From the IMG/VR virus record IMGVR_UViG_3300046536_000256, positions 1 to 64,000 of that record: a DNA stretch of 64,000 nucleotides, one strand, 5' to 3'. A program made the position numbers and the translations under genes. A model generated the notes under the pieces. The model saw only the letters and a list, made by a program, of their open reading frames with translations. It did no database searches and was not told the origin of the DNA. The stretch's first letter is position 1, and the number at the start of each line of letters is the position of its first letter. This document shows positions 1-64,000 of the stretch, piece by piece.

Positions 1-966
1 ATACCGACTGATCACCAGATCCCGTTGGATGTACGCGTAAGCTGCAATGCCGAACACAGCAACGATCATGATGTTGACTGCCCAGATCAACAGACGCAAA
101 CGAAGACGTTGACCGCGGAGTCGTTTGATTTCGGCCTTCTGTTCCATCAGCTCGCGTGCAGCAGCACCTTTGTCTTCTTGCACCGGATCTTCAGCAGGCC
201 GCTTAGTAGCCATTTCCAATACGTGATTGAGTTCGTCGTTGCTTTTCGCGCCAAACGTTTCCTCGTGTGTAATCCCCCATTCCTTCAGCAACTCGTAAGG
301 GAAGAAGATACATGTCCACACGTTACTCTTGTTAACCCAGAGCGCATCCTGCCAGTACCAAGCATCGTTTTGCTTGTAAGTATGAGGAGTAGGTAGAATT
401 CTCCCGGTCCACTTTCCGAGGACGGAAATCTGTTCCTCCGTGATAATCCGGGCGAGACGCTCTTTATCAGTTTCGATATGAACTACCTCAGCGTTTGGAA
501 GTGAAGGGGTGTTTGAGCCGATAACGTTTTGGTGTTCCCACTTCCCATCAAGCATTATCACGATGTGGCCTTTCCAGAACCAAGTATCCAGGTGGTTATA
601 CCCTTCAACGTCTGGGAACTCTTGGTCGTGCGGCCAGGTGCCCAAGAGATTAAGCGCGTTTGTTACTGTGGTGGGTTCGTCTACCAGCAGCCCCTCAGTG
701 TCGATCTCAGCCGGTTTGTCCTCAGACCAAGCCATCTCAGTGGTGAAGATCCATTGCTTCCCTAGCCAGGTTATGACGTCCCCTGGAACAGGAACAGGAA
801 CCTTTGTCAGTTCAAGTCCGTCATCCAAGCGACCGCGGAAGTTACGTTGTTGCACACCAGAAGCCAATTCAGCAAAGAACAGCTTCTTTACTTCGCTCCA
901 ATCAGGGTATTGCGGAGTGGAGGTCTTAGCGTTCAAATCAGTATCGTCTTGACTGCTAATGATCAT
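1..966 (-). CDS. Trp-rich repeat protein with C-terminal transmembrane helix (runs off the window edge)
   Basis: Translated by hand; absent from the ORF track because no stop lies in the window. ATG at 966, open to base 1 (MIISSQDDTDLNAK...LIWAVNIMIVAVFGIAAYAYIQRD). Three W-x-W...W segments, then a hydrophobic helix. Confidence 0.75.
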   Translation of the reverse strand, partial: MIISSQDDTDLNAKTSTPQYPDWSEVKKLFFAELASGVQQRNFRGRLDDGLELTKVPVPVPGDVITWLGKQWIFTTEMAWSEDKPAEIDTEGLLVDEPTTVTNALNLLGTWPHDQEFPDVEGYNHLDTWFWKGHIVIMLDGKWEHQNVIGSNTPSLPNAEVVHIETDKERLARIITEEQISVLGKWTGRILPTPHTYKQNDAWYWQDALWVNKSNVWTCIFFPYELLKEWGITHEETFGAKSNDELNHVLEMATKRPAEDPVQEDKGAAARELMEQKAEIKRLRGQRLRLRLLIWAVNIMIVAVFGIAAYAYIQRDLVISRY

Positions 967-1054
967 AAGAAAATCCTTATTTCAGGCAAAAAGTAAAGTA
1001 GTCCCACCTACTCCATCAGGGGTCACCTAATGGAGTAAATGGAGGCTAGGGTTA

Positions 1055-1633
1055 TCAAGCATCGATGATCCGTGTCAAATGAAACGGAAACATTACAACG
1101 GTGTCTTCGGAAAAGTTGTTGTAAGTCAACAGTCCGAATTCATGATGAGGGCTGAAGGTCTTAAGGCTGACCTGGAGGCTCTCGTTGTCAAGGGTGAGCA
1201 TGACCGAGTCGCGTTTGAACGCCTTGAGGACTACGGAGAAGGTCCGCAGGTAATCCCGGGTGAGGAATTCAACTATGTTCTGCATGGTTTCTACGCCCAC
1301 TGCACAACCGTACATCGATGGCTCATGCGCGCGTTTAGCGAAATCGTTGAACGTGCAAACAGCCGCCGAGCCGGTGTGGGAGATATCGGGTGTATTGAGT
1401 AGGCGGTTGTGCGGGAAGTTCGTGGTGCGGGTAATCTCTTTCAGCTCATCAAGAGCGAAAACAAATTCACGCAGTACATCAGTGTCGAGCAGGGTTTGGT
1501 TGAACTCTCTTACGAAGCCTATGTTGAGGGTCTTGTCGAGCTCCTCACGAGTGATAGGGGTTTCGTCTGGTTCAAGGTCGAGAGTGTTCATTCCATTGCC
1601 TGCCTCCGGTACTACTGCAAATGCAAGATTCAT
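1055..1633 (-). CDS. hypothetical protein
   Basis: 192-aa ORF with AAGGA SD, downstream of the promoter motif at 1736-1750. Confidence 0.75.
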   Translation of the reverse strand: MNLAFAVVPEAGNGMNTLDLEPDETPITREELDKTLNIGFVREFNQTLLDTDVLREFVFALDELKEITRTTNFPHNRLLNTPDISHTGSAAVCTFNDFAKRAHEPSMYGCAVGVETMQNIVEFLTRDYLRTFSVVLKAFKRDSVMLTLDNESLQVSLKTFSPHHEFGLLTYNNFSEDTVVMFPFHLTRIIDA

Positions 1634-1735
1634 ATTGGTGTCCTTAAAAAAGAGCGGTAATGTTGCTATAAATAACTAATGCGGTTTTATTAAAAAACTT
1701 ATTACAAGGTTAGAACGCTCTGTTCATTCAACTTA

Positions 1736-1750
1736 GTAATATAGGTTTGA
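1736..1750 (-). promoter_or_regulatory. putative early (virion RNAP) promoter TCAAACCTATATTAC
   Basis: Identical copies at 12117, 23066 and 36990; TATTAC core matches the phiKZ early-promoter consensus. Confidence 0.75.
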
Positions 1751-1766
1751 GTTTACCTAAGAGTTA

Positions 1767-1952
1767 CTAATGCAACACGATATTGTAGCGCCAGCCAATG
1801 ATTGCCCCAATAACCAGCGCGGTTACACACAAAGTGATGATTGCACGGAAGGTGCGACGTCTTCTACGTTCTTGCTTCTTGATGATGTCGGAATACATCT
1901 CTTCCATGAACGTAGATTCTTCTGGTGGTAGGTCACTTCCTGGTGTTGTCAT
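1767..1952 (-). CDS. small membrane protein
   Basis: 61 aa; basic RRRRR stretch followed by one hydrophobic helix; AGGAG SD. Confidence 0.7.
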   Translation of the reverse strand: MTTPGSDLPPEESTFMEEMYSDIIKKQERRRRRTFRAIITLCVTALVIGAIIGWRYNIVLH

Positions 1953-2022
1953 GAGAATCTCTCCTGTTCCGGTTTGTCGGTAATAAATGCGTCTTCTTGT
2001 TAAATTGCAGATATGCGGCTAT

Positions 2023-2054
2023 AAAGGAAGAGCACCCGAAGGCACTCTTCCTTT
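2023..2054. terminator. stem-loop, putative terminator
   Basis: AAAGGAAGAG...CTCTTCCTTT 10-bp inverted repeat just after the stop at 2066. Confidence 0.6.
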
Positions 2055-2065
2055 AGGCGGGAACA

Positions 2066-2656
2066 TTACGAACCTTCTGGGTAGGTCAGCTGACCGTAAT
2101 CGGTATCAGGGATGGTGATGATCGCCTGAACACCCAGAGCAAATGGGATCTGACCGTAAATGGTCGGGCCGTCAACTGTTAGCTTGGCAGCGTCGGAAAC
2201 GATGTCACTACCCTGGATTACCACATGAACCGCGGTGGTAAATGCTACCTTGGCGGCAGCTTGCTGAGCGCCTACAGCGGTGCCGTACGGCAACAGAACA
2301 ATGATCTTGTCGGTGACCCCATCGACATCCTTGTAGGCATAAACCCCGGGAGTGCTTTGGGCTTTGACTGTGGCAAGGTCCGCCTGTACAACCGGATCAA
2401 CTAGGTCGTAGCCATCGGCGTTGTGCAGGTCGGCCGCATGGTAAGTTTGGTTGACCGCAATGAAGTTCCGAGTAGCGGATTTAACGGTTAGGGAACGGAC
2501 GTTGGTTCCGCTACCCGCGAGTAACTCAAACGATAGGTCACTTTCCGTCAGACCCGTAAACAGCGCCTTCATCGGAACGTCGTCCTTATAACGATCCAGA
2601 TTGAATTCGATGAAACGGTCAACGAAAAGACCCATACGGGTAGCTTTAGTGGCCAT
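2066..2656 (-). CDS. hypothetical protein, paralog of 2800-3372 (possibly virion-associated)
   Basis: Start reassigned to MATKATRMG (GGAG SD). Shares YKD..M.A.F.GLT..DL and PGVYAY motifs with its neighbour. Confidence 0.7.
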   Translation of the reverse strand: MATKATRMGLFVDRFIEFNLDRYKDDVPMKALFTGLTESDLSFELLAGSGTNVRSLTVKSATRNFIAVNQTYHAADLHNADGYDLVDPVVQADLATVKAQSTPGVYAYKDVDGVTDKIIVLLPYGTAVGAQQAAAKVAFTTAVHVVIQGSDIVSDAAKLTVDGPTIYGQIPFALGVQAIITIPDTDYGQLTYPEGS

Positions 2657-2742
2657 TGATGAAACTCCGGGAGGAAAGAGAATAGGGTACAGAGTAAAAA
2701 CCCTGTTACATAGTATCCAGCCGGAATTACGGTCAAGCATAA

Positions 2743-2783
2743 ATAACCCCTACCCCGGCCAATGACGGCGGGGTAGGGGTTAT
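2743..2783. terminator. stem-loop, putative terminator
   Basis: 14-bp inverted repeat ATAACCCCTACCCC / GGGGTAGGGGTTAT between the two paralogs. Confidence 0.65.
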
Positions 2784-2799
2784 CTGAGGCGCAATGGAC

Positions 2800-3372
2800 T
2801 TAGAGGTCCAGTACTTCTTCATCGTCCAGTGTCGCGACTGGAACGGCGGCGAGCACGTATTCAACGTCACCAACGATGGTGTCGCCGTTTACGGAGATCA
2901 CGCCGTCGCCCAGAGCGATCTGGTCAGCAGGGATGTCGTAACGCAGAGCAGCGTACAGAGCAACCGACGCGTCGGCAGCTTGGATTTCGGCGGCAGTGCC
3001 GGCGGCAATCACAACGATGTGTTTCATGCTGCCGTCTTCGGCCAGGTACGCGTACACGCCAGGGGCGGTCAGGGCTTCAACAGCCGCTTTGCTTTCCAGT
3101 GGCTCAGCAACGGTCAGGTCCAGGACCTTTTCGCTGTGAACGCTGGCTGGGCGCCATTTCTGGTCAGGACCGGAAGTGAAGCCACGGCTGGACGATTGAA
3201 CGTGGGCGCTGTGGATGCCGTTGGCTTTGGTGACAGCACCGATTTCCAGGTCTTCCAGGGTCAGACCGTCGAACTTCGCCAACATCTCCGGCTTGTCCTT
3301 GTAGATCGCTTGGTTCTTGGCCACGAATGGACCCAGCAGCAACAGCAGAGGCAACAGTTTTACAGTAGACAT
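2800..3372 (-). CDS. hypothetical protein, paralog of 2066-2656
   Basis: Start reassigned to MSTVK (GAGGTG SD); full-length similarity to the downstream gene. Confidence 0.7.
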   Translation of the reverse strand: MSTVKLLPLLLLLGPFVAKNQAIYKDKPEMLAKFDGLTLEDLEIGAVTKANGIHSAHVQSSSRGFTSGPDQKWRPASVHSEKVLDLTVAEPLESKAAVEALTAPGVYAYLAEDGSMKHIVVIAAGTAAEIQAADASVALYAALRYDIPADQIALGDGVISVNGDTIVGDVEYVLAAVPVATLDDEEVLDL

Positions 3373-3449
3373 AATTGGTAACACCTCAAGAGTAATTGAA
3401 TCGGAATGATTCCTGGGCTAGTCCCTAAGCATATAATCCAAGACAAGTG

Positions 3450-3668
3450 CTATAATAAAAGACCTTTTGCTCCTAAGCCGATAAGCATTAGCCAGAACAG
3501 GACTCCACCCGTCTTGTACGGAGGAAACCTGTTCACCAATACCAGCCCTGTATACCCTAGCAGTGTAAGAATGAAAATGTAGTTTTGGGTAGCCATCCCC
3601 AACATGAATACAACAAACATGAAGAAGACGCTTCGCGGGTCAAGCAACCGCTGTAGTTCTGGTGTCAT
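3450..3668 (-). CDS. small membrane protein (2-3 TM)
   Basis: 72 aa, almost entirely hydrophobic helices. Confidence 0.65.
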   Translation of the reverse strand: MTPELQRLLDPRSVFFMFVVFMLGMATQNYIFILTLLGYTGLVLVNRFPPYKTGGVLFWLMLIGLGAKGLLL

Positions 3669-3730
3669 GCTTGGTCCCTGAAAGACAAAAAAGAAAAGGA
3701 AGGGTCAACAACCCCCTTCCTAACCTAGAG

Positions 3731-5434
3731 TTAACGCTTCATCGGTACAGCGGACAACTTGTCGCCCAGCAGGATGCTGCTTGCGTTGGCCAAGATCTTG
3801 GCAGTTTGCAAGCCGCCCTTCAGTGCGGTGATGGTAGCGTAGGCGGTGTCGTAAACCCCCAGCTCCTCACTGGTACCCGTCTCCCCGGTTGCCAGGTTGG
3901 TGCATGGAGGAACCACGTCACCCTCTATAGAGTTCCAGCGGAGTTCTTTGAACGGGGATACCTCGTCAGATGTCTGCCGCATCAGGTGGTTGTGCGAGGC
4001 GTAGCACACCTCGGCAAGCGCGGAGATGATCATGACCTTGATGGCGATTTCACGCTCATGCGGGGTGTCGGTGCCATCCTTGAATGGATCCGGCAGTTCC
4101 CTGTACAAACGAGTCAGAACACGCTTGCCCGCCGTTACCAGCGACGACCCCACGCCTGGCAACACACCGTTCACCAGAGCGCTCTTGACTGCCTTCACAA
4201 CGTCCTCGAACCGGTCAATGCGTTCTTTTACGTCCGAGTAGGTTTCGCCACCCACAAAGATCGTGATGAGCTCACCGCGCAGGTTACGGATACGCGTCTC
4301 GTTGAACTTGGCCCGCACACTGAAACGGTCACCCATTTCATACGAACTCAGTTCTTGTGCCACCGCATCAGCCCGAGCATTCAGCAACGCACGGGTTTCG
4401 TCGGGGATGTTGCTCAGGATCGAGCGAGTCCCATTGACAGTCAGGGTGCTCTGAACGATTGGAGCTCCGTGACTATTCAGCACGTCTTCCAAGTTGGTGT
4501 AGATCGGCGCGCCAAACATGGTCGCGATATCTTGCATCAACAGAGTGCCGACTGAACCACCGGCGTTGGTGTTGATAGCAACAAAGAACGCCGCGGGAAC
4601 ACCTTCCGGTTTACCAGTAACCCGTTCTTTAGCGCGCTGCGCTGCGGTAGCCGCGTTGAGGCGAGCCATGATCTGGCAAGTATCGTGTTCAACCGAACGA
4701 CCGATGACCAACACGGTACGACCACCTAGGCACATCGACAAGTTGATCAGCGTTTCCGAAAGGTCAGCCCCACGCCCCACATTACCGTCAATGATCAACG
4801 GGGTGAAGTCGGTGAAGTCGGTATCCCCACCATTGCCGTTCTTGGCAAAGCCTGGGTTACTGAACCCCATCTGAATCGGCAGGCCATTGGTGTGGACCAC
4901 TTTGTCTTCAGCCGTCTGCCCTTCCTTGAGTTCGATCTCAGGGTAGCGATCACCCGACGCCTTATAGATGTCGGTGATGATCTTGCTGAGTTCTTCGTCG
5001 TTGTTGGAGGAAGTCAGCGCCAGCTTGAACAGGCGTGGGTCGTCAACCGTAACGTTAACAGTCATGGCTTTCAGTTCTTCGATCACTGCGTTCATGCAGC
5101 TCTCAATGTACTTCTGTTCACGGAAGGTTGGGTGAGCGATAAAGACGTTGTACAACAACGACGTCAGCATCACGGTGGTGGTAGTGCCGTCGCCGCATTC
5201 GTGGTCGGTTTTGATCGCCGCTTCAGTAATCACGCGGTTGATCAGTTCGTGGCGTGGATCATCGAAGCGAATCGATTTAGCGACCGTCACGCCGTCCTTG
5301 GTGACCTTTACCGCGGTGCCGTTGGCAATGAACGCCAGCTTGCCGTTAGGACCCATGGTCGCGACTACAGCGCGTTTCACTTGGTCCACTACTTCTTTAA
5401 CGAATTCTTGGGTGTTAGCGATTGTTAGCATCAT
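3731..5434 (-). CDS. groEL: GroEL-like phage chaperonin
   Basis: TMGPNG, VTKDGVTVAKSI, GDGTTT ATP-binding motif, FED catalytic Asp region, GVLPGVG; 567 aa; no C-terminal GGM repeats. Confidence 0.95.
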   Translation of the reverse strand: MMLTIANTQEFVKEVVDQVKRAVVATMGPNGKLAFIANGTAVKVTKDGVTVAKSIRFDDPRHELINRVITEAAIKTDHECGDGTTTTVMLTSLLYNVFIAHPTFREQKYIESCMNAVIEELKAMTVNVTVDDPRLFKLALTSSNNDEELSKIITDIYKASGDRYPEIELKEGQTAEDKVVHTNGLPIQMGFSNPGFAKNGNGGDTDFTDFTPLIIDGNVGRGADLSETLINLSMCLGGRTVLVIGRSVEHDTCQIMARLNAATAAQRAKERVTGKPEGVPAAFFVAINTNAGGSVGTLLMQDIATMFGAPIYTNLEDVLNSHGAPIVQSTLTVNGTRSILSNIPDETRALLNARADAVAQELSSYEMGDRFSVRAKFNETRIRNLRGELITIFVGGETYSDVKERIDRFEDVVKAVKSALVNGVLPGVGSSLVTAGKRVLTRLYRELPDPFKDGTDTPHEREIAIKVMIISALAEVCYASHNHLMRQTSDEVSPFKELRWNSIEGDVVPPCTNLATGETGTSEELGVYDTAYATITALKGGLQTAKILANASSILLGDKLSAVPMKR

Positions 5435-5490
5435 TACAGATTACTCCAGAATACAAGGTTACAAAGTTAAAAGGTTAGGCTTACGTGTAA

Positions 5491-5505
5491 GTAATATAGG
5501 TCTGA
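5491..5505 (-). promoter_or_regulatory. putative early promoter TCAGACCTATATTAC
   Basis: One-mismatch copy of the repeated motif, ~55 nt upstream of the chaperonin start. Confidence 0.75.
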
Positions 5506-5520
5506 AAATATACAAATAAA

Positions 5521-5549
5521 TAAAGCTCTCCGGGTTAGGGAGAGCTTTA
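5521..5549. terminator. stem-loop, putative terminator
   Basis: TAAAGCTCTC / GAGAGCTTTA inverted repeat directly after the stop at 5555; A-rich flank gives a U-tract on minus. Confidence 0.65.
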
Positions 5550-5554
5550 CTCAG

Positions 5555-5860
5555 TTACTTACGGACTACGGGTTCCAACTGCACCAGACAGAACTTACCA
5601 TTGCGGTCCCAGAACTCAAACGTCGAGCTCGAGATAAAGCGATGGTGCACGTCGAGGTCGATGGTCACTTCGAGTTCAACACTGGTGTTCTTCAAGGCGA
5701 CTACCGCACCGATCATGTCGTTGGCGTAGTCTGGAATATCGCCCTCGAATTCCATGTAGACCTGGAGATCCCCGTCTTGAATCTGGTCGAACACCCGGTT
5801 CAATTGATCCAGGGTCAGGTTGTTAACGCACTTAACCTGATCCAATGGTGGGTTAGCCAT
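5555..5860 (-). CDS. hypothetical protein, paralog of 5860-6156
   Basis: 101 aa; aligns by eye with the upstream neighbour over its whole length. Confidence 0.7.
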   Translation of the reverse strand: MANPPLDQVKCVNNLTLDQLNRVFDQIQDGDLQVYMEFEGDIPDYANDMIGAVVALKNTSVELEVTIDLDVHHRFISSSTFEFWDRNGKFCLVQLEPVVRK

Positions 5861-6156
5861 CAGTGTCCTTCCTTACGTACCAGGTAGAACACGTTGGCCG
5901 GAGTTTGTACGAAGCGGAACTCGCCTTCGATCTTGCTCCTGCCATTCCAGTCTTTCAGCTCAAGGTAGACGTCCAGCTTTTTACCCAGGTTGTAAATCCC
6001 CTGAACCCGACCCAGCAGGTGATCGGTACTGACAGCTGCTACGGTTGGGTCAATACCGTAAACAACGTGGACACCCTCGTTCTTTTGCTGGTCCATCAAA
6101 CGCTTGAAACTATCAGCACTAAGTTTCTGAGCGAACTTCACGTTAGGCTGTGCCAT
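5860..6156 (-). CDS. hypothetical protein, paralog of 5555-5860
   Basis: 98 aa; stop/start overlaps on both sides. Confidence 0.7.
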   Translation of the reverse strand: MAQPNVKFAQKLSADSFKRLMDQQKNEGVHVVYGIDPTVAAVSTDHLLGRVQGIYNLGKKLDVYLELKDWNGRSKIEGEFRFVQTPANVFYLVRKEGH

Positions 6157-6701
6157 TACTCGGATTCCTTTTCAATGAGGTTTTGTTTCTGGATGTGGGT
6201 GAGGAGTTTCTCCAGAATGACATTGCCTTCTGGATATGAGAGTGGATCAAGGGGATCAACCGTTGCACCACTCTCAGTAAGGATAAAGGTGGGAACAACG
6301 CTAACGATTGGATACCGCCAACCGCGTAGTTCCTTGATCTCAGGAGTGGCCAAGAACGTCCAGGTGATCCCCATGCCGTTAAGGTTACAACGTGGATCAA
6401 ACAAACCAGCGTCTACCAATGCCTTCCACCGGGTATCAATCTCGAGCGGTGTTCTGGCGGTTACCCGTTCTACCATCTGGACGATGTCTTCGTCTTTGAT
6501 GTAAGTGTTATCCAGATGGGTGGTGGTAACGTTCCTGTGTGCCTGCCGAAGCTCTTCTGCTTCCCGGCGATGGCGGTTACCCGAGAACGTCATTTCCAAA
6601 CAACCGAAGGGTGCGTCACGAACTTCTTTAGTCCGAGTGTCACCACCCGAGCGTGTGACGCGTTCGCACAGCCACGCCCAACCTTTTCGCAACTGCTTCA
6701 T
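6156..6701 (-). CDS. hypothetical protein
   Basis: 181 aa, AAGGAG SD, coupled to the next gene. Confidence 0.7.
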   Translation of the reverse strand: MKQLRKGWAWLCERVTRSGGDTRTKEVRDAPFGCLEMTFSGNRHRREAEELRQAHRNVTTTHLDNTYIKDEDIVQMVERVTARTPLEIDTRWKALVDAGLFDPRCNLNGMGITWTFLATPEIKELRGWRYPIVSVVPTFILTESGATVDPLDPLSYPEGNVILEKLLTHIQKQNLIEKESE

Positions 6702-6721
6702 TGCAGTGCTCCTTATTTACC

Positions 6722-7240
6722 TTAGGTGTGTTTAACTGCTTTCGGTAGCTTTACTACCTGCGTCTTGCCGCCGGTATGAGGGTCCATATCCTTGGCAAGC
6801 TTAAGCGCCTTCTTGACACTTTTCCCCATCCGCAAAGCAGTGTCCACGTAAATCCCTCCCGACCCAATGGCCGTTGGAGGAAGACACTGCGTTAGAATGA
6901 AACTGTCCGGGATGTTGGGACCTTGCTTATAAGCCCCTTGCAGTAACCACCCATTATGAAACTCGTCGATCACGATGGCTGTAAAGTTCAGCTTGGACGG
7001 GATCTTCAAGTCGGTTCGATGGGTAATACCTTCCTTACACGCCAGCGCCTCTGTAAGGAAGGGTTCCACTCCAGGCATGCCGGCGCGACCAAAGGCAATA
7101 ACTTTCCGCCCCATGATCTTCCATTCTTCGCCCTCAGCCGGAGTCAGAATCTTCCGCACTTTTGCGTTGACCTTGGTCCCGTTGCGCGTGCGCATCGAAT
7201 CGGAAACCAGTTTGCCTTTAACCCAAACTACAGTAGTCAT
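6722..7240 (-). CDS. HslV/proteasome-beta-like Ntn-hydrolase peptidase
   Basis: N-terminal M-T-T nucleophile, D-S near residue 14, RKI lysine, AIGSGGIY (cf. HslV AIGSGGPY), terminal DPHTGG. Confidence 0.75.
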   Translation of the reverse strand: MTTVVWVKGKLVSDSMRTRNGTKVNAKVRKILTPAEGEEWKIMGRKVIAFGRAGMPGVEPFLTEALACKEGITHRTDLKIPSKLNFTAIVIDEFHNGWLLQGAYKQGPNIPDSFILTQCLPPTAIGSGGIYVDTALRMGKSVKKALKLAKDMDPHTGGKTQVVKLPKAVKHT

Positions 7241-7845
7241 ACTGTCTTCCTTGCTCGTTCTGTTATTACGATCTTCTGAATGGTCTGGGAGTACAGCTTT
7301 GGCCAGCTATCCGGAATATCGTCGCGATTAAAAATGGTCAGGGGAAAATGACTGGCGCGAGGATCGTCGAAGCTCTCGAACTGGGCGTCCGGAATCTCTT
7401 CCTCGTCATCAGGTTCATCGTCGGGACCATGCGCGTCGAACCAGTCATCCTGAGCGTCTTGGTCATGCGACTTCTCTTGCTCATCCACCTCCAAACGACG
7501 GAGATGTTTAGGCAGAGTTTGACACTCTTTGCACACGATCTTGGTCCACTTCTCCCGGGGGTATTCATCCACGAAATAAGGGGTGTGGGAGATCGCGTCG
7601 CAACGGGGTACTTCTTTCCCGCAGTCAGAACAGTCGACTGGTTCAGTTCGACGCTCTTCCAAGTACTTCACGTAGCACGGGTTACAGAGCAGATACATCT
7701 CCGAACCCATGCTGTCGTTCTCAGAAGTATGACCGTAAGCTTGATCACCTTCTTTCAGGTGTTCGCAATTACCGCCCTCGCAAACACCACCGCTCTCACC
7801 GAACCCCACAGATTTGGAGGTGCGCCCGTGAGTCATCCAGTTCAT
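7237..7845 (-). CDS. Cys-rich zinc-finger protein with acidic tail
   Basis: CEGGNCEH, CNPC, CSDC, CKEC, followed by a D/E-rich stretch. Confidence 0.65.
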   Translation of the reverse strand: MNWMTHGRTSKSVGFGESGGVCEGGNCEHLKEGDQAYGHTSENDSMGSEMYLLCNPCYVKYLEERRTEPVDCSDCGKEVPRCDAISHTPYFVDEYPREKWTKIVCKECQTLPKHLRRLEVDEQEKSHDQDAQDDWFDAHGPDDEPDDEEEIPDAQFESFDDPRASHFPLTIFNRDDIPDSWPKLYSQTIQKIVITERARKTV

Positions 7846-7991
7846 ACCTTCTCCTTATCTTTGGAATGCGCCCTTTCGAATTCAGCGATCCCTTGGCGGT
7901 AATCCGCCTCCACGGTGAGGACCTCGAACCCTTTAGACAGTTTGTTAGCTACACGCTTTGCCCGAGCTTTCTTGTCTTTGACTTTCATCAT
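7842..7991 (-). CDS. small basic protein (49 aa)
   Basis: Hand-found: MMKVKDKKARAKRVANKLSKG...; GAGG SD; ATGA overlap with the next gene. Confidence 0.6.
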   Translation of the reverse strand: MMKVKDKKARAKRVANKLSKGFEVLTVEADYRQGIAEFERAHSKDKEKV

Positions 7992-8012
7992 CGCAGTCCT
8001 CATCGAGTGACG

Positions 8013-8618
8013 TTACTGATACCGGAAGGTGGTATCAAGTGTAATACGGATCAACTGGCGGTTGGTGTCTTGACTAACCACATGACCCTCGTGGACAAAG
8101 GTGGAGTTGCCTAGGTAAACCACGTTTTCTTTTAGCCAGAAACTCTCCATCTTGGAAAGTTCAGGTCGCAGGTGCTCACAGTCACCACCATGACCAGCAG
8201 CACCATCAATGGTTCCAAGGAAACCTTCGCAAGCAATAAAGCTACTTGCCATGATAACCCCGCCGAGTTCTGACTGATATTGCAGACGGTGTTGGTCTTC
8301 TGTCAACATACGACCCGGAGTACCGTTTAGCCAACCACCACTGCTGCCCCAGCTGAATAGGTAGTTACCGTCAATATGCACGCCACCACGACGAAGTTTG
8401 TTGGACTTCTTCAGGAACTGTTCGTCGATGGTAACGTAAAACCCGGTGTGCTCCGGAATACCAGCGTTAGCGAGCATGGTATTCACAGCGTTATGATAGG
8501 TGTCTGGAACACCTTGCAACGGATGCCCCACAAGGTTACGCGCCATGTAAACATGCGCACCGGCGAACTCGGGAAAAGCGATCTCGCCCACAGGCCGAGC
8601 TTTGGAATGAAGCTGCAT
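8013..8618 (-). CDS. putative 2OG-Fe(II) oxygenase-like (DSBH) protein
   Basis: RRGGVHIDG (HxD), distal VHE and RQLIRI in beta-strand context, matching the facial triad plus 2OG-binding Arg. Confidence 0.55.
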   Translation of the reverse strand: MQLHSKARPVGEIAFPEFAGAHVYMARNLVGHPLQGVPDTYHNAVNTMLANAGIPEHTGFYVTIDEQFLKKSNKLRRGGVHIDGNYLFSWGSSGGWLNGTPGRMLTEDQHRLQYQSELGGVIMASSFIACEGFLGTIDGAAGHGGDCEHLRPELSKMESFWLKENVVYLGNSTFVHEGHVVSQDTNRQLIRITLDTTFRYQ

Positions 8619-8628
8619 AGCGAACTCC

Positions 8629-8982
8629 TTAATGAATGGAATGCGACTGGCTACCGGCTTTCTTCAAGGCCGCGGAGACCAAACTGTTCTGCCGGGTGTT
8701 GTCTTCGTTCATGAGCTTGAGCAGAGACGGACTGGCTTTAACCAACGGACTCATCTCCATCTCAAACCGACCACCCTTGCGGATATGCAGAACACCCAAC
8801 TGGTGACCGATCTCAGTGCTGGCGAATTCAATGAAATCGCCTTCGTTGCAGTAGGAGATGGCCAGCTGCAACATCCGGGGCATGGCGGTGTCGAAGTAAC
8901 TGAAGTAACGGACCATAATGACTTCTTTGGACTTACCACGAGTCATGGTGGCCACAACACGACGACGGTTAATAGTTTCCAT
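8629..8982 (-). CDS. hypothetical protein
   Basis: 117 aa, AAGGAG SD. Confidence 0.7.
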   Translation of the reverse strand: METINRRRVVATMTRGKSKEVIMVRYFSYFDTAMPRMLQLAISYCNEGDFIEFASTEIGHQLGVLHIRKGGRFEMEMSPLVKASPSLLKLMNEDNTRQNSLVSAALKKAGSQSHSIH

Positions 8983-8992
8983 GGCTCACTCC

Positions 8993-9400
8993 TTACAAAA
9001 ACATTATTAACAATTTATACTGATCGTTATCGAAATCAATCAGAAGCGATTCCAGTTTGTCTAGGTCGCTAAAGACGTACTCGTAACGAGGCCCGCTAAA
9101 CTTTTCAGCCCGATCCGCACGAACATCGGCAATAAAGGAAAGCAATTGGTCTTTACTGATGAGGCAGGTATTTTCAAACCCTATCTCACCAACATCGTCG
9201 TTCCAGAAATCGAACATAGCGGGGATGTGTTTCTTGAGGTAGTCCCCGCTGATCTCTACCCTCGGGCCCATCCAGAAGAGAGGTTCCTTGCAAAGAGGTA
9301 AGTCGCGATTAACCAAAGCACCGTCAAGTAAAACAACGAGCTCTTGGGTTTGCTTAAGTTCGGCGGTTGTAATTCTGGTAAGACACGGGTTAAGGGGCAT
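8993..9400 (-). CDS. hypothetical protein
   Basis: 135 aa, AAGGAG SD. Confidence 0.7.
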   Translation of the reverse strand: MPLNPCLTRITTAELKQTQELVVLLDGALVNRDLPLCKEPLFWMGPRVEISGDYLKKHIPAMFDFWNDDVGEIGFENTCLISKDQLLSFIADVRADRAEKFSGPRYEYVFSDLDKLESLLIDFDNDQYKLLIMFL

Positions 9401-9410
9401 TTGCTACTCC

Positions 9411-9851
9411 TTATCCGAGGATAATGATTTCGGCTTTAGGCGCGGCAACATCAACCGGCATTTTGTCGTCTGGCCAAACTTCGACACAAACACCCCTGTC
9501 ACCGTGCATGTCGGTGAGTTTGAAGGCCACCTCTCTTGGAATGGCCATTTCGTCGCTAGGGATGTAATGCTTACTGTTCTGGACAAGTAACCCGATCTTG
9601 ACTTCTTGCTCGATTGCGTTGGCTCGATCCATTTCAACAGCCAAAGCTTCTGGATCAACATCAGGAGTACGTGGGGTGGTCGTGAGCACACCAATACCAC
9701 CAGCCTTGACGCGAGCCTTGTTGAAGTCGTCCATCGACATGGTCTTCGTTGGCTCTTGCATCGACTGACGAATCATTTGCTGGAAAGCCAGTGCTTCTTG
9801 TTCCAGCGCCGCATTAAGACGACGGATAGCTTTTGCACGTTTACCGTTCAT
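9411..9851 (-). CDS. hypothetical protein
   Basis: 146 aa, overlaps the upstream stop. Confidence 0.7.
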   Translation of the reverse strand: MNGKRAKAIRRLNAALEQEALAFQQMIRQSMQEPTKTMSMDDFNKARVKAGGIGVLTTTPRTPDVDPEALAVEMDRANAIEQEVKIGLLVQNSKHYIPSDEMAIPREVAFKLTDMHGDRGVCVEVWPDDKMPVDVAAPKAEIIILG

Positions 9852-10101
9852 TGTTCAAAGCCTTTTTGAATGGGGTAGGAATGGGACGAATCTGGTTGCG
9901 ACGGATGAGGTACGGAGTCAGAGTGTAAACGACCCCGTCCTTGTCCTTGTAGGTAAAATCAAAGACGAGGTAATCATCAAATTCTGGATTCGGTGCTGCG
10001 AAGAACTCCTTCGTAACTTCAGCCATGAGCTGGGAGCTATAAAGAGACATGGAAGGAGAATCAGCGGTCAACTGGATCTTTACGCGTTTGCTATTAGACA
10101 T
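9841..10101 (-). CDS. hypothetical protein
   Basis: 86 aa, GAGGT SD. Confidence 0.7.
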   Translation of the reverse strand: MSNSKRVKIQLTADSPSMSLYSSQLMAEVTKEFFAAPNPEFDDYLVFDFTYKDKDGVVYTLTPYLIRRNQIRPIPTPFKKALNNER

Positions 10102-10182
10102 ACCTCTACCTCAAAGCAGGGTTATCGACACCAAGGAATAATTGGTTACAAGGTTGCTGATCCTTGGTGTCGTACAGGGTTA

Positions 10183-10920
10183 TTATTTCTTGGGCAACGA
10201 CAGCGTCTTACGCCCCTTAGTCCGTTCTTCCACACCGCCCAACATCATCAAGAAAGTCCTGGCGGCAGCAATAACTTCCCGGGCTTTAACAACAGACGGG
10301 TGGTCATGAGGGTGCTTCGTGTTGACCAAGAAGCTGGTATTGACCTCAATCGCCTTCTCTGCTTTCACCCGGGCTTCTTCAGCCGTGTCGATCTTTGGCA
10401 TTGGGTTACTACAACCCAGAAGCTCTTTAACAACACGTTCTTCCAACGCGGACACATCAGTTTCGTGGTAGGTGGTCTTCTGACCCCAGTGGACGTTCTC
10501 TTCTTTATAGCTGTCTTTAAAGGACAGAGGGTCGTGTCCCGTTTCCAGGATTGGGCCGCCGATAGGGGGGTTGTCAGGAAAGGTAACTTCCGCCGGCCCA
10601 CCAAACTCCGCTTTACCAAACTGTAGCCGACGAGGCTGGCGAGCGCCGTAGGGCAATTCCAACAACGGACCACCTCTTAGTTTAGGAAGCGGTGGTTCAG
10701 CCTGGATCTGTTTCTGTTTCAGTTCAGCGCACGAAGCGATTACGGCGTCGTGGAATTCCGCGGTAGTCTGGTCCGCACTTGCCCCGGTTAACTTGTCTGC
10801 CCACTCGTCAAACGCGTCATGAGCCTCATCGTGAGAGCACTCGTGAATCCCGCGGTACAGATCAATCCACTGTTCCATCGACTGGTGGAGAGATGCTGCT
10901 TTTCTGCTAACGTTGTTCAT
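10183..10920 (-). CDS. hypothetical protein with weak copy of the dispersed helical motif
   Basis: Start reassigned to MNNVSRK (ATGA overlap at 10917-10920). QWIDLYRGIHECSHDEA resembles the repeated motif. Confidence 0.65.
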   Translation of the reverse strand: MNNVSRKAASLHQSMEQWIDLYRGIHECSHDEAHDAFDEWADKLTGASADQTTAEFHDAVIASCAELKQKQIQAEPPLPKLRGGPLLELPYGARQPRRLQFGKAEFGGPAEVTFPDNPPIGGPILETGHDPLSFKDSYKEENVHWGQKTTYHETDVSALEERVVKELLGCSNPMPKIDTAEEARVKAEKAIEVNTSFLVNTKHPHDHPSVVKAREVIAAARTFLMMLGGVEERTKGRKTLSLPKK

Positions 10921-11042
10921 ACCAAGTTTTCCAATTTGACCAGACCAAAACAAACGTACACAACGACGATTGCTAGCGATACGAGGGTTGCACCACCGAG
11001 GATAATGACCGCCTTACGGAGGTCTGCTTTGTTAGTGCGCAT
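10917..11042 (-). CDS. small single-TM protein (41 aa)
   Basis: Hand-found: MRTNKADLRKAVIILGGATLVSLAIVVVYVCFGLVKLENLV; AAGGAG SD. Confidence 0.6.
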   Translation of the reverse strand: MRTNKADLRKAVIILGGATLVSLAIVVVYVCFGLVKLENLV

Positions 11043-11051
11043 GTTCACTCC

Positions 11052-11513
11052 TTAAAAGCGGAAAGTAGTTTTAACAACCCGACCTTGCTCGATCGAGGTG
11101 TCATACAACGGTTGAGGTTCATTCACCTTAGCCGGCTGATACAGGTAAGTGCAAGATGTGTAGATATCCTTCACATCCAAGTCTGATGGGTTACCAACGG
11201 TAACCGTGGCCATACCTTTACCGTCATCGGAGATAAACAGCATCCGATGACGACTGGCCTGATAATAGGCTCGCACTACACCCTTCAAGTCAGAGGCATC
11301 GGGGTTGACTGCCGTGTACGAGTTACCGCCATGAACCACCCCTGTGCCGGTCAGAATAAACCCATTGGTAATAGGTTGAATCTGAGTAACCCCTGGATCA
11401 CCCTGCCCTGTGGCGTGTTCGTACTCACCGCACAGGATACCGTTTGGAATGTCATCGGCTACAGCGGATAGCGACAACAGCGAAACTACTACGCCTACGA
11501 ACAACGATTTCAT
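11052..11513 (-). CDS. exported/periplasmic protein
   Basis: Sec signal MKSLFVGVVVSLLSLSAVA, beta-rich mature part, two Cys. Confidence 0.7.
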   Translation of the reverse strand: MKSLFVGVVVSLLSLSAVADDIPNGILCGEYEHATGQGDPGVTQIQPITNGFILTGTGVVHGGNSYTAVNPDASDLKGVVRAYYQASRHRMLFISDDGKGMATVTVGNPSDLDVKDIYTSCTYLYQPAKVNEPQPLYDTSIEQGRVVKTTFRF

Positions 11514-12046
11514 GCAGCCTCTCCTTGAGATTTACGGATTAGTTCCTCCAGTTCAATTGCTTCGATTGCGCGCAAGTGATCGGCAATGGCTTTACGGAAT
11601 TCGTTCAGCTTCTGTTTAAAGGAGCTGGACTCACCGGCACGCTTGAAGTCCCAACGGATTTCAAAGTCGTACAGTCCTTCACCGAAGATTTGCAGAATCA
11701 ATGTCTCTTTCGATACAAAGCCATGGAAGAACAACGGCTTGTCTTGGCACAGCACGCGGCTGAAAGGTTCGGTCGGGTCGATGGTCGCCCAACGCTCGAT
11801 CTCTTCCAGCATGCCGATTTGTTCGTACAGATCTTGCTGGTACGCGTTCAGTTGTTTGTTGAAGAAGACCAGGTCATTGGTCGCAGGGATGTCAACACGG
11901 TTGGCCCACTTGCCGTGTTTACCGAAATCGAACTCAACCCCAAAACGCAGGTCGCTGTGTTTGTTACGATGAGCCTCGGACAGAATCACGATGGAACGGT
12001 TCAAGAACGAAGCAGCCAGTTTACGGTCGCTGAAGATTACAGACAT
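11510..12046 (-). CDS. hypothetical protein
   Basis: 178 aa downstream of the promoter at 12117; ATGA overlap with the next gene. Confidence 0.7.
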   Translation of the reverse strand: MSVIFSDRKLAASFLNRSIVILSEAHRNKHSDLRFGVEFDFGKHGKWANRVDIPATNDLVFFNKQLNAYQQDLYEQIGMLEEIERWATIDPTEPFSRVLCQDKPLFFHGFVSKETLILQIFGEGLYDFEIRWDFKRAGESSSFKQKLNEFRKAIADHLRAIEAIELEELIRKSQGEAA

Positions 12047-12116
12047 GGTGAAGCTCCTAATAATTCGAGTGCAGTTCTTTACACCCGGTAAAAAGTTTAA
12101 TTGGTGTTACGGCAAA

Positions 12117-12131
12117 GTAATATAGGTTTGA
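12117..12131 (-). promoter_or_regulatory. putative early promoter TCAAACCTATATTAC
   Basis: Exact copy of the repeated motif in an AT-rich intergenic region. Confidence 0.75.
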
Positions 12132-12148
12132 AACTTAATGTAAGTTAA

Positions 12149-12589
12149 TTAAGCTTCGGCCATCCCGATGGTAATTGCAACAAACCCCATGGATTGGTAG
12201 AAAGCTAAGGAACCTCGGTTCCCCATAATGGAATTAACCTTCAGCTTACCAGGGTTGAACTCTTTCAACTTTGTAACCAACTGCCGGGCAATCCCCTTGC
12301 GACGGTGGGTCTCCGCCACAAACAGCTCGGAGATGGATTCAGGGTCATCGTGGGAGATCGAAACAAACCCCACGATCCGGCTGCCTTCTTTCGCTAACAC
12401 GAGCTTGTCGATGTTAGCAAAGGCTTCCATGGTCATGCGCTCACGATCCTCAGCGGAGATCGGGAACTTATCCTTAAAGAAGCTGTAATCTAATTCAGCC
12501 AACTCCCGGTACAGCTCAAACAAACCCAGGAAGAAAATATTGGAGGAATCCACATTGGCCAACTGCGTGTAGCGGATAAGAGCAGACAT
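12149..12589 (-). CDS. GNAT family acetyltransferase
   Basis: IVGFVSI, ISELFVAETHRRKGIARQLV (acetyl-CoA motif A), N..SLAFYQSMGF (motif B). Confidence 0.9.
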   Translation of the reverse strand: MSALIRYTQLANVDSSNIFFLGLFELYRELAELDYSFFKDKFPISAEDRERMTMEAFANIDKLVLAKEGSRIVGFVSISHDDPESISELFVAETHRRKGIARQLVTKLKEFNPGKLKVNSIMGNRGSLAFYQSMGFVAITIGMAEA

Positions 12590-12707
12590 CGAAAAATCCT
12601 TAATCGATTAATGAACCGGACGACCGGTAACGTATGTGCAGCAAGGTAAAAATAAAGCATACTCAACCACAGAACCCGAAGGCCCTGTGGTTGAGTTAAC
12701 GTTAAGA

Positions 12708-12968
12708 TTACTGGATAGAGACAATATCGTCTTTAATACCGCGACCAACGAACTGCTGTCCGTTAAAGATAACAAACCCTTCCGGATCAACGTACACGTG
12801 CCCTGTTTGGCAGAGCTCACCATTGACACTTATGGTGCGGGCGCCACGGATGGATACACCCATCGCCACTAGGTAAGCAGAAATCGCTCGCGCAACTTCT
12901 TCGCCGGTCAGGTCAATACTTACCCCGGGACCGAACTTAGTCGTGCCATTGCCGTATCTAACTTCCAT
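12708..12968 (-). CDS. hypothetical protein
   Basis: Start reassigned to MEVRYGNG (AGGAGGT SD); 86 aa. Confidence 0.65.
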   Translation of the reverse strand: MEVRYGNGTTKFGPGVSIDLTGEEVARAISAYLVAMGVSIRGARTISVNGELCQTGHVYVDPEGFVIFNGQQFVGRGIKDDIVSIQ

Positions 12969-12981
12969 TACCAAAGACCTC

Positions 12982-13443
12982 CTACTTGCTTGCAGTGCAG
13001 TCAGCCAGAACAATGAGGCCTTTGATAGGACCTACACCGTTTTCGGCTTCTGAATGGTTCGGGTCTTCAAACACGTAGGTGACGAAGTAAAGAGCACCAG
13101 GGGTGTCTTCTCGCTTCAACAGCAGTGTGGTTGGATCACCGGCCATCTCGGAAGCTTCACCGAGTTGGTTGTTGGTCAGGATATGACGATCGGGGAAGGC
13201 CGAACCCTTGTTGATAATGAAACCTTCTTTGGTCTGGATGACCGTGGTCTTGGCTACGACCGGTTTGTTGTCGGTAACAACTTTCTTACCCACGTACTTG
13301 TTGCTGGTGTACTTAGAGCAAACGAATGTGATGTCGCTCGAACTGCGGATGACCGGGTTAGGCTTGTTCTCATAAACCTGTTTGTTAGAGGCATGCGCAG
13401 CGAAAGTCAGTGCCAACAGTGCAAAGATACTAAGTGCTTTCAT
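12982..13443 (-). CDS. exported/periplasmic protein
   Basis: Sec signal MKALSIFALLALTFAAHA, two Cys, beta-rich. Confidence 0.7.
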   Translation of the reverse strand: MKALSIFALLALTFAAHASNKQVYENKPNPVIRSSSDITFVCSKYTSNKYVGKKVVTDNKPVVAKTTVIQTKEGFIINKGSAFPDRHILTNNQLGEASEMAGDPTTLLLKREDTPGALYFVTYVFEDPNHSEAENGVGPIKGLIVLADCTASK

Positions 13444-13481
13444 CTGTGTTTCTCCTAGTTACAAGTTGTATTGCTTAGTGC

Positions 13482-13799
13482 TTATTGTTTTGGGAAGTGA
13501 TGCCAGTTGCCGTCGCTATCTTGCATGCCGATGCCATCGAACAAGATGTTCGTGAAGTCAACACTAGTACCCAGCCCGTGGTGACGGACCATGTCTTGAG
13601 CGTAGCCGCGCTTGATCTCCTCCCACCGCTCAGGGGTACCGGTGAAGCCTTGTTGCCTAGCCTGCTCGATCGTGCATTCCTTCACCACAACAAAGGGTTG
13701 ACGCATTGGCATACCCGGGACGAGTGAGTCACACATCTTCGCCGTTACGGGAGCGCTTGGCATTGCCTTAACCAGGGTGTCACAGAGTTGCTTATTCAT
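13482..13799 (-). CDS. hypothetical protein
   Basis: Start reassigned to MNKQLCDT, overlapping the upstream stop. Confidence 0.6.
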   Translation of the reverse strand: MNKQLCDTLVKAMPSAPVTAKMCDSLVPGMPMRQPFVVVKECTIEQARQQGFTGTPERWEEIKRGYAQDMVRHHGLGTSVDFTNILFDGIGMQDSDGNWHHFPKQ

Positions 13800-14331
13800 G
13801 ACGGTTAGCCTTCTGGTCGCCGAGGAACTCTTCCACCATGGCTTTCGACGCCCGGTTAAAGCTCTTGAGTGCTTTACGACGATGACGCTCCACTTTACCA
13901 AACGGACCTTCTTCAACCATACGCATCCTGAACTCAGGACTGATGGTGATAAAGTTGGCCACGCCCCGTAGTTCAGTTTCACCCAGAGAGCGGATAGCCT
14001 TTAGCCGACCCTCAACCATCGCCTGGCGAGCCTCGGATACCGGAATGTTGAGGTTAGTAGCAGCCTTCCCCAATGAAACTGGATCGAGGACCATCACTAG
14101 GCCGGGACCCATTGTTCTTCCCGCACGACCGCCAACACCGCCGAAGGTAACTTCCTGACCCTTCAATTGGTGAAGAGGGTTAACGGCCTTCGACGTTTCA
14201 AGAGAGATCGCAACATCCGAACGTGGAGGGTTTATCTGGTACGGGTCGAAAGCACCTTCCAGATGTTTCGGTAAAGGTCTTGCCAGAACTTCGGCAATAC
14301 GCTTATCAGCATACGAGGTATCACGTTTCAT
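13792..14331 (-). CDS. hypothetical protein
   Basis: 179 aa, AAGGA SD, below the promoter variant at 14378. Confidence 0.65.
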   Translation of the reverse strand: MKRDTSYADKRIAEVLARPLPKHLEGAFDPYQINPPRSDVAISLETSKAVNPLHQLKGQEVTFGGVGGRAGRTMGPGLVMVLDPVSLGKAATNLNIPVSEARQAMVEGRLKAIRSLGETELRGVANFITISPEFRMRMVEEGPFGKVERHRRKALKSFNRASKAMVEEFLGDQKANRHE

Positions 14332-14377
14332 ATTTCAAGTCCTTGTACAACAAGTTAAAAGGTTTACTTACCGACTA

Positions 14378-14392
14378 GTGATATAGACCCAA
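14378..14392 (-). promoter_or_regulatory. variant promoter motif TTGGGTCTATATCAC
   Basis: Degenerate copy; shares the downstream AACCTTTTAACTT leader with the 5491 site. Confidence 0.45.
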
Positions 14393-14409
14393 CGCGATCT
14401 ACAAGTTAA

Positions 14410-14538
14410 TTACTTGCTAACCGCAGTACCACTAGCACCTTTGTAATACACCAGCGTCAAAGCCCCGGCAGAACAACCACCGAAGACCAGAACCACCATG
14501 AGGATAATTCCCCGCATCAAGATAGAACGCTTAGCCAT
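14410..14538 (-). CDS. small membrane protein (42 aa)
   Basis: Hand-found: MAKRSILMRGIILMVVLVFGGCSAGALTLVYY...; overlaps the upstream stop. Confidence 0.55.
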   Translation of the reverse strand: MAKRSILMRGIILMVVLVFGGCSAGALTLVYYKGASGTAVSK

Positions 14539-15334
14539 TACTTTTGCTCTTGAACCATTGATCTAGAGTTTTAGGTCGACGCTCCGGCATGTAGCCAACG
14601 GCGCCCATGTGGAAACCAAAGCGCCCAATCGGTTTGATCCGCGATTGGTTACAGATCTCCCGGAACCGATTACGAGATAGAGGAACACTCGGGCCATTGG
14701 TGTGGTCGATGACAAGATTGTCAAGGGCTGTTCTCTCAACCAGTGCCCGCATGACTTGTCTCAGTCCAACCGCAGTGAAACCTTTACCGAAGCCCTCCAA
14801 AGTAGCTCCGTCATGCAGAACGGCAAAGACTTTGATCTTGGGATAGTCGGTGTAGATTTCAATGCCTTCAGACGAGGAGGCCTTGATTAGCACCCAGTAT
14901 TCACGGATTACCGCTAGGACCGGGTAGTCCCTTTTGAACAAGCCATTGCTCGTAGCCTGCTTGAACATACGTTCGATTTCTGACGAATACATCTCGTGCT
15001 CCTTCTGGGTATTGCGAGAGCCGTCAACGCAGATTGGATGCGGAGTCAATTCTCCGGTGATCAACTTCTTGAGCGCCGCGCGCATTACATCTTCAGCCAA
15101 GCGGACGTGGTTAGTCCCGTCCGCTACAGGGAAGCCCATACCGACGTGGTCTTTCCCATACCTGTGAACACTCAGCATCACTTGGTTCTCAGAGTAGTCC
15201 GAATAGATAGTCAGACCGCCGTCAGCTGTTTTGTGGATCTTGACCTCATGCCCGCCCAGCAATACAACCTTTTCAATACCGTCAAACAGCCCGTTGTCGA
15301 CCAGCAAACCAAACAACTTGCGTAAAAGTTTCAT
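14531..15334 (-). CDS. hypothetical protein with internal domain duplication
   Basis: NGLF...IY(S/T)DY...VMRA occurs twice. Confidence 0.7.
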   Translation of the reverse strand: MKLLRKLFGLLVDNGLFDGIEKVVLLGGHEVKIHKTADGGLTIYSDYSENQVMLSVHRYGKDHVGMGFPVADGTNHVRLAEDVMRAALKKLITGELTPHPICVDGSRNTQKEHEMYSSEIERMFKQATSNGLFKRDYPVLAVIREYWVLIKASSSEGIEIYTDYPKIKVFAVLHDGATLEGFGKGFTAVGLRQVMRALVERTALDNLVIDHTNGPSVPLSRNRFREICNQSRIKPIGRFGFHMGAVGYMPERRPKTLDQWFKSKSNG

Positions 15335-15381
15335 AGATCGTTCCTACTAAACGCCTCCCCGGTTAGGAGGAGGCGCTATCG

Positions 15382-15978
15382 TTACTGTTGCTTACCGAAC
15401 TTGATCGGTTCTTGCTTGCCGGTATCGAATGCCGCCGCAGTCTTGGAGTCAGACACCACTTGACAAGACTTCTTCAGATCGAGACGAGGGAAGCCAGCAA
15501 AAGACAGGAGCTTGCCGCGCCAGAACCAGCCGAGCATGTTCTCGTACGTCCCACAGGCTTCCAGTTTTCGCGATTGGGCAATTTGGAATTCCTTCCGCCC
15601 ACCTTCGATCACGTCTTGTATTTTCAAGTAGAGTTTGCTGTTCAGTGTGGGGTTCTGTTCTTTGATCCACTGAACAACCGCCTTGTTCCCGTCAGGTCCA
15701 TTACGACTTTGGAAGGTCGTTCGCAACGTATCCTTCAAGTCGCCGGCATACATGCTGGCAACGCCGGCCGTTTCCTGGATGGTCAAGGTGACCGTACTCA
15801 GTACGTTTTCCGAGTCCTTGTCCAGCTTGGTGATGGTGGTTTCGGCGTTAACCGCCGAGTCGTGCGCGCTGGTGTACGTCCCCATAATCGTCACGCCGAC
15901 CAAAAGCAAACCAACCAACAGCACACCCAGGATACAACCTACCAGCATCCCGGCGGACATTTTCTTCGTAGTACTCAT
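15382..15978 (-). CDS. LemA-like membrane-anchored helical protein
   Basis: One N-terminal TM, coiled-coil body, C-terminal YENMLGWFWRGKLLSFAGFP resembling the LemA YN..i..FP...iA...GF end. Confidence 0.5.
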   Translation of the reverse strand: MSTTKKMSAGMLVGCILGVLLVGLLLVGVTIMGTYTSAHDSAVNAETTITKLDKDSENVLSTVTLTIQETAGVASMYAGDLKDTLRTTFQSRNGPDGNKAVVQWIKEQNPTLNSKLYLKIQDVIEGGRKEFQIAQSRKLEACGTYENMLGWFWRGKLLSFAGFPRLDLKKSCQVVSDSKTAAAFDTGKQEPIKFGKQQ

Positions 15979-17084
15979 GCGAATCTTTCCTTAGTCTGAA
16001 AAACATCTTCTTTAATGAAGAAGTAAGTGATGGCACCCGTTACCGAAAGGTTCAGTAGCACCAGTAGAACAACCCACCAAGTTGGCGGGTCTATCGCTTC
16101 CGTCATGTAAGCGAAGTCTTCGTTTGGCACGCGATTGAAATCTTTCTTGATCAAAGCATACTGCTCTTTAACCACGTCGATTCCAAACGCACGCTCGTAC
16201 GTCAAGGTTTGCAATTGCTTCAACAGAATCTGGTTGTTCTGTCCATCGGCGAACGACATTGCCTTTGCCCATTGGATCTGCTCGTTGTCATCGACACCGT
16301 AAAACAAGATGACGTCGTTCTTCCGAGGACCCTTCCAGTACTCCATGAGTGCATAGAAATAGTCTGGACCGTTTTTGGTTACGACCAAGATTATGTTCAT
16401 TTGCTTTAGGACGGCATCTTTAGTCAGCTGGTTGTTCAGCCAAATGTTGATGTCGTCATAATCCTGCTTGGTATCGTCCACTACACGGTAGAAGTTGTAA
16501 TAGTCGTACGGCAACGGATAAGAAGGCAACACCCCCACATACTTCGCAGAGATGGTTGGGTCTGTCTTGAAGCGGTTATCATCGATCAGGAGGTAGTTTC
16601 GCACCATCTCCGTCTCAGACGCAGGATCACCCACTTCCACGTCGCTCCAGCGCGGCGGCTCGCCCAAGCCACGGCGGTCTATTCGGTCAATCGTGTATCG
16701 GGTACCCAACGAGGTACGCACGTCCCAGTCGACGTCATAGGAGTGCTCATGGCAATACTTCGGCGAGCACGACCGTGAGGTAGTTGCTTTGCCCTTCGAG
16801 TCACGAGAGGTTGACGTTGTACACGTTTCCCCGCACTGATACGAATGACTGCATGAAACCTCATCACGATCTTTGCTGGTTACGTAACCGTTGATCACAT
16901 CAAAGTCGTGTGACTTCATAACCCCCGCCATTGCCAGCAACCCAAGACACAGCAACGTGGATACACCCACTGCCCCCAGTTGGCACAGCCACTCTTTCCA
17001 GCAGATCTTGTGGCCCCAGAAGAACTTGCAAAACGTGATCAAAATAATGGAGGGTATAGCCATTATCGCAAGGTAGAATCCCAT
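15975..17084 (-). CDS. membrane protein with Cys-rich segment and TPM(DUF477)-like domain
   Basis: Two N-terminal TMs, Cys cluster (CSHSYQCGETC...CSPKYC), MNIILVVT...YWKGPRKNDVILFYG, C-terminal TM. Confidence 0.5.
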   Translation of the reverse strand: MGFYLAIMAIPSIILITFCKFFWGHKICWKEWLCQLGAVGVSTLLCLGLLAMAGVMKSHDFDVINGYVTSKDRDEVSCSHSYQCGETCTTSTSRDSKGKATTSRSCSPKYCHEHSYDVDWDVRTSLGTRYTIDRIDRRGLGEPPRWSDVEVGDPASETEMVRNYLLIDDNRFKTDPTISAKYVGVLPSYPLPYDYYNFYRVVDDTKQDYDDINIWLNNQLTKDAVLKQMNIILVVTKNGPDYFYALMEYWKGPRKNDVILFYGVDDNEQIQWAKAMSFADGQNNQILLKQLQTLTYERAFGIDVVKEQYALIKKDFNRVPNEDFAYMTEAIDPPTWWVVLLVLLNLSVTGAITYFFIKEDVFQTKERFA

Positions 17085-17142
17085 TCCGGTTTCCTAATAG
17101 TCCTAAGGAAAGACCCCGGTGGTTAGCCGAGGTCTTCGAGGG

Positions 17143-17769
17143 TTACGCGTTTAGGACACCTTCGCCTTCACCGAACCCCAACAACCCCACACCCATGATG
17201 TGCGCTTGTTCAAACGTGACATCATGGCGGAAGCGCTGGTCGATTACCCACTCCAACGACGGCACATCCGGAACCACCGATTTGATTTCCGGTACTTCCT
17301 GTTCGAAGTCGAAGTCCTTGACGGTCAAACGGTTTATTGCGTACAGGATGAAGGTGAACAACGACACCAAGTGTTTCTGGCTGATACCTTCACGATCTGC
17401 GTAGGTTAACCCCCACAGCCGAACCCCCTCTGCGCTACCAGTGGTGGCAAACAACGAAGGATCGCCCTTGGCGATCAGCGTACGGTAATCCACCTCGCGA
17501 ATGGTCGTAAACAGATCAACCGCTTTCAGGTATTCCTGAATGTCACGTTTCAGCCCGGTCATTTGCGCGATGTACCCCGGCGTAGCACCGGGAACGTTCA
17601 TGGCCAAGTCGAACAGGGTCAACATGGTCCGCAGAGAGTCGTTGGCCTCGACAACCGCTTGGTCGTAGGTCAAACCCTTGGTGACTTGCAGTTCGGCCAC
17701 GTACGGCGACGACAGGGTCTTAGCGACTACATCGAAGATCCCGGTGATTGCTGGTGTATTGTTAACCAT
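17143..17769 (-). CDS. hypothetical protein with dispersed helical motif
   Basis: Start reassigned to MVNNTP; contains EWVIDQRFRHDVTFEQAHIMG and YVAELQVTKGLTYDQA. Confidence 0.7.
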   Translation of the reverse strand: MVNNTPAITGIFDVVAKTLSSPYVAELQVTKGLTYDQAVVEANDSLRTMLTLFDLAMNVPGATPGYIAQMTGLKRDIQEYLKAVDLFTTIREVDYRTLIAKGDPSLFATTGSAEGVRLWGLTYADREGISQKHLVSLFTFILYAINRLTVKDFDFEQEVPEIKSVVPDVPSLEWVIDQRFRHDVTFEQAHIMGVGLLGFGEGEGVLNA

Positions 17770-18286
17770 TGATAAACTTCCCAAAGACACGTTGTTTTCT
17801 GATTCGGCGAAACAAGCCCGAAAACCCAAAGAAAGGGAACAAGGCAATCTTCCCTTTGAAATGTGTTACGTTGTTCTCGATCATCCAAGCCTCGATCAGG
17901 TTGTGCTGAATATCCAGCTCATCCTCGGGGTTCCAACGATCGGCTTGACGCAACCAGCGCGGGTTAGCTTTAATCCGCACTGGGCTGACCACATCACCCA
18001 CCACCATCATGCCGTGATCACCTTGGTCAATAAACTCCTGGATGATCTGCGGATACACCTCGGCCTGACGGAAACATTCTTGCACGTAACCAACAGGATC
18101 TTTGGTCATGGCAATCGAGGTAATCAACCCTACAACCGCCTCAGCAGAATGGTTCTTTGCTTCCCGAGCAGCCAACTTCTTTAGCTTCTTAGGATTCGTG
18201 GTGAAGTTCTCTTTCAGGAACTTAAGGAAAGCAGCTTCCTGCTGGAGGGGAGTCAGCTGCTCTTTTACATCGACTACTTCATCCAT
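17762..18286 (-). CDS. hypothetical protein
   Basis: 174 aa, coupled to the next gene. Confidence 0.7.
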   Translation of the reverse strand: MDEVVDVKEQLTPLQQEAAFLKFLKENFTTNPKKLKKLAAREAKNHSAEAVVGLITSIAMTKDPVGYVQECFRQAEVYPQIIQEFIDQGDHGMMVVGDVVSPVRIKANPRWLRQADRWNPEDELDIQHNLIEAWMIENNVTHFKGKIALFPFFGFSGLFRRIRKQRVFGKFING

Positions 18287-18292
18287 GCTGCT

Positions 18293-18898
18293 TTACACCC
18301 GGTGAGAGATCTGACGCTCGACGATGATTTCGTAAGGGAAGTACATCAATCCCTCGCGCTCTTGTGGAGCAGGACCGACATTCACCCACATCGAAATCCC
18401 CTTCTTGCTTTCAGGGGTTGGGAACAATCGCCTGACCGTAGCGTAGCCCGCCTGATTGATAGCACGGTCCTTGCTGGTGTCGGGGTTTACTTTCATGAAC
18501 CATTCGACCCAGTCCATGTTTACGAACCGACGATCATCAACAGCGCTGAACGGGGTGGGCTCGATGCCAAACTCAGGATGACTGCTTGGAAGCAGATGCA
18601 TCATGCTCTCTTCATGGTCCTTGAAGACTTGAAGACAAGCCTTGACACGGCTGGCTGGAAACTCATGCATCCCCAACCCAGATTCAAATGCCCGCAGACG
18701 CTCATGCAGCCAACGAAGACGTTCGGGGGTTGCACGCAAGATCTCAACGAGCCGGGCTGGGAGATCGGGATACTTATCGACTTCGTGATCGATAAAACCC
18801 TGGATAGTGTTGCCGAGACCGCAATCGTGAATATCACCCAATGGCAGGTCTTTACGCATTTGTTCTTTTTCAGCTTCGTAGTCAGTGCGAACGCTCAT
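18293..18898 (-). CDS. hypothetical protein with dispersed helical motif
   Basis: 201 aa; VNMDWVEWFMKVNPDTSKDRAINQAG. Confidence 0.7.
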   Translation of the reverse strand: MSVRTDYEAEKEQMRKDLPLGDIHDCGLGNTIQGFIDHEVDKYPDLPARLVEILRATPERLRWLHERLRAFESGLGMHEFPASRVKACLQVFKDHEESMMHLLPSSHPEFGIEPTPFSAVDDRRFVNMDWVEWFMKVNPDTSKDRAINQAGYATVRRLFPTPESKKGISMWVNVGPAPQEREGLMYFPYEIIVERQISHRV

Positions 18899-18929
18899 GG
18901 TTGTTATCCTTACAGGGTTATAATTGAGG

Positions 18930-19661
18930 TTAGTACTTCTGAACGGTGACCTTTGTGCCTTCGAGGTGTGCTTCGAGATAGTGAACCTTCTCGAAATACT
19001 TGTACCACACCACCCACTTCATGGACAGTACGGTGCGGTGGATGCCGGCCTTCTTGAACTCAGGTTCAGTGATCCACTTCTCCGGTGCTTCGATAACTCT
19101 TGGACGTGGCAATTCACGGTCCAGTTGTTGCATGATCTTGAGCGCGGCTTCATGGGCTTGGAGAATCCCGATACCCTGTTTATTCGAGTACCACAGCAGC
19201 CACTCGGTACTTGGCTGAAGACCACCATTATTACCGTAGATGCTTGGCTCGTCGCTAGCCGGCTCGTAGCGCGCGGTAGCGGCGATTTCTTTGAGTTCGG
19301 CGATCGACTGCTGCATCCGCTCGATTTGTTGCTCAACACAAATAGCCGCGTGTTCAGCTACCCGGGTAACGTCCATGTTGCGTTGAGTGGCGTAGTACTC
19401 GACCCACTCCCGATTGATATCACTTTTGGCACCCTGAAACAGGGAAGGAATGGGACCGAAGCCGGATTCTTCTGCCTTAGCCGCCAGCCAAGCAAACCGT
19501 TCCATGATGACTTGGATGGTAACTTCGTCACTTGCACCTTTGTTGACCCGTTCCAGCAACTTGGCGAGCTGGTCGATAACAATTGTGTCGGCCCACTCTG
19601 GAAGCTGGAGGTCTTTACGAGACTTGCGGGCTACTGATTCTGGCGAAATGATTTGGACCAT
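18930..19661 (-). CDS. hypothetical protein
   Basis: 243 aa; INREWVEYYATQRNMDVTRVA weak motif copy, plus a coiled-coil segment. Confidence 0.7.
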   Translation of the reverse strand: MVQIISPESVARKSRKDLQLPEWADTIVIDQLAKLLERVNKGASDEVTIQVIMERFAWLAAKAEESGFGPIPSLFQGAKSDINREWVEYYATQRNMDVTRVAEHAAICVEQQIERMQQSIAELKEIAATARYEPASDEPSIYGNNGGLQPSTEWLLWYSNKQGIGILQAHEAALKIMQQLDRELPRPRVIEAPEKWITEPEFKKAGIHRTVLSMKWVVWYKYFEKVHYLEAHLEGTKVTVQKY

Positions 19662-20307
19662 GGTCTAATTCCTTTGAAAATTCACGTTCTTGACGAAGCT
19701 GGTTAATACGTCTAACCGCTTCAAATACTTGCGGCGGGTACTTGGTCTCATCGAACCAACCCCCAATGTACACTTCCAGACAACGGGTGCTGCGCAAGGC
19801 CTCTTTAAAGACCAAATGAATCCCGTTATCTACTTTGAAACTGATTAGGAATTTCCCCATTCCAATCAGCGTCTTGATCGTATCCCCGAGTACAACATTT
19901 GTTAGGCTACAGATGGGAGTACGATACTTCAGGCGGTCAGCAATCACCGCATGAAATTCCCGGGTCACCCCCAACGAGTGGAGTTTGTTCCAAGGCAATT
20001 CTTCTTTTACAACACGCTTAACACTGAGGAAGACCCCTTCGTATTCCGGGGTCCGACTGACAACGCTAAACTCTGCTACCCCTTGGCGCTTACGAGGACC
20101 CTTCTCCCAAGTGAACCCAGAGAGGGCTAACACAGGGTTGTCCTTGTGACCGCTCTTCAGGACACGGTCAGCGTAAGCTTTAAAGAACGGAGAGATCCCG
20201 CACCCTTCACCGATTGATTCGGCTATGTAGGGGCGGAGGCTATCCAAAGTTTTATGCAAATCCTTCACCTGACGAACATTGCTTATTGGCGCAATTTTTC
20301 CGTTCAT
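19615..20307 (-). CDS. hypothetical protein
   Basis: 230-aa ORF in a collinear minus-strand run. Confidence 0.65.
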   Translation of the reverse strand: MNGKIAPISNVRQVKDLHKTLDSLRPYIAESIGEGCGISPFFKAYADRVLKSGHKDNPVLALSGFTWEKGPRKRQGVAEFSVVSRTPEYEGVFLSVKRVVKEELPWNKLHSLGVTREFHAVIADRLKYRTPICSLTNVVLGDTIKTLIGMGKFLISFKVDNGIHLVFKEALRSTRCLEVYIGGWFDETKYPPQVFEAVRRINQLRQEREFSKELDHGPNHFARISSPQVS

Positions 20308-20352
20308 TACTGCTCTCTTATCCAGTCCATAGCGATTCCGGGTACAGTGGAA

Positions 20353-20709
20353 TCATCCCATAGACTCACGATCCCTTTCCATGTCCCGTCTGGTTTGCTC
20401 GTCCAGAGTAATGGTGTGCTGCTTGCACTTACCGCACTTGGACTCCTTAACCAGCTTGAACCCATAAGCAGAAATCAATACCGCTCGACCTTCTGCCATG
20501 ACTTGTGTAGTGATACACTGTCCTTTGCCTGGCAGTTTGACTTTGCGGAAGTTGTCGAATACCGACACACCAAAGGTAGCCAGCGCGTAGTCGTCGAAGA
20601 GCTCTTCTAAAGCTGCTTGGACATTCTCCTTGGGCAACCCCTCAAAGAACACGTCCAAGCGCTTACCGACCTCTTCAGCCACCTCATAATCGAATCGAGG
20701 TTCATTCAT
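20353..20709 (-). CDS. hypothetical protein
   Basis: 118 aa; overlaps the upstream stop; CGKC near the C-terminus. Confidence 0.65.
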   Translation of the reverse strand: MNEPRFDYEVAEEVGKRLDVFFEGLPKENVQAALEELFDDYALATFGVSVFDNFRKVKLPGKGQCITTQVMAEGRAVLISAYGFKLVKESKCGKCKQHTITLDEQTRRDMERDRESMG

Positions 20710-21427
20710 ACGGGAACATTCCGATGGAGCTTTGAAGGATAGAGACCAGACGTCTCAGATCGTTCTCACTGAAAATCCCCTCATCAGTGAAGGTGGCGAT
20801 TGCCTCGCCGTCAAGGATCCGGAGCAAGACCTCCCAGATATTGATGACGTCGGTCTTGTCATTGATACGGTAAATCGCCATTGTTCCGGTCAGATACCCC
20901 ATGACGACACGGAAGTCAGAAAACGTTTTACGTTCCTTATCCGTTACCATGCGGATTCTGATATCACCATCCAGTTGCAGCCACTCGTTAAAATTGGACA
21001 GGTAAACTTCCTGAGCTTCCAGAGTTTTACCCACTTTGGCCTTGATCACGTTGCCCTTCATCATCGCCTCGTAAGGCGTGATGTTGTCCCGCATACACTT
21101 ATCCATTACCCATTCCAAGGTAATGATCCGAGTGCCTTCGATAAACATCACCGGCGGCTCAGCAGGGAGGAACTTGGGGTCAGCCAAGTTCAGGGTCGTT
21201 TTAATTACACCAAGTGCCGCGGACCAACCACCGGTGACCCGACTCCTCAGATCAAAGATAGGCATCGCGTGATCGGTATTACCAGGGAACTTTTCTTTCA
21301 ACATCGCACGGTGTTGAGGGACGACAACCGTTTTCTTGTACCACTCGCCCCAAGCTTCTGGGAAGGCGTGCGGGTGGTCCATAAAAGGACTCGGCTCGTC
21401 TTTTCCAGGAACGTATTGATTTTCCAT
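20702..21427 (-). CDS. hypothetical protein; C-terminal domain paralogous to 21427-21750
   Basis: MVTDKERKTFSDF...EGIFSENDLRRL. Confidence 0.7.
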   Translation of the reverse strand: MENQYVPGKDEPSPFMDHPHAFPEAWGEWYKKTVVVPQHRAMLKEKFPGNTDHAMPIFDLRSRVTGGWSAALGVIKTTLNLADPKFLPAEPPVMFIEGTRIITLEWVMDKCMRDNITPYEAMMKGNVIKAKVGKTLEAQEVYLSNFNEWLQLDGDIRIRMVTDKERKTFSDFRVVMGYLTGTMAIYRINDKTDVINIWEVLLRILDGEAIATFTDEGIFSENDLRRLVSILQSSIGMFPYE

Positions 21428-21750
21428 TATGAGATCATCGCCTTGAACACGTTAGCCAAACGAATGAGGTCGTTCTCGTTGAACTTCTCTTCGTAGAGAT
21501 AGTCGCAACGCAATTCCCCTTCCACTTCGTAGATCCGTGCGCGTGGCTGCTGGATCACGCCGATCGTTTCGTTAACCACGATCACCTTAGCCAGCGGTGC
21601 AATGGACACCAGGAAATCGGTGAACTGTTTACGCTGCGAATCGGTGTGCATGGAGACGTTAACATTCCAACCGCCGTGCTCAACCCAGACTTTCATTTCC
21701 GGGAACCACATACCAGCACCCAGAAGAGGTTTTTCCATTACTTGTGTCAT
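21427..21750 (-). CDS. hypothetical protein (single copy of the domain in 20702-21427)
   Basis: Start reassigned to MTQVMEK (AAGGA SD); MHTDSQRKQFTDF...EEKFNENDLIRL. Confidence 0.7.
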   Translation of the reverse strand: MTQVMEKPLLGAGMWFPEMKVWVEHGGWNVNVSMHTDSQRKQFTDFLVSIAPLAKVIVVNETIGVIQQPRARIYEVEGELRCDYLYEEKFNENDLIRLANVFKAMIS

Positions 21751-21760
21751 TGTTTGTTCC

Positions 21761-22603
21761 TTATTTGGATTCTTCAAACCAAGGATCGGTTGGATCCATT
21801 GGGTCGTGGTATTTGATTTTAACCAAGAGGGGATCACTTGGGTCCCATGGAAGGATCTCCACGTTCTTCCGCATCTTGCCGTGAGCAAACTCATTGTCAA
21901 TCATGGACTTAGCGCCCACTTCGAAAGCATGACTGTGGTTAACACCATACGTCTCAACACACCAGTCCAACCACTCCTTGTTCAGACGACGACGATTGAC
22001 GGTGTCCAGTAGACACGGTTCGTTCTTTGACGGACGCAGGTCCGCGATCATAACCGGCTGGGAAACGTTATCTATCACCAGTCGTGGAGTAAGCTGGGAC
22101 TTTACCAAGCCTTCGAGTTCCTCAAAGACCCTATCCATGTCGCTTCCAGGAACCCACCCACGGAGATAGGCTTCCAAAGGAGCAGGGTCCATAGGTGTAC
22201 GCCAGGTAACCTCGCTAGGATCTGGGATGTGAGAAGACATGATCCGATTACCTCGGAGATCGTGACCGGGTTCTGGTCCTATTGCGGTTGGCTTAGTTCT
22301 ACCGTAAAAGGCATCACGAACCGAATCGACAACTTTCTCGACAACAGCTGCGTCTTGAAGAGGGCGGTTACCTTGCCAAGGGTTCTGGGTAACCTCCCCA
22401 CACGACGCATTGGGGTCGGTGTACATCCCCAGCTGAGCCGCTCTCCGACACTCCGAGTGACCCACGTCCTTTTCTTTAGGACCTTGTCCCATGAAACCTG
22501 GGTTATGCGGCTCATCCAGAAAGTCGATTACTTCTTTGGATACTTTAACTGGCTTGTCCAAACCCAAGAACAAACGAACCCCTTTGTACAGTTGTGTGAA
22601 CAT
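21761..22603 (-). CDS. hypothetical protein with dispersed helical motif
   Basis: 280 aa; LNKEWLDWCVETYGVNHSHAFEVG. Confidence 0.7.
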   Translation of the reverse strand: MFTQLYKGVRLFLGLDKPVKVSKEVIDFLDEPHNPGFMGQGPKEKDVGHSECRRAAQLGMYTDPNASCGEVTQNPWQGNRPLQDAAVVEKVVDSVRDAFYGRTKPTAIGPEPGHDLRGNRIMSSHIPDPSEVTWRTPMDPAPLEAYLRGWVPGSDMDRVFEELEGLVKSQLTPRLVIDNVSQPVMIADLRPSKNEPCLLDTVNRRRLNKEWLDWCVETYGVNHSHAFEVGAKSMIDNEFAHGKMRKNVEILPWDPSDPLLVKIKYHDPMDPTDPWFEESK

Positions 22604-22605
22604 GA

Positions 22606-23025
22606 TTACTCCTTAAGCTTATAAGAGAACACCGCGGGCTTAACTGACCAGTCTGACGGGAACTTGAGCGGGATGGCTTCGATAGAAGGCCACGATTCGA
22701 TCGGTTTGATGTGTCTTGGATCATTAATCAAATCGTTCAAAACCTTGGTGAATTCCTCAGCCCGCGTGCTCGACTTGATCATGGGTAATTCGATGATCCC
22801 GTCTTTACAGATCACCGGGTTAACTTCGCTAGCCAACTTGAGGATCTCTTCCACCGTGCCAAGTGGGGGCAAGGAAAAGAACTCCTTGCCCCACAATGCC
22901 ATCCAACGACTGATCGGGGTGTTCTTGTGTTCTTCAAACGTGAACTCGATCGCTGGTCGACGGTTAATGCGATAGATGCCTCCATCAGGGGCCACAGCGG
23001 TTCTAGGGGTATTTTCTTTTGCCAC
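22606..23025 (-). CDS. hypothetical protein
   Basis: 139 aa, AGGAGGT SD, first gene after the promoter at 23066. Confidence 0.7.
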   Translation of the reverse strand: MAKENTPRTAVAPDGGIYRINRRPAIEFTFEEHKNTPISRWMALWGKEFFSLPPLGTVEEILKLASEVNPVICKDGIIELPMIKSSTRAEEFTKVLNDLINDPRHIKPIESWPSIEAIPLKFPSDWSVKPAVFSYKLKE

Positions 23026-23065
23026 GATACTAACCTCCTAATAAAAGAATTCGTTATTCACAGTA

Positions 23066-23080
23066 GTAATATAGGTTTGA
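23066..23080 (-). promoter_or_regulatory. putative early promoter TCAAACCTATATTAC
   Basis: Exact copy of the repeated motif. Confidence 0.75.
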
Positions 23081-23110
23081 GTAATTGTAAAAATCAATTT
23101 AACGAACATA

Positions 23111-23143
23111 ACCCTACTCCGTCCTTTCGGCGCGGAGTAGGGT
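23111..23143 (-). terminator. stem-loop followed by TATGTT
   Basis: 11-bp stem ACCCTACTCCG / CGGAGTAGGGT after the stop at 23150. Confidence 0.65.
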
Positions 23144-23149
23144 TAGTAC

Positions 23150-24343
23150 TTATGCCGCTTCTTTCAGCTCAGGGCACTCGTCACGCAATGCGTACGCGAT
23201 ATTGCCAACGGCGGAGTTCGTGATGTTGAGGAAGGTGAGAATACCGGATGTGGCGTTCAGGCTGCAACTGAGGTCGAACAGATCGTCGCTCAGCTCATCG
23301 TGCTTCTTCTCATCCTGGTTCTTGGTGATCTCGTCCTTCAGTTTGGCCATCTTGCTTTTCACGTCAGTATGAATCTCCTGGATCTTCTTCTTGCTACCCT
23401 CAGTCTGATCAAGGGCACGCTTACTGTCAGCGATCCAAGATTTGGCCGCACTGACACTCTTGAAGTAGTCAGGGTGTGTACCGTTAACAAACCCCTCGAG
23501 AGCTTCGATAACGGCACCGGTCCTGACAGACATCTCTGTGTAGATCTTTCGGGCGCGTTCGCTGAACGACTTATCTTCGGCGCTTTCAACGAAGGACTCT
23601 TTGCGGGTCTTGATGGTCGCGAGGGCCTTGTCGAGACTTTCGCAGTTTCTTTTGATGGCGGTGGCATTCAACACGGAGAGCTCGAACACCTCCTTAACCA
23701 ACTGAATAACCTGCGGGACCGCCTTTGCGACTTCGGCGGGAGTTGGTTTACCGGCTTCACCAGCGGGCTTGGAATCAGCCGACTTAGATTTGTCGTCAGA
23801 CCCGCTCTTAGCCGGCTCAGATTTGGACGAGCTTTTGCCGATCTTGAGATCTTCCTTGACTTCTTCGACCTTCTTTTCCAGCTTGGTCTTTTCCGGGCCA
23901 GCTGGAAGTTTTTCAACCTTGGCTTCAACAGCCTTCACGGCGGACACAACGTTAGCCGGAGTAACCTTTGGAGCCTCCATCGCTTTAACCGCCACTTCAG
24001 CCTCAGCAACGGTTGCCTTGATCTTTGCGTCCTTCTCAGCGGCCGGTTTACCGAAGAGGAATTCCCAGAGCGATTTGAACATCTTCTGGATGTATTCCCA
24101 CATCTTCGAGATGCCTTTACCGATGGTGCCGAACAACCCGCCTTCTTCGTTACCGGTAATTTCGTCGAGACCAGATTCCAGACCGGCGGCGTACATGACA
24201 CCGTGTACGTAGCGTTGCGCGGCAGTAAGGTTCATGCCCTCACTGCCGGTGACTGTGTCAATAAACCCGGTCATCACTTTTTCAACGTGACTTGGATCTG
24301 GAATTTCGTTGTAATCGTCAGCAAAATCAACAATATGGTGCAT
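23150..24343 (-). CDS. phiKZ-type internal head protein
   Basis: Acidic N-terminal propeptide ending AGLESGLDEITGNE, then EGGLFGTIGKGISKMWEYIQKMFKSLWEFLFG amphipathic helix, then a long K/E/A helical body. Confidence 0.7.
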   Translation of the reverse strand: MHHIVDFADDYNEIPDPSHVEKVMTGFIDTVTGSEGMNLTAAQRYVHGVMYAAGLESGLDEITGNEEGGLFGTIGKGISKMWEYIQKMFKSLWEFLFGKPAAEKDAKIKATVAEAEVAVKAMEAPKVTPANVVSAVKAVEAKVEKLPAGPEKTKLEKKVEEVKEDLKIGKSSSKSEPAKSGSDDKSKSADSKPAGEAGKPTPAEVAKAVPQVIQLVKEVFELSVLNATAIKRNCESLDKALATIKTRKESFVESAEDKSFSERARKIYTEMSVRTGAVIEALEGFVNGTHPDYFKSVSAAKSWIADSKRALDQTEGSKKKIQEIHTDVKSKMAKLKDEITKNQDEKKHDELSDDLFDLSCSLNATSGILTFLNITNSAVGNIAYALRDECPELKEAA

Positions 24344-24410
24344 ACATTTCCCCTGGTGTACCGAATAAGTTAATGACCTATAGCATTCGAGGAAACAAAA
24401 AAATAAAGTA

Positions 24411-24448
24411 AGGTAACCAACGGAGGCCGCAACCCCCGTTGGTTATCT
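24411..24448. terminator. stem-loop, putative terminator
   Basis: AGGTAACCAACGG / CCGTTGGTTATCT; A-rich flank gives a U-tract on minus. Confidence 0.6.
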
Positions 24449-24449
24449 C

Positions 24450-24971
24450 TTATCGATGTATCGGTATTACTGTAGCGGTGCACTCTTTACCCCCATCCCT
24501 GCTTCCAATGCGGAAGCCGTTGTAACCGCCACCGGCCCGAGGGCCAAATAGCTCGCTGTACCCCATCGTGTAAGCCACCTGGAAACTTACCCCGTACCGA
24601 TGACGATAGTCCATTACAAAAGCCATGGACACTAAAGCTTCGTCAGCTAACGATACCGGTGGTAGTGGATCATCCAAATCGATGTAGCGTCGTGGTTCTT
24701 CTGAAAGGTGGTTATACAGCGCGGTACCGATGTTGACGGCCATGCTGTGACTCAGGCCGTATTTCATCATCGACCAACGCACCCAACGTGGATGCACTGC
24801 TCCCTCACCCCGTGTAAATAAACTAGGTTCTGTAGGTTCCGGTGTGTACTCCGACCGACCTGGTACCTTAAGCACCGGTGTAACGGTTTGGAGAATCCCG
24901 AAGAGCGGCATTGCCAAAGAACGCATTGCCCCTACGACCCCAAGACTTGCTGAAGTAGCTTTATTAATCAC
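24450..24971 (-). CDS. hypothetical protein with two copies of the dispersed helical motif
   Basis: Probable GTG start after GAGG; RWVRWSMMKYGLSHSMAVNIG and AFVMDYRHRYGVSFQVAYTMG. Confidence 0.65.
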   Translation of the reverse strand: MINKATSASLGVVGAMRSLAMPLFGILQTVTPVLKVPGRSEYTPEPTEPSLFTRGEGAVHPRWVRWSMMKYGLSHSMAVNIGTALYNHLSEEPRRYIDLDDPLPPVSLADEALVSMAFVMDYRHRYGVSFQVAYTMGYSELFGPRAGGGYNGFRIGSRDGGKECTATVIPIHR

Positions 24972-25251
24972 AAGCTTTACCTCACGTACTTTATCGTTGA
25001 ATTGGTTTTCAGTTTTCCTATTGTTGCAGCAGCAGCTTGAACATATCACGGCGTTTTTCCTTAAGACGCTCGATGTCGATATGGTCTCACTTTACTTTCA
25101 ACGGAGATCTGTCCAACGATTGAATCAAGGCCTCTTTTGTCTGATTGAATCGTCCAAGGATATGTCCGTACACCATTCACTGTTTACGCAGTGATTCCCA
25201 TGGGTAACTTCTGTAAGCTTACCTTCTCGTTATAATCCAGATAAACACTGG

Positions 25252-25422
25252 TTACCACAGCTCCAGTAGAACCGTGACCATTCTCTTAAACCAAGAGTAA
25301 TTCCGAGGTAATCGGTTGCGAGGACCAACTATGTATTGTTGGTAGTCGGCACTCCCCGAGGAATGGCCACGGTAGTAGCTGGAAGGCAGAGGCGTAATCG
25401 TGCGATTCGGTCTGTTCGACAT
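25252..25422 (-). CDS. small hypothetical protein (56 aa)
   Basis: Hand-found MSNRPNRTITPLPSS...LLELW; weak SD. Confidence 0.4.
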   Translation of the reverse strand: MSNRPNRTITPLPSSYYRGHSSGSADYQQYIVGPRNRLPRNYSWFKRMVTVLLELW

Positions 25423-25477
25423 AATTAATAAGTCCGTTTAGTTAAATAATAAATTGGCCAAGCAAAAGAAACAAAGG

Positions 25478-25505
25478 CTAGGCCTGCCCAATTGGGCAGG
25501 CCTAG
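25478..25505. terminator. 28-bp perfect palindrome, putative terminator
   Basis: CTAGGCCTGCCCAATTGGGCAGGCCTAG right after the stop at 25514. Confidence 0.65.
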
Positions 25506-25513
25506 TTTATTGC

Positions 25514-26836
25514 TTAGCCCATGAGAGCGGCGATGGAAGCCGGCAGCGCAACCTGAGCGGAACCACCAGCTGGTGCTGGCAGACCGATAGGTGCGCTGTC
25601 AGTACCTTCCGACAGGTTGCTGGAGATTGCACCCTGAGCCAGACGACCCAGACCCGAACCCAGCGCACCAGCTGCCAGACCCAGAGTACCAGCAGCGGTG
25701 TACTTGCCGAACTGGTTGTCGATCACGCCTTCCAGCATTTCACCAGCGAAGAACGAACCGACGATACCGGCAACTGCACCGATACCACTGCCGACGCTCA
25801 GGCTGCCACGGTGACCAGTTTCCAGAGCAGCGCCCAGCAGAGCACTACCTGCGGCAACCCAACCAGCACGCACGCCGTCGTCACGTTCACCACGCAGGGA
25901 GAAACGCGAACGAGCTTCAGCCGACTGAATAGCCGGTTTGAAGGTCTTGGCGAATTCCTGGAACTTGGCGTTTGCTTCAGGCACCTGGCTGACGAAGGTG
26001 TGGAACTGTGCATCGTTGCTCAGACCTTCCGGTGCTGCTTTGGCGGTTGCCGAAGCTTGTGGTTGGAAGGCCAGGTTCTCGGACAGGAACACGTTGTACA
26101 GCTCGTCGCGTTGCGCTTCGGTTGCGTAACCAATAACCACCAGGTCAGCAACAAAGATTTCCAGAGCGGTTTTCGGTTTGGCTTCGTTGTTCATAACAGT
26201 CGACTCGTTGGTGGCGGTGGATGCGGCAGGCGCAGCGGTTTCAACAGCAGGAGTGTTAACAGCGGTCAAAGCGATCAGAGTAGTTTTCATGGTTGGTTGC
26301 TCCAGGGAAGTGTTAGAAGTGTTAGAAGTTTGTTCGGCGGTAGCGGCAGGTGCCACTTGTTCTTGTACAGCCACACCGGATACCGGCGCGGGTTCAAGCG
26401 TTGCATTTTGTTGCTGGCCATGATTCAGGATCCATTCTTCGGAACCTGGTTCACCGACCAGTTGATGCGTTTCAGAGTGCACAACGCTTTCTGGCGCTGG
26501 GGTCTGAATGTTGATTACCGATTCACCGTGCAGCTCGTCCACTGGGATCAGTGTACCTTCCAGGGCCGCAGTTGCAGGGGATGTTGCAGCAGCCAGCAGA
26601 GTTGGATCTGCTTTACGCACTTGGTTCATGCTGAAGCCAGTACCGAGTGCTTCGTTAACGCGTTTCAGGAAAGTCTGACGATGCTGCTTTTCCAGGAACG
26701 CTTCGTCGAACATCTTGGCCTTCAGTACAGCCTGGATGGTTTGTGCATCGCCGCCATTGCCTTTGATTGTTTTCAAAGCTTCGATGGTAGCTTCCAGAGC
26801 CAGTTCATAAACAGGGCGTTCAATTTGCGAATTCAT
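25514..26836 (-). CDS. glycine-zipper membrane protein with low-complexity linker
   Basis: Start reassigned to MNSQIERP (AAGGAG SD). A/T/P/E-rich middle, C-terminal GxxxG-rich hydrophobic helices. Confidence 0.75.
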   Translation of the reverse strand: MNSQIERPVYELALEATIEALKTIKGNGGDAQTIQAVLKAKMFDEAFLEKQHRQTFLKRVNEALGTGFSMNQVRKADPTLLAAATSPATAALEGTLIPVDELHGESVINIQTPAPESVVHSETHQLVGEPGSEEWILNHGQQQNATLEPAPVSGVAVQEQVAPAATAEQTSNTSNTSLEQPTMKTTLIALTAVNTPAVETAAPAASTATNESTVMNNEAKPKTALEIFVADLVVIGYATEAQRDELYNVFLSENLAFQPQASATAKAAPEGLSNDAQFHTFVSQVPEANAKFQEFAKTFKPAIQSAEARSRFSLRGERDDGVRAGWVAAGSALLGAALETGHRGSLSVGSGIGAVAGIVGSFFAGEMLEGVIDNQFGKYTAAGTLGLAAGALGSGLGRLAQGAISSNLSEGTDSAPIGLPAPAGGSAQVALPASIAALMG

Positions 26837-26909
26837 TGGGTGTTGCTCCTTGTCGGGAAAGTGTAATGTTCTGCGTAACACAAAGATATTTGTATTACTT
26901 ACTGTGATA

Positions 26910-26924
26910 GTTATATAGACCTGA
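26910..26924 (-). promoter_or_regulatory. variant promoter motif TCAGGTCTATATAAC
   Basis: Degenerate copy in an AT-rich gap upstream of the glycine-zipper gene. Confidence 0.5.
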
Positions 26925-26960
26925 AAAAGAATATAAGTTAAAAATAAACGCAATCAAACA

Positions 26961-26998
26961 TATACCCCTTATCCCGCATTAGCGGGATAAGGGGTATA
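26961..26998 (-). terminator. 17-bp perfect stem-loop followed by TATGTT
   Basis: TATACCCCTTATCCCGC-ATTA-GCGGGATAAGGGGTATA immediately after the stop at 27001. Confidence 0.75.
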
Positions 26999-27000
26999 AA

Positions 27001-27432
27001 TTACTTACCGAGGCTGTACGCTTCGTTGGTAAAGGTTAGTTTACGGCCCGCCCAATCGGTTAATACGGTTTGGCACGCCAGGATGTCATACTGGTTAAAG
27101 TCGTAGGTCAAACTCATGTGCGGAATGTAACCCGCATACGGAGTCTCGTAACCAGCGGCTTTAAGGCGGAGGTGTTCTTCTTGCAAGTCCTTACTGGTCA
27201 AACGAAAGATCAAACCGTCACCCAGAATCTCCAACGCCACGACATGCGCTTCGAAGATTCGTGTAGGGTCCAGAACAGCTAGGGGTTTATCGATATCCCG
27301 CTCATCGTAGATCAGCGTTGAGTGGAAGTCATGCTTGGGTGCAGGAGCGATGCCAGCAGCACTCAGAAGAGTAATCAGCTCTGCTTCGAAGTCACTGGTC
27401 AGTTCAACCGAGATGTAGCTGTAATCCATCAT
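27001..27432 (-). CDS. 2H phosphoesterase, T4 57B/Acb1-like
   Basis: Two HxT/S motifs, FHSTLIY and YIPHMSLTYD, ~60 aa apart in a 143-aa protein; start reassigned to MMDYSYI. Confidence 0.75.
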   Translation of the reverse strand: MMDYSYISVELTSDFEAELITLLSAAGIAPAPKHDFHSTLIYDERDIDKPLAVLDPTRIFEAHVVALEILGDGLIFRLTSKDLQEEHLRLKAAGYETPYAGYIPHMSLTYDFNQYDILACQTVLTDWAGRKLTFTNEAYSLGK

Positions 27433-27440
27433 CAGGCGCC

Positions 27441-28160
27441 TCAGGAAGGGAAGGGGGTGTCCAATACAATCCCTTGGTGGTTGTCGACGATGTCCAAACA
27501 ACGGAACACAGCAAAGACCCCCTTGTGTTCAGTCGACAGCCGGTTCGCTTCTTCCATCGCCAGCGCCTTGGTCTGATGACGATAAGGAACGTTGTGGATG
27601 TTGACCGCGCCGGTTTGGGTTACCTTACCGATAATGAAACGACCCAGCGTCTTGGCGTACTTCGGTTTGTAACTTGCAGTGCCAGCCAGCGTGAGTTTGT
27701 TGTGGTACATCTGGAAACCTTCCCAGCGTGCATTCACCCACTGCATGACGTACTTGTCGCGGGAATCACGGTCCAGTACCTTGGGATCGAACGAGCCTTC
27801 TTCAAACAGCAGGTTCTCGAACTCTTCCCGTAAGGTGCAGTTCTTGTTATCCGGACGAGCAGCCACCGGAGGCATGCCATGACCCTGTTGCAATTCGCGA
27901 GTAGTGCGGCGCGTTAGGGGAATGGCCACGACGTAAGGATCCGTGTCGTTAGCCGGGGTGTAGACCATTACTGGTGCATCTTCTTTGACATTTGGACCAA
28001 TGCGTTCGTGCAGGACTTCTACCGCTTCTAACAGAGCGGCTTCAACGTTAGGTTGCCCCAACTCTACGGTGCGCTTGTTTACCCATGCTTGATCAATTGC
28101 GCGCAGCGAGAGTGGTTCGGTGGACAAGAAATCCACCGGAGTCAGTTCTTGAACAGTCAT
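27441..28160 (-). CDS. hypothetical protein
   Basis: 239 aa; C-terminal PYRHQTKALAMEEANRLS...FAVF motif of a type common in phage proteins. Confidence 0.7.
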   Translation of the reverse strand: MTVQELTPVDFLSTEPLSLRAIDQAWVNKRTVELGQPNVEAALLEAVEVLHERIGPNVKEDAPVMVYTPANDTDPYVVAIPLTRRTTRELQQGHGMPPVAARPDNKNCTLREEFENLLFEEGSFDPKVLDRDSRDKYVMQWVNARWEGFQMYHNKLTLAGTASYKPKYAKTLGRFIIGKVTQTGAVNIHNVPYRHQTKALAMEEANRLSTEHKGVFAVFRCLDIVDNHQGIVLDTPFPS

Positions 28161-28180
28161 TGCTTATTCTTTCCTTGAGT

Positions 28181-28648
28181 TTATTCGTGGCTACCCGGTA
28201 CATCGAAGTTTGGTAGCCCTGGAAGGTCTCCGTCCAGAATCTCGGAGACCCAGCGACCGCCGGCCATTTCAATCGCACGCCAATCAGCAGTTCCGCCGAT
28301 TTGTTTGGCGTACTCGTTTAGCAAACGCGGGTGATAGTTGTGGTCGCCCATGAGACAATGGCCGAGGCGATCAGCGATTCTGGAAAGGTCATCGTGATCA
28401 GCACCTTCTACCCGACCATCCGGGTGCAGGACTTGGACGCCGTACCACTTGCAATAGTTTTCCATCGTCACAATGGGTTTGCCGAAAGTAGACGGCGACT
28501 GACACAGCAGCGGAATGCCGCGTTGACTTACGTAGACCTTTGTCTTCGGTTGCCCCGGAACTGTGACCCACTGGATGATGTGTGGGTCACTCTCTTTATT
28601 ACGCCCCGGAACTTCTGCGGGTGCTTCTGGTTGAATTTCGTTCGCCAT
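28181..28648 (-). CDS. hypothetical protein
   Basis: 155 aa, GGAGA SD. Confidence 0.65.
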   Translation of the reverse strand: MANEIQPEAPAEVPGRNKESDPHIIQWVTVPGQPKTKVYVSQRGIPLLCQSPSTFGKPIVTMENYCKWYGVQVLHPDGRVEGADHDDLSRIADRLGHCLMGDHNYHPRLLNEYAKQIGGTADWRAIEMAGGRWVSEILDGDLPGLPNFDVPGSHE

Positions 28649-28926
28649 CTTTGTTTCTCCCCTGAAGAAGGTTGTTTAGGTCCGAATATCTTGTCGTGGA
28701 ATTTCATTGAAGCCACCATACCGAACGCAGCCCCACACCCCGCACTTATCCCAATGGTCCACTCCCCCTTAACTACTAGGGTAATAGCGGCTACGTCAAA
28801 CGCCGCCATTAAGAACGATGTGAAAAATACAGAGCGGGTGTGGTTACCTATTACGTTCTTGTACTGGAACCCTTTTAGAAACACCGCACAAAAAGACGAT
28901 CCAACACTAAGAGCATATAACAGCAT
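28528..28926 (-). CDS. small multi-pass membrane protein
   Basis: Three hydrophobic helices with a GCGAAFG glycine motif; tail overlaps the next gene by ~120 nt. Confidence 0.65.
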   Translation of the reverse strand: MLLYALSVGSSFCAVFLKGFQYKNVIGNHTRSVFFTSFLMAAFDVAAITLVVKGEWTIGISAGCGAAFGMVASMKFHDKIFGPKQPSSGEKQRWRTKFNQKHPQKFRGVIKRVTHTSSSGSQFRGNRRQRST

Positions 28927-29414
28927 TAGCTTAATCCGCTGTATTCAGTGTCATGGGTGGTAGGTTTGGCGGCAGCGTCTTTAGCGATCTGGTCCGCCTC
29001 TTCGTTATCAGGGATACCGGAGTGAGCCTTAACCTTAATGAACTTAACCTTATTCACCCTGAGCAACTCGTTCAGGATGATCCACAGGTCTTTGTTCTTG
29101 ACCATCTCGCCGTTGCGGGTAAGCCAGTCATTACGGTACCAGTTCTTGACCCACTTAGTCGAACCGTCAATGGTGTACTGTGAGTCGGTATAGATGTTGA
29201 TCCGGGCGTTCGGACCAAACTCCTCCAGCGTGGCAATTACTGCCATGATTTCCATGCGGTTGTTGGTAGTTAAGTAATAACCCTTGGAGAGTGTGACCTT
29301 CTGGTCTCCGCATCTCACCACAGCCCCATATCCGCCAGGCCCCGGGTTGCCCAAGGCGCTACCGTCAGTATGCACCTCGTAAACAATCACCGGAGCCTTC
29401 TTAGCTTTTGCCAT
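28926..29414 (-). CDS. rnhA: ribonuclease HI
   Basis: TDGSALGNPGPGGYG, TTNNRME, YTDSQY, VKNKDLW, KVKAHSG, NEEAD. Confidence 0.97.
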   Translation of the reverse strand: MAKAKKAPVIVYEVHTDGSALGNPGPGGYGAVVRCGDQKVTLSKGYYLTTNNRMEIMAVIATLEEFGPNARINIYTDSQYTIDGSTKWVKNWYRNDWLTRNGEMVKNKDLWIILNELLRVNKVKFIKVKAHSGIPDNEEADQIAKDAAAKPTTHDTEYSGLS

Positions 29415-30353
29415 CTAACACACCGCGCTATGCCGTAAGTATTTCAAATGAAAGGCCTTCTCTATTATCTTCAATAGATCGACCCGAGAGTTAATGCAGT
29501 CCCGAATATACCGGAGTTGATCCAAGATTAATTCTTCGCCCCGTTCTTGCAGTATCCGGAACAGTTGGTCGTCAAAATTGGGATGACCGAATTCAATGTG
29601 AAAACGATTACCCCTGAGATCGGGCGCAACCGCCCAAGCATCTTTAGCCGTTTGAAAGGCATACAGGGTAGTCCGTGGCAGAGTGATCTCCAAGAAGAAC
29701 ATCCGGCTACGGATATACACTGTGGGTGCTGTTAACCGTACACTAGTCCAAAATACATCGGAAATGTATAACAGTCCTACACAGTTGACGTGGCTATTCG
29801 TTGCATTCACATGTGTAAGATCGATGTCGGCGTTAGTAAAGAATGTGCAGTGCTCCAGACTACAGTCTACGATACTGACAGTAGACTTGGTTGAAATCAC
29901 CGAACAGGATTCAATCCAACAGTTAGAAATCCAAGCATTTTTAGAGACGGCGGCATCTAAGAGCTCTACCTCGTCAAACGTTACCCCCGTGTAACTGTTT
30001 CGTTCTTTACCGTCACTGACAAGCACATCAGAGATGGTGTAGTTACACCCGATGCTGTAGATGTTGGCAACGGCGCAACGCCCGTGAAAGGTGTCGTTCT
30101 TACTCGTGCAGTTCTTGAGTACCACATCGCAGTACTCAAGGTCCTCAATATCCTCGTCCTCGTTCACCTGAAGTGACAGGTATTTGTTCGAGTCCACCTC
30201 CACGATGGATTCAGGACAGAGGCTGTATTTCAACATGTACTGCCCAATCGGGAAGTAGTAGCGGTCAACGCCCTCAATAGGTGCCGCGAGTTCCGGGAGG
30301 GGCATCGCGTTCAGCTTTACCCCGTCCAAATACAGACCCGGTTTTTGTGTCAT
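29415..30353 (-). CDS. beta-helix-like repeat protein, paralog 3 of 3
   Basis: Periodic I/V-x-N/D/S-C/S repeats; shared N- and C-terminal motifs with its neighbours. Confidence 0.75.
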   Translation of the reverse strand: MTQKPGLYLDGVKLNAMPLPELAAPIEGVDRYYFPIGQYMLKYSLCPESIVEVDSNKYLSLQVNEDEDIEDLEYCDVVLKNCTSKNDTFHGRCAVANIYSIGCNYTISDVLVSDGKERNSYTGVTFDEVELLDAAVSKNAWISNCWIESCSVISTKSTVSIVDCSLEHCTFFTNADIDLTHVNATNSHVNCVGLLYISDVFWTSVRLTAPTVYIRSRMFFLEITLPRTTLYAFQTAKDAWAVAPDLRGNRFHIEFGHPNFDDQLFRILQERGEELILDQLRYIRDCINSRVDLLKIIEKAFHLKYLRHSAVC

Positions 30354-31288
30354 ATTGGATCTCCTAACGTTCTTTCGAATTCAGCCCACAGGACCTGGAT
30401 GATTCTCCGGCGAGAACGAATGCAATCTACCACGTAATGATAGATGTCTTTCGGCAGAGCCAGTTCACAGTCAACCAATAACTCGGTCAACTTGGCCTCG
30501 AACTCTGGGTCATCCACCGGGACGTTAAACCCACCGCCTTGCCGGGTGATGGCAAACTCATCATTCCCCGTCTGATAACAGTACAGTGTCAGGTTAGGGA
30601 AATCCAAGCTGAAGAAGTACAAGCGGTTAGGGATGTGGCAGTCATCCACCTTCAGGTACATCTCGTTCAAACGGCTGTCGATTATCCGGATGAAATTCGC
30701 GGCATGTACACTGGCGTCGTTGAACTTACTCCCCTCCAGAACCAACGCTCCCTTAGAAGAGAACGACGAGTTCTTCATCGTGGACCCTTCGATACGTGCC
30801 TGACCCTCTGTGTGGACCGTGGAGTTGATGATTGACGAGTTGAGTACGAAGCTACCATCAGAGATCGTAGCGTTCTCCAAACGCGAGCTGATGACCGTCT
30901 GGTTGACTAACGGGTGCAGACGCGCGGTTTGCATCGACGAACGCGAGATATCCGAGTTCACGATGTTGCAAGCATTGGTCACCGTGTTGCTCAATACGCA
31001 GTTACCAGTAAAGGTATCGCGGTAACTGCTGCTGTTCGTGACGGTTACCCACGCGTGATTCTCGTCATCATTGTCCTCTTCGATTTCCAAGTCGAGGTAA
31101 GCAGCAGAGTCAATCTTGACCACCGAGTGTTCATCAAGAAAGAAGTGGAGTGTTAGGATCCCCACGGCTACTCGGTATTGATCGAAATCCCCAACACCGC
31201 CTTCATCGTCAACAGAGGGGTAAGTGTTTAGCCGGATAGGTTCCAGCTTGTGACCGTCAATGTATACGCCAGTTTCGTGTTCCATCAA
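30350..31288 (-). CDS. beta-helix-like repeat protein, paralog 2 of 3
   Basis: GVYIDGHKL, NSSSYRDTF, IPNRLYFFSLDFP, YVVDCIRSR. Confidence 0.75.
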   Translation of the reverse strand: MMEHETGVYIDGHKLEPIRLNTYPSVDDEGGVGDFDQYRVAVGILTLHFFLDEHSVVKIDSAAYLDLEIEEDNDDENHAWVTVTNSSSYRDTFTGNCVLSNTVTNACNIVNSDISRSSMQTARLHPLVNQTVISSRLENATISDGSFVLNSSIINSTVHTEGQARIEGSTMKNSSFSSKGALVLEGSKFNDASVHAANFIRIIDSRLNEMYLKVDDCHIPNRLYFFSLDFPNLTLYCYQTGNDEFAITRQGGGFNVPVDDPEFEAKLTELLVDCELALPKDIYHYVVDCIRSRRRIIQVLWAEFERTLGDPI

Positions 31289-31344
31289 AAAGCTCCTAGC
31301 AAAACATAACCCACCGGAGTTTCCTCCGGCGGATTAGTGTTCAG

Positions 31345-32808
31345 TTAGACTGCGTAGATGTCGTCCCAAGGCCTTGTGCGGTCACCAACTTCGCGGACAA
31401 GCTGTCTAGCTTCATCCAACAGGCGAACGACTTTCAAACGAGACGTGATCGAGTCAGTCAGGTAACTCGCGATGCTGCGAGTCAGTAAGGTTGGTTGTGT
31501 GTGAAACCCTTCAGGGTCCATTGACAACTGCATAGCAATGAACTTCTGAATATCTTCGTCCGGAGTATCCAGACGCATGCGCTCCATGCTGTGTTGCTGA
31601 GTGCCCAGATCGAAATCCCGGCGAGTGGAGCGAACGAAGTACAACTTGTGTTGCGGGGTATCCAGCTCCAGGTAGGAGAACTTGTTGGGAACGTACACCG
31701 ACGGAGCGCTGATGTGCACACCATTGAAGCGGGTGTGTTTCACCAACAACTCACCCTCAGCGATTACACCCGATTTGTTCAGGTGGACATCTTTGACGGT
31801 AATACGGGTACCGCGAACGTTGGCGTCGAACAACTGGCTACCGGTAACCGTGACGTACCCGCTGCCGCTGACTTGAGTGTCGTGGATTTGTGAGTCGCGG
31901 TAAACACCGTGGGACACTGCCGAGTTAAACACCGAGGTACGCTTGAACTGACCCTCTTTAACGTTCATGCGTTCACGGATGTCTTTCGTCGGCACAGCTG
32001 GCTCTTCGCTCAGGTGGTTAAAGCCATACCCGTAACGATGGTCCACTTCCTTGGTACGCGCCAGTACAGAATTGTTCAGCACGTTAAAGGAAGACTCGGT
32101 GTTCACCAACAGTGATTCACCGATTGGCAGATCCTCGTTGCTGGACGAGTTGATCAAGACCAGTGTGCCATGAATGGCGAGGTTGGTTGGAGCGTGGCTG
32201 TTATGACGCGTTTCACCGCCACCCAGGGTAACTGTGGAGTTACCGTCCAGCAAGTAGTACGATTCAATCCCGTTGTTCTTCAACAGATACAGCGAGAAGA
32301 CTTTGTCGGCGTACAACTGGCTGACCTGGTGTGGCAAGTAGAACGCCTTCGGCAACAGGCTGTTACGGATGCGGTTGTAATCGACTTTCAAGCCGGTCGC
32401 AATCGGTTCCTGCAACACGCCTTCAAACATGAAGGTACCGGTGGCCTGAACCGATTGCAGCGCGTTGGCCACCGCTTCGGAGATCTTGGCTTCCGGGTCG
32501 AGGCCAGCCGCCTTCAGCACCTTTTCGGCGTTACGGATCTGGCGGTCGGTTGGCACTTCTTCGGCAACATCGGTGCCCGCAGGGGTTATGTGAGGCGCGG
32601 TAAAGCTCTTAGGATTATCCGAAGTCTCTTGAGCGATAGTCCCGATAGGTTCTTTGAAGGCCTTTTCCAGGTTCTTCTCGAACAGACTGTTTGCGGCTTC
32701 CTGAGTGAAACCTACTTCCTTTGCGGTGTCTAACGCCTTGAGCGCTTCGGCCACAGGCTTCAGGGTAAATTTATCCCCGTTGGCTGGTTTCTTTTCCACT
32801 TTACTCAT
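31345..32808 (-). CDS. beta-helix-like repeat protein with N-terminal extension, paralog 1 of 3
   Basis: Start reassigned to MSKVEKK (overlaps the ligase stop); VPNKFSYLELDTP, YLTDSITSR. Confidence 0.75.
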   Translation of the reverse strand: MSKVEKKPANGDKFTLKPVAEALKALDTAKEVGFTQEAANSLFEKNLEKAFKEPIGTIAQETSDNPKSFTAPHITPAGTDVAEEVPTDRQIRNAEKVLKAAGLDPEAKISEAVANALQSVQATGTFMFEGVLQEPIATGLKVDYNRIRNSLLPKAFYLPHQVSQLYADKVFSLYLLKNNGIESYYLLDGNSTVTLGGGETRHNSHAPTNLAIHGTLVLINSSSNEDLPIGESLLVNTESSFNVLNNSVLARTKEVDHRYGYGFNHLSEEPAVPTKDIRERMNVKEGQFKRTSVFNSAVSHGVYRDSQIHDTQVSGSGYVTVTGSQLFDANVRGTRITVKDVHLNKSGVIAEGELLVKHTRFNGVHISAPSVYVPNKFSYLELDTPQHKLYFVRSTRRDFDLGTQQHSMERMRLDTPDEDIQKFIAMQLSMDPEGFHTQPTLLTRSIASYLTDSITSRLKVVRLLDEARQLVREVGDRTRPWDDIYAV

Positions 32809-34768
32809 GAAGTGCTCCTGCTTTAATCTGTTGAATGAGTGCATCGATGCTCGAGGCAGCGGTTGCGTTAATCGTAGGGATATGCTGTTCAGCTGCTTTT
32901 AGTATCTTGCTCTGACCAGGCTTCTCCCCGATGAGGAGGTAATTGCAATCCTTGGTGAGTTTATCCACCAGTTCAATACCATGATCCCCGAAGTAGCTTT
33001 CCAGTTCTTCCCGGGCTTGACCGATGGTACCGGTGATGCAGACCTTCAGTTCCGTAATCGGACCCTCAGGCTCAACCAGAACATTAAGGTTCGCCAAGAT
33101 ACCTTCTGCGTTCTCCACGAACTCTTCACTTTCAAAGCTCAGGGCAATCGGGATAGACAAACCAGCAGAGAACCCTGGGATCTTGATCAGTTCGTCAGCA
33201 TTACCCAACCACTGAAGCAAGTTCACATTCCCCGGCCATGCGGCGGCCAGCTTCTTGGCACGCGTCAGATCAACACCAGGCAGACCCAGCGCCTTAATGA
33301 CACGGGACAACGGTTGACCTTTGCGCACTTCCTGAATGCGGTTGTAGATCTTCTCACCTACCACACGTTCATTTAGAAGAAGGATATCCACAGGCAACTT
33401 GATATAACCCTGTTCGATCAACTCGGCAACAGTCACAGGACCCAAGTCGTCGATATCCAGCGTGCGTTTGTGCGCAAGGTTCACGCAACGCAGCACAAGC
33501 TGTGCAGGACAGTCTGTGACGTTGGTACAGATGAGATCGGCACTCTGCTTGGTGATGCGCTTCTCCAGCGGCATGCAGCAGCTAGGGCACTCCTCAGGCG
33601 CTTTGAAGAGTTCACCTTCGCCATGTTCAATCACACGGTTCAGACGAGGGATCACATCCCCGTTACGAGTCACACCGATTACCGAACCTTTACGCAGCTC
33701 CACCGCTAGGAACTGTTTATAGTTGTCCAGATACGTGCGAGCACAGATCACCCCACCAATGCGGGTAGGAGCGTAAAGCCCCACCGGCACCACACGACCA
33801 GTACGAGTGGTATTCCACACGATATCGGTCAGAGTAGTAGCAACCTCCACATCTGGGTACTTGTACGCCAGCGCCCAGTTAGGGTACTTGTTGGTGACCC
33901 CCAGCTTTTCTTGCAATTCAAAGTCGTCGACCTTGATCACAATACCATCGGCTGGCCAGTCCTTGCTGTTGATGTTCTCCCGGATCGCTTCCAGCGACGC
34001 AACAGGCGCGCAATGGAAACCCAGCAGGGTCAGGTGGTTACGCAGTTCGCTGTACTTCTTCTTGCCCAAGGTACTGCTGCAATAGTAAGCGCCGAACCGC
34101 AGGATCCCTTTAACCGCGTGGTTCTGGTTCTCCGGCAAAGCACGAATCCAACCGCTGACTGCGTTACGAGGGGTAGCGGCTTGTTTAAGCGCTGTCTCGT
34201 TATACAGTTCAAAGTCGTGACAGGTGATGTGCCCTTCACCGCGGATGTTGACAGTGCCCGGGACAGGAACGTTGTTCAGGTCAGTCAGCATCCTTGGGAT
34301 GTTCAGACCGAACAAAGGCAAAGCATGGGTAACGTCTTCGCCCACCAGACCGGACCCACGAGTCACCATGGATATCAGTGGACCGTCGACATACGTCAGT
34401 TCCAACGCAATACCGTCCAGCTTAAGTTCATAGAAGAACAGAGTGTCTTCCGGGAACCGTGCGAGGAACTTGTCAACCGCGTCTTGGTTCAATCCCTTCT
34501 TCAAGCTCAGCATTGGGCTATCGAAGGTAACGGGTTTCAGGCCTTCATTAGTAGGCTCGTGGATTGGCACGGGTTTGCGAGCGGTTTCGAACAGTTCGGC
34601 AATTTCCGGGTGTTCCTCGGCCAACTCTTCGAAGCGCTCGACCATCTGGTCGTACAGATAATCTGGGATCTCAGACGTGTCCTTATTGAAATAAAGATCC
34701 GCGTGGTACATGATGTCACGATTTAAATCGTTCATCTCTGTGAAGATCGTTTTATGTTTTGCTTTCAT
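32801..34768 (-). CDS. ligA: NAD-dependent DNA ligase
   Basis: ELKLDG (KxDG), TRGSG..GEDVT, DGIVIK, OB domain, Cys4 zinc finger, HhH motifs, BRCT; start reassigned to MKAKHK. Confidence 0.97.
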   Translation of the reverse strand: MKAKHKTIFTEMNDLNRDIMYHADLYFNKDTSEIPDYLYDQMVERFEELAEEHPEIAELFETARKPVPIHEPTNEGLKPVTFDSPMLSLKKGLNQDAVDKFLARFPEDTLFFYELKLDGIALELTYVDGPLISMVTRGSGLVGEDVTHALPLFGLNIPRMLTDLNNVPVPGTVNIRGEGHITCHDFELYNETALKQAATPRNAVSGWIRALPENQNHAVKGILRFGAYYCSSTLGKKKYSELRNHLTLLGFHCAPVASLEAIRENINSKDWPADGIVIKVDDFELQEKLGVTNKYPNWALAYKYPDVEVATTLTDIVWNTTRTGRVVPVGLYAPTRIGGVICARTYLDNYKQFLAVELRKGSVIGVTRNGDVIPRLNRVIEHGEGELFKAPEECPSCCMPLEKRITKQSADLICTNVTDCPAQLVLRCVNLAHKRTLDIDDLGPVTVAELIEQGYIKLPVDILLLNERVVGEKIYNRIQEVRKGQPLSRVIKALGLPGVDLTRAKKLAAAWPGNVNLLQWLGNADELIKIPGFSAGLSIPIALSFESEEFVENAEGILANLNVLVEPEGPITELKVCITGTIGQAREELESYFGDHGIELVDKLTKDCNYLLIGEKPGQSKILKAAEQHIPTINATAASSIDALIQQIKAGALHE

Positions 34769-34839
34769 TGAAAAACCTTCAAGCATAAATAAGGTTAAGG
34801 TAGGAGCCTGAGGATACCTCCCCAAGCTCCATGGTATTC

Positions 34840-35172
34840 TTAATGAAGGGTGTGCTTTGGCTTATTGAGGAAGGAAGTCGTCGAGCCAACAATGACACCG
34901 ACTTTCATACGCTCAACATCCCCTACCAGCAAATGCGGATCCACCGACCGGAGGAATTGGAAAAGCATCGAAGGGTTGCCAGCCTCGTCGTCGATGATTT
35001 GTTTTACAAAACGGTGCGTAGAAGCCGGCAGAAGCATGGACAGCTTTTCTACCTCGTCTGCTTCGTCGTCGAGTACATCCATACACGTTTTATCGAGGAC
35101 GACGTCGTCAGGTTCCAAATCGAATGCAACCAGAAAAGCCCGGTACACTCTTAGCAATTCTTGTTTGGTCAT
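34840..35172 (-). CDS. degenerate nucleotidyltransferase-like paralog
   Basis: Start MTKQELL; aligns to the two upstream genes but lacks GGAL and DxD. Confidence 0.5.
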   Translation of the reverse strand: MTKQELLRVYRAFLVAFDLEPDDVVLDKTCMDVLDDEADEVEKLSMLLPASTHRFVKQIIDDEAGNPSMLFQFLRSVDPHLLVGDVERMKVGVIVGSTTSFLNKPKHTLH

Positions 35173-35261
35173 CAAGTGACCCCTTGTACAGTTGGTGAAG
35201 TTTCCCATTACGATGACTGGTACAGTTCTGTTTAATGTGTAATGGGAAACCCCAGCCGGTT

Positions 35262-35735
35262 TCAGCCCTTGGCACGATCGGCCATGAACTGATTGAGCGC
35301 TGCAATGTCTTTCAGGTCCTGAGGTTCTCGGTGGGTATCAAGCCACTCGCGTTTCAGGCACTGTTTATACGTCAGCAACGTCATTGGATCAAAGCAGGTC
35401 ATGCCGTCAATTTCGACAGTATCGTGAGGAATGTCAAACGGCCGAACAATGCAATTGACCGACCAAAACAAGGTCTGTGATTTATCAAGCAGCCGGATAA
35501 TACCGGAACCCTCTTCACACCAGACTAGGCGTTGTTTTTCGTTCAGCTCCTTGAAACGTTCAGGGGAAACCCAAACGTTCAGGTCAAGTGTGCTTTCACG
35601 GATACCCATCGCCATGAGCGCGCCACCGCCGCCCAGTACGAGTTCACCTGGTTCGAACCACTTGGGGCCTTCAATAGCTGGCGCGTTGGTTGCCAGGTCG
35701 TACAGGCGCTTCAGTTGTTCTTTGTTCCAGATCAT
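35262..35735 (-). CDS. Pol-beta-superfamily nucleotidyltransferase-like protein
   Basis: LVLGGGGALMAMGIRESTLDLNV and C-terminal LLTYK...QDLKDI. Confidence 0.6.
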   Translation of the reverse strand: MIWNKEQLKRLYDLATNAPAIEGPKWFEPGELVLGGGGALMAMGIRESTLDLNVWVSPERFKELNEKQRLVWCEEGSGIIRLLDKSQTLFWSVNCIVRPFDIPHDTVEIDGMTCFDPMTLLTYKQCLKREWLDTHREPQDLKDIAALNQFMADRAKG

Positions 35736-36172
35736 TACGCCATCCTCGCGGTAAGTCGGGGTGATCGCACTAGAGATTCGAGTTGGACAATTTCCATGAG
35801 GTCCCGTTCCCGCTTATTAGGTTTACGGTTCGGCATGGCCGCCAAGTGACGCTTCTGTTTCAGCATCTCACTTGGACTATAGATCCAGACGTTGTCCACG
35901 CAAACAATCCCAGTGGTGTCACTGAGTTCGTGCAGGTCAATGAAAGGATCGTACTCAATACGGGGTGAAACGTTTTCTTCAAGAAGTACCGGTTTGGACA
36001 TACCAACCCATTTGAACGTCATGGGGGATACGTCCACATCCAGATCCACGGTTTCTTCGCGGACGTCCATCATCACTAATGCACCACCGGCGCTCAGTAT
36101 CACCAAATGTGCCGGATCACCCAGAGCTGTTACCAGTGCTTTGTAGCGTGATATCACTTGATCCCTGTTCAT
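35735..36172 (-). CDS. Pol-beta-superfamily nucleotidyltransferase-like protein
   Basis: ILSAGGALVMMDVREETVDLDVD (intact DxD) and C-terminal MLKQK...RERDLMEI. Confidence 0.65.
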   Translation of the reverse strand: MNRDQVISRYKALVTALGDPAHLVILSAGGALVMMDVREETVDLDVDVSPMTFKWVGMSKPVLLEENVSPRIEYDPFIDLHELSDTTGIVCVDNVWIYSPSEMLKQKRHLAAMPNRKPNKRERDLMEIVQLESLVRSPRLTARMA

Positions 36173-36587
36173 CCTGTCGCCTCGACTGCGGTGTGATAAT
36201 TGCTGGGGCGATTGCCCTCAGTTGTTTAAAGAACTGCCCCGACGCCCAAGCATTAATGTTTTCGCGAACGTAACTGCCAAACAGTGATTCCTTGACGAAG
36301 TTCTCAAAGGCAACCTTTAAAGTTTCCTCAGAACTGCCGCTGCTTGGAACTAAACCTTTATCACGGATCTTCCGAACCGCTTCCGATAAACGGATACGGT
36401 CCAAGCTAATATCCATGATCCAGGCTGGATAACGTTTACGCAGCACAAAATACAAAGCGCCGTGTTCCTCTATAAAACCAAGAACAATCGTACTCTTTCT
36501 GTCTTCTGTTTCGGCTTCGATCAGAATTGGTTCGAAGGACCCATTAAAGAAGTCTGGGTCCAACTGGAAAAAAGACTTTAAGTTCAT
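36117..36587 (-). CDS. hypothetical protein
   Basis: 156-aa ORF in the operon. Confidence 0.65.
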   Translation of the reverse strand: MNLKSFFQLDPDFFNGSFEPILIEAETEDRKSTIVLGFIEEHGALYFVLRKRYPAWIMDISLDRIRLSEAVRKIRDKGLVPSSGSSEETLKVAFENFVKESLFGSYVRENINAWASGQFFKQLRAIAPAIITPQSRRQDEQGSSDITLQSTGNSSG

Positions 36588-36597
36588 GCACCCTTTC

Positions 36598-36876
36598 TCA
36601 GTGAGGCTGTTGTGTCAGGTAGTTGATGAGGTTCACCACACTCTGCTGAACCTGGTAAGTAGCGCCTGGGTTCAGGATGGTGTAGTTGATCGCACTACGA
36701 CCGGAATCGTCGAACTGAACCACCGCCTGGTTCGAACCGGCAAACGCGAGGATCGCAGTTTTAGGGTGACCAGGTTCCTGTTGGATATTAGCGCTGGCGA
36801 GACCAACACCACTTGGGTTGAAAGCGATAGAACCGTCGGGTTGTTCGGCGACGGGAATCTGGATGACGTTGTTCAT
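36598..36876 (-). CDS. hypothetical protein
   Basis: 92 aa, AAGGA SD, first gene after the promoter at 36990. Confidence 0.7.
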   Translation of the reverse strand: MNNVIQIPVAEQPDGSIAFNPSGVGLASANIQQEPGHPKTAILAFAGSNQAVVQFDDSGRSAINYTILNPGATYQVQQSVVNLINYLTQQPH

Positions 36877-36989
36877 TACGGTGTTCCTTTAGTTCTTGAA
36901 AAGGTGATTATGTCTTTGTTCCATAAACATGAGGGTTTCAGGTACAAATACAACCCAGCTGATCAAGACCCTAAAGTCTGAACAACTAG

Positions 36990-37004
36990 GTAATATAGGT
37001 TTGA
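36990..37004 (-). promoter_or_regulatory. putative early promoter TCAAACCTATATTAC
   Basis: Exact copy of the motif, 5 nt past the SbcC stop. Confidence 0.75.
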
Positions 37005-37009
37005 AATTA

Positions 37010-39475
37010 TTAAGCAATAATGCTGTCCTGATTTACTTCCCCCGTAAGAGTCAAACCTTCATACCGCATGGCGATTACGTTTGGTTTGTTAAACAATCCG
37101 TACTGGTTCACATAGTGCGAAACCATGAAGAGTTGTCGTGGTGACTTCTGCCGGGTGTATTCCTGAACGAAGCTAAAGAACCTGCCCCGATTAATCTCGT
37201 CCAAGTTAACCCCCACCTCGTCCATCAGCAACGGGTATTCAACCGGGTGGTACGAGAGCATCACAAACCGGAAAGCCCAGTCAATGAGGTCGCGTTCCCC
37301 TGCGCTGCAATCCGTAACGTCCGGCGTAGGCGAAGCATCCCCCACAATTACCGGGAACTTGTACGTCAGATCCCCGTTCTCTTTACTGCAAGGCTTAATA
37401 ACCAGAGGCTTGGCGTAGATCGTCTTGAACAAGGCGTTCATGTTGGTACACACCGCCTTGATGAAGTCACCCATCAGACGACCAATCAACCCCTTGTTCG
37501 GACACAACCCATCCATGTAGATGTCGACAATCAACAAACGTCGCTTCAACCGCTCGATGTCACCACTGATCGAGTTCACCACTGCTGTCAGGGAACGGTT
37601 CTTAATGATGGAGGTCATGTAGTGGTCTTTCTCCTCACTGAGGATACTGATCCGCTCATCCACCTTCTTCCGGAACTCGGCTTTCCCCTGATTACCCAAC
37701 CCGATCATGATCTCTTCCCGCAGCCCGTGTAACCGATTAACATCTCGGCTGTACGACACGATGTGATGCTGAGTCCGCTTCAAAGATTCCAGACGCTCTT
37801 TGTAGTGGGTGATCTGGTTGTTCTCGACCAACAATTCTTTCTCAACACTGGCCAAGTAGTGAGCGACGTCCAATGCGTTGTTTCTGTCCAGAAGCCCTAA
37901 GCGCGTGTCTAGGACGTTCTGTTCCATAAGCAACTCATCTTTCTTCGCCAACAGGCTAAACCGCTCAGAGAAGGCAAGCAGCGCGTTTAACAGTCGGTTT
38001 GAATCGGTTTTGCCGATGTCGTACTCTTTGATCAGGGTGGGCAAGATCCCGCAGTGGTTATTCTCACGGACAAACACAAACAGCTGGTTCATCCCCAAGT
38101 ACCAATCCGCGTCGTTCTCGATCTGACGCTTGACGTCGGCTTCTTCCTTCCTCAGGCGTTCGACCTTCGCCACCAGTGCAGCCTTCTGCTGTTTCAGGTG
38201 CTCGATCTCAGCCGGAGTAATACCGATCTTGAACGCATGCTCGCAATCAGGACATTCAACCGTTTCCGCTTTCTCATAGTGAGTCAGCTTGTGGGTCATA
38301 TCGTCCAACGACATGGTGGTGTGCCGCAGTTCGTTTGCCAGCTGATCTTGCAGCGTCAACCAACCCTTGTAGGTTGCCCCGTTGACCGCAGGATCGCTTA
38401 CCACGGTGATACGGCCCAAGAACTCACGGAAACCAGTGATCACCAGTTCTAAGTTGCCCAGCGGGATCTCAGGGTCATTGAACACCGGATACTGCTGCAA
38501 CAACACCGCGTACTGGGCCAGCTCTTGTTCCAACTTAGCCAAGTCCTCACGAATGTGATCCGCTTGAACCTGAAAGACTTCTGGGTCAGCCAAGAACTCT
38601 TCCAACCCGTCCAAGACCCCAGCGTGCTCAGCGATCACTCGCTTCAATACACCGGCTTGTTCTTGGTGACGGTTCATCAGTTCCGTGGTGAAATTAATCG
38701 CTTGGGCTACCTCTGGCTGGGTGTAGATAATCCCGCTCAGTTTATTTGTAGTCAATTGATCAACTAGGCGATTAAAGTCTTGGATCTTAACGGTTAAGTC
38801 ACGATCCACCGTAATGCCTTCCAGCCCGCCACGAACTAACAGTGAGTCCCGAAGTTCCCCTTCGATGGTCTTGATGCGGACTTCAAGTTCATCGATCCCG
38901 TACTCGTTAATCTCCGCGAGCTTACGGTTCTCTTCGGTGTAGCGTGCAATCTGATTCTTGATCGCCGCTTTCAACTCATTGCGTTCGTTCTTGAGTTTGG
39001 TCCACACCCCCAAGGCGTAGTCGGTGTCGTTCGGGTAGATCTGCATGAAGATCTCTTTTCGTTTACCGGGAGACATCAACGACAGCAGATCAACCACGCG
39101 CAAACCACTCAACACTTTATTGAGGGTAGAATCCAAGCGGAAATAACTCGACACCAATTCTTTCTGTGAAGCCCCCGTGCCGTTTGGATTGAGTTCCTTT
39201 CCATTCAGCTTAAAGCTATGACCGTTACCTTTACCGGTATACGAGTCTAGAGCGAAATGGCGGTCGCCGATTTGGATTTCGACATACTTGCGGCCGCCTG
39301 CTTCGTAGTTCCCATTTTCTGGGGGAAGCGGATTCATTTCTTTCAGAATGCTGGTCTTACCACTACCGTTCGTTGAAATGAACAGGTTAATCATGTGGGG
39401 AGTAGTCAGTTCAACTTTCTGGATCCCACTTTTCAACAAAGGAATGTATTGTTCCAGGATAAGTTTCAGCAACAT
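37010..39475 (-). CDS. sbcC: SbcC/Rad50 (T4 gp46-like) SMC ATPase
   Basis: Walker A STNGSGKTS, long coiled coils, CPDC zinc hook, CSAGE signature, LLMDE Walker B, SH switch. Confidence 0.92.
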   Translation of the reverse strand: MLLKLILEQYIPLLKSGIQKVELTTPHMINLFISTNGSGKTSILKEMNPLPPENGNYEAGGRKYVEIQIGDRHFALDSYTGKGNGHSFKLNGKELNPNGTGASQKELVSSYFRLDSTLNKVLSGLRVVDLLSLMSPGKRKEIFMQIYPNDTDYALGVWTKLKNERNELKAAIKNQIARYTEENRKLAEINEYGIDELEVRIKTIEGELRDSLLVRGGLEGITVDRDLTVKIQDFNRLVDQLTTNKLSGIIYTQPEVAQAINFTTELMNRHQEQAGVLKRVIAEHAGVLDGLEEFLADPEVFQVQADHIREDLAKLEQELAQYAVLLQQYPVFNDPEIPLGNLELVITGFREFLGRITVVSDPAVNGATYKGWLTLQDQLANELRHTTMSLDDMTHKLTHYEKAETVECPDCEHAFKIGITPAEIEHLKQQKAALVAKVERLRKEEADVKRQIENDADWYLGMNQLFVFVRENNHCGILPTLIKEYDIGKTDSNRLLNALLAFSERFSLLAKKDELLMEQNVLDTRLGLLDRNNALDVAHYLASVEKELLVENNQITHYKERLESLKRTQHHIVSYSRDVNRLHGLREEIMIGLGNQGKAEFRKKVDERISILSEEKDHYMTSIIKNRSLTAVVNSISGDIERLKRRLLIVDIYMDGLCPNKGLIGRLMGDFIKAVCTNMNALFKTIYAKPLVIKPCSKENGDLTYKFPVIVGDASPTPDVTDCSAGERDLIDWAFRFVMLSYHPVEYPLLMDEVGVNLDEINRGRFFSFVQEYTRQKSPRQLFMVSHYVNQYGLFNKPNVIAMRYEGLTLTGEVNQDSIIA

Positions 39476-39525
39476 GATATGGTTTCTTTATATTGACTAG
39501 TGGTCTACAGAATGAGGCAAGGAGT

Positions 39526-40521
39526 ATGAACTTAATCAACCATTTGGGTGTGGGCACTGTTGCCAGCACTAAGCAGACGAACACCAATGAGATCATGGTG
39601 TACCTGCCGAGCATGGCACCAGCCGCCGATGGTCGTGTGGTTGCCACTGCTAAGGAAGTCGAGAAGAAGAGCGAAAACGCCTATGGGGAGGAGACTACTA
39701 GCCGCGTACTGACGTCCAACACCTTCCCGGCGGTATGGCGTTCCATGGGGGACAGTAACCGGATTACCCCACCGGATGTGCGTGAAGGCTCTAAGGTTTC
39801 GATCTATCAGGTATCGGGCCAGAACACCTACTACTGGACCACCTTCGGCATCAACGCCGAAACCATGCGACTGGAAACAGTGGTCATGGGGTACCAGGCT
39901 AACCCGCAGCAAGATGAGAACACGCCGTTTAACATCGACAACTTCTACACCATGACCGTGTCGACCCACGAAGGGTTCATGGCGTTGAGGACCACCCAGT
40001 CTAACGGTGAGAAGGCAGCCTTTGAAGTTAAAGTCGATGGCATGAATGGTCGGATCATGATGGGTGGTAGTGGGGGTAACTTCCTCGTTAAAGATGATGT
40101 CGCTAAATCACTGACTTACGTGAATGCCGACAAGACCATCTTCCAAGTCGAAAAGAAGAACGTTAAGGTCTACGCTAAAGATTCGGTTACGTTTAACACG
40201 GACGAAAACTTTAACATCCTGACCAAGATGTTCAACTTGAAATGCAAGAACATCGCGATTGAAGCTGATACCGCGGATATCCGTATCGGTAAAACGAAAT
40301 GGACTGGTGATATCGATCAAACTGGGGATTACAAACAAGCCGGCGATTACGATCAAACCGGTGACTACACCCAGAAAGGTGATTACGACCAGACGGGCAA
40401 CATTAAGTCTTCTGGTACCATCCACGCAGATGTTGACGTAACATCCTTGGTGTCCTTGAACTACCACCTTACTTCCTTCGTTCAGAGTGGCAGTGGTGAA
40501 TCTGGTCCTCCTGTCCTTTAA
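39526..40521 (+). CDS. baseplate central spike (gpV/gp5-like)
   Basis: N-terminal OB-like region, beta-repeat body, GDYxQT hexapeptides, C-terminal SLNYHLTSFVQSGSGESGPP; start reassigned to MNLINH (AAGGAG SD). Confidence 0.8.
   Translation: MNLINHLGVGTVASTKQTNTNEIMVYLPSMAPAADGRVVATAKEVEKKSENAYGEETTSRVLTSNTFPAVWRSMGDSNRITPPDVREGSKVSIYQVSGQNTYYWTTFGINAETMRLETVVMGYQANPQQDENTPFNIDNFYTMTVSTHEGFMALRTTQSNGEKAAFEVKVDGMNGRIMMGGSGGNFLVKDDVAKSLTYVNADKTIFQVEKKNVKVYAKDSVTFNTDENFNILTKMFNLKCKNIAIEADTADIRIGKTKWTGDIDQTGDYKQAGDYDQTGDYTQKGDYDQTGNIKSSGTIHADVDVTSLVSLNYHLTSFVQSGSGESGPPVL
40306..40416 (+). repeat. 18-nt tandem coding repeat (GD[YI]xQ[TAK])
   Basis: GDIDQT GDYKQA GDYDQT GDYTQK GDYDQT GNIKSS, a triple beta-helix periodicity. 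Confidence 0.85.
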
Positions 40522-40529
40522 TAACCTTA

Positions 40530-40563
40530 CTACCTCCAGCCCCATTGCGGAGGCTGGAGGTAG
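40530..40563. terminator. stem-loop between convergent genes, followed by TATGTT on plus
   Basis: 12-bp stem CTACCTCCAGCC / GGCTGGAGGTAG. Confidence 0.7.
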
Positions 40564-40576
40564 GGGTTATGTTTGC

Positions 40577-43465
40577 TTAGAACACGTCGCGATGCGTAAA
40601 GAACTGGTTAGGTCCATCCGCACCATCATCAACAAAGCAAGGGATCGCTGAACCGCGGCGAGTAGCACTAACAACGTGGTTACTCATCACCATGTAATCC
40701 TTAACCTGCTGAAGTACGCCGTTTACTGCAATGCCGAACATCACTTCATTGTTGGCGACCTCCCGACGGACATCAGAACCCAACACTGCAATAACGTCAC
40801 CGTAACGAACCAAGTAACAGTACGTGGTTCCCGCAGGGTTAACCTTGAGTGCAAATTCCTCACCCAAGACCATCGCTTTACCGCCAATCACCAACCGGCC
40901 GCCCGCAGGTACGCGAACCCACCCAGCTTCGTTGACGTTGAATGGATCAACCTTGGTCACACCACCCACTTCCAACATGGTGTTTGTGAAAGCCCCATTG
41001 GTTGCGTCGTATTGGAACACCCCCTTGTTAGGGATTAGAATCGGAGGAAGGAGTTCGTCCACCAAGTCAAACTGCTGGGTCCCTGGGTAGAGACGAACGA
41101 CGTTGGTCTTGACCGGTGTGAACGCCGGGAAGGTAGACCCCCCAAACCCAGCACAGGTAAAGCTGATGTCGCCGTAGTTGTTACCGAATGGACGGGTCAA
41201 CACAAAGCCGGTGGTGTTTGCGTCGATGTTGACGATTTGCAAGTCGGAGTAATCCATCCGCGTACCGTCACCCGAACCCGACTTCCGATTCCCTACAGCC
41301 ACAGGCCCGCTAGCCGCGGTTATCGGCTTCAACGCTACCCCGTTGGTCTGTTTAAAGTCCAACGTAAAGATGTTGTTGATCACCGAGTATCTTGCTGCTG
41401 CTGCTTCAGCGTAACTCACCCCGTCAGAGACCACCACGAGCGCCTTGGTGCCCGTTACCGCAAAGACCTGGATCTCTGGTACCCGGAGGGTTGGGTCAAC
41501 CCCTGGGTTGAGCACAGCAGCCCTGTCGGTTAGATCGCGCATTACCGCTTGCATACTGAGCATGCTTGCAACAGCCATCTCGACATCAGCACCGACTGTC
41601 AACACTTGGTTTGCGAACGTGACACTGGCTTTACCCACATGCCGGTTGGCCGACGTAAACGCCAACGCATTGTACCCAACACCCGCCGAGGCTTTGTTAA
41701 CCGCAACCGCCATCGACACCGGTATCAGTCCAATGTCATCCATTGGGGTTCTTACTTCCGGCAGCCTTACGCCAAACACACCATCACCCGTTTGAGTGCT
41801 AACGATGCTAGCGTTGTTCCACGTCAGCAACGACCAACTGAACAAACCAGTACCGGGATTCAACCCGTAAACCAGATGTTGAGTAACCGCCGCGTTATGG
41901 GTCACCGGGATAATACGCTCGGGCAATGGACCGAATGGTGCATGACGACTTGGGGCAAAGACTTCGGTTATTGCATCCGACGGGTCTGCCACAGGACGTT
42001 GAGCCAGCATCCAGTCGATCACACTGGTGTAATCCGTGCGGTAACGCTTAACCCGCATCGCCAGCTTAGAACTACGGGCTTTAACCATGAGCCCCGAGTT
42101 CAACAACACACCAGGCGACTGACTAATGTTGTTAAGATCGAATGGGTTGTTCACAGTGAAGAACGAAGACCCGGCCGTAGGCAACAAGTTCGCATCCAAG
42201 GTGTCCTTGACGCGACTCCCGATGGTTTTGAACAACGCTGTCCCACCGGCCACCAACGTACCCGGAATGATTGACTCGGTAAACGAGAGCACCAGCTTAC
42301 TGACCAATGCGCCTTGAGTGACAACCACCCCCACGCTGACGTTCAAGTACATCTCGAAGTCAGTGGAGTTCCACACCAACACAGTAACCGGATCAGGTCG
42401 AGCCGGGTCCCCGGCAATGGTAGCGCCAGCCGGCAAGGTGAGGAAGTCGGCAAGGTTATACGTGTGGAAGCCGTTAGCCGGACCCGGGGCGGGTGAGGCA
42501 CTTCCCATCTTGTCAAATGACGCCAGGTAAGAGCTGTTCACCAGTTCCGTCATGGATGGAGCCGTTGTCACGGCATTGACCGAGAAGAACCGATGATCAA
42601 TCCGCAACACACCCGCTGCCAACGCTACCGAGATCCCCAAGCCTTTATAGACCGCGTTGGCGAAGTTGTTGTAGAGGAGGTAGTTACGGTTAGCCGCTGG
42701 AAGAGGCAGTGTGGAAGCGAAGTTGTAAATCTTCTTATCGCCCAAGGGACGGAAGAACCCCACCTTACCGTCGGTTGTATCCCCGCCGGTCATGTTCCAG
42801 TTCGCCCCGGTGTAGCGCGCGGCTAGGTTAGTGACCTCACTGAGACGAGCACGGGACAAGCCTTTCAACGGCAACCCCACAAACAAACTCTGTTTACTGT
42901 AACGCCCTTCATCCGACCGTGGGGAATAGATCAGACGATCGCCATCAATCAGAATCGGCACCCGGCCATTGGACAGCAGATAACGGCTCGGTTCAGGTGT
43001 TGCTGGGAGAACCGTTTCGTAATCGTCCGGGTAGTAGTACGACGCGAACTGAAACACCCCGTTCTGCTGGTAAAGAGTGGGGTCGAAGTCAGCGGTGTTC
43101 GCATCCAAGGAGGCCTTGGCCCCAGCAGGCGTTACAAAGGCGTTTACGCTGGCGTAACTGATGGACTCAGCCAATGTAGCGGTTCGGAAGTTATCCTTCT
43201 TGTCGAGCCCCACAGTGTCTTTGGTCTCACCGTGCGCCGCACCCCGTATTGCCAAGTGTGCATCAATCGGGGCAATACTGCTGTTGATCCACTGAGTAAC
43301 GTGGGTATCGAGCCCATCCAGCTGATCTTTAATGCTCTTATTGAATTCGCGAACCCGGTCTTCAGCTTTAACCGTGAAGTCATTGAGCTTGTGGATCACC
43401 GCCCCAAAGGTAGGTTCCGGATTCTCAATGACAGGAGGTTCCGCTATAGGCCTGACAATAATCAT
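40577..43465 (-). CDS. large tail/baseplate-associated structural protein (paralog)
   Basis: 962 aa, beta-rich; HGETKDTVGLDKKDNFRTATLAE repeat and C-terminal TRRGSAIP shared with its neighbours. Confidence 0.7.
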   Translation of the reverse strand: MIIVRPIAEPPVIENPEPTFGAVIHKLNDFTVKAEDRVREFNKSIKDQLDGLDTHVTQWINSSIAPIDAHLAIRGAAHGETKDTVGLDKKDNFRTATLAESISYASVNAFVTPAGAKASLDANTADFDPTLYQQNGVFQFASYYYPDDYETVLPATPEPSRYLLSNGRVPILIDGDRLIYSPRSDEGRYSKQSLFVGLPLKGLSRARLSEVTNLAARYTGANWNMTGGDTTDGKVGFFRPLGDKKIYNFASTLPLPAANRNYLLYNNFANAVYKGLGISVALAAGVLRIDHRFFSVNAVTTAPSMTELVNSSYLASFDKMGSASPAPGPANGFHTYNLADFLTLPAGATIAGDPARPDPVTVLVWNSTDFEMYLNVSVGVVVTQGALVSKLVLSFTESIIPGTLVAGGTALFKTIGSRVKDTLDANLLPTAGSSFFTVNNPFDLNNISQSPGVLLNSGLMVKARSSKLAMRVKRYRTDYTSVIDWMLAQRPVADPSDAITEVFAPSRHAPFGPLPERIIPVTHNAAVTQHLVYGLNPGTGLFSWSLLTWNNASIVSTQTGDGVFGVRLPEVRTPMDDIGLIPVSMAVAVNKASAGVGYNALAFTSANRHVGKASVTFANQVLTVGADVEMAVASMLSMQAVMRDLTDRAAVLNPGVDPTLRVPEIQVFAVTGTKALVVVSDGVSYAEAAAARYSVINNIFTLDFKQTNGVALKPITAASGPVAVGNRKSGSGDGTRMDYSDLQIVNIDANTTGFVLTRPFGNNYGDISFTCAGFGGSTFPAFTPVKTNVVRLYPGTQQFDLVDELLPPILIPNKGVFQYDATNGAFTNTMLEVGGVTKVDPFNVNEAGWVRVPAGGRLVIGGKAMVLGEEFALKVNPAGTTYCYLVRYGDVIAVLGSDVRREVANNEVMFGIAVNGVLQQVKDYMVMSNHVVSATRRGSAIPCFVDDGADGPNQFFTHRDVF

Positions 43466-43527
43466 AGCTCTACTCCGTGTTGAATGTGGAAAGTCAAAGG
43501 GGAATTACTTCCCCATGACCGTGGTCG

Positions 43528-46500
43528 TTACGGCAACAGCTCAGCGTTATGCAGGAAGGCAAACGTACCTTCGTCCTGAGGGAACCCGGTACTGACTGGG
43601 ATAATGCCACCCTCACGCGTGTAACTCAGCTGATACTGTCCGACCATCAACGGCTGGTGCCGAGTAATCGAGAGGATCTGCTGGCTGTTGGTTACCACTG
43701 TTGCCGCTTTGAGCATGTTGCCGGATTTACGCATCTTGACTTCGGTCACAAGATAACGAGGTTTGTCGTCCTGTACCGTTGCGTAAATGTAGAACGTTTT
43801 GTTTTGTGGCGCTGGATCAATGTCACGCAAATCGATCGTCCCACCCTCCATGGCGTACGCTGTGCCGTTTACCAACATCCGGATGTTATCTTGCAGGAAG
43901 AGAGTCCAACCTGTTTCCGGATAAGCCGAGGCCACCAAGTAATAGTCGAGGCTATTATCCGGGTTGGTCTTCTTGATCAACGCACCCGCCCCGCCTGTGA
44001 GCATGTACGGCTGTGGGTTACCCGCCGAGATCGAGGTGCTGTCAGGTGTGTTGCCAGCAAGGGTAACGTCCGCCATCCCGATCTTAGGAAGCATGGTGAC
44101 AATGTCCCCTTGCGTCCAACTGGATGAACCGCCGTAAACACCGGTGACCTTGTTAGTTACTAGGTCAATGTCGAAAAGACACAGTTGTTTGGTGTTAATG
44201 GTCTGTGTGGTGACAGTCGAAAACGGACCCATCACGTACACTTTCAGCTTGCCATTGTCCCGGTACGCCGTGAGCAACGCTTTCTGTTTCAACGCGGTGG
44301 CGAGTAGCAGGTTAGCGTCGGCCATCTTCACGTTAACGCAGGTGCGTACATGAGGAGGGGCATCCAACACCGTGATGTCTTTAATCCAGAACACGCCCGG
44401 ATGATCAGCGTTGGGGGTTTCGACAACCGGGGTAAACAGCACCACTTGGGTACGGGTTTGCGAGAGGGTCGCGTCGAAGAAGTAGATCAGCGCGATACCA
44501 ATGTTAAGCCCGTTGAACATCCCTCCCGCTTCACTGCCCAGAACGTTCAAGCTGAAGCCCCAGTACTTAGTAGACTGGAACACAGCCGGGATCATCGCTT
44601 TAAGCTTGTCGATGATGTTCTGGCGAATGCCGTAGAACGAATCCGCGGCATACGTCGCTTTCTTCAATCCCGGGTCCAACGTTCGAGTAACCGTCCGTGG
44701 GAAAGAGATCAACACGTTGTTACCAGCGGGTGCTTTGAACAACGTATTACGCGGGAACGTTTGGTTAGCCGAAGAGTAAGACGCCCAACCGCAGGCACTG
44801 AAACTCGTGCTCCCACACTCCACACCCCCAGCCGCCAACTCAGCCGCAGAACCAGTCATACCGATGGTGAGGTCGTTATGTCCTAGGTTGGTCTCGTACA
44901 CCGCCCCTGTTAATGGGCGCGAGAAAATGTCCCCTATCGAGAGGTTGTTGACCCCCGGACGGACTTGATACCCACCCGTGACTAACCGCGTGTAAATTTT
45001 GCGGGTACCCGAGCTCTGTTCCACTGCCCCAAAGATCTCGCTGTCCGCGGTGTAGGTAACCGATCCTGGGTAGGTCCCGTTAAGAATCGGAGACTTCAGC
45101 ACGGGCTTCAAGATACGACGGAAGCTCAACTGAATCGCTTGAAGATCCAAACGACCACTTAACAGACTGGCATCCGATGTCTTGTTCTTGTAACGACTGA
45201 CCTCGGCAACCGACGGGAAGATGTTGCCATCCTGAATTGTCGAGGTGACGACGTCGCCGTTATCCAAAATCACCGTAGAGGCATTACTGGACTGGAAGGT
45301 GGCGTTGTAAAAATTGGTAAGGTACAGGTCCATGTACCCTGACCGTTCCGCTGGGGTGGAGTCCGTGAAGCCAACACTCAGCGCGGGTAATTTAGCGATT
45401 TGGGTCATCACCCCCGTAACACAGTTGAGCTCCCACCCGATGTCGGTCATCAATGTAATGTTGATGTTAACACCCGGCGCTGTGTAAATAGCGGCAAACC
45501 CCGGCATGATGTGGATGTAGTTGACGTTCGGCACACCCGGCTTCGGACACGAGACCACCATCGTCCGACCACTTTTAGACAGCGTAGCGATTGGCTGACG
45601 GAACGACCAAGGGCCGTACTTGATGATGGTGTTGTTGCCGTCCTTTGTGGTTGCGTTGGGTTGAACGTAACTGGCGTTGGTGAATGGGGTTCCATCCCAA
45701 TCCGTGTACGTTACCTTCAGCAGTTGCCAAGCCACAGCAAGACCGCTTTGAATATCCGACACCTTAACCCGGAAGAACGCATAGTTGTCAGCGTAAGCCG
45801 TCCCATAGTTCTGCACCAATACCAGATAGTCGCCCATGTGATGGATGGTGGCTCGGTTGTTGTTCACCCACGGGGCGCCAGCGAACAGTGCGTTAACAGC
45901 GGTCATGTCAACCCGGACATACCGATGCGCACTTGGATCAAAGGTGCCGTTGGTCAAGCAGACGAACCAGTCAGGGGTAGCAGGGTTGCCCACCATCATC
46001 GCCTTACCGTTACTGCCGGCAATAATCGCGGTGGGGTTAATCCCCAAAGCTACCAATGAAGCCGGAGCATACTTGTACCCGGTGTAAATGATCTTCCCCG
46101 CTGGCTGGTCATAGTTCTCTACGTATGAATAGTAGAGCCCTTGCTGACGACCGTCGTAGTGGTTGGTGAGCATCATCAACATCCCACTGTTTTCCATACA
46201 GAAACCAGAGGTGTCGTAGAGCGCGCCCAAACCTTCGAAGGACCCATCGATGTTCGGCGGAATGTAGCTGTCGCCCGCAAAACGGCTGAGCGGCATGATT
46301 CCCTGAAACATTGCTGCGTCAGTGTCAGCCTTATACGACTTGGCTAACTGACCCACACCCATCGGGGTACTGAAGACGTCACTACGAATCCCCGCCAGTT
46401 CTTCTGCCAGTGTTGCGGTGGCGAAGTTGTCGTGGTTCCCCATGGTGATGTCAAACTTGGTGGTCTGGTGGGGAACGTTGTAATTCTCGTCGTGGGCTTT

Positions 46501-47115
46501 CAGTTGGTTCAGACGAGTGGTCTTCCCCGTCTTTAAACGATCGAAGGCGAGGCGTGAGGCAGCGGTAACCTTATCGTTGGCAGCAGGGTCGCGTGAACTG
46601 GAGAGCTTTTCCAGGTAAACGAAAAACCAGGTCAGCTCATACCAGTCAGTGATCTCGGTTTTAATGCTGTGCGAATGCAGCGACGACGGCAGGGTCGGCG
46701 GCATGTTAAAGACTTTGTCCCAGGTCAGTGGGCGTTTGCCGTTCTGAATCTGGTCCATCCAGTTGACCAAGTCATTGCGCGGAACGAAGTACGCCCCGAT
46801 GCTTTGATAGTCAACCGAAACTTGGCTGTTAGCATCCAAGATGTTTTGTGGCAAACGAATGAACGTTTTGATAGAACGCCCGGTAACCTCGCAGAAAGGA
46901 ACAAACTCCTCTTCCAAGAAGTAATCCCGGTCAAGCACCATTACCGCGCCACGTTGGTCGTACACGGTTACAAGCGCGGGTTCAGCGAAGAAGGGTGCAC
47001 CGTTCGGGAGAACCCACGGACAAGTCTTGTCGGTGAGCGCAATGACTTCCCCGACAACAGTGTTGACGGGTTCAGTGCCATGAATGTCAAACTTTACCGG
47101 TCTGATAAGGTCCAT
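43528..47115 (-). CDS. large tail fibre/baseplate structural protein (paralog)
   Basis: 1195 aa; APFF anchor module, NIDGSFEG, TFYIYA...ELLP ending. Confidence 0.75.
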   Translation of the reverse strand: MDLIRPVKFDIHGTEPVNTVVGEVIALTDKTCPWVLPNGAPFFAEPALVTVYDQRGAVMVLDRDYFLEEEFVPFCEVTGRSIKTFIRLPQNILDANSQVSVDYQSIGAYFVPRNDLVNWMDQIQNGKRPLTWDKVFNMPPTLPSSLHSHSIKTEITDWYELTWFFVYLEKLSSSRDPAANDKVTAASRLAFDRLKTGKTTRLNQLKAHDENYNVPHQTTKFDITMGNHDNFATATLAEELAGIRSDVFSTPMGVGQLAKSYKADTDAAMFQGIMPLSRFAGDSYIPPNIDGSFEGLGALYDTSGFCMENSGMLMMLTNHYDGRQQGLYYSYVENYDQPAGKIIYTGYKYAPASLVALGINPTAIIAGSNGKAMMVGNPATPDWFVCLTNGTFDPSAHRYVRVDMTAVNALFAGAPWVNNNRATIHHMGDYLVLVQNYGTAYADNYAFFRVKVSDIQSGLAVAWQLLKVTYTDWDGTPFTNASYVQPNATTKDGNNTIIKYGPWSFRQPIATLSKSGRTMVVSCPKPGVPNVNYIHIMPGFAAIYTAPGVNINITLMTDIGWELNCVTGVMTQIAKLPALSVGFTDSTPAERSGYMDLYLTNFYNATFQSSNASTVILDNGDVVTSTIQDGNIFPSVAEVSRYKNKTSDASLLSGRLDLQAIQLSFRRILKPVLKSPILNGTYPGSVTYTADSEIFGAVEQSSGTRKIYTRLVTGGYQVRPGVNNLSIGDIFSRPLTGAVYETNLGHNDLTIGMTGSAAELAAGGVECGSTSFSACGWASYSSANQTFPRNTLFKAPAGNNVLISFPRTVTRTLDPGLKKATYAADSFYGIRQNIIDKLKAMIPAVFQSTKYWGFSLNVLGSEAGGMFNGLNIGIALIYFFDATLSQTRTQVVLFTPVVETPNADHPGVFWIKDITVLDAPPHVRTCVNVKMADANLLLATALKQKALLTAYRDNGKLKVYVMGPFSTVTTQTINTKQLCLFDIDLVTNKVTGVYGGSSSWTQGDIVTMLPKIGMADVTLAGNTPDSTSISAGNPQPYMLTGGAGALIKKTNPDNSLDYYLVASAYPETGWTLFLQDNIRMLVNGTAYAMEGGTIDLRDIDPAPQNKTFYIYATVQDDKPRYLVTEVKMRKSGNMLKAATVVTNSQQILSITRHQPLMVGQYQLSYTREGGIIPVSTGFPQDEGTFAFLHNAELLP

Positions 47116-47181
47116 TGTGTTAGCCTTTTAAAAGAGAGGGGAGGAGGGGTTCACCCTGCCTCCTCTCCAACACGTTGTTGT

Positions 47182-50100
47182 TTAAGGGAGAAGCTCACCC
47201 GCACGTAGCCATGGGATTTGACCTTCCGCGTTAGCCAAGCCAGAAGCCGCAGGGATAGAGTTCCCCCGCTTAGTCTCGGTAATCCGGTGGCCATCCAACG
47301 CAAACACGTTGTACCGTTCGATCGTGAGGATCTGGCGGTCGTTCGTGATTACTGTCCCCACCCACAGTTGGTAGTTAGTCTCCAACCGTTTTTCCTTGGC
47401 GATGTCATACCGCGGAACACCTTTATCCAGAATGGCGTAGATGTAGAACGTTTTCCACTGAGGAGCCGGGTCAATATCACGCAAGTCAATAGACCCCAAC
47501 GGCAAGACGTACAGTGTGCCGTAGAAGACCACGTTGATGTCAGTCTTGAAGAAGATGATCCAACCTACCTCAGGATACACCGACCCAATCAATGGGTAGT
47601 TAACGAGCCCTTCCGAGATAGTAGCCGCACCACCCGTCGACAAGTCCCACCCACGCATGACCTGAATCCCGTTATCCGGCGTCATGATCCAGCCACCACC
47701 TCGACTGGAGTGGTCCATTACGTTCAGACCGCTCCAAGCATGGGACGCGTCGCGGTTGTTGTACGTAAGGAGGAAATCCCGGGTGAATTGATCCCCTGGG
47801 GTTTGAGCCATCACCCCGCAGCCATGAAGCACACTGAGGACACTCCCGTTCAGGTAGTACTGAATCCGCATTGGACCCATGGTGCTTTGTGGCGTCTCGT
47901 AATCCCCAGAGTTGTAGACCCGCAGTATGTTCACGCCACAGCTCGGAGCCCTGTGGTGAGCGATGTTGATCACCGTGAACCCAGTTACTACGTATCGCCC
48001 GCCGCTGACCGCGTAGGTCGGTTGCAGGGTCATGATGGTTGTGAACAGCGTGAACTGATCAGGGGTTCCGTCAGCGTCCGTATACTGAACAGAACACGTT
48101 ACCGGCAACCAACCAAACTTGGCTGTCAGGTTAGAGAACGTCGGATCACACACGGTGACATGACGCGCGCGACCACGGTTCATGATCGCCGGAACTTCCA
48201 CTTGGGCCTTGATGCTCTCCACGATATACGCCGGGTACAGAATCTCCAGCGTAGGGACAATAGTAATCGTCCCATCGGTTTCAATGCGCTGGGTGTGTTG
48301 CTGTACCAGCACAATGTCACCGGCCGCTACACCGCCTGGCCAAGCGTTACCGATCAGCTCCCGGTTAAAGCTGCTCTTTTGTGAGTTCACGCAGAACTGG
48401 GATTCCCCTACATCAACCCCGTAAGTATCCAGTTTGGCCGAGGGCACAACAACAGTAGCCCCGCCCAGACCAGCGTTCGCATTCACTCGACGAATGTTGT
48501 TGGTCAATGGCCTAGAAACAATGTTGCTCATGAAAAGGTTCTGGATTTCCGATCGGACAGCGAACTTACCCGATACGGTTTTCCAGTACATCTTCAGGGA
48601 GGTTGCCACCGACCGGTGTGCCGCTACGTAGTACTCACCGCCCGGGTTGTACAACATTCCCCGTGGGTTAATCCCAGACTCGGTTGGAGCGGTCAACGTC
48701 TCCGCCAAAATACTCTTGGGTGAGACAACATCCTGCATGTTCCCGAAAAACTTGTTGACTGTAGCAAACCGGGTCTTAGCAGTCGGGAATGACATGCTAA
48801 TAGTCGCCCGGGGAAAGCCGGTAAAACCAAAAGCACCCGCCGAAATAAGCCGACCATCATCCAAGATGTTGGCACCTTGTGCTTGGTAGAAGAAGACAAG
48901 GTAATACATGAATATCGACTGGCGATACGGGACAGGGATCAAGTTGTCGGCCGATGCACCGAAGTTAACGTTAAACGGTGCGGTACGACTCTTCAACGTG
49001 AACACGCCCGTTACCGGGTTAAAGTCGTAGTTGATTTCCAGGGTGTTCCAAAATGCAGAGTTCACCGTTGGACTTACGTAAGAGGTGTACTGTCCCGCCA
49101 AGAACTTAACCGCATAACTCGCTGGGTTGTTAGGGTTCTGCGCCACCAGAGTCAGACAGCTTCGGTAGCACCCAAGGAATCCGTTAGACGGGTAAGGTGA
49201 AAACGTATGGTACCCTTTGGTAACGTTACCGCTACCGTCCCGCACCGTGGTGTACCAGCTGAAGTACGGCGAGTTGTTCCACTGCACCCCGTCGGCGTCC
49301 ATGAAGCTGACGTTCTGACGGGTTGCCACGACGTCCACCTGTGCCTTAATACTGGCGATCGGCACACGGAAAATGTGTTTGAACGACAGGTTCGAGTACA
49401 AGTCAGGGTCCAGCCCCTGGACCGGCGCTGCCACTGAAGCGGATAGGAAAATGTAAACCCAATCCCCCATCATGGCCACACTCACCATGTTAAACAGTTC
49501 GCTGACGGTATGAGCACCAGGGTTGTACTGAATGGCATCTACTAGGGGACGCAGGTTGATCTTCGAGTAAACGTGCTTAGCCGGGTCCAGGGAGCCGTTT
49601 GTCACGCCAACGTAAAAGATGTCCTTGAAACTGTCGCCTACCAGAATACATTCGTCACCACTACCTTGAGCGATCCGATCCACGTTAGCGTTGTCTGGAT
49701 CAAAGCGGGGGTGCTCGTACTTAAAGCCGGTGTATGTCAATAGCGCGTTGGGTGCATCGGGATCGGTCAAAACCGAGTAATACAGCCCACGGGTACGACC
49801 ATCCATACGGTTCCAGAGAACTGTAATGGAGTTATCGTTTTCCAGACACATCGCGCCTGTTTCAATCACACCCCCAAACCCTTCAAACGAACCATCAATG
49901 TTTGGGGGAATAAAGTTGGTGTTACCGAACTGGGCGATCGGCATGGTCTTGGCTTCGAGGAACTCGTCGGCGTTAAAGCCGTAGTGCTCGATGATGGTCT
50001 TCAGCTCCTGAGGACGCAGGTGCATGTCGTCACGCCCTTGCAAGACATCTGCAAAGGTAGCCGTAGAGAAGTTATCAACCTTCTCCAGCGCAACGTCGTT

Positions 50101-50799
50101 GGCTTTTAAGCCGTGGGCGTCGTAAGACTCAGCGTGGTTCTTCAGAAACAGATCCAGCATCCGGCCATACACACCGATGTACCAGTCAACCAACTCCATG
50201 AAGTGAGTCAGACGACGTTCAATGATGTCCATGCCGTTGCGCGCAATCAAGGCTTGCATGTCACCGAGGAACTCGATGGTGTCCTGGAACGCTACAATGT
50301 CGTACAGCACACTGTGGGCGTGCAGGGTAGGCGGGAACACAGAAGGCTTGTCGCGGAGGTTCTCCCAGTACACAGGCCGGTCGTCATTAATACAGTCGAC
50401 GATCAACCCCAGCATGGTGCTGTCCAACAGAGGGAATTCCCCGACGACGTGGTAAGAGATCGTACCCCCGGTGATCTCTGGCTTCTTCAGGGTGATCATG
50501 CACGCCACAGGCTGAGCCACCAGCTCTGTCAAACGGGGCATGATTTTGAAGATCTCGTAGTCTTCGTCCAAGATCATTGGCTCGCCGTTGGGGAACTTCA
50601 TCCGCAGGCTTTCTACAAAGAACGGGGCATGGCGGGCCACGATGACGCGAGTAAACACACCGGCATCTACCTTGAACGGTTCATCTGTGATCTCGTTCTC
50701 AGGATTCGTCCGGCGGGTATCGGTCTTGTACTCCTGAACAATGGGGAATTGCATATCCCACTCCTTAGTTAGGGGTATTGTGTAATTAGCGGAAGTCAA
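47182..50799 (-). CDS. large tail fibre/baseplate structural protein (paralog)
   Basis: 1205 aa, collinear with 43528-47115 (FIPPNIDGSFEG, GSIDLRDIDPAPQ, ELLP). Confidence 0.75.
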   Translation of the reverse strand: MTSANYTIPLTKEWDMQFPIVQEYKTDTRRTNPENEITDEPFKVDAGVFTRVIVARHAPFFVESLRMKFPNGEPMILDEDYEIFKIMPRLTELVAQPVACMITLKKPEITGGTISYHVVGEFPLLDSTMLGLIVDCINDDRPVYWENLRDKPSVFPPTLHAHSVLYDIVAFQDTIEFLGDMQALIARNGMDIIERRLTHFMELVDWYIGVYGRMLDLFLKNHAESYDAHGLKANDVALEKVDNFSTATFADVLQGRDDMHLRPQELKTIIEHYGFNADEFLEAKTMPIAQFGNTNFIPPNIDGSFEGFGGVIETGAMCLENDNSITVLWNRMDGRTRGLYYSVLTDPDAPNALLTYTGFKYEHPRFDPDNANVDRIAQGSGDECILVGDSFKDIFYVGVTNGSLDPAKHVYSKINLRPLVDAIQYNPGAHTVSELFNMVSVAMMGDWVYIFLSASVAAPVQGLDPDLYSNLSFKHIFRVPIASIKAQVDVVATRQNVSFMDADGVQWNNSPYFSWYTTVRDGSGNVTKGYHTFSPYPSNGFLGCYRSCLTLVAQNPNNPASYAVKFLAGQYTSYVSPTVNSAFWNTLEINYDFNPVTGVFTLKSRTAPFNVNFGASADNLIPVPYRQSIFMYYLVFFYQAQGANILDDGRLISAGAFGFTGFPRATISMSFPTAKTRFATVNKFFGNMQDVVSPKSILAETLTAPTESGINPRGMLYNPGGEYYVAAHRSVATSLKMYWKTVSGKFAVRSEIQNLFMSNIVSRPLTNNIRRVNANAGLGGATVVVPSAKLDTYGVDVGESQFCVNSQKSSFNRELIGNAWPGGVAAGDIVLVQQHTQRIETDGTITIVPTLEILYPAYIVESIKAQVEVPAIMNRGRARHVTVCDPTFSNLTAKFGWLPVTCSVQYTDADGTPDQFTLFTTIMTLQPTYAVSGGRYVVTGFTVINIAHHRAPSCGVNILRVYNSGDYETPQSTMGPMRIQYYLNGSVLSVLHGCGVMAQTPGDQFTRDFLLTYNNRDASHAWSGLNVMDHSSRGGGWIMTPDNGIQVMRGWDLSTGGAATISEGLVNYPLIGSVYPEVGWIIFFKTDINVVFYGTLYVLPLGSIDLRDIDPAPQWKTFYIYAILDKGVPRYDIAKEKRLETNYQLWVGTVITNDRQILTIERYNVFALDGHRITETKRGNSIPAASGLANAEGQIPWLRAGELLP

Positions 50800-50800
50800 A

Positions 50801-50832
50801 CAACTGATCTATGCGGTGGCATAGATCAGTTG
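50801..50832. terminator. 14-bp stem-loop
   Basis: CAACTGATCTATGC-GGTG-GCATAGATCAGTTG after the Tfa stop. Confidence 0.7.
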
Positions 50833-50841
50833 CGGGGCTGG

Positions 50842-51369
50842 TTATGGAGAGGTTGGCCAGTCAATGGTGGTTGGGTAACCGGCTTGTTGGTCGACCTTGC
50901 TCAACGCCAACTTGTAAGCCGCGTAAGCTTTAAAGGTCTTCGCGTCCGCATCGCTCAACAGTCCGGCAATGAAAGCATCCGCCATTCCGATCGTAGCTTG
51001 GTTGGCAACCCCCATCAACTGGTCACGTTGGGCCTGAGCGGCCAAAGACGCATCAAGAAGCCACACGGTACCATTCCAGGCGTAATGAACCCCAGGACAA
51101 GGAACCCGTGTATATTCACTAGGCAACTCCTCGAGGGTACGCCACTCCTTCGGAGCACCAGTGGTTACACTGTAGACCGTCCCACGTTGATCGATGACTT
51201 GGGTTGGAACCCCGTCAACGTTTACCCACACCTTACCGGCGTCTGCGGCCACCAACAGATCTTCCACCTCGATAGCGTTGCTCGGCAATGGGAAACCCAA
51301 CCCCGGAACTTCGCAAATGGTAATCGGTCCGTACAAAATACCCAGTTCATCGAATTCGTAAATATTCAT
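50842..51369 (-). CDS. tail fibre assembly chaperone (Tfa-like)
   Basis: DQRGTVYS..TG, HYAWNGTVW, helical C-terminus ending QQAGYPTTIDWPTSP; directly follows the fibre gene. Confidence 0.88.
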   Translation of the reverse strand: MNIYEFDELGILYGPITICEVPGLGFPLPSNAIEVEDLLVAADAGKVWVNVDGVPTQVIDQRGTVYSVTTGAPKEWRTLEELPSEYTRVPCPGVHYAWNGTVWLLDASLAAQAQRDQLMGVANQATIGMADAFIAGLLSDADAKTFKAYAAYKLALSKVDQQAGYPTTIDWPTSP

Positions 51370-51376
51370 AAATACC

Positions 51377-53233
51377 TCAGATCATTTTAAACCGGCCAGG
51401 GTAGGCAACGTTTGTTGGACGTGTTTCATTGCCACCAGAATCACTTGTAACCCCAGGAACCCAGAGGGAATAGTTGTTATAACCACCGCCCATCATTTGC
51501 GTACCAAAACCACCTGCGCCTGGAATGTTGTGATGGTGATCCTCGTACATGTCGTCTTGCGTACTACCGCCTGCGCGACCACCATCGAGTCCTGCACCTT
51601 CGCTCAGGATACGTGTGAATCGACCACGGGTTTCTGGACCGCGGAAGGTAGTAGTACCGTTACCTTGAGTCCAACCACCTTCCATGCCACCACGAGCGGC
51701 TTCAGTGGTCAGCATTCCCGATGACTCCGCATGATCCCACAGCCATGGCAGGTCGGCACGTTGCAGGATAGGACCACTAACCGGACCATAGCCACCAGGG
51801 TTGAAGGAGTACGTGGTCTCCATGATCGGACGACCCAGAGGGGTACTGTCGAAACGGCTGATAGGAATCCAGTTACCCGCTCCGTCGCTGCGCAGGTGCC
51901 AGTAGTCGCCAGACCCCATGAGGACCAAGAACGGATAACCTTCCGCACGCAGGTGTGTGTGGAACTTGATTTTGTCCGATCCAGATGCAGCAACCTTAAG
52001 GGTGTTGCCGGTGTTGTCCGAACGGCGAACAATGAAGTCCGTCACACCCAAGGTAGAGTCGGATAGCGGCAACACGGTCGTAACGTTCGACCCCGAGGCG
52101 TCGATGATGACCACGCCATGCTGATCGCCGGTCAACGTAGTGTCAGTGTTGACATACGTGATGCCAGCGGTAGTTCCGCCGGCTTTGGCAAGTGTTACCG
52201 CGGTGCTAATCGCACTGCTGACCCCGCCAATAGAATCCACCGCCGTGGCAGAAATAGTGAGCAGTGTATCCGCCAGTACAGAGGGTACGCCGAACGTCAC
52301 TTGTTCGTTTGCCGCGATGTGCACGGTCTTGCTAAAAACCACCCCAACCGGGCCATCTTGGGTCAGCGTGTACGTAACCGGACCACCGTCATTCGCAGAA
52401 CCGCCACTCACAGTAACCGCGTAACCAGGGCCACCGTTCAGGGTGATCTTGGCCGCTGTTAGGCTGGTCGGAGGATTAGGAACCGGACCACCAGGACCGA
52501 TAACCAAGGTTCCGGCAATCAGTTTCCGGAAAGCCTCTTTCAATACCGCGATAGTTACGAGCTTGTTGGCACTGCTGCCTTCAAGGTCTTCGTTAGTAGC
52601 CGCGCCCATATTCGGCACGAAGTCCAAACCAATGCTGCTCGCGTCACCGAAGTGAGCCTCGATGAGGTCGGCCGCCATGTGTTCTTCTAACAGTGCTTTA
52701 ACTGTCAGACCCTGGCTCGGATCGATGTTGGCCAAGACCAAGCTACGAACAGCCGTCATGAACTCTTCGTAGTCGTAGGTTTGAGTCGCCGGGTGAGAGT
52801 GAGGATCGCTTGGGAACTCGACAGGAACACCTACCAGATCATCCCAGTCAGCGATACGAGGGCTGTTGACAATGTTGGCAACCAGGGTGGCGAAGGCAAT
52901 CTGATCCAGTACAAATGGACCACCGAGACTGGTGTAGTCAGACAACAGGACTTCGTTGTCCACCGGCTTCAGCATAATCACTGAGCCGAAGGCATTTCGT
53001 TTGTAGCCATTGACAAAACGACTGAACTCGTGACCAAAGCAGTAGTCGACACCCAATACCAACGGGGTGGCTGTGCCTTGGCGCCACAGCGTAAAGTTCT
53101 TGCTGAAGAAGGGCGCCGCGCGCGGTACCCACTCCACTCGAGTCGTTACGCCAGCGGTCTTGATGACTTCTTGTTTGATGTCGTTATCAACGCGTTCTTG
53201 AAAGGGGTTCCAGAGATAAGTGATCGCAGCCAT
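51377..53233 (-). CDS. tail fibre protein, chimeric (jumbo-phage anchor, Ig/FN3-like domain, collar-type tip)
   Basis: N-terminus shares PRAAPFF and WDDLVGVP...HSH with the big tail paralogs; C-terminus LPWLWDHA...TTTFRGPETRGRF...GSTQDD...HHH collar module. Confidence 0.85.
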   Translation of the reverse strand: MAAITYLWNPFQERVDNDIKQEVIKTAGVTTRVEWVPRAAPFFSKNFTLWRQGTATPLVLGVDYCFGHEFSRFVNGYKRNAFGSVIMLKPVDNEVLLSDYTSLGGPFVLDQIAFATLVANIVNSPRIADWDDLVGVPVEFPSDPHSHPATQTYDYEEFMTAVRSLVLANIDPSQGLTVKALLEEHMAADLIEAHFGDASSIGLDFVPNMGAATNEDLEGSSANKLVTIAVLKEAFRKLIAGTLVIGPGGPVPNPPTSLTAAKITLNGGPGYAVTVSGGSANDGGPVTYTLTQDGPVGVVFSKTVHIAANEQVTFGVPSVLADTLLTISATAVDSIGGVSSAISTAVTLAKAGGTTAGITYVNTDTTLTGDQHGVVIIDASGSNVTTVLPLSDSTLGVTDFIVRRSDNTGNTLKVAASGSDKIKFHTHLRAEGYPFLVLMGSGDYWHLRSDGAGNWIPISRFDSTPLGRPIMETTYSFNPGGYGPVSGPILQRADLPWLWDHAESSGMLTTEAARGGMEGGWTQGNGTTTFRGPETRGRFTRILSEGAGLDGGRAGGSTQDDMYEDHHHNIPGAGGFGTQMMGGGYNNYSLWVPGVTSDSGGNETRPTNVAYPGRFKMI

Positions 53234-53355
53234 TTAAAGCACTCCTAGTGGGGGTCCTGTGGGATATCTTATGACCTGCACCCCATAGTGATAACGGCGT
53301 CTACATACTGTTTATAGGGCCGAATTTTCATAGAATCGTAAGGAGTCCACCCCCT

Positions 53356-54594
53356 ATGTACACTTATCAAAGGGCTGTTGGCATTAACCAACTTGTCCCC
53401 AGAGGAGAAGAACTTTTAGATATTTCTGCTGTACAGACCAAAGATCTTTTTGCTTTGTACAGCGAGCTGGTCATTGTGGTGACGGATGCATTCGCGAAAC
53501 GTGACGTGGCCATTGTCGCAGTTACTTATCAAAACGAGCTGGGGCTGTTTGTTGGAACGATCCAGGAGTGGCTTGATACCAAGGCTACGGTCCCGTTGAT
53601 CACCAGCAACACCTTGCCAGGTACCGAATACCGCTTCGTGACCAGCCACGACATTCAGTACGAATGGTTCACCCTGTTACCCGGGGATGTGCGGCTTGCT
53701 GACGACCGTCAAGACCTGCTGACCAAAACATCGGCACCTGACATCCGGGTTACTAAGACCGACAACACTGAGGTGGATTACCAAGCCTTGGTTAGTCGTT
53801 CCTTGTGGACCATCAACGGTCACTTGACCCGGGCCATCAAAGGCACCCGCTGCATCTACCTGTTGAACGCTGGTAAGCACTTTAACGTCGACGATAACGT
53901 TCACGTTAACTCGCTGAACTTCAACACGGTGTCTACGCTCAACACGTATCCGGTTACCGCTGATCAAATAGAGTTTATAGACCATGGCACTTATCGCAGC
54001 CTGCGGTTGGATGCGCCGGTGTCGCTGGTCGGCAAGACTGTGTGGATGTCGATCGGTGGCCGGTTGTACCTGAACGATGTGGTTCAGGCGAATGGCGAGA
54101 AAGGTGTTACCATTCGCACGGAGAAAGTGGATTGGTTCAGTCGGGTGTTTGACTCGAAAGAACTGATCGATCTGACTTCGGTGATTGATAAGGATCGCCA
54201 GATTGTTGGCAGTGACTTCTTCCAGACTGAAGACTTCTTTACGAAGCTCCTGACGGACGTGTCCACGTTCTTCATCATTCTGGATAACCCGAACTTGTAC
54301 GTCACGCTGGAACCGGTGACGAAGTACAGTTATCCCTTTACGTTTCATACGGACGAAACGAGACGTATCCCGTTGATGGTTAGCAATGGCTTGCTGCCCA
54401 AATACTTCACTCGAAAGCTGCTGAACCGGAGGCTACTCGACATTGATATTGGCGTTAACAAGCGTTATCTCAACAAGACTACCGGTATCCACAACGAGGG
54501 GGAACTCTTTCATGGATACACCAATCGGTTTTCTCCAAGTACTCTCTCAGAAGGGTACCTACTTTACATTCGTGGTTTGATACAAGGGACCTAA
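53356..54594 (+). CDS. probable virion structural protein
   Basis: 412 aa, beta-rich, within the morphogenesis block; function not recognised. Confidence 0.6.
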   Translation: MYTYQRAVGINQLVPRGEELLDISAVQTKDLFALYSELVIVVTDAFAKRDVAIVAVTYQNELGLFVGTIQEWLDTKATVPLITSNTLPGTEYRFVTSHDIQYEWFTLLPGDVRLADDRQDLLTKTSAPDIRVTKTDNTEVDYQALVSRSLWTINGHLTRAIKGTRCIYLLNAGKHFNVDDNVHVNSLNFNTVSTLNTYPVTADQIEFIDHGTYRSLRLDAPVSLVGKTVWMSIGGRLYLNDVVQANGEKGVTIRTEKVDWFSRVFDSKELIDLTSVIDKDRQIVGSDFFQTEDFFTKLLTDVSTFFIILDNPNLYVTLEPVTKYSYPFTFHTDETRRIPLMVSNGLLPKYFTRKLLNRRLLDIDIGVNKRYLNKTTGIHNEGELFHGYTNRFSPSTLSEGYLLYIRGLIQGT

Positions 54595-54596
54595 CT

Positions 54597-55175
54597 ATGT
54601 TTGCTTTTTTCAGTGGTGCATTCTTCACGGATAAAGTCCGGGGAGTGATTACCATGTTCCTTCTGGTGTTACTGGTTGGACTGTGGGGTGCTCAGTATTT
54701 CTGGCCTCGTCATGCGAATACGCTCGACGACCAGACCATCGATGCTTTGAAAGACGTTCGTGGTCAGCTGGAGCGTGTTGCCAATAACCTGGACAAGTCC
54801 AGTGAGGCACAGACGGCGTTGAACCAGACATTGGCCAGACAACTGGACTCCGCCAAACAAGTACGGGATGAAGGCTATGCGAAACTGTTTAAAGAGTATG
54901 GGCTGGATCTGGGCGTTGCTCCTGTTGACCCCAATGATCCTTTCGGGCTGCGGGCACCAGACCACGATCTCGGAGGGCAACCTGTACCTCCAAGCTCAGG
55001 CTCAGCAGGTGCAGATCAATACTTACAAGAGTCAGCTCCAAGCAACCAAGGCAAGACTAACCCAAGTGGTGCCGGAGGTTCAAAGCCAAAACCAGGAGCC
55101 ACCTCGGGCGCTACTGGCGGATCTAACGGTGTACCTGACCCAGAACGACTGCACGTCGTTTCCCGCGGCAGTTAA
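54597..55175 (+). CDS. putative inner-membrane spanin (i-spanin)
   Basis: Single N-terminal TM, then coiled coil; C-terminal half overlaps a lipoprotein ORF in the +1 frame. Confidence 0.6.
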   Translation: MFAFFSGAFFTDKVRGVITMFLLVLLVGLWGAQYFWPRHANTLDDQTIDALKDVRGQLERVANNLDKSSEAQTALNQTLARQLDSAKQVRDEGYAKLFKEYGLDLGVAPVDPNDPFGLRAPDHDLGGQPVPPSSGSAGADQYLQESAPSNQGKTNPSGAGGSKPKPGATSGATGGSNGVPDPERLHVVSRGS

Positions 55176-55347
55176 AGACCAGTGTTATAAGGCAACCCGG
55201 GTCAAGCTAATCGAAGTCACGCGTCTCCTTGATGAAACCAAGATGCGTGAATACGCCGGTCAGCGAACCATTGCCCAATTGATTTCCAGTATCGACGTCT
55301 TGATTGACGGGATGGCCACTCCGGAACCACTGAAGCCACCTGAATAG
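54868..55347 (+). CDS. putative outer-membrane lipoprotein spanin (o-spanin)
   Basis: Hydrophobic WIWALLLLTPMI followed by lipobox LSG-C; start may be 54868, 54877 or 54898. Confidence 0.6.
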   Translation: MKAMRNCLKSMGWIWALLLLTPMILSGCGHQTTISEGNLYLQAQAQQVQINTYKSQLQATKARLTQVVPEVQSQNQEPPRALLADLTVYLTQNDCTSFPAAVKDQCYKATRVKLIEVTRLLDETKMREYAGQRTIAQLISSIDVLIDGMATPEPLKPPE

Positions 55348-55366
55348 TAAAACGCGACATAATCCA

Positions 55367-55408
55367 CTACCCTCCCCTGAGCCCTTTCGAGGCGCCAGGG
55401 GAGGGTAG
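55367..55408. terminator. bidirectional stem-loop with TATGT on both sides
   Basis: 13-bp stem CTACCCTCCCCTG / CAGGGGAGGGTAG between convergent genes. Confidence 0.7.
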
Positions 55409-55429
55409 GGGTATGTTTGCTTGGATTAC

Positions 55430-55882
55430 TTACGCAGCAGGTGTAGGCGGGTCATCAGGAGGCTTTGGAGCAATGGCTCCTGCTACTCGACTACGTATCT
55501 TGTCGGCCATTGGAGCAAGCTCCATCAACGTAGACAAGATCTTGTTCGCGTTCATCCACGTCCAAGCCACAATGATCGGACCCACGTTCATGATAACCAT
55601 GGAAAGGTTACTGGGCCAAACCCCATGAACAGTGACCGAGACGTTAGTGGTCCAGGCGTTTGCTAGTGCTGCAAGGCAAAGAGTCCACACTGCAACCGCA
55701 CCAAAGATGTTGCGCAGTATGACACTCCATTTCCCAAACACTTCCCGTTCAATCCCACCAGGTATATGCGTGGAATCGACGAGAGTGACTGGGGCTACTT
55801 CTTTTTCTGGTTCAGGTGGTGGGAGAGGTCCAGGGCTCGGTGTTTCGCCTGGTCCGCTTCCGATAGGATCGACAGTGGCCAT
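55430..55882 (-). CDS. two-TM membrane protein, holin candidate
   Basis: Two hydrophobic helices flanked by Pro-rich termini; adjacent to the spanin-like pair. Confidence 0.45.
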   Translation of the reverse strand: MATVDPIGSGPGETPSPGPLPPPEPEKEVAPVTLVDSTHIPGGIEREVFGKWSVILRNIFGAVAVWTLCLAALANAWTTNVSVTVHGVWPSNLSMVIMNVGPIIVAWTWMNANKILSTLMELAPMADKIRSRVAGAIAPKPPDDPPTPAA

Positions 55883-56469
55883 TGTTGGTACACCCCATAA
55901 TCTTTTGCTATTTGTTCACAACGGTACAGGGCAATGGCGCCAGCGTCAGTGGTGTGTTCATCCATCAATGAGATATCAAAATCACCAGCTTCAAGCCCGC
56001 CGTATTCCTTAAGGCCTTTTTGTACATCTTCTTTGGTAGTACCCCGGAAGTTTGCTTTCACAATTTCCTTGGCTTGGTTCGGCAGCACATACGACAAGTG
56101 TACATCGTTTTCAGTGAAGGACTGCCGGAGTAACGCAACGCACTGAATCAACTGCTTGAACGTCAGAGGAGACATCCCCATGAAGTTATCTTCGCAGATC
56201 CCCGTGTCCGGTTGATGAATCTCAACCAAGGTCTTGAGGCTGCGATACAAGCCGTAGGTTCTTGCCAGGAGCTTGGTACCTGCCAGGTCATCGAACTGGA
56301 CGGGAATGTCGTAGAGCACCTTCTCACCGTAGATCGTGTTGGCGTAAACCAACTTAAACTTCTCCGACTTCTCAATGTTCACATCTACGACAAACACACC
56401 CATGTTGGTGGTTGAAGGGTCAATCCCCATGACCCTTACTACACCAGGATGCCTTAGACCCTTAGGCAT
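55795..56469 (-). CDS. ruvC: RuvC-like Holliday junction resolvase
   Basis: VMGIDPSTTNMG, ICEDNF, TKEDVQ, EHTTDAGAIA acidic catalytic residues. Confidence 0.82.
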   Translation of the reverse strand: MPKGLRHPGVVRVMGIDPSTTNMGVFVVDVNIEKSEKFKLVYANTIYGEKVLYDIPVQFDDLAGTKLLARTYGLYRSLKTLVEIHQPDTGICEDNFMGMSPLTFKQLIQCVALLRQSFTENDVHLSYVLPNQAKEIVKANFRGTTKEDVQKGLKEYGGLEAGDFDISLMDEHTTDAGAIALYRCEQIAKDYGVYQQWPLSILSEADQAKHRALDLSHHLNQKKK

Positions 56470-57068
56470 ATGAAACCGAGCTTAGACCCATGCAGGATCT
56501 GAACCACGGCAACCATGTCAGAAGAGCTTAGCAAGAACTCTTCGGGGGCTTTGTCGGCGGTGCCTTTATACACGAGTTTAAAACCGCCCGTGCACAGGTC
56601 ACCGATGGTACCCGACTTCCATTGACCCACAACCCGGTAGGAGTTCAACAGGGTTGAGAGTTTCCAAGCTACGGTGTTGTCCGTGTTCTCGGTAGGGTAC
56701 GTGTTACCGACCCCTACTTCATCCAAGAACTCCAGCTCGTTGGCGCTGTGAACCGCAACGGGGGATGTTAGCCAAGAGTATTCATCGGAGGCGAAGGACA
56801 ACACATTACCAATCACCAATTCAGTGTCAGCCGCTTTAGCCGCTTCTGCTTTGTTGGTGAAGGTAACGATGACTTCCTTGGTATTGACGTTAATCAATTC
56901 CAAGTAGAGCTTACCGTCAGCAGCCCGGAAGGCCTGAGACTGTTTAAAGTCGCCAGCGTTCAGAGACGTCTGATAAAACATGTTGGCCATCGAGACGGCC
57001 TCAGAGGACAAAGTCCCTTCCATCAAGGGAAGGTGCACTTCCCCTTTCAGGATCGCTGGGGTTTCCAT
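56454..57068 (-). CDS. probable virion structural (baseplate region) protein
   Basis: 204 aa in the baseplate operon; context only. Confidence 0.55.
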   Translation of the reverse strand: METPAILKGEVHLPLMEGTLSSEAVSMANMFYQTSLNAGDFKQSQAFRAADGKLYLELINVNTKEVIVTFTNKAEAAKAADTELVIGNVLSFASDEYSWLTSPVAVHSANELEFLDEVGVGNTYPTENTDNTVAWKLSTLLNSYRVVGQWKSGTIGDLCTGGFKLVYKGTADKAPEEFLLSSSDMVAVVQILHGSKLGFICLRV

Positions 57069-57071
57069 GGG

Positions 57072-58019
57072 TTAGTTCCCTTGGCCGGTGGTGGTGTCAG
57101 TGGCGTTGGTGTGCAGCAGCATAGGCTCGCTGGCACCGTGGTCGTAAGCCAACTGGATCTTGGTGTTGGTGATAGCGTTGCGACCGTCACGTTCGGTCAC
57201 GTAGTGGCCAGCAACTGCGCTGAGCACTTCGGTGTACTTGATGGTTGCGCCGCCGGCAATTTGACCGTCGAACTGGGTGTCGATACCCCAAGCCACCATC
57301 ACTTCGTTAATAGAAGCGTAGCTGGTGTCGCCGAACTTGCCTTTACACGCCATGGCAATTTCGTTCAGGTCCTGCTGAGTCAGCGAGCAATCCAAGATCG
57401 CCGAGCTGTTCAGGTAGGTATCCGAGATTGGCACCGAGCCCACCGACGTAAAGTCCACCGGCTGAGGATTGAACAGGTCATCCTTGGTCGGTACGTACGG
57501 TTTGGCGTTCTCGTTACCGGCGTCGTCGCGGGTGATCTTGTTGACTTCCGGACTGTAGCTATCGAAGTTAATCAACTTAAGATAGTACACAGCGTAAGTT
57601 TCACCGTCATCCCAGACCTCGATCACCCGCATACGGTAGTTCAGGCGGTTGACGTTATCCAAGTCGCTGGAGAGCGGACGAGCGATGAACGGGATCGGGA
57701 CGAACAGGTTCATGTCAATCGGCTGATGCTGGTTGACCTTGAGCTTTGTAGTACCGATGGACGTTTTGCCGTCAGCGTCGGAACCGCGAATGCCGATACC
57801 GTAGAACTTCAGTTCGAAGTCACGACCGTTCTTCAACCCAATGGATTCGTCACCCATGATGTTGTAACGTTCGTTGAGGGTGGTGTACTGAGGCAGGTTG
57901 ATCTTCTGGTTGGTCGCGCAGCATTTACCAATCAGGTTACCGAAGGCGGTGTTTGTAACAGCTTGGGTAGGAACCTCCGAACGGTTCTGGTCTTGTACTT
58001 CAGCGCTAGAGATAGCCAT
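57072..58019 (-). CDS. probable baseplate protein
   Basis: 315 aa with strongly biased highly-expressed codons; context and phiKZ-type appearance. Confidence 0.6.
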   Translation of the reverse strand: MAISSAEVQDQNRSEVPTQAVTNTAFGNLIGKCCATNQKINLPQYTTLNERYNIMGDESIGLKNGRDFELKFYGIGIRGSDADGKTSIGTTKLKVNQHQPIDMNLFVPIPFIARPLSSDLDNVNRLNYRMRVIEVWDDGETYAVYYLKLINFDSYSPEVNKITRDDAGNENAKPYVPTKDDLFNPQPVDFTSVGSVPISDTYLNSSAILDCSLTQQDLNEIAMACKGKFGDTSYASINEVMVAWGIDTQFDGQIAGGATIKYTEVLSAVAGHYVTERDGRNAITNTKIQLAYDHGASEPMLLHTNATDTTTGQGN

Positions 58020-58031
58020 CGAAAAAAGTTC

Positions 58032-58439
58032 CTATAAGAAATAGATAATGAAAGAGTTCTGAAAGCGCATAGAATTTGGGCTCATCACCACAGTCAGGCC
58101 GTTGTAAGCCAAGGACAACACCCCTATGTCTTCCGGAAGCAAATCCAGGTTAACTTGTTTGTTGATCCACGTTGTCACGCTCGTTTTATTGATCATGGCT
58201 TCGCGGTTGCCTTGTTGATCTTTCGGGAACCAAAGCGACTTCTGTTGGCTGTAAGGACTAACGTCTAGACGTTTATGTTCGTAGATCTCTGGTACCGTAC
58301 CGTCACGGCTCACCAAAAAGACCTGGTCCCCTGTAATACGATTCACACGCTGGCGGGCAAAGGTGACACTGTTAACGTCACTTATCTTGCGTTTATAACA
58401 ATAGTCCTTACGGATCAGGTTGATTTCCCGGGTAGCCAT
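58032..58439 (-). CDS. hypothetical (baseplate operon) protein
   Basis: 135 aa, GGAGG SD. Confidence 0.6.
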   Translation of the reverse strand: MATREINLIRKDYCYKRKISDVNSVTFARQRVNRITGDQVFLVSRDGTVPEIYEHKRLDVSPYSQQKSLWFPKDQQGNREAMINKTSVTTWINKQVNLDLLPEDIGVLSLAYNGLTVVMSPNSMRFQNSFIIYFL

Positions 58440-58440
58440 G

Positions 58441-60636
58441 TCAACCTCCTGCCATCATCAAGGGATCGTGGGGGAAGTTCAGCTTGCCGTAGTACGTCCC
58501 TTCCGGAAGGTCGACCGGTGGCTTCGGAATGTCTGCCAATGGGAGCTGTCTGAAGTACGACGTGTCTGACATCCTTACTGCATACTTCCGCAGGTCGGTA
58601 TCTAGGTCCACAGACTTCAGGATATCCCCGGTGATGATCGTTGCGACGCCCTCCGAGTCCATCACCGCCTTCGGCCTGATCGCGTCTGTAATCGGGGTCA
58701 CAGACGCCATGTAGCGGATCCCGTCAATGTGACCACGGGTCAGCAGCTTAGCGTTCTCGAAGTCCCCGTAAGAACCGTTGCCTTTACCAATCCATTTCGG
58801 ATCGCCGATAAAGGTTTCGTTCTTCAGCTCCGTCAAGTCAATACCGTCGTCCATCTCCTTGATCACTTGAATGGTGTACGAAGACAACCCAGTCATAATG
58901 TCAATGAGATCGCTCTGCTTAACACGGAGTGATGGATGATTGTTACTGTCCCAACCGGTAATGCGCTTGAAGATGTCCCAGGCAAAGTTCCTGGCTTCAT
59001 CGGCAGAGTACTCCGAGAAGTCAAGTTCATAGCCGTCGATCAAGTCCTTGTACGACGTGTAGCTGGTCAGGGTATCCAGGAAGCCCGTCTCGTACATGTC
59101 CAAGCAAGTGTTCTTAACCCGCGCCCGCATGTTGAGGTCGTAGTACTTACTGAAGATCTTCCGGTGGTTCCACTGGGCTTGGTACACACCCGTGGCGTAG
59201 GTCATCAAGTATTCAGGGGCGATGAACGTATCCACCGGTATCCACTGATCCCGAATGCCCTTAGCGTCAGGCATGTTGATGAAGGCTGGTCCACCAATCC
59301 CAATCAGCTCTTCGATCGAAGGTGGCTTGATCTTCATGACGTTGGCGTACTGGACCGGCTCAATCGCCAGCGGTTCTTCACCGTAAGTCAAGTCAATCAG
59401 GTAACGCCAGATGTAGTAAGCATCGCCTACTGGCAAGCGCACCGAACGACCGTTCTTTGGATCAACCACTAGGATCTTGCCTTTAAACAGACCCTTACCC
59501 GCCAAGTAGATCCACTCGTTGTACACCGTGGACATCAAGGTATCGATGTGCCGGTTGGTGTAATCCCGCATTGTGGATTCGAGGGTCTTGGTAGGGAGTT
59601 CCGAATGCAGGCTGAACTGACCCTTCTGGAGTGCGTCTGCGTAGTAGATCGAGGTCTGGTCGTAGTTGTCCTTAGCAACGTTCTGCTGCTTGGTGATCAA
59701 CGCCTGGGTGTTAATAAAGGTAGCCGCTCGCCCGTAGTCCGCCATCAGGTTCATCTGAAGCTTACGGTAGACTGGGGTGGGGGTAACGTCGACCAACTGA
59801 GTCTCAGTGGTCTCCACCATGTCGTACTTGGCCAGAGGGATCGAGGCGGTTGTCAACATGTTGTCCATGAGCTTGCCGAAGGTGTACTGCTGCCCCGGGT
59901 TGTTCTTGACCCACGCGATGTTCCGATACAACCACATGATCTGGAAACGGCTAAGACTATTCTTATATCTGGAGAAGTCCCCGTAGGAGTCTATCCGCGC
60001 CCAAATGTAGAAGTCATGGACGTTTCTTGTGCCGATGGCTTCAAAGCGAATGGTGCAAATAGCTTTGATCAAATCCGCGTACAACTGCATAATCGCTACC
60101 GGCAACATCAAGTTGTCGGTGATCATGTAATCGTTTTCGAAGATGTGCGCCTGTTCAACCTTCACCCAGGTCTGGAGTTGAGGGATCAGTTGATCCTCGT
60201 TCCACAGCACCAAGCTCTGGTTGTACTTGAGGATCTTATAGTCCTCTGCCCCGATCGTCTCGGTATATGGGATCGGAGCCAATATACCGCGTATTAATTC
60301 TGACTGCGCGGGATACTTATCGTTCAGGCGTATAAACAGATCGCCACCGGAGTTGTACTCCCGGAAGGTGGCCAAGTGAACTTCCATGTTTACTTTGTTG
60401 AAAACGATGTCTTCGCCAGTGTCCACGGACTTGACGTACATCAATTCGTCTGTGGGGTGGTAATCCCCGTTCATGTTCATGTAGTAGCGCCAGGTGGTCT
60501 TGTCAGAGCTGACCGCGTACCCCGCATTTACCAGCATGTTGTTGTCGCGTACAGCAACTGCCTCGATTTTGATCACCATGGTTCGCGCTAAGCGGAACAC
60601 ACTGGTTAGATATGCATCCAATTCGATATTGTTCAT
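58441..60636 (-). CDS. probable baseplate wedge/structural protein
   Basis: 731 aa, divergent from the portal as in phiKZ-like gene order (recalled, not searched). Confidence 0.6.
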   Translation of the reverse strand: MNNIELDAYLTSVFRLARTMVIKIEAVAVRDNNMLVNAGYAVSSDKTTWRYYMNMNGDYHPTDELMYVKSVDTGEDIVFNKVNMEVHLATFREYNSGGDLFIRLNDKYPAQSELIRGILAPIPYTETIGAEDYKILKYNQSLVLWNEDQLIPQLQTWVKVEQAHIFENDYMITDNLMLPVAIMQLYADLIKAICTIRFEAIGTRNVHDFYIWARIDSYGDFSRYKNSLSRFQIMWLYRNIAWVKNNPGQQYTFGKLMDNMLTTASIPLAKYDMVETTETQLVDVTPTPVYRKLQMNLMADYGRAATFINTQALITKQQNVAKDNYDQTSIYYADALQKGQFSLHSELPTKTLESTMRDYTNRHIDTLMSTVYNEWIYLAGKGLFKGKILVVDPKNGRSVRLPVGDAYYIWRYLIDLTYGEEPLAIEPVQYANVMKIKPPSIEELIGIGGPAFINMPDAKGIRDQWIPVDTFIAPEYLMTYATGVYQAQWNHRKIFSKYYDLNMRARVKNTCLDMYETGFLDTLTSYTSYKDLIDGYELDFSEYSADEARNFAWDIFKRITGWDSNNHPSLRVKQSDLIDIMTGLSSYTIQVIKEMDDGIDLTELKNETFIGDPKWIGKGNGSYGDFENAKLLTRGHIDGIRYMASVTPITDAIRPKAVMDSEGVATIITGDILKSVDLDTDLRKYAVRMSDTSYFRQLPLADIPKPPVDLPEGTYYGKLNFPHDPLMMAGG

Positions 60637-60657
60637 AATTTACTCATGAGGTTTACG

Positions 60658-63600
60658 ATGGCTAGGGAAAATCGTCCTGGTACGAGAGGTAATTTCCAGG
60701 TAGACTACACAGCCCTACGGGCCGACATTAACAACATCAACCCGGTCGTGAAGAGCACGCTACGTAACGCGGTTCCTCGCAACGGCCAAAGCCCTGAACG
60801 CGATGAGATGCAGGGCAAGACAACAGTTAACGCCCACAAGCTGGAGCGGCTTAGCAACATTATCAGTAACAACATCAACGCCGCTGTCGACTTGCGTACC
60901 ATCACACCTTACATCGGTAAGGCTGAACTGATTTGGGACGCTATCATGCTCTACCCTAACGGTAAGCAGGAGAAGACCCTCAACTACGACACCCGGCCAT
61001 CAAAGCTCAAGAATTCTAAGCTTCATGACGAACTTCGTGCGGTCTGGGATAACTACTACACGAACGACTATAAAATCGAGGCGGATCTGCGCTCGATGGC
61101 TCATGACATGCTTTGGAATACCGGCAGTTATGTTCTGTTCAACTTGAGTCGTCCTGGACTGGATTATCTGATCAATGGTTCTGAGCTGTTGCCGGAAGAC
61201 AAAAACGCTCGTCGGTCCGGTAACGAAGCTTACGACAACTACATGAACAAAGCGACGCAGGCGGTTAACGAGGAGTTCGTTAAGGACAGTGCGTCCGGCA
61301 AGTACCTCACGCGTAACCGTGGTCGTTTCGTTCGTGACCCCAATGCCAAGGACCAACCTAGCCAGGTAAGTGGTCTGGAAGCGATCATGAGTGGTCGCCA
61401 GACGTACTCGGGGAATGAGTTCCCGATCTTCGGCGGTGAAGCGTACAAGGACGACAAGGGTGAGCAGTTCAACTTTGGCATCACTCTGACCGATAACCCG
61501 TCCCTGCTTTATCTCCAGAAACTCAGCGCGGTTACTCGTCAGTCTGACGTTAACGCGGTCATGGGGACTGAAGACCTTAACCTGCACATTAGCTCGGCGA
61601 TGATTACCGCCGCGGCGCGCGCAGAGAAGGAAGAAGCCAAGAAGGGTGGTAAAGGACCTAAAGCTCCAAACGCCCAAACCAAGAACCTGACCGAGCAACA
61701 AGCGGACTCGATATCGAAGGACTTGTTTCCTAACCGTAACGTGGCTCACCAGTCAATTCAGTTCGTTAAACACAACGATGCATTGTCGGGTAACCTGTAC
61801 GGCCGCGGCCTGACCTGGCACGTTCCTTCTGAAGCGGTGATCCCAATCCACCGTCAAGGCAGTAACGGTAAGCACGAAGACTACATCTTCCTTCTGGACG
61901 ACGATGGTAACTTCCTCAAGAATACCGCGGATGCGGAGTTCTACCAGTCGATGAAGAAGAACGCCAACTCGATCGCTAACAAGCCTAAGGGCGGTAGCAC
62001 TGACAGCCTGATCTCCAACTTGAAGACTATTCAGGAAGGTAAAGACTGTGAGTTCGACATGTCTGAGTTTGCCGAGATGGCTAAAGCCAGTATTGTTCGT
62101 CAATTCATGTCGGCTATTATTAGCGGTAAGGGTGACAACATCTCGATCAGCATCGACGAGGAAACCAACAAGATCTTCTTGGCGCGGATGTTTAAGCGTC
62201 AGTCGGTCCGTTGCTTGTACGTTCCGGGTGAAAGTGTTACGTACATGGCGTTCAACTACAACCGTTTGGGTATTGGTCAATCCCTGACCCAAGCAGCCAA
62301 GATGCACATTGCCCGTCTGGCAGCCTTTGACGTCGCTGACGCCATGGCTAACCTGGAAGCAGCCCAACCCCACAGCCTGATGTCGATTAACATCGCTAAG
62401 GAGGATCCCGACCCCGCAGCCACCATCGCGATCGCTCGGTCTGTGTTCTTCGAGGCCAACCCTCGGATTCACAGCATTCTCTCAACGGCCCAACTCTCTA
62501 TACCCCAGATTGTGGACTCCTTGCGGGAATCGTCCTTGACGGTGAAGATCAATGCGGGGGAAAACCCTCATATGCCTACACCGGATATCGACATCTCCCA
62601 CATGGAAAAGCAGGTCTTCAAACCTGTTGACCAAGCCAGCCGTGAAGAGGTCCTTAACAAGATCTCCAACTACTTTGGTCTACCCCGCAGCTGGCTGGAC
62701 ATTGTGGACGGTGGCGAGAACCAGTTCCAAATTGAAGCGTTGACTGAGCACCAGATGCTCCTGAACCAAGGGGCTAATTGGCAAGATCAGTGGTGCGACA
62801 TGATCATGGACTTTGAGCGTAAGCACATGTCTGTGAACGGTCCTTTCCTAAATGACTTGGTTAAAGTCATTGTGGACAACAAACCTCTTTGGTCACCGGA
62901 CAGTAAGGAGCCGTTGGAAGGCTCTGACGAAGAGAAGATCAAGTTGATCCTCACTGACTTCGTCAACAACATCTATTGCTGGTTGCCTACCCCGTCTAGT
63001 ACCGAGAGCCATGCAAAGCTCAAAGACAAGCTGGACGCGGTGGACGCACTGGTGCAAGCGTGGACCGACCTGTCGGGCTACGAGAAGATGTTGCCGGTGG
63101 TGGCTACGGCTCTGGGGTTGGAAGACGGCGATTACAACGCAGACACGATTAAGGAAGCTCTCAAGGCAGCCTATGTCACGGAAGCGTTTAAGCGATTCAA
63201 CTTGCCGATGCCGTTCGATGAGATTATCAGCGAAGGCAAAGGCGGTGGCATGGCGTCGCTGGTTAACGCGGTTGTGCATCAGCGGGTTAACTTGGCTGAG
63301 TTCTTGGCGAAGTTCACCATTGACGTGGCTGGCGCTGACAAGAAGTTGATCAAAGAGCACCAAGCGAAAATCGCTAAGGCCTTGGCTGCGCTCGAAGAGA
63401 CCGTGAACAAGGTAACCGGCGGCGGTGATGATCAACAACAAGTCGATGGCGACGGTAACCCTATCCCTGGCGGTGACGACCAAGGTAATTTGGGCGGAGC
63501 CGGTGGTGACGACAGTGGGTTGACTGGCGGTGACGATAACGACCTGGGTGGTGGAGGTGGTGACGATGATCTGACGGACGATACTCCTCCGGCGGATGAC

Positions 63601-63732
63601 AAACCAGCTGACACTGACGAACCTGCTCCAGATGACGACACTGCCAAGAAAGGCGATGACGACAACGCGGACGGACTCGATCCAGCGAAGAATGACCCTG
63701 AAGAAGACCCTTTCACCACAGGGAAAAAATAA
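60658..63732 (+). CDS. probable portal protein
   Basis: ~1020 aa, mostly helical; HIARLAAF...INIAKEDP and NYFGLPRSWL resemble T4 gp20 clip/wing motifs; S/G-x-E sites; acidic G/D tail; GAGGT SD. Confidence 0.62.
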   Translation: MARENRPGTRGNFQVDYTALRADINNINPVVKSTLRNAVPRNGQSPERDEMQGKTTVNAHKLERLSNIISNNINAAVDLRTITPYIGKAELIWDAIMLYPNGKQEKTLNYDTRPSKLKNSKLHDELRAVWDNYYTNDYKIEADLRSMAHDMLWNTGSYVLFNLSRPGLDYLINGSELLPEDKNARRSGNEAYDNYMNKATQAVNEEFVKDSASGKYLTRNRGRFVRDPNAKDQPSQVSGLEAIMSGRQTYSGNEFPIFGGEAYKDDKGEQFNFGITLTDNPSLLYLQKLSAVTRQSDVNAVMGTEDLNLHISSAMITAAARAEKEEAKKGGKGPKAPNAQTKNLTEQQADSISKDLFPNRNVAHQSIQFVKHNDALSGNLYGRGLTWHVPSEAVIPIHRQGSNGKHEDYIFLLDDDGNFLKNTADAEFYQSMKKNANSIANKPKGGSTDSLISNLKTIQEGKDCEFDMSEFAEMAKASIVRQFMSAIISGKGDNISISIDEETNKIFLARMFKRQSVRCLYVPGESVTYMAFNYNRLGIGQSLTQAAKMHIARLAAFDVADAMANLEAAQPHSLMSINIAKEDPDPAATIAIARSVFFEANPRIHSILSTAQLSIPQIVDSLRESSLTVKINAGENPHMPTPDIDISHMEKQVFKPVDQASREEVLNKISNYFGLPRSWLDIVDGGENQFQIEALTEHQMLLNQGANWQDQWCDMIMDFERKHMSVNGPFLNDLVKVIVDNKPLWSPDSKEPLEGSDEEKIKLILTDFVNNIYCWLPTPSSTESHAKLKDKLDAVDALVQAWTDLSGYEKMLPVVATALGLEDGDYNADTIKEALKAAYVTEAFKRFNLPMPFDEIISEGKGGGMASLVNAVVHQRVNLAEFLAKFTIDVAGADKKLIKEHQAKIAKALAALEETVNKVTGGGDDQQQVDGDGNPIPGGDDQGNLGGAGGDDSGLTGGDDNDLGGGGGDDDLTDDTPPADDKPADTDEPAPDDDTAKKGDDDNADGLDPAKNDPEEDPFTTGKK

Positions 63733-63746
63733 AAGATAGACCTTAA

Positions 63747-63780
63747 TACTACTCCTCTAGCCTAGGCTAGAGGAGTAGTA
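63747..63780. terminator. 34-bp perfect palindrome between convergent genes, followed by TATGTT on plus
   Basis: TACTACTCCTCTAGCCTAGGCTAGAGGAGTAGTA. Confidence 0.7.
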
Positions 63781-63793
63781 CGTTTATGTTTGG

Positions 63794-64000
63794 TTAGTTG
63801 TCATCCCAAGGATCAGACTGAATAATCCAGCCCGGGTATTGGCGGTCGATCTCTTTCATTTGCTCAGAGAACGACAACAGATATTCCCGATCCACATGCG
63901 GGATATGGTCGATCATGTTTTCTGGGTGGCCGATGACCAGCATGAGGTTCTTCCCGGACATCATCCCAGGGTTCTCATGCGCTCTACCCACCAGTTGCTG
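63794..64000 (-). CDS. C-terminal end of a gene entering from beyond the window
   Basis: Frame open to the edge (QQLVGRAHENPG...WDDN stop). Confidence 0.55.
   Translation of the reverse strand, partial: QQLVGRAHENPGMMSGKNLMLVIGHPENMIDHIPHVDREYLLSFSEQMKEIDRQYPGWIIQSDPWDDN

What the first reader, a model, noticed from the sequence alone, without database searches (positions are those of the whole stretch)
54597..55347. Overlapping i-spanin/o-spanin-like pair in a phiKZ-type genome
Seen: a TM-anchored coiled-coil ORF whose last ~280-310 nt are overlapped in the +1 frame by a lipobox (LSG-C) ORF. The overlapped i-spanin tail is G/P/S low-complexity, as expected for dual coding. The lipoprotein is unusually long (~130 aa mature), helical, not Pro-rich, and has two further Cys. 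Established: Rz/Rz1-type overlapping spanins disrupt the outer membrane. To my knowledge, lysis accessory genes are poorly annotated in this phage group.
Basis: partly seen in the sequence, partly recalled or inferred. Interest (0 to 1): 0.65.

Follow-up and report, generated by a model that had tools for sequence, protein, structure and literature searches.

The report
Overlapping spanin gene pair, EL/OBP type
This is a real pair of overlapping phage genes, an inner-membrane-anchored helical protein and an outer-membrane lipoprotein, that most likely breaks the host's outer membrane at lysis; the same pair was already catalogued as a spanin in phages EL, OBP and Miami, so it is a correct but ordinary annotation.

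Summary
ORF A (54597-55175, 192 aa) has an N-terminal transmembrane helix, one long periplasmic helix and a G/P/S-rich disordered tail. ORF B (54868 or 54877 to 55347) lies in the +1 frame, overlaps A by 299-308 nt, and encodes a signal peptide with lipobox ILSG|C and a 132-aa helical mature domain with two further cysteines.

Both refutation criteria fail. All 20 related jumbo phages examined keep the transmembrane ORF, the +1-frame lipobox ORF, the same gene neighbourhood and all three cysteines. Substitution patterns show that both frames are coding, with the lipoprotein frame dominating inside the overlap.

The pair meets every architectural criterion of a two-component spanin. It shows no sequence homology to lambda Rz/Rz1, T4 PseT.3/PseT.2 or the experimentally proven phiKZ gp141/gp141.1.

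It is not new. Its orthologues were listed as overlapped spanins in Kongari et al. 2018 (EL gp111; OBP_140/139, with a curator's doubt), and are annotated as Rz1-like in OBP and as i-/o-spanin in Klebsiella phage Miami. No member of this family has been tested at the bench.

Verdict: new member of a known kind, low interest.

The parts
54597..55175 (+). i-spanin candidate gene (192 aa): short cytoplasmic N-terminus, one transmembrane helix, one long periplasmic helix, disordered tail
   Evidence: ORF. phrog_21243 at E 5.5e-28, with weak sub-threshold matches to Rz-like spanin models (phrog_2975 E 2.9e-4; TIGR03495 LysB 15 bits). AF2 model. Substitutions peak at its codon position 3 in the non-overlapped part.
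54645..54701 (+). transmembrane segment of the i-spanin (about residues 17-35)
   Evidence: Kyte-Doolittle maximum; helix 12-35 in the AF2 model; a hydrophobic segment is present at this place in all 20 relatives.
54723..54899 (+). single long periplasmic helix of the i-spanin (residues 43-101), ending in the conserved Y..(K)YG motif
   Evidence: AF2 helix 43-101 with pLDDT 70-87. Y94, Y101 and G102 are invariant or nearly so in alignments A2 and A4 and in the 20-phage alignment.
54900..55172 (+). G/P/S-rich, disordered, dual-coded tail of the i-spanin (residues 102-192)
   Evidence: pLDDT below 50. 41% G+P+S over the overlap part, residues 91-192. Identity to relatives is 10-40% against 23-71% for the helix. 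Length after the YG motif varies from about 30 to 90 aa in relatives. The frame stays open longer than a synonymous-resampling null (P 0.039 here; 18 of 19 phages above the null median).
54868..55347 (+). o-spanin candidate gene (159 aa from the first ATG; 156 aa from the conserved start at 54877), in the +1 frame relative to the i-spanin
   Evidence: ORF. phrog_17307 at E 1.7e-31. tblastn hits in 44 jumbo-phage records, some annotated o-spanin or Rz1-like. Substitutions peak at its codon position 3 both inside and outside the overlap.
54868..54951 (+). lipoprotein signal peptide with lipobox ILSG|C; the Cys28 codon is 54949-54951 and residue +2 is Gly (no Asp retention signal)
Evidence: A lipobox Cys is present in 20 of 20 relatives (LSGC, LTGC, LPGC, LVGC, LSAC, VTGC, LSSC, VMGC, MTSC, ISSC, LAGC, LTAC, VSAC, LVAC and others).
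54868..55175 (+). dual-coding overlap (308 nt; 299 nt from the conserved start)
   Evidence: The offset is +1 in all 20 phages.
55150..55185 (+). codons of the two conserved periplasmic cysteines, Cys95 and Cys106, flanking a loop of variable sequence between helices 2 and 3
   Evidence: Both are invariant in alignments A1 and A3. In the 20-phage set the second Cys lies 66-67 residues after the lipid Cys and the third lies 9-13 residues further on. The AF2 model has a break between H80-92 and H100-148.
55354..55420 (.). strong GC-rich hairpin between the o-spanin stop and the end of the convergent gene; a likely bidirectional transcript end
   Evidence: RNA fold -45.5 kcal/mol, z-score -5.9, 0 of 200 shuffles as good. 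A terminator is annotated at the same place in phage Miami. The sigma-70/intrinsic-terminator scan did not call it because there is no T run.

Best explanation
The two genes encode a two-component spanin of the EL/OBP type in an uncultivated phiKZ-like (chimalli-type) jumbo phage from rhizosphere metagenomes.

Shown here: gene A gives a type-II inner-membrane protein with one N-terminal transmembrane helix, one 59-residue periplasmic helix and a disordered tail. Gene B, read in the +1 frame from inside A, gives a lipoprotein precursor whose mature 132-aa helical domain carries two conserved cysteines.

Inferred from established knowledge of spanins (lambda Rz/Rz1, T4 PseT.3/PseT.2, phiKZ gp141/gp141.1):
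- B is lipidated at Cys28 and sorted by Lol to the inner leaflet of the outer membrane.
- A and B form a complex across the periplasm that stays trapped in the peptidoglycan mesh during late infection.
- Once the holin and the unlinked endolysin remove the wall, the complex collapses and fuses or ruptures the outer membrane, releasing the progeny.
- The Cys95/Cys106 pair probably forms a disulfide. It would either staple the loop between helices 2 and 3 or, as in T4 PseT.2, isomerise to intermolecular links.
- The i-spanin tail is mostly a passenger of the lipoprotein frame, selected chiefly to remain open.
For: (1) Architecture. Transmembrane helix plus periplasmic helix in A; signal peptide, lipobox and non-Asp +2 residue in B; B starts inside A in the +1 frame.

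(2) Conservation. All 20 phages examined keep these features and the synteny: structural gene (phrog_3337), then i, then o, then a hairpin, then a convergent 2-TM protein gene and RuvC. The set is the window, four other UViGs, EL, RisingSun, Miami, ZK_P1, FishSpeaker, CF8, ZPAH34, AH04, D3, SXP01, Kc263, Survivor, pEt-SU and OBP. Their hosts include Pseudomonas, Erwinia, Klebsiella, Aeromonas, Shewanella, Edwardsiella, Kosakonia, Pantoea and Raoultella.

(3) Both frames are coding. Substitutions against three relatives peak at codon position 3 of A upstream of the overlap (48 of 90 against 27 and 14). They peak at position 3 of B downstream (32 of 57 against 13 and 6) and also inside the overlap (33 of 73 against 16 and 8). 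The A frame stays open past the lipobox Cys longer than the synonymous-resampling null median in 18 of 19 phages.

(4) Expert annotation of orthologues. EL gp111 is listed as an overlapped i-spanin with a re-called o-spanin, and OBP_140 likewise, in the supplement of Kongari et al. 2018 (PMC6139136). Miami gp052 and gp051 are annotated 'i-spanin' and 'o-spanin'. OBP_139/140 are annotated 'lambda Rz1-like'. OBP's pair is homologous to this one (hhalign 99.5% and 97.8%).

(5) The same genomic slot holds a different spanin-like pair in Serratia phage PCH45. There the 54th CDS, directly after the phrog_3337 gene, is a TM-anchored protein with an embedded lipobox ORF. gp54 is reported as a predicted Rz/spanin that is essential by Tn-seq (bioRxiv 10.64898/2025.12.19.695335).

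(6) It is the only credible lipoprotein or spanin candidate in the complete 233-kb genome, and no phiKZ-type LysC homologue exists there.

(7) Weak, sub-threshold similarity of A residues 22-92 to Rz-like i-spanin models appears in two libraries.

(8) A proven precedent exists for overlapped spanins in this phage group: phiKZ gp141/gp141.1 complement lambda RzamRz1am (PMC12894885).
Against: - No experiment exists for any member of this family.
- There is no detectable homology to lambda Rz, T4 PseT.3/PseT.2 or phiKZ gp141/gp141.1 beyond the signal peptide, and nothing above threshold in Pfam or NCBIfam.
- The pair is not next to the endolysin candidate, which lies about 123 kb away, and no holin is identified.
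- The i-spanin C-terminus, which in lambda contacts the o-spanin, is here poorly conserved and of variable length.
- The coiled-coil character is not demonstrated.
- No RNA data are available.
Confidence: 0.8

Rival explanations
1. The pair is an envelope-modifying system with another role, for example superinfection exclusion or receptor masking by a phage lipoprotein (as with T5 Llp or phi80 Cor), with the TM protein as a partner or an unrelated neighbour.
For: Phage lipoproteins with non-lytic roles exist (established knowledge). The mature lipoprotein is unusually long, helical and not Pro-rich. The pair is far from the endolysin. The 2018 curators doubted the OBP assignment.
Against: Exclusion lipoproteins are not known to come as a conserved +1-overlapped pair with a type-II membrane protein. 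The pair follows a late structural gene with a 2-nt gap. It is conserved across phages with many different hosts and therefore different receptors. The same slot carries a classical embedded Rz/Rz1-like pair in PCH45. No other spanin candidate exists in the genome.
Confidence: 0.08
2. Only the lipoprotein gene and the first ~103 codons of gene A matter. The long G/P/S tail of A is a non-functional read-through that merely happens to lack stop codons, so the 'extensive dual coding' is incidental.
For: Inside the overlap the substitution pattern is that of frame B, and A's own third positions change least. Tail identity is low (10-40%). Tail length varies from about 30 to 90 aa, and in FishSpeaker A ends 2 codons past the lipobox Cys.
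Against: The A frame is open past the lipobox Cys for longer than the null median in 18 of 19 phages, with individual P values of 0.003-0.24, so some selection for an open tail is likely. Spanin partners are expected to touch through their distal ends (established for lambda). This rival modifies the main explanation rather than replacing it.
Confidence: 0.3
3. The two ORFs are virion-assembly or baseplate accessory proteins, because they sit inside a block of structural genes.
For: The upstream neighbour is a virion structural protein family (phrog_3337), and tail-fibre-like genes lie nearby.
Against: A lipobox signal peptide and a type-II membrane anchor direct both proteins to the envelope, outside the cytoplasm where these virions assemble. 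T4 also keeps its spanins away from its other lysis genes (PMC6139136).
Confidence: 0.03

Closest known systems
EL gp111 + re-called gp110, OBP_140/OBP_139, Klebsiella phage Miami gp052/gp051 (overlapped two-component spanins as catalogued or annotated; phrog_21243 + phrog_17307)
   Same: These are true orthologues. o-spanin tblastn against EL gives 1e-37 at 48% identity. hhalign against OBP gives 99.5% and 97.8% probability. They share the synteny, the +1 overlap, the lipobox, all three cysteines and the NDC...CYxxTRxxLI...LD motifs.
   Different: The window's i-spanin has the longest tail and the longest overlap of the set: 192 aa and 299-308 nt, against 130-181 aa and 50-299 nt in the relatives. 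The 2018 catalogue treated EL and OBP as separate singletons; here they fall into one family of at least 20 phages. No member has been tested experimentally.
phiKZ gp141/gp141.1 (Manohar et al. 2026, PMC12894885)
   Same: An overlapped i-/o-spanin pair in a nucleus-forming jumbo phage, lying beside a RuvC-like gene. The o-spanin is long (about 100 aa mature) with extra cysteines and its gene start was mis-annotated. Function is proven by lambda RzamRz1am complementation.
   Different: There is no detectable sequence similarity. The phiKZ o-spanin matches Pfam LysC PF23793 (E 3.6e-10), whereas the window's protein matches no Pfam family and the genome has no LysC match. In phiKZ the pair sits in a cassette with holin, regulator and endolysin; here the endolysin candidate is about 123 kb away.
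T4 PseT.3 / PseT.2
   Same: The spanin genes are unlinked to holin and endolysin. The o-spanin is not Pro-rich and has two conserved cysteines 11 residues apart. The i-spanin has no periplasmic cysteine (PMC6139136; the window's protein A has no Cys at all).
   Different: T4 has the separated, not the overlapped, architecture. hhalign aligns only the signal peptide region (22% probability; i-spanin 0.7%). The resemblance is an analogy, not a demonstrated homology.
Lambda Rz / Rz1
   Same: The same functional class and logic: a type-II inner-membrane protein plus an outer-membrane lipoprotein encoded in the +1 frame of the same DNA.
   Different: Rz1 is wholly embedded in Rz, only 40 aa when mature, and Pro-rich. 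Here the genes are overlapped, the mature lipoprotein is 132 aa and helical with 6% Pro, and there is no sequence similarity.
Serratia phage PCH45 gp54 with an embedded lipobox ORF
   Same: It occupies the same slot, directly downstream of the phrog_3337 structural gene. It is reported as a predicted Rz/spanin and essential by Tn-seq.
   Different: It has the embedded architecture, a short Pro-rich lipoprotein and a different PHROG family (phrog_37839). This suggests displacement in place, or divergence beyond recognition.

Membership tests
Two-component spanin (functional class, criteria of Kongari et al. 2018) | i-spanin: a single N-terminal transmembrane domain with the bulk of the protein in the periplasm (type II) | tested here: met
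   Hydrophobic segment at residues 14-35 (KD 2.1-2.3). AF2 helix 12-35, followed by 157 residues. Conserved in 20 phages. The topology itself is inferred.
Two-component spanin (functional class, criteria of Kongari et al. 2018) | i-spanin periplasmic domain dominated by alpha-helix or coiled coil | tested here: inconclusive
   One helix at residues 43-101 with pLDDT 70-87, but the remaining 91 residues are disordered and a heptad test was not significant (P 0.09).
Two-component spanin (functional class, criteria of Kongari et al. 2018) | o-spanin: signal peptidase II signal with a lipobox Cys and no inner-membrane retention residue | tested here: met
   n-region with K/R, h-region KD 2.02, ILSG|C, and Gly at +2. 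A lipobox is present in 20 of 20 relatives. Lipidation itself was not tested.
Two-component spanin (functional class, criteria of Kongari et al. 2018) | o-spanin gene embedded in, overlapping, or immediately downstream of the i-spanin gene on the same strand | tested here: met
   +1 frame with a 299-308 nt overlap; the offset is +1 in all 20 phages.
Two-component spanin (functional class, criteria of Kongari et al. 2018) | At least one periplasmic cysteine in the pair (507 of 528 catalogued systems) | tested here: met
   Cys95 and Cys106 of the o-spanin are invariant in the family. Disulfide formation was not tested.
Two-component spanin (functional class, criteria of Kongari et al. 2018) | Physical i-o complex spanning the periplasm | tested here: inconclusive
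   The one complex-prediction job returned 'no answer' (ipSAE 0.04).
Two-component spanin (functional class, criteria of Kongari et al. 2018) | Required for outer-membrane disruption; complements a spanin-defective phage | not testable with these tools
   This needs the lambda RzamRz1am complementation assay that was used for phiKZ (PMC12894885).
Lambda Rz/Rz1 and P2 LysB/LysC sequence families | Significant match to the family models (Pfam LysC PF23793, TIGR03495 LysB, Rz-like PHROGs) | tested here: not met
   Nothing in Pfam above cut-off. TIGR03495 scores 15 bits against a cut-off of 92.75. phrog_2975 gives only E 2.9e-4. hhalign against lambda Rz gives 0.5% probability. There is no LysC match in the genome.
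phiKZ gp141/gp141.1 family (phrog_7584 / phrog_24791) | Sequence similarity to the proven phiKZ spanins | tested here: not met
   BLASTP finds no alignment or gives E 28. hhalign gives 6% and 0.9% probability. The PHROG families differ.
EL/OBP-type chimallivirus pair (phrog_21243 + phrog_17307) | Significant sequence match of both proteins | tested here: met
   E 5.5e-28 and 1.7e-31. tblastn against EL gives 4e-19 and 1e-37. hhalign against OBP gives E 1.2e-12 and 5.2e-23.
EL/OBP-type chimallivirus pair (phrog_21243 + phrog_17307) | Conserved neighbourhood: phrog_3337 structural gene, then i, then o, then convergent 2-TM protein gene and RuvC-like gene | tested here: met
EL/OBP-type chimallivirus pair (phrog_21243 + phrog_17307) | Family signature: lipid Cys, second Cys 66-67 residues later, third Cys 9-13 further on, and the (N)DC...CY..TR..LI...LD motifs; in the i-spanin a Pro after the TM and the Y..YG motif | tested here: met

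The most novel reading that the evidence does not exclude
The EL/OBP-type pair may be a mechanistically distinct kind of spanin. In this reading a long three-helix outer-membrane lipoprotein with a disulfide-closed loop does much of the periplasm-spanning work, and it engages a single-helix i-spanin through its conserved Y..YG region or its dual-coded disordered tail, rather than through the Rz-type distal coiled-coil contact. More radically, it may be a periplasm-bridging complex whose role is not lysis at all, as the 2018 curators' doubt about OBP hints. A related point is that the chimallivirus slot downstream of the phrog_3337 gene has been refilled with unrelated spanin types (EL/OBP type or PCH45 embedded type). 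That would make it a natural case of in-place non-orthologous displacement of overlapping genes.
Probability: 0.12. Interest if true: 0.5.

Novelty: new member of a known kind. Interest (0 to 1): 0.2.

Why it matters
For this uncultivated rhizosphere jumbo phage, the result supplies the outer-membrane step of its lysis pathway.

It also allows a correction of annotation across relatives. Most GenBank records of related phages call both genes hypothetical, start the lipoprotein gene too late, or omit it.

It merges two 'singleton' spanin families of the 2018 catalogue (EL and OBP) into one family of at least 20 phages, with a clear sequence signature.

The wider significance is modest. Overlapped spanins are textbook, they have been proven in phiKZ, and this family was already suspected to be spanins. 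What remains open, and cheap to test, is whether this long, helical, Cys-stapled lipoprotein type really works as a spanin, and whether the dual-coded i-spanin tail is needed.

Tried and rejected
- Complex prediction of the two periplasmic domains gave no answer (score 0.04). It is not used as evidence either way.
- Foldseek of the o-spanin model against viral predicted structures found only the family's own members (RisingSun and LAh10 'Lipoprotein', N1M2 'Rz1-like', PDCC-1), with nothing outside.
- ESM Atlas look-alikes for the o-spanin and for the neighbouring 2-TM protein all scored below 0.85, so there were no usable leads.
- Pfam, NCBIfam and PDB sequence searches gave nothing above threshold.
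- Profile comparisons with phiKZ gp141/141.1, T4 PseT.3/PseT.2 and lambda Rz aligned only the signal peptide or TM. The shared 11-residue Cys spacing with T4 PseT.2 is therefore treated as analogy.
- The heptad (coiled-coil) test was inconclusive.
- The genome-wide lipobox pattern does not discriminate on its own (10 hits against 10.4 in shuffles). The one other candidate with a semi-hydrophobic core (genome 97315-97689, minus strand) was rejected because it is an off-frame ORF inside a soluble-looking gene without a TM anchor.
- The sigma-70 promoter and intrinsic-terminator scan found nothing relevant, as expected for phages that use their own RNA polymerases.
- Expression could not be checked. 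Only four DNA runs from rhizosphere metagenomes hold the stretch, and two of them may be the source. There are no RNA runs.
- The word-based protein search found only 9 close relatives. The large representative search was not run because the family and its annotation history were already clear.
- My first region fetches for phiKZ and T4 missed the genes and were repeated.
Full report
**1. What is in the sequence**

ORF A runs from 54597 to 55175 on the + strand (192 aa). Its ATG lies two bases after the stop codon of the upstream 412-aa gene. ORF B runs from 54868 to 55347 (159 aa) in the +1 frame, which gives a 308-nt overlap. The start conserved in relatives corresponds to the second ATG, at 54877, which is preceded by GAAGG. 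That start gives a 156-aa precursor and a 299-nt overlap.

Protein A has a hydrophobic segment at about residues 14-35. The AlphaFold2 model built on an 8-sequence alignment shows a helix at 12-35, a single long helix at 43-101, and no structure from residue 102 to the end (pLDDT below 50). The mean pLDDT is 59. The 102 residues encoded within the overlap are 41% Gly+Pro+Ser, against 11% in the rest of the protein.

Protein B has a basic n-region, a hydrophobic core, and the lipobox ILSG|C with Cys28 followed by Gly. Its mature part is 132 aa, contains only 8 prolines, and carries two more cysteines at positions 95 and 106. Its model (17 sequences, mean pLDDT 70) is all-helical: H34-66, a Pro-containing linker, H80-92, the Cys-bounded loop, and H100-148.

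'Coiled-coil' is not demonstrated, because a simple heptad test was not significant.

**2. Is it more than chance?**

A relaxed lipobox pattern on its own is not informative. It hits 10 ORFs in the complete 233,283-bp genome, against 10.4 on average in shuffled genomes. Only the ORF at 54868 combines the pattern with a truly hydrophobic core and is not buried in a longer ORF. The next-best candidate is off-frame inside a soluble-looking gene.

The decisive evidence is comparative. I collected the orthologous locus from 19 further phages:
- four other IMG/VR genomes
- Pseudomonas phages EL and OBP
- Erwinia phages RisingSun and AH04
- Klebsiella phage Miami
- Raoultella phage ZK_P1
- Shewanella phages FishSpeaker and SXP01
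- Aeromonas phages CF8, ZPAH34 and D3
- Kosakonia phage Kc263
- Pantoea phage Survivor
- Edwardsiella phage pEt-SU

In all 20 genomes a TM-anchored ORF is followed by a lipobox ORF in the +1 frame. The gene order is also constant: a phrog_3337 structural gene, the pair, then a convergent 2-TM protein gene and a RuvC-like gene. The lipid cysteine, a second cysteine 66-67 residues later, and a third cysteine 9-13 residues beyond that are invariant. So are the motifs (N)DC...CY..TR..LI...LD in the lipoprotein, and the Pro after the TM and the Y..YG motif in protein A.

**3. Are both frames really coding?**

I compared the window with its three closest relatives, counting substitutions by codon position (the counts quoted are against L007, the closest, and L008 and L009 point the same way).
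- Upstream of the overlap, substitutions pile up at A's third codon position: 48 of 90, against 27 and 14 at the other two positions.
- Downstream of the overlap, they pile up at B's third position: 32 of 57, against 13 and 6.
- Inside the overlap, they follow B's periodicity: 33 of 73 at B's position 3, 16 at position 1, and 8 at position 2.

So A's N-terminal two-thirds and the whole of B are under purifying selection. Within the overlap the lipoprotein frame sets the constraint.

The tail of A is poorly conserved (10-40% identity, against 23-71% for its helix). Its length after the YG motif varies from about 30 to 90 residues.

Even so, its frame stays open longer than expected. When the lipoprotein gene is re-coded with synonymous codons, the A frame stays open for a median of only 1-14 codons past the lipobox Cys. 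The observed values are 74 codons here (P 0.039) and 23-63 in most relatives. In 18 of 19 phages the observed value exceeds the null median. These phages are related, so the combined P value is not a true probability.

My reading is that the tail is largely a passenger of the lipoprotein frame, and that its G/P/S composition is a by-product of that frame's Q/A-rich helix. There is nevertheless selection for some open, flexible extension.

**4. What it is**

The pair meets every architectural criterion used to define two-component spanins:
- a type-II inner-membrane protein with a helical periplasmic domain
- an outer-membrane lipoprotein without an Asp retention signal
- the lipoprotein gene starting inside the membrane-protein gene on the same strand
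- periplasmic cysteines

It is the only credible candidate of this kind in a complete genome (CheckV 100%, direct terminal repeats) whose relatives all infect Gram-negative hosts.

The gene pair abuts a late structural gene and ends at a very stable hairpin (-45.5 kcal/mol, z -5.9). Phage Miami has an annotated terminator at the same place. This fits late co-expression.

The same slot in Serratia phage PCH45 carries a different spanin-like pair. The 54th CDS there is a TM-anchored 178-aa protein containing an unannotated embedded lipobox ORF. gp54 is reported as a predicted Rz/spanin that is essential in Tn-seq.

I therefore take the pair to be a spanin. The inferred mechanism, resting on established knowledge of lambda, T4 and phiKZ spanins, has these steps:
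- lipidation of protein B and Lol-dependent sorting to the outer membrane
- formation of a periplasm-spanning complex that is held in check by peptidoglycan
- collapse of the complex and fusion or rupture of the outer membrane once the unlinked endolysin candidate has degraded the wall (that candidate lies at genome 177758-178696, minus strand)

The invariant Cys pair flanks a loop of variable sequence. This suggests a disulfide-closed loop between helices 2 and 3. T4's PseT.2, which also has two conserved cysteines 11 residues apart and an i-spanin without cysteines, shows that such a pair can isomerise to intermolecular links (PMC6139136). I could not tell these two possibilities apart.

**5. 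Comparison with what is known**

The family is not new.
- The supplement of Kongari et al. 2018 lists EL gp111 as an overlapped i-spanin with a re-called o-spanin. [quoted passage not shown] Both appear as singleton families in the main text.
- OBP's genes are annotated 'lambda Rz1-like protein' in GenBank.
- Miami's are annotated 'i-spanin' and 'o-spanin' with a LipoP note.
- Several Aeromonas, Klebsiella and Shewanella records carry Rz1-like or o-spanin labels.

What I can add is that EL, OBP and the window belong to one family. hhalign against OBP gives 99.5% probability for the o-spanin and 97.8% for the i-spanin.

This family is unrelated in sequence to the spanins proven in phiKZ (gp141/gp141.1, PMC12894885). 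The phiKZ o-spanin belongs to Pfam LysC, while the window's protein matches nothing in Pfam and the genome has no LysC homologue. There is also no similarity to lambda Rz or to T4 PseT.3/PseT.2 beyond the signal or TM segments. Membership in the functional class is therefore supported by architecture, and membership in the Rz/Rz1 or phiKZ sequence families is rejected.

Both PHROG families are labelled 'unknown function'. EL gp110 starts 216 nt too late. AH04, CF8, D3, SXP01, Kc263 and pEt-SU have similarly truncated lipoprotein genes, and ZPAH34 has no lipoprotein CDS at all.

**6. What did not help**

Complex prediction gave no answer. Structure and language-model searches found nothing outside the family. 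No RNA runs hold the sequence; only rhizosphere DNA metagenomes do. See Tried and rejected for the rest.

**7. Verdict**

It is a new member of a known kind, in an uncultivated phage. A specialist would not be surprised. The residual interest lies in two points: this long helical o-spanin type has never been functionally verified, and the i-spanin tail appears to be a dual-coding passenger. Interest 0.2.

Noticed in passing
window 55430-55882 (- strand): A 150-aa protein with two predicted transmembrane segments, a Pro-rich N-terminus and a charged C-terminal tail lies convergent to the o-spanin. It is conserved next to the pair in all relatives (phrog_14084; tblastn hits in 85 jumbo-phage records, all 'hypothetical'). 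Its position beside the spanins and its topology make it a holin candidate. It shows no similarity to the phiKZ holin gp142 family (different PHROG family), and nothing was found in Pfam, NCBIfam or the ESM Atlas.
   Followed up: partly
window 55354-55420: A very stable GC-rich hairpin (-45.5 kcal/mol, z -5.9) sits between the convergent o-spanin and 2-TM genes. It has no T run, so the standard terminator scan misses it. Miami has an annotated terminator at the same place.
   Followed up: partly
window 55795-55882 (- strand): The start of the 2-TM gene overlaps the end of the RuvC-like resolvase gene (55795-56469) by 88 nt. A similar 70-nt overlap occurs in the closest relative, L007 (3418-3487). 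This is a second overlapping gene pair in the same neighbourhood.
   Followed up: no
L002 4833-5282 (EL); L016, L017, L018, L019, L020, L021, L023: GenBank annotation of the lipoprotein gene is wrong in many relatives. EL gp110 is started at 5049 instead of 4833, which loses the signal peptide and lipobox. AH04, CF8, D3, SXP01, Kc263 and pEt-SU have similarly truncated CDSs that avoid the overlap, and ZPAH34 has no CDS for it.
   Followed up: yes
L029 20186-20722 (- strand), Serratia phage PCH45: The 54th CDS of PCH45 (178 aa, TM-anchored) lies directly downstream of the phrog_3337 gene. It contains an unannotated embedded ORF in another frame (20215-20589) with a lipobox (SLVG|C) and a Pro-rich mature part. 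This is a classical Rz/Rz1-like embedded pair in the same slot as the window's overlapped pair.
   Followed up: partly
L005 7909-9611 (phiKZ) versus window 54597-56469: In phiKZ the RuvC-like gene gp140 is directly upstream of the spanin pair and the holin gp142 is directly downstream. In the EL/OBP-type phages the RuvC-like gene is one gene away from the pair, in convergent orientation. The RuvC-spanin linkage therefore seems old in these phages even though the spanin sequences are unrelated.
   Followed up: no
L006 925-1863 (- strand) = genome 177758-178696, outside the window: This is a likely modular endolysin (313 aa). It has N-terminal PG_binding_1 repeats and a C-terminal lysozyme-like domain that matches endolysin and baseplate-hub PHROGs. 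It lies about 123 kb from the spanin pair, so the lysis genes are dispersed as in EL and T4.
   Followed up: partly
whole genome G000 (window = bases 1-64000): The window comes from a complete IMG/VR virus genome of 233,283 bp with direct terminal repeats and 51.8% GC. It is found at full word share only in two rhizosphere metagenome runs, which may be its source. Its closest relatives are other uncultivated genomes (74% and 59% o-spanin identity), followed by Pseudomonas phage EL.
   Followed up: partly
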